DNA from: Histomonas meleagridis 2922-C6/04-290x
Taxonomy: Eukaryota; Protista; Parabasalia
NCBI GenBank assembly: GCA_020184695.1
Contig: JAANOX010000044.1
Span: 1-36,327 of the forward strand
Reading direction: 5' to 3'
DNA: 36,327 nt
This document shows, piece by piece, positions 1 to 36,327 of this stretch. The notes beneath the pieces are model-generated. The model was not told where the DNA came from and made no database searches. It was given only the letters and a program-made list of their open reading frames with translations. The translations under genes were made by a program, and so were the position numbers. How positions within the stretch are numbered: the stretch's first letter is position 1; each line of letters starts with the position of its first letter.

Positions 1-1
1 A

Positions 2-574
2 TCGACAAAAGTGACATTCAGGAACGTTAAGGAGCCAAACGTTCTCCTCAAACCGAAACCGTACGATGTGGTGAACGTTAACGACGGTTTGGACTTGTTA
101 TGGACAAATAATTATACGAAACTTAAGTACGGATTATATAACGAAAAGGTTTCTGTTGACGTGATTGATATTGAAACAAATGAAATTATCTCAAGCCAAA
201 ATTTCTTGGTTGGACCTGATTCCGGTGGATTACATGTTCCATTAGAAAAGGAATGTTTGAAGTGCGTTGTAACTATTACACCAGTGTATGAAGCTGAAGA
301 AAATGCGTGCGCTTCGTTTATTGCGCCATTTAGTGCTGTGAACCAATCGAAAGCACCTGGAAAGTTCCCACTGAACTTAAACGTAAATGGAAAATGCGGT
401 GTGCCAAATGGAATTGTAGTTGATGAAAATACATCAAAGAAATGGGTGATCCCTGTTGTTGTGGTCGTTGTTGTTTTAGTATGTGTTGTGGTTGTTGTTA
501 CTATAGTGTGCTTATGCAAAAAGAAAAATTCAAACAAAAGAGAAATATTGAGCAAAGAAATCGATTTAGTATAG
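2..574 (+). CDS. 5'-truncated single-pass (type I) membrane protein, C-terminal part
   Basis: Frame is open from position 2, so the start lies upstream of the window. Val-rich transmembrane segment WVIPVVVVVVVLVCVVVVVTIVCLC is followed by a KKK stop-transfer, a short tail and TAG TAA. Confidence 0.75.
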   Translation, partial: STKVTFRNVKEPNVLLKPKPYDVVNVNDGLDLLWTNNYTKLKYGLYNEKVSVDVIDIETNEIISSQNFLVGPDSGGLHVPLEKECLKCVVTITPVYEAEENACASFIAPFSAVNQSKAPGKFPLNLNVNGKCGVPNGIVVDENTSKKWVIPVVVVVVVLVCVVVVVTIVCLCKKKNSNKREILSKEIDLV

Positions 575-2040
575 TAAAAAATATAGTTATGTGATGTTGA
601 AGATCTTTGATTTATTTAATGAGTTTGTAAATAATTTATAAATTTGTGGAAATTAAGAGTTGTTAAAAGGAATTAATTTATAATTATGCATAATCTTGAA
701 ATACAGAAATAGAACAGACCATAGTTGGTAAGCGCGACGTTTGCTATGGATTTATTTGTTTAATAAGTAGTTTGCCATGATAATGATAATATTTTTTTAT
801 AAGTTGAATAAGGTTTATAGGATTAAATTTGTTGTTTGTTGTTTGGTTTTGAGAATTCGATTAAAATTTGTGTGGATGAATTAAAATTTATATTGGGATT
901 ACTTCCGTGAATAAAAGTAGATTCTCACTTGCTAAAACACTTACCAGAATGGTTTCCACCGTAATCACAAAATGTTGTTTCAAAATAAAATTGCATTTTT
1001 TTTCTTCCTTTTAAAAACATAACAAAAATTAATATTCCATGTGATTTTAGATTACCTTTTTAGAGTGGATTTTTGCGGTCATAACCATTTTTCGGGCAAA
1101 CTCTTGGAAATGTCCATTCAGAAATTTTGTAATTACTTTTTCTAGCTTGCACACTTAAAATATCCAAAAACATTTCAATCAAAACTACTTTGTCTATATA
1201 GATTTAAACTTATAAAATATATTTGCACATATGTAAAAATTTATATTATCATTGGTTTTCAGAAATGAGGAAAAATAAATTGTGCAATTTTCTCAAATAT
1301 TTTCAATTTAGAGAAAAGGTGAATTAATTGTAAAATTACATACTAACGAGTATTTCCGTACAATAGTACTTAAAGTTGTTTCTAAAAATTTAAAGATGAA
1401 TTTTATATTAGAGATATTTTTTTAATCAATTTGTATAATTCTAATTTTATTATATTTTAAAAAAAATTTCTAATAGCTATTAGATTGATTTCGAAATCGA
1501 ATTTGAATGAAAGCACGAGTAAAAATCATTCAAATTGCTCTTATCGTTACCATAAACAGTTAACATGGATATATTTAATTAAATAATATAATCTAGAAAC
1601 ATCAAGATTTTAGTAACTTAATATAATAAAATGAAACATTTTTCAATATTCCGAGGGAATTTTTATAGGAGAAAAGAAAAGATTAAAAAATTTAATGATT
1701 AAAACAGTATTTTCCCAGGAAAAAGTTGTCACCATATCGAAAATTATGTAACAAATTTGTTACATGATTAATGAGTTCGAAAAATTCTGATTTCATTCAA
1801 AAGAAAAATAGAAAGGAATAAAGTGCATAAATTCGAGACACTTTTCAAATATAAATAACGTATTTTTCGAGGCAAGCATTCGGTCAGCGTTTATTCGGGG
1901 CCACCCCGGCAGAGTTTTTTAAAATTAATATGTCTTATCAAATGACCAATGTTTTTTCGTCCGTAAACTATTCAATTTTTACAGAAAATGTTTATAGTTG
2001 TCAGTTGATATTTTCACTTCATTTTTCATTTGTATTCAAC

Positions 2041-3273
2041 ATGATCCTATTGCTTTTCATTCATTCATTAAGTTCCTCATTTGATACTGGCACAGGTATT
2101 TTTAATTTGGATAGTTATGATACCACTGATAATCAGTATCATAATGATCCAAATTTGAGATCTCAGGTAACTACTTTAGTCATTTAAAGTGGAGTCACAA
2201 CAATTAAGGGAAATTCTTTTGAAAATTGGGGATGTACAAGTGTTGAAATAGAAGAAGGAGTCACAACAATTTCAGAATATGCCTTAATGAATTGCAAATC
2301 ACTTCAAACCATTTATATCCCTAATGGCTTAACACAAATTGACTTTAAGGCTTTTTTTGGTTGCATAAGTCAAACATCTTTCTCTGTGAGTCCTGATAAT
2401 CAATATCTGACAGTTAATGATGGAGTACTTTATAATAAGAACTTAGAAACATTATATAGTTATCCAAAAGGTAAAACAGACGCATCATTTACAATTCCTT
2501 CATCTGTAACAGGTTTACAAATCTATTCATTTTATAAATGCACTGACTTAGGGAATGTGATAATGACTGATTCTATTGCTTTTGGTTCTTATGTTTTTGC
2601 TTTCAGCACAGCATTGAAAAGTGTATCTTTTTCAAGTTCTTTATTCTCTATTTCTGAAGGCTTGTTCTAAGGATGCATATCACTTCAATCGATAAATATT
2701 CCAAAATGTAGAACAATCATGAACAATGTTTTTCTTGATTGTACAGGCTGAGAAACAGCAGTTATTGTATGTGATTATTACATTTACCAAGGTTCATTTA
2801 CACGTTGTTCAAGTTTGAAAACAGTTACACTTCCAGATAGTTTAACTACAATAGGAGCAAGTGCATTTCTAGAATGTTCATCATTAGAAACAGTTGAGAT
2901 TGGATCATATGTTAAGGAAATTGGAAATGATGCATTTAGTGGATGCACGAATCTTAAATGCATATATTATAATGGTTAAGCTGAACCAAGTAAAATGGGA
3001 ACTAATGTTTTTGCAGGTGTTACTGCTGATTATGTTATAGTAATAGTTACATATACAGGTTCAACATTTGGAGGATTAAGCACTCTTATAGGCACATTTG
3101 AGGATTGTATACCAGCAACGCCATCAGAGTCTCCAACAGAATACCCATCACCAACAGACTCAGCAACAGAATCAACAGAAAATAATGGAAGCAAAACATA
3201 TGTAATGTCCGCTGTATTAATGATCGTAATGAGAGATTTCTGTGAAAATTTATGGTATATGGCAAATGATTAA
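2041..3273 (+). pseudogene. BspA-like (TpLRR) leucine-rich-repeat surface protein with four in-frame stops
   Basis: ATG 2041 (MILLLFIHSLSSS, signal-like) is preceded by Inr-like TCACTT at 2014. One frame carries repeats such as CSSLKTVTLPDSLTTIGASAFLEC and DNQYLTVNDGVLYNKNLETLYSYP, then a P/T/S/E-rich stalk. Stops: TAA 2185, TAA 2668, TGA 2749, TAA 2977. Track ORFs 1930, 2287 and 2995 are pieces of it. Confidence 0.85.
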
Positions 3274-3337
3274 TAATACTCAAGCAATATTTGATGAAAA
3301 TTTCATTATGCGAAAGAGAAACAACAAAAAAATGAAA

Positions 3338-3460
3338 TTGGAAATTATTTAAATTATTTTCTACAGCACTTATTTTTGGCATCTTCAAAAGGCCATACAG
3401 AAATAGTTAAATTACTTCATCATGTCGAAATTGTTAAATTAATTCGTGAAAAATCGCCAA
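3338..3460 (+). pseudogene. Orphan ankyrin-repeat fragment with the 3' half of the ankyrin spacer
   Basis: ttggaaattatttaaattattttct (3338-3362) followed by aca gca ctt att ... gca tct tca aaa ggc cat aca gaa ata gtt aaa tta ctt (TAL..ASSKGHTEIVKLL, 1-nt shift). Matches the units at 18-19 kb and 30-31 kb. Confidence 0.7.
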
Positions 3461-4030
3461 GTAAATGTACGTTTTGTAAATTTACATGAAAAGGTGTCGG
3501 TCTTTAAAAAACATAAAGATGATTTCAAAGTATAAACTGGTTGTAAAAAACATCGATTCCTTTGCATAAAAATAAGTTACAAATATGATATTTCAGTAAG
3601 AAATAAGATTTTGGCGAACTCTGAAAAAAAAAATAAATCAACCCAGATGCTACTGATTTTTTACCAATCGGAGAAAACACAGAAGAAACATGTTTCATTT
3701 AATCCGTGTGAGTATGCTTTAATTAGTTTCAGTTGAGGCTATTATAGTTGTTGATTCTACAAGTACTTGTTCTATTGAATTGGTAAATTCACATGACTGT
3801 TAAATTTTGAATGCTACTGATTTTTTACAACCACATTTTTTTGAATGCATGAACCGTTTTTTATGGTTTTCCCACAACAAAAGTCCCAACTTTTCACTTC
3901 ACAAACATGCTCTTGAAACGAAAAAACATAAAAAAAACGACTTATTTAATTGAAATTTAAATGTGTCGTATTTAGATTGGAACATTCAAATTTCAATGCA
4001 AAATTGTGAGCATAAAAGTCATTTGTTTTT

Positions 4031-4633
4031 ATGGGAAATCGTGTCAGCAGAATTACTTTCAAAAAAGATAAGCTTACAAGAAAAATGGTTGATGATTTAT
4101 AGAAATCAACCCATTTTACAGCAGATGAAATCAGAATTTTTTATTCGAAATTTAAAGACCTTATAAAAGAATATAAGCATAATCCTGGAATCAAAATGAA
4201 CAGCTTTAAAGATATTTTTGGCATCTCAAGTAGGGAATTAGCTGAACTTACCTTTTCGGGATTTGATCTTAATGGTGACGGTGTTATTGATTTTAATGAA
4301 TTTATTCATGGATTTTCATCAATTTGCGAAAGAGCACCTCAAGTGGAAAGATTGAAATTTGGTTTCAATATGTTTGATCTTGACAAAGATGGTTTTATAA
4401 AAACAAGTGATCTCAAAGAAATCATGCAACTCATCGCAAGTCAAAAAATGTCGTACCTTCCTTCTGATCAAATCGAAGTTTTGGTTGAAACAGCAATCCA
4501 AAACTTTGATCCTGATCAGAAAGGAACTATTGATTTCGATACATTTAAAATTAATGTTTCAAAGTATACATTTTTATCTAATATCGGTAGTGTTGATTTA
4601 AATAAATACTTATCAAATGATCCAAAGAAGTAA
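4031..4633 (+). CDS. EF-hand calcium sensor, neuronal calcium sensor/calcineurin B-like, with N-myristoylation motif; one in-frame TAG at 4100-4102
   Basis: EF-hands DLNGDGVIDFNEF, DLDKDGFIKTSDL and DPDQKGTIDFDTF. The same frame extends upstream through one TAG to ATG 4031 (MGNRVS...DDL*KSTHFTADEIRIFYSKF). Inr TCATTT at 4019-4024. Confidence 0.8.
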
Positions 4634-5238
4634 CTTCAGTTTTGGAAAAATTATTTTATTATTGAATAAAAATATTTTCCATTGGAATTTGTTCTTTTTT
4701 AAAATGATAGTAAGAGTGTTTAAATATATAATAAACAAATTAAATCTTTTACTCAATTTTTAAAAATATTACAAATAAAAGCTGAATGAAATTGTAAGAA
4801 AACACATTTTTTTTTAGTAGAAGACGTGATAAAATATATAATGCGAAAGGGTAAATAAGTATTAAACTAAATTTAAAAAGTGTTTAAGAAGAAAGTATGA
4901 TCAAGCATGCAGTTTGATATTCGACAAAACCAACACTTGATCTTAATGCAGGGAGATACATTTCATTAGACAAATCAGATAAATTTGAAAATTTCAACTT
5001 TATCGAAATTAATTTCTTTTGTGATAGGTATATAAAAAATATTCTAAAAATTTGGTTGATGGAACAGCGATTAGTTATATAAGTGCAAATTGTTGGAATG
5101 TTATAAATTCATATATCGTTACCTCAAAGAACTCAATCAGTTCTGAATCTTCCAATGAATCGAACCAGCTGTCTAATTTTCAAAGATAGTTAAAAATAGC
5201 TTTTACAATACAATAAGCACAAACTTAAATGTAGTAAA

Positions 5239-6126
5239 ATGAACCATGTAACAGTGTATTTAGATCCAACGATTAAGAACAAGATATTTTCATTGCAAAG
5301 ACATTCGAAAGAAAGTGGACTGGATTCAGCTAGGCCTTTGGCAGGAATTGGATTTTATTGGAAACATTTGTATCGTTCACTTAAACGTCTTCTATGTAGA
5401 ATTATGTCTGCTGCATTCGAGACAAATTTTGGCTGCCCTAGCCAAAAACAGTCAATCCAGATCAACATGCATCCAACACTTGGGAAAAACGAGGCATGGT
5501 ATTTCAGGGATGATACAAATTGTGTAAATGGTCCTTTCGAACCTCAAACACTCCAACTTTGGGAAAAATGCGGCTTAATTTCTATGGATACACCCGTTTT
5601 TGAATCAACAACAAGTCAGCCGATCCTTCTTTCAGAGTTAATTTCAAACAAAAATTTACCTGATATAAAGCTAAAAGAAGGAGAACAATGGACTGTATTT
5701 TCTGAATCAAAAATGCCTTTTAGTGCTCTTAAAAATCGTCTAAATAAATGTTTATCATCACGACATCAAGTAACCGATCTCAAGTTTTTCAATATTGTAA
5801 CACCAGCTCAATCTGCATTAAATAATAGGTGTGTAGAGTTTGAAGAATTTTTAGAACAAATGGGTGAAATTCCAAAAGAAATCAAAGATTTAAATCTTAA
5901 TAAGTTTGCTGAGCCTTTTGCATACTGGACATACAAAACAATTTTAGCGTTTAACAAAGATGTTACGTATCAAGAGATAAAACAATTGATCATTGAAACA
6001 GATCCATCAAAATCTAAACAATTTATTTTTTCGAAAATCCCACAGGAAAAGGACGCGCTGAAGGTATTTAATACGTACAATCAATGGAGGATATTTATTC
6101 CAGTATTCGAAGAAGATCAGAAATAA
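5239..6126 (+). CDS. Hypothetical protein with a central GYF/GYF_2-like domain
   Basis: 295-aa ORF. WYFRDDTNCVNGPFEPQTLQLWEKCGLISMDTPVF fits the W-Y...GP(F/Y)....L..W...G pattern. Confidence 0.6.
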   Translation: MNHVTVYLDPTIKNKIFSLQRHSKESGLDSARPLAGIGFYWKHLYRSLKRLLCRIMSAAFETNFGCPSQKQSIQINMHPTLGKNEAWYFRDDTNCVNGPFEPQTLQLWEKCGLISMDTPVFESTTSQPILLSELISNKNLPDIKLKEGEQWTVFSESKMPFSALKNRLNKCLSSRHQVTDLKFFNIVTPAQSALNNRCVEFEEFLEQMGEIPKEIKDLNLNKFAEPFAYWTYKTILAFNKDVTYQEIKQLIIETDPSKSKQFIFSKIPQEKDALKVFNTYNQWRIFIPVFEEDQK

Positions 6127-6283
6127 TTTGAAATCTAATATAATTAATTGTAAATATTTAATAAACAAAAAAGCTTAAATATCATGTTGTAACTGAAAAA
6201 AGAAAGATATTTTTTGTTTATGAAGATTATTTTCAAAAATAAAAATTTTTACATATATTCCAAACAAACAAAATAAAAACTGA

Positions 6284-6601
6284 TCAAATATGGTCCTCAA
6301 ACTGGGTTTGCAGGAAGTTTGCTAATTTTGTTTTCACTTCATTTGCTATATTTTCTGGGAAGATTTCACGAGCTTTAGCAGCAACATGATCATAGAGAAT
6401 ATCGGGTGTTATGTTATCTATTCCAATATCTGTAATTAACTGATGACAGATTTGTTTGATTTGTTCTTTCCATTCTTGAATTTCTGAACTTTGATTTAAA
6501 TAAGCACGTATTCTTTTTGACTCGCCTCTACTTTCTAGAGCTGCTTCAACTTCTGCTCTGACTTCGGAATCTGGAACATTTTCCCATTTAATGCTGGTCA
6601 T
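6284..6601 (-). CDS. ENY2: ENY2/Sus1 (SAGA DUB module/TREX-2 subunit) homologue
   Basis: 105 aa. LESRGESKRIR..L......WKEQIKQIC..LI...G...IT.D.L......KAR..FPE....EV...L..FL matches the ENY2 pattern. Confidence 0.75.
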   Translation of the reverse strand: MTSIKWENVPDSEVRAEVEAALESRGESKRIRAYLNQSSEIQEWKEQIKQICHQLITDIGIDNITPDILYDHVAAKAREIFPENIANEVKTKLANFLQTQFEDHI

Positions 6602-6934
6602 AACAAACTGTCACTTTTATGTAAACAAAAAAATTCATGAAAGAAGTTTTTAGTAAAAGACAATGATTTATGCATGTATCATGCCATTTTTTTTGATGTG
6701 TGTTAGGAATTGATATATTTATTCTAAAAAGAGAAAAAAATTGATATATAAATAAATTTTTCATTTTTTAGAATTTAAAATTGCTTTTAACGAAGTACAT
6801 TAACATTAGGCATTAATAGCTTCTATTATATAGGAATTTAGTCTTTGTAAAAATGATATAAAAAAGAAATTTTTATATTTTTAGATGATGGTGATTAAAT
6901 GTAAAGTATTCAATTCGACGCTTGTCATATCCAA

Positions 6935-7294
6935 ATGTTCAAGACAATGACAGAAGAACACAAAACATTACAACAACAAAAAAGGCAACAGATGAAAGAA
7001 CTTGAAAATCGAATTGTCAATGAATCAATCCCCACTCTTAGTGATGCAATTTTTTCAGAATTAAATGAAGGATCTACTAAAATTGTAGAAAACCAAAAAG
7101 AAATTGATCAAAGATGCAGAGCAGTTAAAGCAGAATGGCAGAATTTCAATAATGAATTAGGAAAATGGGCACAATTGATAGATAACCTTGACCGAGAAAT
7201 CAAACAGATTGGAGATGTTCGTTCCTGGTCTCAACAAATACAAACAGAGGTTGAAGCTATTATTCAGCAACTTTCTAATAAGAATCAATCTTGA
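6935..7294 (+). CDS. BLOC1S1: BLOC-1 subunit 1 (BLOS1/GCN5L1) homologue
   Basis: 119-aa coiled coil with EH..Q near the N-terminus, LN.G...NQK.ID, and W..LIDNL....KQIGDV.SW...I, the characteristic K-x-IGDV-xx-W motif. Confidence 0.8.
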   Translation: MFKTMTEEHKTLQQQKRQQMKELENRIVNESIPTLSDAIFSELNEGSTKIVENQKEIDQRCRAVKAEWQNFNNELGKWAQLIDNLDREIKQIGDVRSWSQQIQTEVEAIIQQLSNKNQS

Positions 7295-7499
7295 AATAAA
7301 TTTCTTTAATAATTAATTATTTGCGTTTTCAAGAAATTGAGTTTTTTCTTTACATAGGTTCAATGTAGGGGTAATTTTTTATTGATCTATCAAATATTGT
7401 AAAGATTTACTTATTTTATTATTTTCCATTTTAGCATCATATCTTTTTATTGTAATTTTATAATCTTTCAATAATCATTATAAAATACACAAATACATT

Positions 7500-8110
7500 T
7501 ATAACATTTTATCATCAATGAATATTGTATCTTATCTTTTTCGTTCAATATGTTTGCAATGTATTAAGCTCTATATCAAACGAATCACCCCAATAATTTG
7601 TGTGATTTTTGAATTCTTCGTAACAATCAGCCGGTATACGGTATAGCAATTAACTCTCAAGATAATTCCCTACTACAATGCCATCATTATTTTAGAAGCA
7701 TGAGGATTTATTTAAATTGATTTTTCCACTTGGATTAAAAATGTATAATCATGATATGTATCTGCTTTTATCTTTCATTGTAATTGCATTATCGTTTTCG
7801 ATATAAGAAACTCGTGTTTTAACAAATTCATGTACATCTTTCGTTTATGAAACATTTAATAGAGCTTGTACCCATTCAAAATTTTCAATTTCTGGAATGA
7901 TGTAGATGTATTTGTTAAATTAAACCATTAATTGTTAAGATATGGATTTTCTTCTTGAGCTTTAATATATTTGCTCCTAAGTATAAAAAATAAACAAGAA
8001 AAGTATAGGAAAACAATGATGAAAAGTATAATTGGAAATGATGAAGCTCTTCTTGTTTTCTTGATTAAATCTGAAAACTGTTTTGGATATTCCATCTTCT
8101 GGAGAATCAT
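7500..8110 (-). pseudogene. Possible decayed gene for a type II membrane protein
   Basis: Track ORF 7928-8110 has a hydrophobic anchor (FPIILFIIVFLYFSCLFFIL). Downstream, coding-like text continues in another frame with several stops (IPEIENFEWVQALLNVS*TKDVHEF...). No family recognised. Confidence 0.25.
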
Positions 8111-8919
8111 ATGGTGGTAGAACTGTATTTAAACCAATTCATATTTTATTTCTTCATCATTATAAATGAAGTTGTTTCATATAATAAATTCATTTTCCAT
8201 ATGGAAAATGTCGGCGCATCAAATAATACAATTCCTTCTATGTTTCCAAAGGACAAATAAATAATTTCAAAATAGAATGTAATTGGTTTGAATGTGTTGA
8301 ATGTTTAAATTGGTGAAACAGTTTACAATAAATTCATTCTATAGTTATATAGAAAATATATTTTCTATAAGGTAACCTTCTTTTGAATCATTCTGCCACT
8401 AAAAACGAAAATTTCTTAAAAAAATCTTAGTAGTGAAATAATAAAATTTTCTAGTTAGGCTACAAATTTTTTTAAATCTTATAAGTGTTATGACAAAAAT
8501 ATAATAAATTTTCCATATTTATTTGATTCAAATATGATATTATGATCACTATTAGAAAATCACAATTAGAGAACACCAAAAAAACACTTTTTCATGTGTA
8601 AATACACAATATTTTCAATGAGTTTATTGAATTTATTTTTCTGAAACTTTTCTTAAACATCACTTTGATAATATATTTTAATAAAGAGTGGAATCCTGTA
8701 AGATGTCCAATGACAATTCGATTAGAAATGCTGTCCTCTATATTTAAAAAACACTAAATTCATCATAGTCTTTATTTTTGACATTTTACTTAACCTTTAT
8801 AAAACTTTTGAAAAAGTCGAATCTTTCTGAGTTTATATTAGATGTAAATTGAAATTGAAACGAAATATATTTTGCCGGATCAAACCAAACAAAGCTCACA
8901 GAAAACATCCAAACAAATA

Positions 8920-10647
8920 ATGTTTTTACTTTTTTTAATATACAAATCATATGGAAACATACAAAAGACATACAATATTGGCACTGAGCAAGTTCTTCTT
9001 GCTGGTTCGTTAAGGAGTTATCATCGTCCAATTCCATATCACTATTATGATAATGATGTTTTTTGCATGCCACAAGGAATTGAAGGAGAAAAAAAAACTA
9101 TTGGAGAAATAATTACTGGAGAAAGTATTCATTCAACTCCATATACATTTAAATTAGGAGAAAGGAAATATTTTACTACAGTTTGTACCAAGAAATATGA
9201 TGAAAAACAAATTTCTTATCTTACAAAGCTTATTGATGATGGGTATTACTTCAATTTTATGTTTGATAATCTTTCATGCTCAACAAATTCAGATAATCAC
9301 AAATTGATTCCAGGTGTCAGTATTGGTTTTTCCATAAATGGGAAACATTACATCAATTCTGATCTTAGTTTTCTTATTCATTTATCATCATTGACAGGTG
9401 AAACCACAATCAATGGTTTTGATGTTATATCCGCCAAGCCAACAATGAAATCCAATACACCAGTTGCTCTTGAAGACGGTGAAGAAATCAGTTACTCTTA
9501 TTCTATTCTTTTTGACGATTCTATTCCATCAACAGATACAATCAGAAATCAGAGATTCATTAAAAAAGAAATTTCACCAAAACTATGTTACCAAACACTT
9601 CTTTCAGTTATTCTTTCTATAGCTATACCTATTCTTATGGTCTCTTGGGTCACTTATACTGAGAATTCTGAAGTTGATACTGATTTCGATGAATACGAAG
9701 GATTCGAGTGGAAGCTTATTCATGGTGATGTCTTTCGTTCGCCCAACAATTCTGCGCGTCTCACGACCTTCTTTGGGTGGGGAATTCAGATATTTTTCTC
9801 GATAATATTAACCATTATCCAAATCGTCTTACACATTGCTGGCACTCAATTCAGTTCGGTTCTTACGGCGTTTATGAATTCTTTTGTTCTTTCGGCCTTT
9901 TTTGCTGGATTTATTTCATCAAAGATGTTCAAGACAATTGGCACCACTGGGTGGAAATCTGTTATACTGAAATCTTCTTTTGGCCTTAGTGGTATTGTTA
10001 CGCTTATCTTTTTCGCCTTTTCTCTTCGCATGAAAACACTTTCATCATCTGTATCGTTCCCGGTTTCGACGGTTATTATCTACTTTTTCACTGATTCACT
10101 TTTCTATTTTATTGGTTCGTTACTTGGTCTTAAATCGAAGCCATTTGAACTTTCGCAAAAAGTAAATCAATTACCACGTCAAATTCCACCATCCAATACT
10201 ATTTTTAAGCGAAATATAATTATCATTATTGGATCTGCATTTGTATTTTCACTTATATACATCGACGTATCTGTTTTCTTCGAGATCGTATGGAACTACC
10301 AAAGCATTTCCATTACAGGTCTTTGCGTTGTTCTCGGAATCATTCTTTGTATTTTGCAATCAATTGATTTGGGAATTATGTTGACATTTTTCTTGCTCTC
10401 CAAGGAAGACTACAGATGGTGGTGGCCTTCATTTGCATCTGGAGCTTCTGTTGGAATATATTTTATGTTATACGCAATTGTGTATTGTATCAAAAGTTAT
10501 GTTCCATTAGATAGCAACTCACTAATGATATACATAGGAATAAACGCCATTTACGCAGGAGCATTGGCATTGGTATGCGGCGCTTTCTCGTTCATTGGAT
10601 CTTTCTTCTTCATAAAAAGAATATATAATTCCTTAAAAATGGAATAA
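8920..10647 (+). CDS. TM9SF: Transmembrane 9 superfamily / endomembrane protein 70 (nonaspanin)
   Basis: WKLIHGDVFRSP, EDYRWWWPSF, multiple TM helices and C-terminal IYNSLKME (KxD/E motif). The track start at 8872 is TTG; the first ATG (8920) begins a signal-like MFLLFLIYKSYG. Confidence 0.92.
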   Translation: MFLLFLIYKSYGNIQKTYNIGTEQVLLAGSLRSYHRPIPYHYYDNDVFCMPQGIEGEKKTIGEIITGESIHSTPYTFKLGERKYFTTVCTKKYDEKQISYLTKLIDDGYYFNFMFDNLSCSTNSDNHKLIPGVSIGFSINGKHYINSDLSFLIHLSSLTGETTINGFDVISAKPTMKSNTPVALEDGEEISYSYSILFDDSIPSTDTIRNQRFIKKEISPKLCYQTLLSVILSIAIPILMVSWVTYTENSEVDTDFDEYEGFEWKLIHGDVFRSPNNSARLTTFFGWGIQIFFSIILTIIQIVLHIAGTQFSSVLTAFMNSFVLSAFFAGFISSKMFKTIGTTGWKSVILKSSFGLSGIVTLIFFAFSLRMKTLSSSVSFPVSTVIIYFFTDSLFYFIGSLLGLKSKPFELSQKVNQLPRQIPPSNTIFKRNIIIIIGSAFVFSLIYIDVSVFFEIVWNYQSISITGLCVVLGIILCILQSIDLGIMLTFFLLSKEDYRWWWPSFASGASVGIYFMLYAIVYCIKSYVPLDSNSLMIYIGINAIYAGALALVCGAFSFIGSFFFIKRIYNSLKME

Positions 10648-11227
10648 AACGAAATATTGTACAGATACAGCAGAAATCAATAAACTTATTAAAGAAATTC
10701 AATGTTAGAAATTGTTTATTATCATTATATTTATTGGGCGAATATTAGCTCGTTATTCATGTCTTCAAAAAAATGGTGTCAACTGTGCAAAGAATAATGT
10801 TTTTATTATTTCTGGATCTCACGAATTTTTTTCATATCAGTTACTATAGGAATAGATATATAATAACACATTTGTTAGGGCACAACTTATGTTATACACA
10901 AAAAAGGATGTTTTAGATAAGGATTTTGGAAGAGTTTATTTGTTTGTTTGTTTTCTTATATTTATATTTTCCAAAATTGAACGCATTAACCGTCTCGATA
11001 AGACCGATAGAATGACTAAACTGATGTTCGAAAATGGTGACTACTTTTGATCGTTTTTAACAGAAATACCATTCAAAAAGTTGGATTTGGTGTCACCCAA
11101 CCACCAGATTTTATTGGTGAGGTTAAGTCAAAAAACCATCGGATTTTATGTGAAAAATGATCGTTTCCGCTTGCAACAGAAACGTTAATTCAATGCATGT
11201 GAAGCGTTTTTTAACCAGAAACAGAAA

Positions 11228-12793
11228 ATGATCGATTTGTGGGTTTCTTCTGCTGAAAATCTACCAAGCGCTGATCCTAATGGCCTTTCTGACCCATACA
11301 CAAACGTACAGTCCAAGGCATTCGGAGTTGAATATTTGTTAACAAAAACAGAAATCAAATTCAAAACATTGGATCCAGTATGGGATGGCGACTATTCCAA
11401 ACCATTACGCATTCCATTTGTTTGTGTCGATGATCTGGATTTAGAAATATATGATTATGACCGTTTTTCCAGTGACGATTATCTTGGAACTGTTAACTCA
11501 TTTTTCAAAGTTGAAAATAATGATAAAGAACTTAAGCTTCCCGTTAGTGTAAAGAAAGGAACCAAAGGCCCTCCAAGCATAACTATTAAGTATCGTCTTC
11601 CAACCCAAAACTTTCCATCAGATCAAAACATCAAAAAATATAATGTTATATATGCTTACCTTACATATTCATCCCCAGTGGCCTCTTCCAAAGGAGTTAG
11701 TCCAGTTCAACTTTCTGTATTCAATTATGAAAATTCAGAATTTTGCGTTAAACTTATGCCTTTATCAAACAGCAAACAGCCATTTTTCTACCCTTCAGAA
11801 AACGCAGCACATTATGGTCCCACAGGCTATACAAATGTTTACAAGTTTGTTCTTAAGAATATGAAAAAAGCAAATGAAATTTTTGTATTTACGGCCAAAT
11901 CTTCTGAGTACGAAGGCGATGTATCCCTTCATTTTGTAGCCGCAAATGAGACCAAGAAGAAAAATATGATTATATTCGATTACCAAAATTCCTTTAAGAT
12001 CATGAAATCATGCACAATTAGCATAACAAAGGACACTACCTCTACATTTCCTGTAAACATGGAACTAAAGAAGGGTGTTATATCATATGTTGATGCAAAT
12101 GTTTTGAGTTCTCCAAATGATAACATTGAAGAGCTTTTCAAAAACATAGGTCATTCCATTGATGAAAACAAACCATTTTGGCGTCGTCTTACCCTATATC
12201 ATGGCACAACAGTTTCGTTATCTTCAGCTGTTGATTTCCATCATGTTCAATTTCCGACTTCTATTGCTGTTGGCCTTGGGTGGGATACTGTCACTGATCT
12301 TGATGGTTCATGTATCATCTACAAGAAGTTAGATGATGGCAAATTCAAAGACATTGCCAAATGTTGTTATTCGAGCTTGAAAGTTTTGAAAGGCATTGTA
12401 AGGCACTCTGGTGATAACCTGACTGGTAAAGGCGATGGCGATGACGAAGTTATCACCATAAAACTTCAAGAACTTCCAGAAGAAGCAAAACTGTTGGCAA
12501 TAACCGTCACATCGTTTGGGGGTGTCCCGTTTAACCGCATTTCTGGCGGTTTTCTGAGGATAATGGATGCAAGAACTCATTTCGAATTAATGTATTTGCC
12601 ATTATCAAATCAACAGCAAAAAACGGGTTTAATATTTGCATTTTTGATAAAGGGAGATGATAATGTATGGGATTTGGTCCCATGTTTAAGATATGTCGAT
12701 GCAAAAACTCCACCAATTGTTAATGAGAAAGTGTTGGAACTGATTAATAATCAAGAACAATTTGAGGAATTAATGAACTTCCAAAATCAATAA
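11228..12793 (+). CDS. C2-domain protein fused to a C-terminal TerD/CABP1-like domain
   Basis: N-terminal SAENLPSADPNGLSDPY...KTLDPVW...LEIYDYDRFSSDDYLG is a C2 domain with Ca-binding Asps. C-terminal VGLGWD..DLDGS...HSGDNLTGKGDGDDEVITIKL..LP is TerD-like. Confidence 0.88.
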   Translation: MIDLWVSSAENLPSADPNGLSDPYTNVQSKAFGVEYLLTKTEIKFKTLDPVWDGDYSKPLRIPFVCVDDLDLEIYDYDRFSSDDYLGTVNSFFKVENNDKELKLPVSVKKGTKGPPSITIKYRLPTQNFPSDQNIKKYNVIYAYLTYSSPVASSKGVSPVQLSVFNYENSEFCVKLMPLSNSKQPFFYPSENAAHYGPTGYTNVYKFVLKNMKKANEIFVFTAKSSEYEGDVSLHFVAANETKKKNMIIFDYQNSFKIMKSCTISITKDTTSTFPVNMELKKGVISYVDANVLSSPNDNIEELFKNIGHSIDENKPFWRRLTLYHGTTVSLSSAVDFHHVQFPTSIAVGLGWDTVTDLDGSCIIYKKLDDGKFKDIAKCCYSSLKVLKGIVRHSGDNLTGKGDGDDEVITIKLQELPEEAKLLAITVTSFGGVPFNRISGGFLRIMDARTHFELMYLPLSNQQQKTGLIFAFLIKGDDNVWDLVPCLRYVDAKTPPIVNEKVLELINNQEQFEELMNFQNQ

Positions 12794-13230
12794 GTAAATA
12801 ATTTTATTTTTTTGAATAATATGTGAACAAGAAATAGAAACTTCGTTCCTTTAAATAATGATAATATTGTCAATGAAATGAAGAAATCAAATTCATTTTT
12901 TTATTATTATAATTGTTAAGTATATTGTACTCCACTAAAAATATTTTCTCAATGATAATTTTTTGATATAATTATTTATTGCAATAAATAATAATATTAA
13001 AATGAACTCTACAATTAAAAATCATATGTATACAAGGAAATTATTTGATCTCAACTCAGTTATAAAGATTTTTAAATCTGAAAATTTTAAAAACAGAATG
13101 ATGTTATGTAAATAAAATTCTTTTTATTATATACATTTTTACTTATTTTGGTTGAGATATCTTTGAGTAATTTTAACAACTTTAGAATACTGTTTAGAAG
13201 TTGCAACTTGTATAAGTTCTTAATGAAATA

Positions 13231-14540
13231 TAGGGGGTTTAAAAAGTCCTGACCCCACCCCCTTTTTTCGACATCTACTTGATCCATAAAAATGAACTTT
13301 ATATAAATAAAAACTACAATGAATGAACTCGATGTGTATTTTGTTGTTATTTAAAAATTTTGTACACTTGTTGAATTATAAGTGATTGAATTTTTTCTCC
13401 CGACTCAAAAACGCCACTTTTTCCACCACAAAATTTAATGGAAAAGTCGGAGCTCAAAATTGTTGTTAAATATTATCTTCTACAAGGAATGGGATATCGG
13501 TCAATTTACAAAGAAATAAATACTGCTCTTCCTGAAACTGATATATCACTTTCAAGCGTTAAACGATGGTGTAAAAAATTTTCTTCAGGTGACCTAAGTT
13601 GCAATAATTTACCAAGGAGCGGAAGGCCTACAATTAATGTAGCGGATCAAATTCGAGAAATGCTTGAAGAACAACCATTCTTATCAGCAAAATATATTGC
13701 ATCAGTTCTAGATCATTTTCCTACTGCTATTAAATCAGTTTTAATTAACGACCTTGGTTTAAAAAAGTATCGAAGAAGGTGGATCCCCCATATGCTATCG
13801 GAAGACGATAAGGAAAAAAGGGTTGAGTATCCCAAAGAAATTTTAAAGATATTAATCAAAGCTAGAGAAAACTTTTTTAATACAATTATGACTGGTGACG
13901 AGTCGTGGTTCTTTTATGAATATGAACATAAAAAAATGTATGCAGAATCACGTGATATGGTGCCACCGATAGTCTCTAAGAAAATTCTATCCAAAAAAAA
14001 AATGTTCACAATTTTCTTCAATGGGACGAAAATGCTTTGCATTGATGCATTACCATCTAATTACAAATTTAATCAGCAATATTTTATTAATTATATAATA
14101 CCACAATTTCACGAAAATGTTGATCATGACAAAAAACAACCACCTTTAAAAAATATAAAGATTCATATGGATAACTCCCCTATACATAATGGATCACTTG
14201 TTGCTAAAAAATTAAAAGAAGAAAAAATTAATAGAATTCCTCACCCACCTCATTCACCAGATCTAAGTCCATGTGATTTTTGGATTCTTGGAATGGCAAA
14301 GGAAAACCTAAAGGGTGTGGAGATAAATTCAGAAGAAGATTTAGAAAATGAAATTATACGCATATTCGACGGTGTCACTTTTGAAGAGCTTCAAATGGTG
14401 TTTGAAGCATGGATAAAAAGACTTGAATGGGTGATTAAGAATCATGGAGAGTACTACCATAAATAAAAGTTAATTAAAAAAATATATATTTTTTATTCAT
14501 CGAAAAAAGGGGGTGGGGTCAGAACTTTTTGGACCCCCTA
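13231..14540 (+). mobile_element. Full-length mariner (Tc1/mariner, DD34D) DNA transposon, 1310 bp
   Basis: 41-bp TIRs at 13231-13271 and 14500-14540 (38/41 identical), flanked by TA at 13229-30 and 14541-42, enclosing one transposase ORF. The boundary is ambiguous by 2 bp because the TIR itself starts with TA. Confidence 0.95.
13438..14466 (+). CDS. Mariner transposase, apparently intact
   Basis: N-terminal HTH region with PRSGRP, WIPH motif, TGDESW, HMDNSPIH and HPPHSPDLSPCDF. There are 34 residues between the second and third catalytic Asp. Confidence 0.95.
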   Translation: MEKSELKIVVKYYLLQGMGYRSIYKEINTALPETDISLSSVKRWCKKFSSGDLSCNNLPRSGRPTINVADQIREMLEEQPFLSAKYIASVLDHFPTAIKSVLINDLGLKKYRRRWIPHMLSEDDKEKRVEYPKEILKILIKARENFFNTIMTGDESWFFYEYEHKKMYAESRDMVPPIVSKKILSKKKMFTIFFNGTKMLCIDALPSNYKFNQQYFINYIIPQFHENVDHDKKQPPLKNIKIHMDNSPIHNGSLVAKKLKEEKINRIPHPPHSPDLSPCDFWILGMAKENLKGVEINSEEDLENEIIRIFDGVTFEELQMVFEAWIKRLEWVIKNHGEYYHK

Positions 14541-14619
14541 TAGTATATTTGAATTCCTTAAAAAGAATTGAAAATTAAGATGAATATACACTATTATAAA
14601 ATAAGCAAAAAAGCATTTT

Positions 14620-16031
14620 TTAATTTGACATTATTTTTTTAACTTGATGGGCGTCAAGAAGTAATTTAACTATTTCTGTGTAATCTTCTTCTGATGCACA
14701 AATTAGTGCAGTTTTAAGAAAATAAAATAATTTCCAAATATTAAAATAAAATATCATATAATTAAAATTAATTTTAAATTAGACTAACGAATATTTTTGA
14801 CATTAATATCAATTCTTTTTTGCTCTAGAAGAAGTTTTACTATTGCTGGATAACCATTTGAAGATGCATACATAAGTGCTGTGTTAAGATAACATAATGA
14901 ATTCCAACAATATTTTTGAAACATTAAACTGATGTTAAAAACTTCAAAGCCAATTGAGTTTAAAAATATAAATGTTTTGAAGTTACTATGTTTTAGGGAG
15001 ATAATTCCTAAATCTGATAAATCTTTAATTATGTTGTTTTTGTTTTCATAAAGATATTTAAATATATCATTTTTATGGAAAATAATCGCAGTTTCACATG
15101 AATCATCAAATGTTGAATGATTTTGTTCACATAAATGAATAATTTCTTCATTTCCGCCTGCAATTGCATATTTACCTGCATTTTCTACTTTTGCACCATT
15201 CATAAGTAAATATTTAAAACATTTAACTGATCCAAAAAATGCTGCATAATCAATTAATGTAACATTTTCTTCATTAATAAAAGAATATCTTTCATAAAGT
15301 GATGGTTCGATTATTTGATTGTAATCAAAATTTGTTTGTGATGATATTTCTTGAAGTTTTTCGATTTCATCTTTTCGAATTATTTGCGCTATTTCATTCG
15401 GATTATGTCCTTCTTTAACATATTTCTTATGAAGTTCCCAATCATTTTTTGAAAGTTCTTCAAAGATCAGAAAAAATTGTTCATAAAATTTATATTTACA
15501 TTTCTGAATCTCTTCTTTTGTATAATAATTTGCAAAATATAATGATTTCTTTTCTTCAATGAAATCTGGTTGAATGAGTTCATGTTCAATCATTTTTGAA
15601 AGTAAATAACATGATTCTTGTGATTTTAACTTAACTAAATAGCTCTTAAAAACATAAAATATTGGATAACTATGAATATTTTTTTCTTTTACTTCAATAT
15701 GTTTTAAAAAATTTAAGTATATTATTATTTTATATTTTTGTGATATAAATGCACTATAAATTAATATACTAATTAGATAATTAAATGAATAAGGAAAATT
15801 ATTGTCAAAAAATACAAATGCAGATTGAGATGATGATTGAATATTAGCCTCCGTTAATTTAAAAATAATATTTTCAAGTGTTTGTAGTGGATCTGTGTTC
15901 TTTTTTGAATATGATTTTCTTAAGTTAACCATAGGTAATCTTTGGCCCTTGTTTGTTGCTATTTTAGGTTTTAATATGGGTGCTTTTTGATGAGTATTCG
16001 AAGGAAATCTGTTAATTGGAGATTTTTTCAT
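14620..16031 (-). CDS. DUF3447-like ankyrin-repeat protein (locus A), with a further ankyrin block beyond the ORF stop
   Basis: ORF 14784-16031 has IRKDEIEKLQE, TLIDYAAFFGSVKCFKYLLMNG and YAIAGGNEEIIHLCE. After an 80-nt spacer (14713-14792) comes TALICASEEDYTEIVKLLLD... ending TAA at 14620. Confidence 0.8.
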
Positions 16032-16805
16032 ACAAAAGTGTCATTTTTTGTATAAAATATGAAAATTCAGAACATCAATTTGAAACAAAAAATTACTCAA
16101 ACATTCTGCTTATTTTTAGAAAATACAAGAGTAACTCCCAAAAACGCATAAAAGTTAATTTTTATTTTTCCATTATTTGTTTGTATTTCGTTGGAGAGAT
16201 AAATGCACTCCACATTTCTCCACATATCACTGCTGATTGAATTGCTAATACTAACACCAAACCGATCCCTAGTATTGATAATATCTGCATTTTCAACCAT
16301 GATAATAATGGTTTGGTCCAATGCAAGTATTTTTTGATTGTTTTTATTTTGATTTAAAATTATAGCACTCTCTGAATTATTATTCTCGCTTTTTGGTATA
16401 TGAATTGTAATTTTGAATTGCTCACTTTCATCATTATCGGTAAGTTTGTTGTTAATGCCTCTTTGTTTGGTGCAAGGTATCTATTTCAATATTCTTAAAT
16501 ATCTTTTTTTTTTATGTAATTGGAATAATTTGTGAGATTTGTTTTCATACAACTAGAACATACAGAATCATTATAAGTTTCTTTGTGAAGCTTGAAACTT
16601 ATGACGAAAATGATTTGCTTACACAAAATAATACAACAAAAAACTAATGAAATAATTTAATGGTTTACTTATATCTTAACACAAAATTGAATGTAAAAAT
16701 ACACAAAGTCTTCATGAAAACTGTAAAAATGAAAGGCTTAACAACACTTTAATAATAAACTATTGAATTAAAAGAAGCCGTTAATTCAAATATCGCTAAA
16801 TATTT

Positions 16806-19249
16806 ATGAATCATTTGAATCAAAAAAATAATCTTATTTTATTATTAAAAGACATCGAGTCAATTGTCTTTGACTTAAATGAAGATAATATTGAGCCAAA
16901 AGTTGAAAGTATTATGAATTTATTTGATATTAATTTACCATATTCATATAATTTGATCATTTCACGTTTAATATATAGATCTTTTATAGTTCAAAAGAAA
17001 GATATCAGAATATATTTATTATTCATAAATGCAATCAAGTCAAAAGAAGAATCAATTCAAGAAAATTATGATATAATTGAAGTTTTTACACATTTTCTTC
17101 TTCAATTAAATTCGCAAGAATCCTTTTATTTTTTAGAAAACATGATTGAAGAAAAATACATTTCTTCTAACGTAATTCAATCAAAAAATACATTATATTT
17201 TGCCCATTATTTTACTGAATCTAAAATCAATCAATTGAATATTTTTGAAACACCAGTTTTAAATTTCTTTAAAAATATTGAAGATCTTAAAAAAGACAAC
17301 TGGAAACTACACAAACAACTTATTAAAGAAGGTATTAATCCTATATCTATCATTAAAGCAATTCGTAACGATGATATTGATAAACTTCAAGAAATATCAT
17401 CACAAGATGATTTCGATTATAATCAAATTATTGAACCATCAATTTATGAATCGTTTTCTTTTATTAATGATAGTGATGTTTCATTAATTCATTATGCAGC
17501 ATTTTTCGGATCGATTAAATGTTTTAAATATTTGCTTATGAATGGTTCCAAATTAAATAATGTAAATAAATACGCAGTAGCAGGTGGGAATATAGAGATA
17601 ATTCATTTATGTGAACAAAATAATTGTAATTTTAAACAAGTTCATGAAATTGCTTTAGAATTTCATAGGAATAATCTCTTTGATTATTTTTATAAGAAAA
17701 AAGTGATTAAAGCTAAAGAACTTACTCAATTAGAAATTAAATGTATTAAAAATGATAATTATTCTTTGTTTGTTTCATTATTAGAAAAGAAAAAGTCAAA
17801 ATTTGATTTAAATATTGTTAATGAAACAGCAACAACAGGTAATATTTTTCTCATGAAATATTTCATGTATGATTATAAACTTCCAAAAAATATTTTAGCT
17901 TGTGCATCAGAATCAGGAAATTTAGAGTTAATGAAATTACTTCTTGAACAAAAAGGAATTGATATTAACTATGGAAGCATTTGATTTAATATTTTCGAAT
18001 TGAAAATTTTTATTTGGAATTTACTTAAATTAATTTATACTCCACTTATAATTGCATCTAAATATGGTCATATTGGATTGGTTAAATTACTTCTTGAACA
18101 AGAAGGAATTAATGTTAATGCAATGAATATTTTTTTATTTTGTTTAAAGTATTTTAATATTATATGATGTTTTTTTATTTAATTTGGTGAAACAGCTTTA
18201 ATTATGGCATCTAAAAATGGTAATATTGAAGTGGAAAAGATACTTTTAGAAAATGATGAGACTGAGATTGATGATAAAGATATTATTTTGTTTTTTTCAA
18301 AGTTTATAAAAATATTATATTATTATTTTATACTTCATGTTTTTTTGATTTGTTTGGTAAAAATGCATTAATGGTTGCTTCTGAACATGGGCATATAGAA
18401 ATAGTTAAATTGCTTCTTGAGCAAAATTTAATTGATATCAATGATCCTGACGTATTTTTTTATTATTTGCTTTCATGATTTCGACTTAATATTTGGAAGT
18501 TATTTAAAATATTTCAAACAGCTCTTATTATTGCATCAGAAAAAGGTAATTTAGAGATAGTTAAATTACTTCTAGCGCAAAATGGAATTGATATCAATAA
18601 AAAAGATAATTATTTATTTCATTTAAAACTTATTTAAAAATCTTTGGATTTCAAAATCATTTTTAAGATTTATTGTTATGACCTCGAACAGCTCTTATAT
18701 TAGCATCTTGGTTTGGTTATACAGAAATAGTTAAATTACTTCTTGAACAAGAAGGAATTGATATTAATGCTAAAGATATTTATTTGTTTTATTTTGGATT
18801 TATTTTAATAATTCTGTATTTTTAAATAATATTTGGAAATTATTTAAATTATTTAAAACAGCACTTATGAAAGCATCTGAATATGGTCATACAGAAATAG
18901 TTAAATTACTTCTTGAACAAGAAGGAATTAATATTAATGCTATAGATATTTATTTGTATTATTTAATATTTATTTTAATAATTTTATATTTGTAAATAAT
19001 ATTTAGAAATTGTTTAAATTATTTTATACAGCACTTATGTTAGCATCTCGATATGGTCATACAGAAATAGTTAAATTACTTCTTGAACAAGAAGGAATTG
19101 ATATTAATGCTAAAGATAGTATTTATTCTAATAATTTGATATTCCAAAATAATATTTGGAAATTATTTAAATTATTTGAGACAGCACTTATGATTGCATC
19201 TAGAAATGGTTATACAGAAATAGTCAAATTATTTCATAAGCACGAATGA
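16806..19249 (+). CDS. DUF3447-like ankyrin-repeat protein (locus B): N-terminal ORF plus 8 spacer-separated ankyrin blocks
   Basis: ORF 16806-17984 has SLIHYAAFFGSIKCFKYLLMNG and YAVAGGNIEIIHLCE. Blocks start at 18039, 18192, 18362, 18518, 18688, 18858, 19028 and 19181. Whether the whole span is one translated product is unresolved. Confidence 0.75.
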
Positions 19250-19399
19250 TTTGCCTCAAAACTCCAAAAATATATGGACTAAATTTAGGTGAATAAACAA
19301 TTAGATAAAATTGTCTAATATTTAAATATAAGCTAATTAATTTTTAAAGATATTCAAAAGATTTATAAATCAACCATAGTTTGTCAAAACCGGTAATTT

Positions 19400-20360
19400 A
19401 TGCGTTCTTCAAATGAACGTTTACCTCAAAAATAAAATAATCAAAAAGACGTATCGTTATCTATAGACATGCACAAGACTCTTTGTGTAATTGGACCATT
19501 AAAAGAAATAACAACAGAAAACAAAACAAACAAAGGATCACTTAAATTGTAGTTCAAGATAATTGAACCAAAATTTATTGGAAAATTTTTAGTGATAATA
19601 ATTCTTATTATCTTAATATTTCTGATGATGAAAAAGAAGATTTTCACGCAAATGAGTTCAATTCTTATGGGTCATTTACAACTTCACATCAGTCATTTGA
19701 TTTTCTTACTCTTTCTGAAAATCCATTTTCAATAACATTAACTCTCAAAGATTCTTCACAGTCTCGAAATTTTATTTTTACTGGAGACCAATTATTTCTT
19801 GTTTCTGTATTTATAGAAAAACTTCTATATTTTGGCATAGGTGTTCCAACTTATGAAAAGCCATACTCTATTCGTTTTTGCGATGGACCCAATGAGCCCA
19901 ATATCCAATCTTCGCCTGATATTCCAATTGAAGTTTTCGATGTTAATGATTTAAACACCTTATGGATAAATATCCAAACGTTTTATCTTAATTTTTTCAA
20001 AGATATCTCAACTCATGATCTCTTACATCATCTTATCCATATTCCATTCTTTCTAACACATATAATAAACTTTTATTTTCCTAAATTAATTCCACCATTT
20101 CACAATATTATACACACTCACGTATTACACTTAATGAATTCGAATCTTTTTTCGATAATTCCACAGGTAAACTTAAAGAACCGGAGAAATTTATGAGACG
20201 CATTTATTTTTCAGGTGTTGAAACAGAAATCTTATCAAAAGCGCTTCCACTCATTTTATGTCTTTATCCACTTACGAGTACATTCGATGAACGTAATCAA
20301 ATTGATATTCTTTGCGCCAACGAATTTAACATTATCTTAAATCATCAAATACGTGTGGGT
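19400..20360 (+). pseudogene. Degenerate, 3'-truncated TBC1D15/17 (Gyp7)-like Rab-GAP gene
   Basis: Pieces across frames from ATG 19400 (with internal TAA/TAG), a long start-less open frame 19567-20196, and then ITLNEFESFFDNSTGKLKEPEKFMRRIYFSGVETEILSKALPLILCLYPLTSTFDER, which resembles the start of the Gyp7/TBC1D15 TBC domain. Similarity ends near 20350. Confidence 0.55.
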
Positions 20361-20364
20361 ATTA

Positions 20365-20481
20365 CTCATCGGCGAACGTTAGGTGCAACTCTTACACATT
20401 CACGTAATTGCAACTCTTACACATTCACGTAATTAGTTGTATGACCTGATTTTACTGTCTCATCGGCGAACGTTAGATGCA
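20365..20481. repeat. Nested short direct repeats
   Basis: ctcatcggcgaacgttag(g/a)tgca at 20365-20387 and 20459-20481. Tandem 25-mer tgcaactcttacacattcacgtaat at 20384-20408 and 20409-20433. Confidence 0.9.
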
Positions 20482-20825
20482 TGCCAAGTAAGCAAAAGTG
20501 GATATTCACCTTCTCGATAGACATTTTTCTGAATGACTTTTTGTGAAGAAAGTAAATTGATAGCATTAAGAAATTTCAGAGACATTCAAAATTCATAATC
20601 ATCGTTCATTGAAAATTGAATTAATTGAAAAATTGAGAGGTTTCCTCTGAATTGGAAGCCACGCTCTGCATCCCCAGTAAATTTACTTTTTGTGTAAGTC
20701 CGTCTTTTATCAAATTTATTTCGAGAATTTTGTAAACACAAATTCTTCTTTAAATTGTTTTATTTGAGGGTTACTATACTCAATTTATTATTTGTAAAAC
20801 ATATGGTCCATTAAATATTTACTAG

Positions 20826-22739
20826 TTACAGTTCTGGGTTATCATCTGAACTTAATTTCTTTGATTTCTTTCTGACAACAACAATTACAGCAGCCACTAT
20901 GGCAGCTACTACAACAACAGCCAGCACTATCATTCCGATGATAAATCCGACGCTTTCTGTAACTGGCGTATTTTGCTCGTCAGCATCTTGTCCACCGGTG
21001 TTTTGCTCACCGCCACTTGTTGTTGCTTGAGATGTTACAGCTGTTGTTGCTTGAGATGTTATAGTTGTTGTTGCTTGAGATGTTACAGTTGTTGTTCTTT
21101 GAGTCGTTATAGCAGTTGTTTCACCTTCTTCTTCATTTAACGGAACTCCATTAATTTTCAGATTTGATTTATTTTCAACATTTTCCCAATTAACGCCATT
21201 TAACACATATGAAACTTCAACATTTTCTTTTATGATGTTAACATTTGGCATAGAATTTGTTGAAATTATTATGTTAAATTTATTCACTGTTGGTTGTATT
21301 TCAATATCTTCAAAATTATTTCTAATAACTTCAGCTCCATTGATAAGAATCTTATCGTTTTGAAACTCGACTTCGGTTATTTCACAATTTTTGATAATAA
21401 TTTTCTTTGCTATTGAAAACGATTGAATTTCCTTTAACGATTTTGTATCGGTAATTAAATTGTTTTTGATCGTTAAATTCTTTGGTGTTTTATCGCCAAT
21501 TAATTTGATTTCTTTTAATTCAAGATCCCATAAATTAACATTATATACGTTCTTGAAGCCTAATGGCAAATGATAAAGTTTTGTTAACGTACGTTCATCA
21601 TTAATTTCATTTTCATTGATATTGTTTATATATAATGGCGATTCATCTTCTGTTCGAATTAAATGGTTCTTCTTGAGTAAAGTAGCAGGACTAATGTATG
21701 GTAAACTTGATTCACCAGGTGAATCTGCGTATCGGGTTAATAATATATTGATTTCGTCACTTTCAATTTGATCACAAAAATTATTAAGTGAGCGTTGATA
21801 TGTCATTACACTACATTCCTTCGAACACCAATCTTCAGAATTAGAGTAATAACATGAGCAGGCATAGTTGGGGAAGCAATTAATTGCCCAAAATTCATAT
21901 TCAATTTGATCATTGGAAAATGAAACAGAGACTTTGCAACGTGTCCCAACATCAATTTTTGTCATGTCTTGAATCTCTAAGACAATTTTTTCGGAATCTA
22001 AATATATCTGATTTGTGGAAAGAACAGAACCATCACATGTAACAACGCCCGTAGTATCATCAGGGAAAGATACTCCGAATTTAGCTGATAATGAAATACG
22101 TGGATAAATTAATCGTAATGGAACTGGTCCTGGAGGTGGATATGCTATATAATCTCGCTTAACAGAATAATTGTATTCAACACCTATTACGGTTTGAGTG
22201 GTATAAACATCATAAAAACCAACGGCGCTTTCAGCTAAAGTTGGATAGAATATCCATGAACGATGTCCAACTTCTAAGTTATTTGCACCTTTATCTTGGA
22301 TAAAGGCATCTATAGAATGCTGTGGAGTAACACTACCTTTGTTAATGTTCGATTGTTGAAGTGCTTTAACACCATCTTCAAGACAACAAAGATCTTTTGC
22401 ACATGTTATATAATGGCCATACTCATCATTTAGTGACATTGCCATAGATCCTCTTTGAGCTGATATTTGCTTATCAGCTCGATTATAAGTAATAGAAGGA
22501 AGACCTACTAAGTTCCGATAAAAATTGGTGCGGCGTTCAGTATCATCGACAGCTACTGGGTTCATAATGCCAAGATCACATGAATTAGGATCAGATGGTG
22601 CAATCCATGTCCACCCTGATTGAGCAATGTATTGTGATTTCATCATAGAACACACCTCTTCATCTGTTCTCTTTTGCATTTCCTGAAAATGATCAGGAGT
22701 GAAGGCATTAATAAAGGAGAAGAAAGAAAACAAAAACAT
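20826..22739 (-). CDS. CAP/SCP-domain type I surface protein with T/S/Q-rich stalk
   Basis: First ATG at 22739 (track start is TTG) gives the signal MFLFSFFSFINA. CAP motifs RTNFYRNLVGLP, EYGH and GHRSWIFYP. TM segment VGFIIGMIVLAVVVVAAIVAAVIVVV followed by RKK. Confidence 0.8.
   Translation of the reverse strand: MFLFSFFSFINAFTPDHFQEMQKRTDEEVCSMMKSQYIAQSGWTWIAPSDPNSCDLGIMNPVAVDDTERRTNFYRNLVGLPSITYNRADKQISAQRGSMAMSLNDEYGHYITCAKDLCCLEDGVKALQQSNINKGSVTPQHSIDAFIQDKGANNLEVGHRSWIFYPTLAESAVGFYDVYTTQTVIGVEYNYSVKRDYIAYPPPGPVPLRLIYPRISLSAKFGVSFPDDTTGVVTCDGSVLSTNQIYLDSEKIVLEIQDMTKIDVGTRCKVSVSFSNDQIEYEFWAINCFPNYACSCYYSNSEDWCSKECSVMTYQRSLNNFCDQIESDEINILLTRYADSPGESSLPYISPATLLKKNHLIRTEDESPLYINNINENEINDERTLTKLYHLPLGFKNVYNVNLWDLELKEIKLIGDKTPKNLTIKNNLITDTKSLKEIQSFSIAKKIIIKNCEITEVEFQNDKILINGAEVIRNNFEDIEIQPTVNKFNIIISTNSMPNVNIIKENVEVSYVLNGVNWENVENKSNLKINGVPLNEEEGETTAITTQRTTTVTSQATTTITSQATTAVTSQATTSGGEQNTGGQDADEQNTPVTESVGFIIGMIVLAVVVVAAIVAAVIVVVRKKSKKLSSDDNPEL
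21020..21115. repeat. 24-bp coding tandem repeat x4 (TTxVTSQA)
   Basis: ttgttgcttgagatgtta(c/t)ag(c/t)tg units at 21020, 21044 and 21068, plus a diverged unit at 21092. Confidence 0.9.
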
Positions 22740-24542
22740 TGTGAAATTTGCGTTGTTTTGCCTCAATTGTTGTCAGTTCTGTCAAACGATACACTGGAAA
22801 ACTGTGTAATTCCCTCAAAAAAGTTAGGTTAACAGTTTGCATTTGGTTGTAAAATAAGCACTTTTCGGTCTAATATAGAATTAGGCTCAAAAAGTGGGAC
22901 TTAATTTAAGGTTGTCTGTAAAGAACTGTGGAGCACTCCAATCTTATTTCACACAAATTTTTCTCAACGAATTATCAATATTTTTAGATTTTGATTATAT
23001 TAATCTTTAGAACAATGAAGGGTGGTTTGATTATTGCATAAAATATCATTTTTAATGATAGTTGGTAATTACAAAATTTTTGAACTCAAAACTTAAACTT
23101 TATCTTAATGATAGATTTCTAAATCTACATTAAGGCGTATCTTCAAATATATTAGAGTTATATTTTAATTTATTTAACTTACCAAAATATTTAATAGTTG
23201 TTTGATTTTATACTAATTGATATTGTTTTTTGCAAACCTGACACACAATTTTCCTTAACACTTTATTATCTTCTTGTTTATATATTGAATTTTATATTAT
23301 TATAATTATATGAAAAATTCTTATAATCATCTAATAATTTGACTGCAAAATTATAAGATTTCTTACTCTGATTGTTTCTCAAAAATGAACATTATACATT
23401 GGAGGAAATAATTTTCTATTGGAAAATAATTATTATTCTAAATTACCCAGTTTTTGAATTTTATTTAAAAATACATTAAAAATTATCGAAGAAAATCATT
23501 AAAAAAATTTGTTTGAAATTCATATTATATGATTTTTAGAAGATCCTAAAATTCGAGTAATTCTTCTAAGAATTTCAAAATATAAAAAGATATAATCAAA
23601 TTTTTACGATTCTTCATAAAATTAATGAAAATATTTACATTCAGTTTTGTAGAGAAATTAGAAATATTTGCTAAATTTATATAAATGCATCTATTTCTCT
23701 AATGATTTAAATAATATAATATCATCTTGTGCTCATTTCATATAAAATTGATATAAAGTAATTTATAAAATTGATCACATTATAAGAATATTGAAATCAA
23801 AATATACATTCTATATGTAAGTTTTATCAATTAATTATATATCTTTTGACAATATGAAGAATAAATATATTTAAAATGGGTTGATAAAAATTCAAAAATT
23901 TTAGATTTTAACTTGTTCGAACAAGTATGCAATTTGCGCTCAATCTTTTACATCTCATTATTGACTGTAATGATTGTAAAAAACATAACAACGATTGGAA
24001 ATTTTGCATTTTGTTATTGTACTTCATTAACAAGTTTTGAAATTCTATCTTCAGTAACAACAATTTGAAATTTTGCATATCAAGACTTATTAGATACAGT
24101 AATCACTGAACATTAATAAATTCCACTTTTTCTTATGATAACTTCTTCAAACAATCAAAAATACTATTGTAATCGCTGTTTTAATGGTCTTTTTTGTAAT
24201 TAGTAAGAGAAATATCAAACAAAACAGTGAAGGAAAATATGATGAAGAAATAGATGCTGATCGATAAAAGAAGCAAAACTAATAATAAACAATAGTTTTC
24301 ATATCACATTTTTTCCTTAAATATTATTTCACGTATAAACAACATTATGAATGGTTTAAATGTAAATAATATTACATTCAGATGAAAATTCAAAGATCAT
24401 TCATTTACGTGAACAAAATCATTATCATATGAGATACAAATTATTATAGTTATTACTTCAGCTTAAAATCTAGTACAGTAGATAATGAAAAATTTCATTA
24501 AATAAAAATTAGCTAAATAAGAAAACGAAAAGTTTAGTTTAT

Positions 24543-25217
24543 TTAAATAGTTATATCAGTTAAATCTAAAGTATCATCTGAAAGAGAAAATGAAAACAAT
24601 GTTGTTTGCTTTTTCTGTTGTGTCGTATCAGAATTACTTGAATTGTTGATGTTAGTCTTCTCTTCACAGAAGGCTTTACTAATATCTGGAAATACGACTG
24701 ATATTGGTTGGAAATTGTGGTCATTTGAATCCGCTTTTTGTATTAATAAAGAACTGTCAATATATCTTTTGTTAAGCCATTCTCGCATAACGGAGGATGG
24801 GTATGGCCCAACAATTTGATCCATTGGGTCTTTGTAATTCCAAAATGTCATTGAACTCATATCTGAATCATTTGGTAATAATTCATTGTTTGGGGATTCA
24901 CCAGACCATCTACGAGAGTTCTTTTGGGACTGCATTTGTGGTCTTCTTGTGGATTGTTTTCCAGAAGGATTTAAATAAATTGTTGAATTTATTTCTGTTT
25001 TTGGCGGAGTAAAAGTCATACTCTCTGGTTTTTGTGGCTCATTTTCAAATACATTTTGGTATTTCATCAAATCTGCAGGAGGTGATGTCTTTTTTGAAGA
25101 TTCATATAAATCAAGGATTTCTTCAATAGTATATTGTAGTTTATCTTTATCACTTGTGTCGGCACTAGAGCTATCACTAGAATCATCTCCATCTCGAAGG
25201 GAAGAAAACATGCTCAT
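24543..25217 (-). CDS. Small GIGYF-like GYF-domain protein
   Basis: GYF domain WNYKDPMDQIVGPYPSSVMREWLNKRYI. N-terminal QYTIEEILDLY...PADL....VFENEPQKP resembles the GIGYF 4EHP-binding region. Confidence 0.7.
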   Translation of the reverse strand: MSMFSSLRDGDDSSDSSSADTSDKDKLQYTIEEILDLYESSKKTSPPADLMKYQNVFENEPQKPESMTFTPPKTEINSTIYLNPSGKQSTRRPQMQSQKNSRRWSGESPNNELLPNDSDMSSMTFWNYKDPMDQIVGPYPSSVMREWLNKRYIDSSLLIQKADSNDHNFQPISVVFPDISKAFCEEKTNINNSSNSDTTQQKKQTTLFSFSLSDDTLDLTDITI

Positions 25218-25327
25218 TATTTGTGTCAGTTCTATTTTCTTTCAATTTAATTGACATAAAAATGTTTATTCGCAAAGCTAAAAAATAATCATTGTTAATA
25301 ATCTTTCGTTTTTTCAAATTACTGAAA

Positions 25328-25894
25328 CTAACAACACTTATTTCCATTTGATTCTATTGGCTCTAATTCAGTAATAGGTCTAATTCTTTTGGATGTTGAG
25401 ATTAATTCAGCAACTGTTTGGAATAGCTCATTAATTCCAATTCCTTCTTTAGCAGAAACAAAGACCATTTGTAGGTTGTTTGATTTTGCCCAAGCAAAAG
25501 CTTCATCTTTTGGTATTGCAATCGGTAAATCATTTTTATTCCCAACAATAACAATTATACAATCATTAGGTACATTTTGCCTAACTTCATCTAACCAAAA
25601 TTTCATGTTTTCGAAGCTTGTAGGATCAGATAAATCAAAAACTATTATTGCTGCCGAAGCATTTCTTGAATACATTGGTACCAAACTTCTGTATTTTTCT
25701 TGTCCTGCTGTGTCCCATATGTTAATATTAATTTTACCATTTTTTGTTTCTATTGATTTTGTTATGAATGATGCTCCAACTGTTGCTTGATGATCATCAA
25801 AGTAAGTGTCCCTATGATATCTCATAACAATACTTGTTTTCCCAACAGCTGAGTCTCCTACAATAATTACTTTGTACTCTGGGGATTTGGTCAT
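25328..25894 (-). CDS. Rab-family small GTPase (188 aa)
   Basis: GDSAVGKTS, TVGASF, WDTAGQEKYRSLVPMY, VGNKND, VSAK and C-terminal CC prenylation site. The likely start is ATG 25894 (MTKSPEYKV) rather than the track start. Confidence 0.95.
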   Translation of the reverse strand: MTKSPEYKVIIVGDSAVGKTSIVMRYHRDTYFDDHQATVGASFITKSIETKNGKININIWDTAGQEKYRSLVPMYSRNASAAIIVFDLSDPTSFENMKFWLDEVRQNVPNDCIIVIVGNKNDLPIAIPKDEAFAWAKSNNLQMVFVSAKEGIGINELFQTVAELISTSKRIRPITELEPIESNGNKCC

Positions 25895-26084
25895 TTTTAT
25901 ATTTTTGTCGTTACAAACCGTTTTTCTCCCAGAAAGCAAAAGGGGCGCCCTAATTTTAATTGAATATTCAATTACCCACATCACATCTTCTTTTTATTAA
26001 TAAAAAACTTTTGTTGGTTAGTTATATTTGTTTACTACATAAATAAAGATTTTTTATAAGAAAAAAATAAATGAAGGAGCATTT

Positions 26085-26615
26085 TTAAAAAACAATTAAA
26101 TCATCACAATTATTATTATTGTTATTATTATTGTTATCCTTCTTCTCGGGTGAAGGTGCCATTTGCCTAAATTGATTGGCATTCATTGTTGCAGCAGCTA
26201 TCCTTTGTGCAAGCGCTTTCTTTTCATTGTATTGTCGAATGTTCAGATCTTGCATTTCTTTTTTCTGTTGTTGAAGAAGAGATAAATATTCACTGTCATT
26301 TATATCGTCATCGTCTGAATCTGAATCTTCAAGAGATAAAATTGATGCATTTCCAGAAGCAAATACGTCGGTAATTGGTTCGAAACTTGGTCCAGTACTT
26401 GCTGGTGCTGTCTTATAAACTTGTGCTTCTATCATTGCTTTAATAGCATTTGGGTCTATATCAGGGATGGATAAAGTATCAATTAAATCTGCAACAACAT
26501 TGTCTATGTTGTCAAATTTCTTACTGAAAGGGAAATCAACAGACAGGGTTTCGTTTTCATGATTAATTGAAATGTGCACTTTAACTACGGAATCATCATT
26601 TGGGATTTCAGCCAT
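26085..26615 (-). CDS. Hypothetical protein with acidic tract, coiled coil and poly-Asn
   Basis: 176-aa ATG ORF with coding-like composition. The N-terminal VDFPFSKKFDNIDNVVADLIDTL loosely recalls WNK-kinase C-terminal (CCT-like) domains, which is weak evidence. Confidence 0.6.
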   Translation of the reverse strand: MAEIPNDDSVVKVHISINHENETLSVDFPFSKKFDNIDNVVADLIDTLSIPDIDPNAIKAMIEAQVYKTAPASTGPSFEPITDVFASGNASILSLEDSDSDDDDINDSEYLSLLQQQKKEMQDLNIRQYNEKKALAQRIAAATMNANQFRQMAPSPEKKDNNNNNNNNNCDDLIVF

Positions 26616-27103
26616 TTTTTCTGGTCAAAGCTTTTGAATTCAAGACCGTAAATTATCGCTTTTATGAAATTTTGCCAAATAAACAACTCAAAAAATCAAA
26701 CACTTTTTAACGTTCGTTGTTCCTTCTCAGACTCGTTTTACGAACAAGTTTTTCAAGTATGCCTTAGAATTGGGAAAATATAAATGCGAACAACTTTTAT
26801 AGAGAAAAAGGTTTTCATAGTTAGTAGGAATCTAATAAGATTTATATCCTCAAGAAGGAATTATATCAATTTTAAAATTTCTAAACCCAAAATCTTCAAA
26901 TACTCAAAATTCTGATCATACACAATTTTCAATGAACAGTTTTGTTTGAAGATTTGGCCAAAGACAAGAACGCCAGATCAAAACATTTTGGCAATTGATA
27001 ATTATCATTTTGTGCTCAATTGGTAATACGTATTACAAAACGATCATTTGGAACACGAAAATTGTGAATGGAAAAAAAGTTTTTGGACTAATTTCAAGTT
27101 CTT

Positions 27104-28639
27104 TTATTTAGGCATTTTGTATTCTAAGTGCATGTGATTGATTGGTTGAAGGCCTCTGCAAGCTCTAAGTATGTTTTCGATGCAGGCTCTTTGTTGGAAC
27201 AATGAGTTAATAACTGGAGTACCGGGTGGTACTTGAGGAGCCTTTAATAAGAATGAAAGCACTGACATAACACTATGAAAGTGTTCGAAGTCTTTCATTG
27301 TTTCATCTTTGATGTAAATTCTTGTGCACAATTCCATTAATACGACGAGATCCAACATTAATGGTGCAGCGAGTAATGAATCTTCGCATGTGTTGTGGCA
27401 TGAAATTATATTTTCACCACCGCAGAAGATCTTTGAGTCATACTCATCAAGAGCACGTTTAGAATCGCCAACGCTTTTTACGTATTTGATGACAACGATG
27501 TGGTCCGGATGTTCTCCTGGCGCATATAAGATCGGGTTAAGTGTGACCATATCATCAATGACGGATGCCTTTGAGATTTGCTTTGATCTAAAGCAAGCTT
27601 CGAATGATAAGTTAAGCCCATCATTATTACCTAAATGGTTATATGATGTAACTGCTGTAAGTTTAAGTCCTGATGAAATTAAGAAATCAGAAACAACTGT
27701 CTTAAACTTGGTTTGACCTGTCTTGAAATCATCGCCCATGATAATCGCTTTCTTTTGAACGGCATATTGAATAAGACCTGGTACAAAAGTATTTTGTGGA
27801 GATCCATTAATGTATGGAAAGCCTTCTTCAATGGCTGCTAATGCGTATAATGTGGATGGAGATATTTCTGGATGTCCTTCTGCAACGGCTTTAAGAAGAT
27901 TTTCTGGTGTATCATGAACGCCAGGTGTGATCTCGGAATAACGCTCAGTGTTAGCAGACCATAAAATGATGACTTGCTCGAGATTGTTTTGAGACTTGAA
28001 ATCACGCATTTGCTTGCGGAGCTGATCAAGTACTTCTTGTTTGGTACCTTTTAAGGTATTGTTAGCACGCTCTTTCTGGTTGGGTGCAACAAAGGAAAGA
28101 TCAAAGGCAGCTGGAAGTGGTTTCATTGCCTTTAATTCATCTTCGATTTGATGGATTAAACCTGGTTCCATAACATGTGCACGCTTGACAGCAGTGAGCA
28201 TGTCGGCATCACTAATGTCCCAACCAGAAATGACTAAGTCATTTGGTGATACCATTGGAAGAAGATCCTTGAATGCAGCAACAACTTGCTTGCCATTTTG
28301 ATCATCACCCAAATATGTTGTGGAACATTGAGTTAATGAACCATAGTAATTGGCTGATTGTATGCCACGCTTTGTTTCCCATGACAATTTATGCCTGTTG
28401 GCTAAAACACCAGCAGTTAATGTTGTACCATTGTTACCACCAAGACCGACAATCATGACACCAGTTTTTGGAACCTTAGTGATTGTCTTAAATTGGAATT
28501 TCTTTGTGATTGGTTCAATCACGGCTTTGCCATCAGCAGATGTGGTAACTTTTTGTGTATGATAGTCATAATTAGAAATCATGACATCGCCTTCTTGGGT
28601 GACATTTGATGTTTGGACTGAGAACTCAGACGCAAGCAT
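27104..28639 (-). CDS. INO1: Myo-inositol-1-phosphate synthase
   Basis: GLGGNNG, NYYGSLTQ, SGWDIS, LWSANTERY, YINGSPQNT, GDDFKTGQTK, SYNHLGNNDG, GDSKRALDEY, HNTCEDSLLAAP. Confidence 0.98.
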   Translation of the reverse strand: MLASEFSVQTSNVTQEGDVMISNYDYHTQKVTTSADGKAVIEPITKKFQFKTITKVPKTGVMIVGLGGNNGTTLTAGVLANRHKLSWETKRGIQSANYYGSLTQCSTTYLGDDQNGKQVVAAFKDLLPMVSPNDLVISGWDISDADMLTAVKRAHVMEPGLIHQIEDELKAMKPLPAAFDLSFVAPNQKERANNTLKGTKQEVLDQLRKQMRDFKSQNNLEQVIILWSANTERYSEITPGVHDTPENLLKAVAEGHPEISPSTLYALAAIEEGFPYINGSPQNTFVPGLIQYAVQKKAIIMGDDFKTGQTKFKTVVSDFLISSGLKLTAVTSYNHLGNNDGLNLSFEACFRSKQISKASVIDDMVTLNPILYAPGEHPDHIVVIKYVKSVGDSKRALDEYDSKIFCGGENIISCHNTCEDSLLAAPLMLDLVVLMELCTRIYIKDETMKDFEHFHSVMSVLSFLLKAPQVPPGTPVINSLFQQRACIENILRACRGLQPINHMHLEYKMPK

Positions 28640-28643
28640 AAAT

Positions 28644-28649
28644 AAGTGA
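28644..28649 (-). promoter_or_regulatory. Parabasalid-type initiator (Inr) upstream of INO1
   Basis: Minus strand reads TCACTT-ATTT-ATG. Similar TCA(C/T)TT motifs occur before ATGs at 2041, 4031, 32760 and 34778. Confidence 0.6.
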
Positions 28650-29501
28650 GGCCATAACCGATCGATCCATTGAATTTATGTTTTGGTGGTGATTCAAATT
28701 AAATCTAACCGTGTTTTCCCCCAGAAAATGGGATTTGATTTTCAGTCTGTAGAATTTTTAATTGTCCAAAACGCTCTCAAATTTTTTTTTGAGTTAACTC
28801 ACAAAGTTTTTCTGGATTTTTCCATTGAGACAAAATAGAAGAAAAACTACTTATCACTACTTATTATATGAAAAAGAATATTAATAAAAGATAATGATTT
28901 ACTTATGTTTGATTCCTAAAATATTATATATTTTGGGATAAACATTTTTAATCGCAAAAGAAAGTAAGTAAACGTTGTTGCGATCGTAACACAAAAAGTG
29001 AAATGGGCGCAATCCCACATCACTTTTAGGGTTAAAATTTTCATTGATAACGGTTTCCCATCGTATCGTCATTTCTTTTTTTGTCTTGACTTTTTTTAGG
29101 AATAATGCTGAGAATTTTTTAAAAAAATGCAAACATTCAACTCACCACTCAATTTAAAACAATCCACCTTTCTGGATAAAAGTATATAAAATAAAAGAAG
29201 CAACAAACAATGCATTGTTTGGATATCCTAAAAAATCATAAACATTCATGCATAACATTAAATAATTTTATAACATTAAATATTTCATTATTGTTATTAA
29301 AAAGTTTTCAAAGCTCCAAAAAAATATCTATTTCATTGTACAATTAACCAAAGTTATTGTATGTTCTTAGCAGAAACTATTTCTTTCATATTAAAATAGT
29401 TATGAGGATAAAAAAAATACCTTTTGTTAATTTGTATTGAATTAATCGCGATTATATAAACTATTGAAAACTGAGAGCAAGACCATTTCTATTTTTTACT
29501 A

Positions 29502-31855
29502 ATGATAAAAAGAAATCAAACAATGTGGAAAAATGCATTGGAATCACTCGAAGACGTTATCTTTGATTTAAATGAAGATAATATTGATGAAAGTGTTGAA
29601 AGTGCTCTAAATTTGTGCAAAACTTTTTCTTCTTACTCAGACCGAATTCTTAGCACAATAATATATTCATCGTTTGTGGCACAAATGAAAGATTTTAATC
29701 TCTATCTTAATTTCATCCTTAAATATGAAGCCAGAAACAATAAATATAATCATAAATTAATTAAAGTTTTTGCTAAATTTCTTCTTCAGCACCATACCCC
29801 AGAATCTTTTTATCTTCTCAACAAATTAATTGAACATAATTTCATATTGCCAAATGTTGTTAAAGTTTTCAGTTCTTTTTATTTTGCGCATTATTTTAAT
29901 TATTCGGTAAAAACGACAGATTCTTCATATATAAAAAAAAATTATGTTGAACTTTCAAAGAACGATTGGGAACTTCATAAAAGATATGTAAATGAAGGAT
30001 TTAATCCAACAAAAATTGCACAAATTATTCGAAATGATGATTTAGATAAACTTCGAGAACTATATGAAAACAAAAATTTTTATATTGATAAAACAATTAA
30101 AAAATCAATTTATGAGGTACATGGATGCATTAGCTTTAAAAAACTTTCACTTATTGAATATGCAGCATTTTTTGGTTCTATCAAATGTTTTATATTTTTA
30201 CTGGAAAAAGGTGCAAGTTTATGTGAAACAGGTCAATATGCAGTTGCAAATGGGAACCCAACCATTATTCAGTTGTGTAAACAATTTGGTGCAGGTTTTA
30301 ATGGATCTTATGAAAATGCAATAAGATTTCATAGAAATGATATTTTTAAAGTATTATATAAATCTAATCTTGATGATTGTGATATTGATGAGATCCTAAA
30401 TTATTTTACTGGATTTCCTCATAAATGCTATAATATTAAGATTTTTAACTTTTTACTTGAACAAGAAGGATTTGATATTAACGCATTTTTTTCGATTAAT
30501 TTGAGTTTTTTTAATTTTTTTTTGAGATATTAAAATATTTGGATTTTATTTATTTTATTTGATACATTACTTATGGAGCTTGTCGATGATGATGACGACG
30601 ACTTTGTACTAATTAAGTTACTTCTTGAACAAAAAGAAATTGATATTAATGCTAAAAATATTTAATATTTTTTTGTGAAATTTATTTTAATAATTTCATA
30701 TTTCAAAATAATATTTGGAAATCATTTAAATTATTTTATACAGCACTTATGTATGCATCTTTATGTGGTCATACAGAAATAGTTAAATTACTTCTTGAAC
30801 AAGAAGGAATTGATATTAATGCTAAAGATATTTATTTGTTTTATTTGATATTTATTTTAATAATTTGATATTTCAAAATAATATTTGGAAATCATTTAAA
30901 TTATTTTGGACAGCACTTATGAAAGCATCTGAAAAAGGTCATACAAAAATAGTTAAATTACTTCTTGAACAAGAAGGAATTGATATTAATGCAAAAAATA
31001 TATATTTGTTTTGTTTGAAATTTATTTTAATAATTTGATATTTCAAAATAATATTTGGAAATTATTTAAATTATTCGAAACAGCACTAATGGAAGCAACT
31101 AAACAAGGTCACATAGAAATAGTTAAATTACTTCTTGAACAAAAAGGAATCAATGTTAATATTAAACCACATATTTGTTTAATCTGCTTGAAGATTACTT
31201 CTCTCAATTGGTGTTTTAATAAAATATCTAGAAATTATTTAAATTGTTTAAAACACCTCTAATGATAGCATCTATAAATGGTCAAATAGAAATCGTTCAA
31301 TTACTTCTTAAACATAAAGAAATTGATGTAAATGCTAAGGATAATTAATTGCTTTATATAATATTTATTATAATATTTTAGTTTTCTAAAATAATATTTG
31401 GAAATTCTTCAATTTATTTAATACACCACTGATTTTGGCATCTAAAAAAGGAAACAAAGAGATAGCTCAATTACTTCTAGAGCATGAAACAATTAAAGTT
31501 AACATTAAAAATATTCACTTTTTTTGTTTTATATTTCTTTTAGTGATTTTCTATTCCATGTTTATATTTGGTATTATATTAAATTATTTATGACTGCACT
31601 TATGTGTGCAGCAAAAAATAATCAAAAAAAAATAGTTGAATTGCTTCTCGGACAAGAAGGTATTGATATCAATGCAACGAATATTTAATTGCTTTGTTTT
31701 ATATTGATTTTAATGATTTCATATTTCAAAATGATGTTTGGGTTTTGTTTGGGTTGTTTTATACAGCTGTTCACATTGCACTCTTACATAATAACGACCA
31801 GGTATCTCGTCTACTTAAGATTAATGGTGCAATAGAGACTCGTTTTTATCTGTAA
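29502..31855 (+). CDS. DUF3447-like ankyrin-repeat protein (locus C): N-terminal ORF plus 8 spacer-separated ankyrin blocks
   Basis: ORF 29502-30533 has IIRNDDLDKLRE and SLIEYAAFFGSIKCF. Blocks start at 30564, 30740, 30910, 31080, 31253, 31423, 31593 and 31763; the last ends in TAA at 31853-55. Confidence 0.75.
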
Positions 31856-32138
31856 ATGGTCAAGGTAACATACAAATTTAAGGAAAAGTATATATATTTG
31901 ATCATTTTTTTGTAGAGATACAATTGTCAACACATTGGTTGTCCAAAAAACAAAAAAAAAATTATGTTTTAAATATAAGAGTAAATCGAAATTTTAAATA
32001 TATTTTTGAAAAATTGAAAATGAATATACAGTTTACAAATTTAAGTTATTATTTTTTTAACGACAATTTTTGCAATAATTAGTGCTGAGTATCGATAAAT
32101 ATAGGTAATCACCGTTAAATCAGGTAGGTATATAATGC

Positions 32139-32215
32139 GGTCGGGAATGATCACGAGGTCCCTAGGGGCCCCGCCCCCGGCGGGGCCCCTAGGGACCTCG
32201 TGATCATTCCCGACC
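32139..32215. repeat. Perfect 37-bp GC-rich inverted repeat with 3-nt loop
   Basis: ggtcgggaatgatcacgaggtccctaggggccccgcc (32139-32175), then ccc, then the exact reverse complement (32179-32215). Confidence 0.98.
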
Positions 32216-32224
32216 TTTACTTTT

Positions 32225-32311
32225 CACTGGGGGGATTGAAGGGGTCTTCGACCCCCGGAGGTGCCCTTCGGACCCCTCCGGAGGTCTCAGACCCCTTCAA
32301 TCCCCCGAGTG
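32225..32311. repeat. Second GC-rich hairpin with alternative branched folds
   Basis: gggggattgaaggggtct (32230-32247) pairs with agaccccttcaatccccc (32289-32306). Inner stem ccggagg (32255-61)/cctccgg (32275-81). cact/agtg at the base. Confidence 0.92.
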
Positions 32312-32342
32312 TGCTCGCTCCGTTCGCAACAAAAAAATCAAA

Positions 32343-32739
32343 ATGATTTTTTTGTGAGCCATACAATTCGATAGAAAATTTGAATGAGCATTCAATTTTT
32401 GAGAGAACGCGAAACTTTTTTCATAGGGACGATAGCACTTTTTATGCCGTTTTCCGCCTGAATTTGTCGATTCTCAAAATCCTAGATATATTGTAGTACA
32501 GCAATGTAAGTGTAAATTTAAGGATTATTTAGTATCTGATGTTTCAATGCATGCTGATTTTATTGAACGTGACCATTATGAAGATTATTTTTGTATTTAT
32601 ACAAATGAAAACAGGACTAAATATAAGAAATATGAATATAAAAGTAGAAAACCAAATTTTAAAATATGGTTTAAAGAAATGAATGGTAAAAGAAATTGAT
32701 CCAGAATATTTTATGTTAGAATTATTATTAATTTATTAA
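32343..32739 (+). pseudogene. Frameshifted small ORF of the viral-like element
   Basis: Open frame 32436-32699 (FPPEFVDSQNPRYIVVQQCKCKFKDYLVSDVSMHADFIERDHYEDYFCIYTNENRTKYKKYEYKSRKPNFKIWFKEMNGK), then a +1 shift to EIDPEYFMLELLLIY*. The 5' end is uncertain. Confidence 0.55.
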
Positions 32740-32759
32740 ATAAAAATCATTTTTTATCA

Positions 32760-34745
32760 ATGTTTAGTATTGAGAATGCTACGAAAGGTATAAAAACTAA
32801 TGTTGTTGCTGCTCCTGAAATTATTGATAAAGATGACTTACAAGAAGTTTTAGAAAATTATCCTACAAATGATCAAATAACAGAAAAACTTAATACTATA
32901 ACTTCGATTACATTACCTCAATTATATTATAATAAATCGCAATCAGATGAAAAATATTCAACAAAAAGTCATACTCATAATACAATAAATAATGATTTAA
33001 CAGTAAATGGGAATGTACAAGTTAATTCATTAAATGGTTTTCAATTAACAACTGCAGAAGGTGGTAAATGGGATACAAAATTATATGTGCCATCTATTAT
33101 TACATTAAAAGAAGATGGTGTTGTAGAAGTTGGACAATATATTGATATGCATAATAAGGCAGATTATGATAAAGATAATACATGGAGAATAACTGCTAAT
33201 ACTAATTCATTAGATTTTAAAAAAAAAAAACTGGTTCATTATTAAGTTTTGGAAATAATGGAAATATTCAATGTGCAACTATTAATAATTTAGATACAAC
33301 TAAGATATCTTTAAATGATCATAATCATGATGAGATTTATGCTAAAAAAGATCATGAACATACAAACTATGCTTCAACAGAACATACTCATAGTTATAAC
33401 GATTTAAATGATAAACCTGAAACATTTCCACCTACAGTTCATACTCATAGTTATAATGATTTAAATGATAAACCTGAAACATTCCCACCTTCAGAACATA
33501 CGCATAGTTATAATGATTTATCTGATAAACCTGAATCATTTCCACCATCAGTACATACACATACGGAGTATGCTCTGAAAGATCATAATCATGATACAAA
33601 ATATGCTGCTACAAATCATACACATAGTTATAATGAATTAACAGATATTCCTACAGTATCAAATCCAGAAAATATCACATGTTCAACAATTAATGGTTTT
33701 GCTTTAAATTCTTCTCCTTCATATTCGAATGTAGATATTAGTGTTCCTTCAATTGCAGTTATTAAAAACGATGGTGTTTTAGAAACAGGTCCTTATATAG
33801 ATATGCATACTAGTGATGGATATGAAAATGATTATAGTTTCAGAATACAATGTACAGGGAATGTTATGGAATTTAAACCAACACTAAAAGGTTGCAATGG
33901 TTTTTATTACACAGCAGCTTTTGATGCATTAGGTTGTACTAAATTAAATTGCTCTCAAATTATGTACTCTGTAAAAACTAATGGTATTGATAATACAGGA
34001 AATATAAAATCCGGTACTGGTCAATTCACTAGTTTAGAATCTACTAAATTAACTTTATTTCACAGTATAATTGAAGAATCAGGTAATACATATCAATTAT
34101 TATGGAGAATTTATGGATGTACACCTACTGAAGATAAAAATATGGAAGATTATATTTTTGAATCTGTAACACAAAAAGAAACAAGATAATGATACATTTT
34201 TCTGATATCTATAGTGCAATATATTATATTGCAACTACATTTAATACATTTGAAGGAACTGGAGGTTTAGCACAAATAAATACAACTATTACTCATAATG
34301 CACCTGTTGAAGAAGACTTAACACAATTTCAAATTGGTTCACCTGTATTTTTAACAGGTAATGTTTATGCTCTAACCAATGAAGGTAAATATGCTACGAA
34401 TACTTCATCAACTGATTGTATTCCATCAGTTAAAACATCAGGTACTTATAAAGAATATTTAGGGATATGTGTAGCTAAACATGGAACTGGATATAAAGCT
34501 TCAATAGGTGATGTTATTAAAAGAGAAATCGAAATTTTTACAAGATACTATTGATTTTTGCAACACATGGAGATTTTTATTTTAGAGTAAATAATACTGC
34601 AGATTATGAAATTGGTGATGTAGTATTATTTGATGGTAATAAATTATCAGATGATTTAGTAATAACTACTACAATATTAAATTCAATAGTTGGTAAAGTA
34701 ACAGGTAAAATAGATGAACATTTATTAAGTATATTTAAAGAATAA
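32760..34745 (+). CDS. Tail-fibre-like protein, ~660 aa if joined, split into four frames by three -1 shifts
   Basis: Track ORFs 32760, 33803, 34189 and 34551 plus the stop-free frame 33221-33802 missed by the track. Nine HxH motifs, HTHSYNDLNDKPETFPP repeats and two PSI....DG..E.G.YIDMH...D...RI modules. Confidence 0.65.
33383..33562 (+). repeat. 57-bp coding tandem repeat, 3 full copies plus a partial
   Basis: Units start at 33383, 33440, 33497 and 33554. They encode HTHSYNDL(N/S)DKPE(T/S)FPP(T/S)(V/E). Confidence 0.95.
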
Positions 34746-34777
34746 AAAATATTTTATTTCATTTTTATTTTTTTAGA

Positions 34778-35476
34778 ATGGAAGAACGTGAACCAAAAAA
34801 AGAACCTAGCATCAATAAATCTCCATTAGATGAAGTACGACGATTAGCTCTACTTAATGATAAAGGACCTGAAAAACAGCCTTCTTTTTACGAATTTTTA
34901 ATGCAAAATTTAAAATTGATTTTTCGTAATCTGAAATTTGATTTATCATTAAATAATTTTTTAAAACTAATGGATGAAGCAACAAAATCTGTTAGAAATG
35001 GGGTTCCAATATCACCCACATATAGAATTCAATTTAAGTCTATGAAAGAATATTATCAAATCATTATTAATAGTTTTATTATAAATTTTTTTAAAAAAAC
35101 CCAAATTAATACAAATTTAGATTTTGATGAATTTAAGAAATTAATTAATGATATTATTAAAAAATATAATATAGATTATATTGATGGTCATATAGGTTTA
35201 TATCCATTAAATGATTATTATAACTATTATAAATCTATTATTCTAAAATATACACCTTTAAGAAAATTACTTCATAAAATATTTGCAAAAGAAGTAGAAA
35301 ATGATTTTAAAAATGGGAAACCTAAAACTATACAAGAATTTATTAATTTCTTAATTACAAAATTAACTAACTCAAATATAACAGAAAATATTCCATTAGA
35401 TTATGCACACACACACACACAGCGCTATGTGAGCTTCGTGCTACGCACTCGCTCCCACTCGCGCTACATAAACTAA
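34778..35476 (+). CDS. Hypothetical protein of the viral-like element; the C-terminus probably reads into non-coding junction sequence
   Basis: 232-aa ATG ORF with TCATTT at 34759. The last ~25 codons come from the (CA)8 microsatellite (35406-35421) and a GC-rich patch. Confidence 0.6.
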   Translation: MEEREPKKEPSINKSPLDEVRRLALLNDKGPEKQPSFYEFLMQNLKLIFRNLKFDLSLNNFLKLMDEATKSVRNGVPISPTYRIQFKSMKEYYQIIINSFIINFFKKTQINTNLDFDEFKKLINDIIKKYNIDYIDGHIGLYPLNDYYNYYKSIILKYTPLRKLLHKIFAKEVENDFKNGKPKTIQEFINFLITKLTNSNITENIPLDYAHTHTQRYVSFVLRTRSHSRYIN

Positions 35477-35603
35477 AGGATGAACGGCTAAAATCGATTG
35501 AATTATCATAAATCGGTTGGTTTTGATTGAAAGTAATAAAATATATTTAAATTCATGATGACATTTATATTTAAAATGTGTGAGGCATGAATCCGGCTGA
35601 GTT

Positions 35604-35664
35604 GTTGTTAATACTATGTGGATTTTAGTGTTTTGTTGTTAATCCTATGTAGATTTTAGTGTTT
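35604..35664. repeat. ~31-bp direct repeat x2
   Basis: gttgttaat(a/c)ctatgt(g/a)gattttagtgttt at 35604-35633 and 35635-35664. Confidence 0.85.
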
Positions 35665-35671
35665 GGAGCTT

Positions 35672-36180
35672 AAAGTTGTTATTAACTGAGGTTTTGAATG
35701 TAAATAGTATCATTAAAATTTTGAGGGTTAACTTTAACCTTTTTTTTAACCCTTTTTTTAACCCTTTACGAAACGGAGAAAATGAGCATTTTTTGAATGA
35801 TTTAACGCAAAAGTTGAAAGTTGATATATCGGTAAGAATTTGACGTTAATTCTATGTCGAAAGTTGTTATTAACTGAGGTTTTGAATGTAAATAGTATCA
35901 TTAAAATTTTGAGGGTTAACTTTAACCTTTTTAACCCTTTTTTTAACCCTTTACGAATCGGAGAAAATGAGCATTTTCTGAATGATTTAACGCAAAAGTT
36001 GAAAGTTGATATATCGGTAAGAATTTGACGTTAATTCTATGTCGAAAGTTGTTATTAACTGAGGTTTTGAACGTAAAAAGTATCATTAAAATTTTGAGGG
36101 TTAACTTTAACCTTTTTTTTAACCCTTTTTTTAACCCTTTACGAATCGGAGAAAATGAGCATTTTTTGAATGATTTAACG
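35672..36180. repeat. ~186-bp tandem repeat, about 2.7 near-identical copies
   Basis: Units start at 35672 (188 bp), 35860 (185 bp) and 36045 (partial, to ~36180). They differ mainly in T-run lengths. Track ORFs 35840 and 36025 are by-products. Confidence 0.95.
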
Positions 36181-36327
36181 CTGAAATTGCATGTTTACAG
36201 GAGCTACTGTAAGGTTAAAAAAAAGGTTAACTTTTAGGTTAACTTTAACCTTTAATTTTTTATATATGTTTTTCTGATTTTTGTGTCACTTTTTGTGTAA
36301 AGGTCGTTGGTTCGAGATACAGCGACA

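What the first reader, a model, noticed from the sequence alone, without database searches (positions are those of the whole stretch)
32760..34745. Phage-tail-fibre-like protein in a protist genome
The reconstructed product has nine H-x-H motifs, three 19-aa HTHSYNDLNDKPETFPP repeats and a duplicated ~55-aa module (NGF.L...PSI....DG..E.G.YIDMH...D...RI at ~33030-33190 and ~33690-33850). Its C-terminal domain (GSPVFLTG...DCIPSV...LGI...FATHGDF...GDVV...IVGKV) is suggestive of an intramolecular chaperone. HxH motifs bind metal along the axis of trimeric fibres such as T4 gp37 and gp12 (established). Inference: this is a receptor-binding fibre of a eukaryotic virus, captured from or shared with bacteriophages.
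Basis: partly seen in the sequence, partly recalled or inferred. Interest (0 to 1): 0.8.

Follow-up and report, generated by a model that had tools for sequence, protein, structure and literature searches.

The report
Virus fibre gene inside protist genome
This is the attachment-fibre gene of a Maverick/Polinton-type virus sitting, as a cut-off fragment, in the genome of a Histomonas-like gut protist; phage-like fibres are already known in such viruses, but this one ends in an unnamed domain that likely helps three chains fold together.

Summary
The motifs are real: nine HxH, three 19-aa repeats, two YIDMH modules. The gene lies in four frames. Every break is in an A or T run, and short-read contigs of the family read through six of the seven, so they are likely long-read errors. 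Intact near-copies exist in Histomonas meleagridis, already labelled 'tail fiber/minor tail'. Relatives on 42 metagenome contigs sit beside protein-primed polymerase, A32 ATPase, integrase and a probable Metamonada-type capsid gene. The small gene upstream in the window is also conserved there. So this is a fibre of a Maverick/Polinton-like virus, here truncated between two other repeats. The HxH shaft and the YIDMH module match phage tail proteins, and a C-terminal trimer model passes (0.76 against 0.00). The C-terminal domain is not an S74 chaperone. It is a tandem beta-tulip fold shared by the phi29 gp12 autochaperone, capsid cement proteins and fibre ends of giant viruses and marine phages. 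It has no Pfam family and lacks the G2 DxAE motif. Chaperone versus capsid anchor stays open, about 55:30. Phage-like fibres in Polinton-like viruses are published; the domain family appears undescribed in the papers I searched.

The parts
32120..32446 (.). Multi-copy GC-rich hairpin repeat at the left junction with single-copy host DNA; probably a separate small mobile element, not part of the fibre gene
   Evidence: Perfect 37-bp hairpin 32139-32215 and 86% 42-bp hairpin 32225-32311; fold z = -15.3; single-copy contigs end at 32150 and summed depth jumps from under 900 to about 80,000-100,000; two contigs of other copies stop matching left of 32447
32447..32699 (+). 5'-truncated remnant of a small (about 117 aa) viral gene that lies between the probable capsid gene and the fibre in relatives
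   Evidence: tblastn 51-56% identity, E 1e-25 to 1e-28, to 6 of 42 loci; directly upstream of the fibre in 5 of those 6
32760..34745 (+). Fibre gene, about 660 aa, shown in four frames in this assembly
   Evidence: intact Histomonas relatives P0001, P0002, P0123, P0178; short-read contigs
33027..33206 (+). YIDMH module 1, a repeat unit also found in phage tail fibres
   Evidence: Module HMM 78.6 bits; the same HMM scores Vibrio phage F86 long tail fibre at 47 bits; PHROG 22284 tail fibre matches the module in relatives, E 2e-6
33320..33640 (+). HxH shaft with eight HxH motifs, including three 19-aa repeats (33383-33553); predicted axial metal sites
   Evidence: PHROG tail families, E 6e-10 to 1e-3; PDB 9d93 tail collar fibre gp4, E 0.0044; 391 phage records match P0178, and the 20 listed begin in the repeat region. 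Metal binding is inferred from T4 gp37 (PMC11705849, passages)
33683..33859 (+). YIDMH module 2
   Evidence: Module HMM 82.9 bits
33950..34278 (+). Predicted intertwined three-chain segment leading into the last domain; variable among relatives
   Evidence: Densest inter-chain contacts at residues 267-376 of P0178 in the trimer model; swapped among relatives
34279..34745 (+). C-terminal tandem beta-tulip domain (N/S-x-T-I-T-H ... DCI ... FATHGD ... GD ... G), no Pfam family
   Evidence: AlphaFold2 model of a 62%-identical relative, pLDDT 95; fold searches; conservation; C-terminal in 143 of 145
34778..35406 (+). Next gene of the same multi-copy fragment, unknown function, cut at 35406
   Evidence: Other copies continue with different DNA behind 35406; no homologue found
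35407..36327 (.). More abundant repeat starting with (CA)n and holding 185-188-nt tandem units; likely the terminal repeat of another Maverick inserted here
   Evidence: depth step and a joint 32569-35406 showing the same end inserted elsewhere in other copies; a gut relative has a (CA)n/(TG)n stretch at the centre of its end palindrome

Best explanation
The gene encodes a predicted homotrimeric virion fibre of a Maverick/Polinton-like virus integrated in a Histomonas-like parabasalid genome; this copy is a truncated fragment whose frameshifts are likely long-read errors. Shown: motif content, multi-copy state, intact paralogues, the viral gene context of relatives, and phage matches of the shaft and YIDMH module. 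Predicted: three chains intertwine, and each HxH ring would hold one metal ion on the axis, as in T4 gp37. Inferred: the variable middle carries host-surface binding, and the conserved C-terminal tandem beta-tulip domain most likely nucleates trimer folding, like the phi29 gp12 autochaperone, taking the place that S74 has in other Polinton-like viruses. Whether it then cuts itself off is untested. If it does, the nearly invariant Thr, His, Cys and His-Gly-Asp residues would have to supply a chemistry different from S74 and G2.
For: Viral context: 27 of 42 related metagenome loci carry pPolB, A32 ATPase, rve integrase or primase-helicase. Pfam gives DNA_pol_B_2 7e-40, Pox_A32 2e-6, DUF5906 2e-11 and rve 2e-4, the last below cut-off. 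The neighbouring 540-aa protein is nearest to Parabasalia/Preaxostyla clusters (0.98) and double-jelly-roll capsid clusters (0.97, Capsid_N on 24% of members). The window keeps the small upstream gene. In one genome for each of 185,579 prokaryote species only 3 short contigs from gut MAGs match, two of them the same element as L037. Trimer: residues 200-530 of P0178 x3 score 0.76 against a best control of 0.00; runs share at least 68% of contacts; partner pLDDT at least 70. The mark was reached by 21 of 30 proteins solved as pairs of one chain and 0 of 23 single chains. Chaperone reading: the domain ends within 10 aa of the C-terminus in 143 of 145 proteins that have its end, behind unrelated N-terminal parts including PTR, gp37-trimer and BNR domains. 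It aligns to phi29 gp12 residues 692-854 from model residue 8 (Z 7.7, rmsd 3.3, 100 aligned). Its best BFVD matches are long proteins of Tetraselmis virus 1 and Pyramimonas orientalis virus and a Colwellia phage 9A tail protein (E 3e-6 to 4e-5, TM 0.58-0.64); the Colwellia tail protein of matching length ends in a similar motif series (FTGSH ... NSLGEG ... GDLI). PMC12220804 reports S74 as missing from parabasalid PLVs.
Against: Capsid cement proteins score as high as or higher than gp12 in the fold search (Z 8.5, 8.2, 8.1, 7.9 against 7.7; tied, and within the range the tool calls common), and the phi29 head-fibre base also matches (Z 5.3). Pfam Phage_cement weakly matches 15 of 82 members (best E 1e-4), while neither S74 nor G2 is among the 25 families shown. 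Profile comparison with ten G2 domains gives probability 0.3%, score 14 against a shuffled maximum of 21.7. The G2 motif DxAE is replaced by TITH. The trimer run did not use my alignment, did not include the HxH shaft, and is calibrated on dimers of microbes. The window itself holds no capsid, polymerase or integrase gene of the element, and no genome was available to see a full copy. The domain model is of a gut relative, not of the window's protein. The hosts of the gut contigs are inferred, not shown.
Confidence: 0.7

Rival explanations
1. It is the same viral fibre, but the beta-tulip domain is a retained anchor or cement that seats the fibre on the capsid, as the N-terminal base of phi29 gp8.5 does, so the fibre points N-terminus outwards.
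For: The top PDB fold matches are capsid cement proteins. There are weak Pfam Phage_cement and XM1_gp53 matches in 15 and 4 of 82 members. The nearest named Atlas cluster is Phage_cement_2 at 0.83, a lead only. No S74 or G2 catalytic motif is present.
Against: Known cement and base domains are stand-alone or N-terminal and sit on HK97 capsids (10.1101/216911, passages). Here the domain is C-terminal in 143 of 145 cases, follows an intertwined segment, and is shared across very different elements, including a contig with large-virus-like genes. Within one gut virus family the N-terminal part is the conserved one.
Confidence: 0.22
2. The gene is a phage fibre taken up and domesticated by the protist as a host adhesin, with no link to a virus.
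For: It lies next to ordinary host genes and matches phage tail repeats.
Against: It is multi-copy, nested between other repeats, and keeps viral gene order. Its GC is 27% against 34-40% for three host genes. The C-terminal domain has no match in 50,697 phage records at E 1, but has many relatives in Polinton-like contigs.
Confidence: 0.04
3. On the separate question of the breaks: this copy is a true pseudogene that decayed by slippage in A/T runs.
For: The copy is truncated on both sides. Contigs pool all copies, and some depth at 34155-34555 does not show the difference. Annotated paralogues P0121 and P0122 also end early.
Against: All seven indels are in homopolymer runs, while the protein is otherwise nearly identical to P0121. 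At 33222-33223 essentially all depth in four runs differs from the window. Indels of the same kind occur in the non-coding hairpin repeat.
Confidence: 0.12

Closest known systems
Phage-like fibre proteins of Polinton-like viruses (Bulzu et al. 2025, PMC12220804; Ltf of PgVV/Gezel-14T, 10.1101/2022.07.28.501842)
   Same: Long modular fibre with phage tail repeats in a Maverick/PLV. T. vaginalis PLVs are reported with PTR repeats, and Ltf was found in virions.
   Different: No collagen and no S74 here; the C-terminus is a tandem beta-tulip domain. The paper reports S74 as absent from parabasalid PLVs and names no substitute in the passages read.
Metamonada group Maverick-Polintons (Bellas et al. 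2023, PMC10120064; still ungrouped in 10.64898/2026.06.19.733378)
   Same: Parabasalid host, high copy number, and relatives with pPolB, rve, A32 and a divergent capsid-like gene.
   Different: The probable capsid protein of the gut relatives did not hit DUF4106. 'Histomonas', 'tail' and 'fiber' do not occur in the PNAS main text.
phi29 gp12 D4 autochaperone (Peptidase_G2, PF11962; PDB 3gqh)
   Same: C-terminal tandem beta-tulip behind an intertwined trimer, with the same domain border in the structural alignment.
   Different: No detectable sequence similarity; TITH instead of DxAE; lacks the long insertion of G2 domains; self-cleavage unknown.
Beta-tulip capsid cement proteins and phi29 gp8.5 base (PDB 9kmg, 7kmx, 5wk1, 6qyy)
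   Same: Same fold at equal Z, with weak Pfam Phage_cement hits.
   Different: Those are stand-alone or N-terminal and bind HK97 capsids; this one is C-terminal in a fibre of a probable jelly-roll virus.
HxH phage fibres (T4 gp37; PDB 9d93 tail collar fibre gp4; Streptomyces and Mycobacterium phage minor tail proteins)
   Same: HTH-S-W/Y-x-D/E-I/L-x-x-K-P-x-x-F-P-P type repeats, about 30-36% identity.
   Different: Only the shaft matches; none of 391 records covers 80% of the protein.

Membership tests
Maverick/Polinton-like virus gene | Linked to pPolB, A32 packaging ATPase and integrase | tested here: met
   Met in relatives (27 of 42 loci have at least one hallmark; L037 has pPolB, ATPase and integrase homologues). 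Not present in the window's truncated copy.
Maverick/Polinton-like virus gene | Double-jelly-roll major capsid gene in the element | tested here: inconclusive
   The candidate in relatives scores 0.97-0.98 to Parabasalia/Preaxostyla and capsid clusters, but has no Pfam or PDB hit and was not folded.
Maverick/Polinton-like virus gene | Terminal inverted repeats and target-site duplication of this copy | not testable with these tools
   No genome held; the window ends inside another repeat.
HxH trimeric viral fibre | Repeated HxH motifs homologous to phage fibre shafts | tested here: met
HxH trimeric viral fibre | Homotrimer | tested here: met
   Model only, C-terminal 331 residues of P0178: 0.76 against best control 0.00; mark reached by 21 of 30 solved pairs and 0 of 23 single chains. 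The shaft was not modelled.
HxH trimeric viral fibre | Axial metal binding and presence in virions | not testable with these tools
   Inferred from T4 gp37 (PMC11705849) and PgVV Ltf.
Peptidase_S74 intramolecular chaperone | Domain ends in a triple-helical coiled coil (PMC4690869) | tested here: not met
   The model (pLDDT 95) is all beta with one 6-residue helix and ends in a strand; no S74 Pfam hit for P0001 or P0002 at E 1.
Peptidase_G2 / phi29 gp12 D4 | C-terminal tandem beta-tulip fold | tested here: met
   Z 7.7, rmsd 3.3, 100 aligned, whole range 692-854, tied with cement proteins; fold described in 10.1101/216911.
Peptidase_G2 / phi29 gp12 D4 | D-[FY]-A-E motif at the domain start (E695 catalytic, role recalled) and sequence similarity | tested here: not met
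   phi29 reads S691-D-F-A-E695; this family has T-I-T-H, with His in 77 of 78; hhalign 0.3%.
Peptidase_G2 / phi29 gp12 D4 | Self-cleavage after trimer folding | not testable with these tools
   Needs expression.
Phage capsid cement protein (PF22758 type) | Stand-alone beta-tulip protein on an HK97 capsid | tested here: not met
   The fold matches, but the domain is fused C-terminally in long fibres of elements whose capsid candidate is jelly-roll-like.

The most novel reading that the evidence does not exclude
The C-terminal domain is a third kind of self-removing fibre chaperone, built on a tandem beta-tulip with Thr/His/Cys/Asp chemistry. It is the standard fibre end of viruses of gut protists, and it is swapped between their Maverick-type viruses and a larger DNA virus. 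Locus L034 has NifS-like, WLM-like and ATPase genes, and the first 100 nt of its fibre fragment are 96% identical to Polinton-like contigs before identity drops. That would point to an active virophage-like pair in animal and human guts.
Probability: 0.2. Interest if true: 0.72.

Novelty: new variant of a known kind. Interest (0 to 1): 0.42.

Why it matters
It supports parabasalid Mavericks being particle-forming viruses with an attachment fibre. It offers a candidate for the folding domain that S74 searches miss in parabasalids. It also supplies a marker that pulls unclassified Maverick-type contigs out of gut metagenomes and out of mis-binned bacterial MAGs. The headline idea, phage-like fibres in protist viruses, is not new.

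Tried and rejected
No genome was held, so no full-length copy could be read. A single-sequence fold of the C-terminal part failed, pLDDT 32, and was replaced by an alignment-based model. Five IMG/VR scans found no relative of the fibre, the domain or the capsid candidate. Expression: no RNA holder is listed; four runs guessed to be RNA give only short low-depth contigs over the gene and may contain DNA, so there is no verdict. Sequence-level links of the domain to G2, gp8.5 or the Colwellia tail end were not above shuffles or noise; one of nine fetched G2 regions was dropped because the start motif was not found. PDB sequence searches with domain profiles gave nothing. tblastn of the domain and of a divergent member against phages gave nothing convincing. 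YIDMH module 1 alone gives only E 0.03-6 in phages. The 47-bit score for the F86 fibre is on a target chosen from that list, though P0204 finds the same spot at E 1e-3. ORF 34778-35406 has no longer homologue. A tree of 43 domain sequences makes the four Histomonas rows one side of a well-supported branch among metagenome sequences, but it has no phage root, so it gives no direction of transfer. The RPB6 guess for an L034 ORF was not supported. Two look-ups in earlier findings returned nothing. The primary phi29 gp12 paper is not held.

Full report
1. Observation. The window is parabasalid-like host DNA with ankyrin/DUF3447, BspA, Rab, EMP70 and inositol-phosphate synthase genes. The stretch 32760-34745 reads in four frames. 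Intact near-copies are annotated in Histomonas meleagridis as tail fiber or minor tail proteins. The window's pieces are nearly identical to P0121 by inspection of the alignment, so the host is H. meleagridis or very close. All seven indels sit in A or T runs, and short-read contigs from two samples of one study differ from the window at six of them. They are most likely long-read errors, but contigs pool all copies, so this copy is not proven intact.

2. Setting in the window. Single-copy DNA ends near 32120. Then come a GC-rich double hairpin, a 5'-cut remnant of a small gene, the fibre, a second gene cut at 35406, and a more abundant repeat that starts with (CA)n. So the fibre lies in a multi-copy fragment nested between other repeats, with no capsid, polymerase or integrase gene of its own in view. 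No genome was held.

3. Relatives. A search with the middle piece gave 152 proteins among 2,259 candidates, including a large family of 770-1,235 aa proteins on contigs up to 20.9 kb. A metagenome scan gave 42 loci from 165 pattern matches. Of these, 27 carry pPolB, A32 ATPase, rve integrase or primase-helicase homologues; most of the other 15 are short contigs. A neighbouring 540-aa protein has no Pfam or PDB hit, but its nearest Atlas clusters are Parabasalia/Preaxostyla proteins (0.98) and jelly-roll capsid clusters (0.97, 0.96), as expected for the Metamonada Maverick capsid. The small gene upstream of the fibre in the window is 51-56% identical to the gene between this capsid candidate and the fibre in 6 loci, and directly adjacent in 5. 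In prokaryote genomes only 3 short MAG contigs match, two of them the L037 element. The gene is therefore a Maverick/Polinton-like virus gene. The hosts of the gut contigs are not shown.

4. Phage links. The HxH repeats match PHROG tail families, PDB 9d93 tail collar fibre (E 0.0044) and 391 phage records, mostly Streptomyces, Mycobacterium and Arthrobacter minor tail proteins, none over 80% of the length. The YIDMH module is a mobile unit, with five copies in P0204 and four in P0087. It matches the long tail fibre of Vibrio phage F86 and PHROG 22284. The C-terminal domain has no sequence match in 50,697 phage records. The fibre is thus a mosaic of phage-type parts, and the direction of exchange cannot be given.

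5. Trimer. Three copies of P0178 residues 200-530 score 0.76 against a best control of 0.00, with at least 68% shared contacts and pLDDT at least 70. The mark was reached by 21 of 30 solved pairs and 0 of 23 single chains, on eukaryotic proteins by 17 of 29. The alignment was not used and the HxH shaft was not included. Contacts are densest at 267-376 and also involve the conserved T-H-G and G-D motifs of the last domain.

6. The C-terminal domain. A profile search of 1.84 billion representatives gave 457 hits at E 0.001; the profile also held upstream columns, so not all are domain hits. Of 151 proteins examined, 145 contain the domain's end and 143 have it within 10 residues of the C-terminus. 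Nearly invariant residues in 82 rows are Thr8 (77 of 78), His11 (77 of 78), Cys54 (79 of 82), His103 (80 of 82), Asp105 (81 of 82) and Asp120 (79 of 82). The model of a relative's domain has pLDDT 95 and is all beta, which excludes S74. It matches beta-tulip proteins: capsid cements (Z 7.9-8.5), phi29 gp12 C-terminal fragment (Z 7.7, residues 692-854) and the gp8.5 base (Z 5.3). In BFVD the best matches are long proteins of two algal giant viruses and a Colwellia phage tail protein (TM 0.58-0.64); the Colwellia tail protein of matching length ends in FTGSH ... NSLGEG ... GDLI. Sequence comparison with G2 domains is not above shuffles, and G2's DxAE is TITH here. If the structural alignment starts without a gap, His11 stands at the place of phi29 Glu695; the catalytic role of Glu695 is recalled, and the register is my inference from the ranges alone. 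Position and portability favour an autochaperone, while fold scores and weak Phage_cement hits in 15 of 82 members keep a capsid anchor alive. My odds: chaperone 0.55, anchor 0.3, other 0.15.

7. What is known. I saw passages only, found by term search, of: PMC12220804 (PLVs use phage-like fibres; S74 ubiquitous except in ochrophytes, parabasalids and amoebozoans; T. vaginalis PLVs have collagen plus PTR), PMC10120064 (Metamonada capsid group), 10.64898/2026.06.19.733378 (trichomonad elements still ungrouped; no 'fiber', 'tail' or 'chaperone' in the text), 10.1101/2022.07.28.501842 (Ltf in PgVV virions), 10.1101/216911 (gp12 D4 is a tandem beta-tulip autochaperone), PMC4690869 (S74 structure), PMC11705849 (HxH and iron), and PMC10045372, PMC12291355, PMC8326128 and PMC5537660 (nothing used). 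Xiang et al. 2009 is recalled, not seen. Ten searches found no description of this domain or of Histomonas Maverick fibres. I read no supplements; Fig. S6 and the tables of PMC12220804, and the closed bioRxiv supplements, could already show it.

8. Verdict. The feature is real and correctly recognised as a viral fibre, and it belongs to a published kind. [quoted passage not shown] New variant of a known kind, interest 0.42.

Noticed in passing
window 14650-14950 (-), 17900-19250, 30420-31750: Ankyrin repeats recur with a 170-nt period: about 99 coding bases plus an AT-rich spacer of about 71 nt that does not appear to start with GT. In runs guessed to be RNA, contigs replace the spacer by short, highly variable stretches coding the ankyrin hairpin. 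These are either spacer-less paralogues mapping at 90% or unusual splicing.
   Followed up: no
window 32120-32446: Multi-copy element with two GC-rich hairpins (z -15). On the minus strand it ends hairpin ... CTGA followed by T, resembling a Helitron 3' end (recalled pattern). The same terminal motif appears as a loose end at 35649 in other copies.
   Followed up: partly
L034:1-10494: Fibre C-terminal fragment beside NifS-like aminotransferase, WLM-like peptidase and ATPase genes, a set that recalls asfarvirus-like large DNA viruses (recalled, not confirmed). Its first 100 nt are 96% identical to Polinton-like loci L010 and L023, then 40-90% per 50 nt. It shares a second gene with L039 (44%).
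   Followed up: partly
L001-L042: Several distinct Maverick-type virus genomes occur in gut metagenome contigs (proteins on contigs up to 20.9 kb), with fibre middles swapped between alleles; IMG/VR scans found none of them.
   Followed up: partly
L044, L045: Contigs of the L037 element are binned into bacterial MAGs (Firmicutes, Gastranaerophilales), likely contamination.
   Followed up: yes
window 13222-14549: Mariner/Tc1-like transposon: 342-aa DDE ORF between 50-nt inverted repeats.
   Followed up: no
L002:9435-10328: Large imperfect palindrome with a (CA)n/(TG)n centre at the contig end, probably joined terminal repeats of the element.
   Followed up: partly
window 11228-12793: Host gene fusing a C2 domain with a TerD domain.
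   Followed up: no
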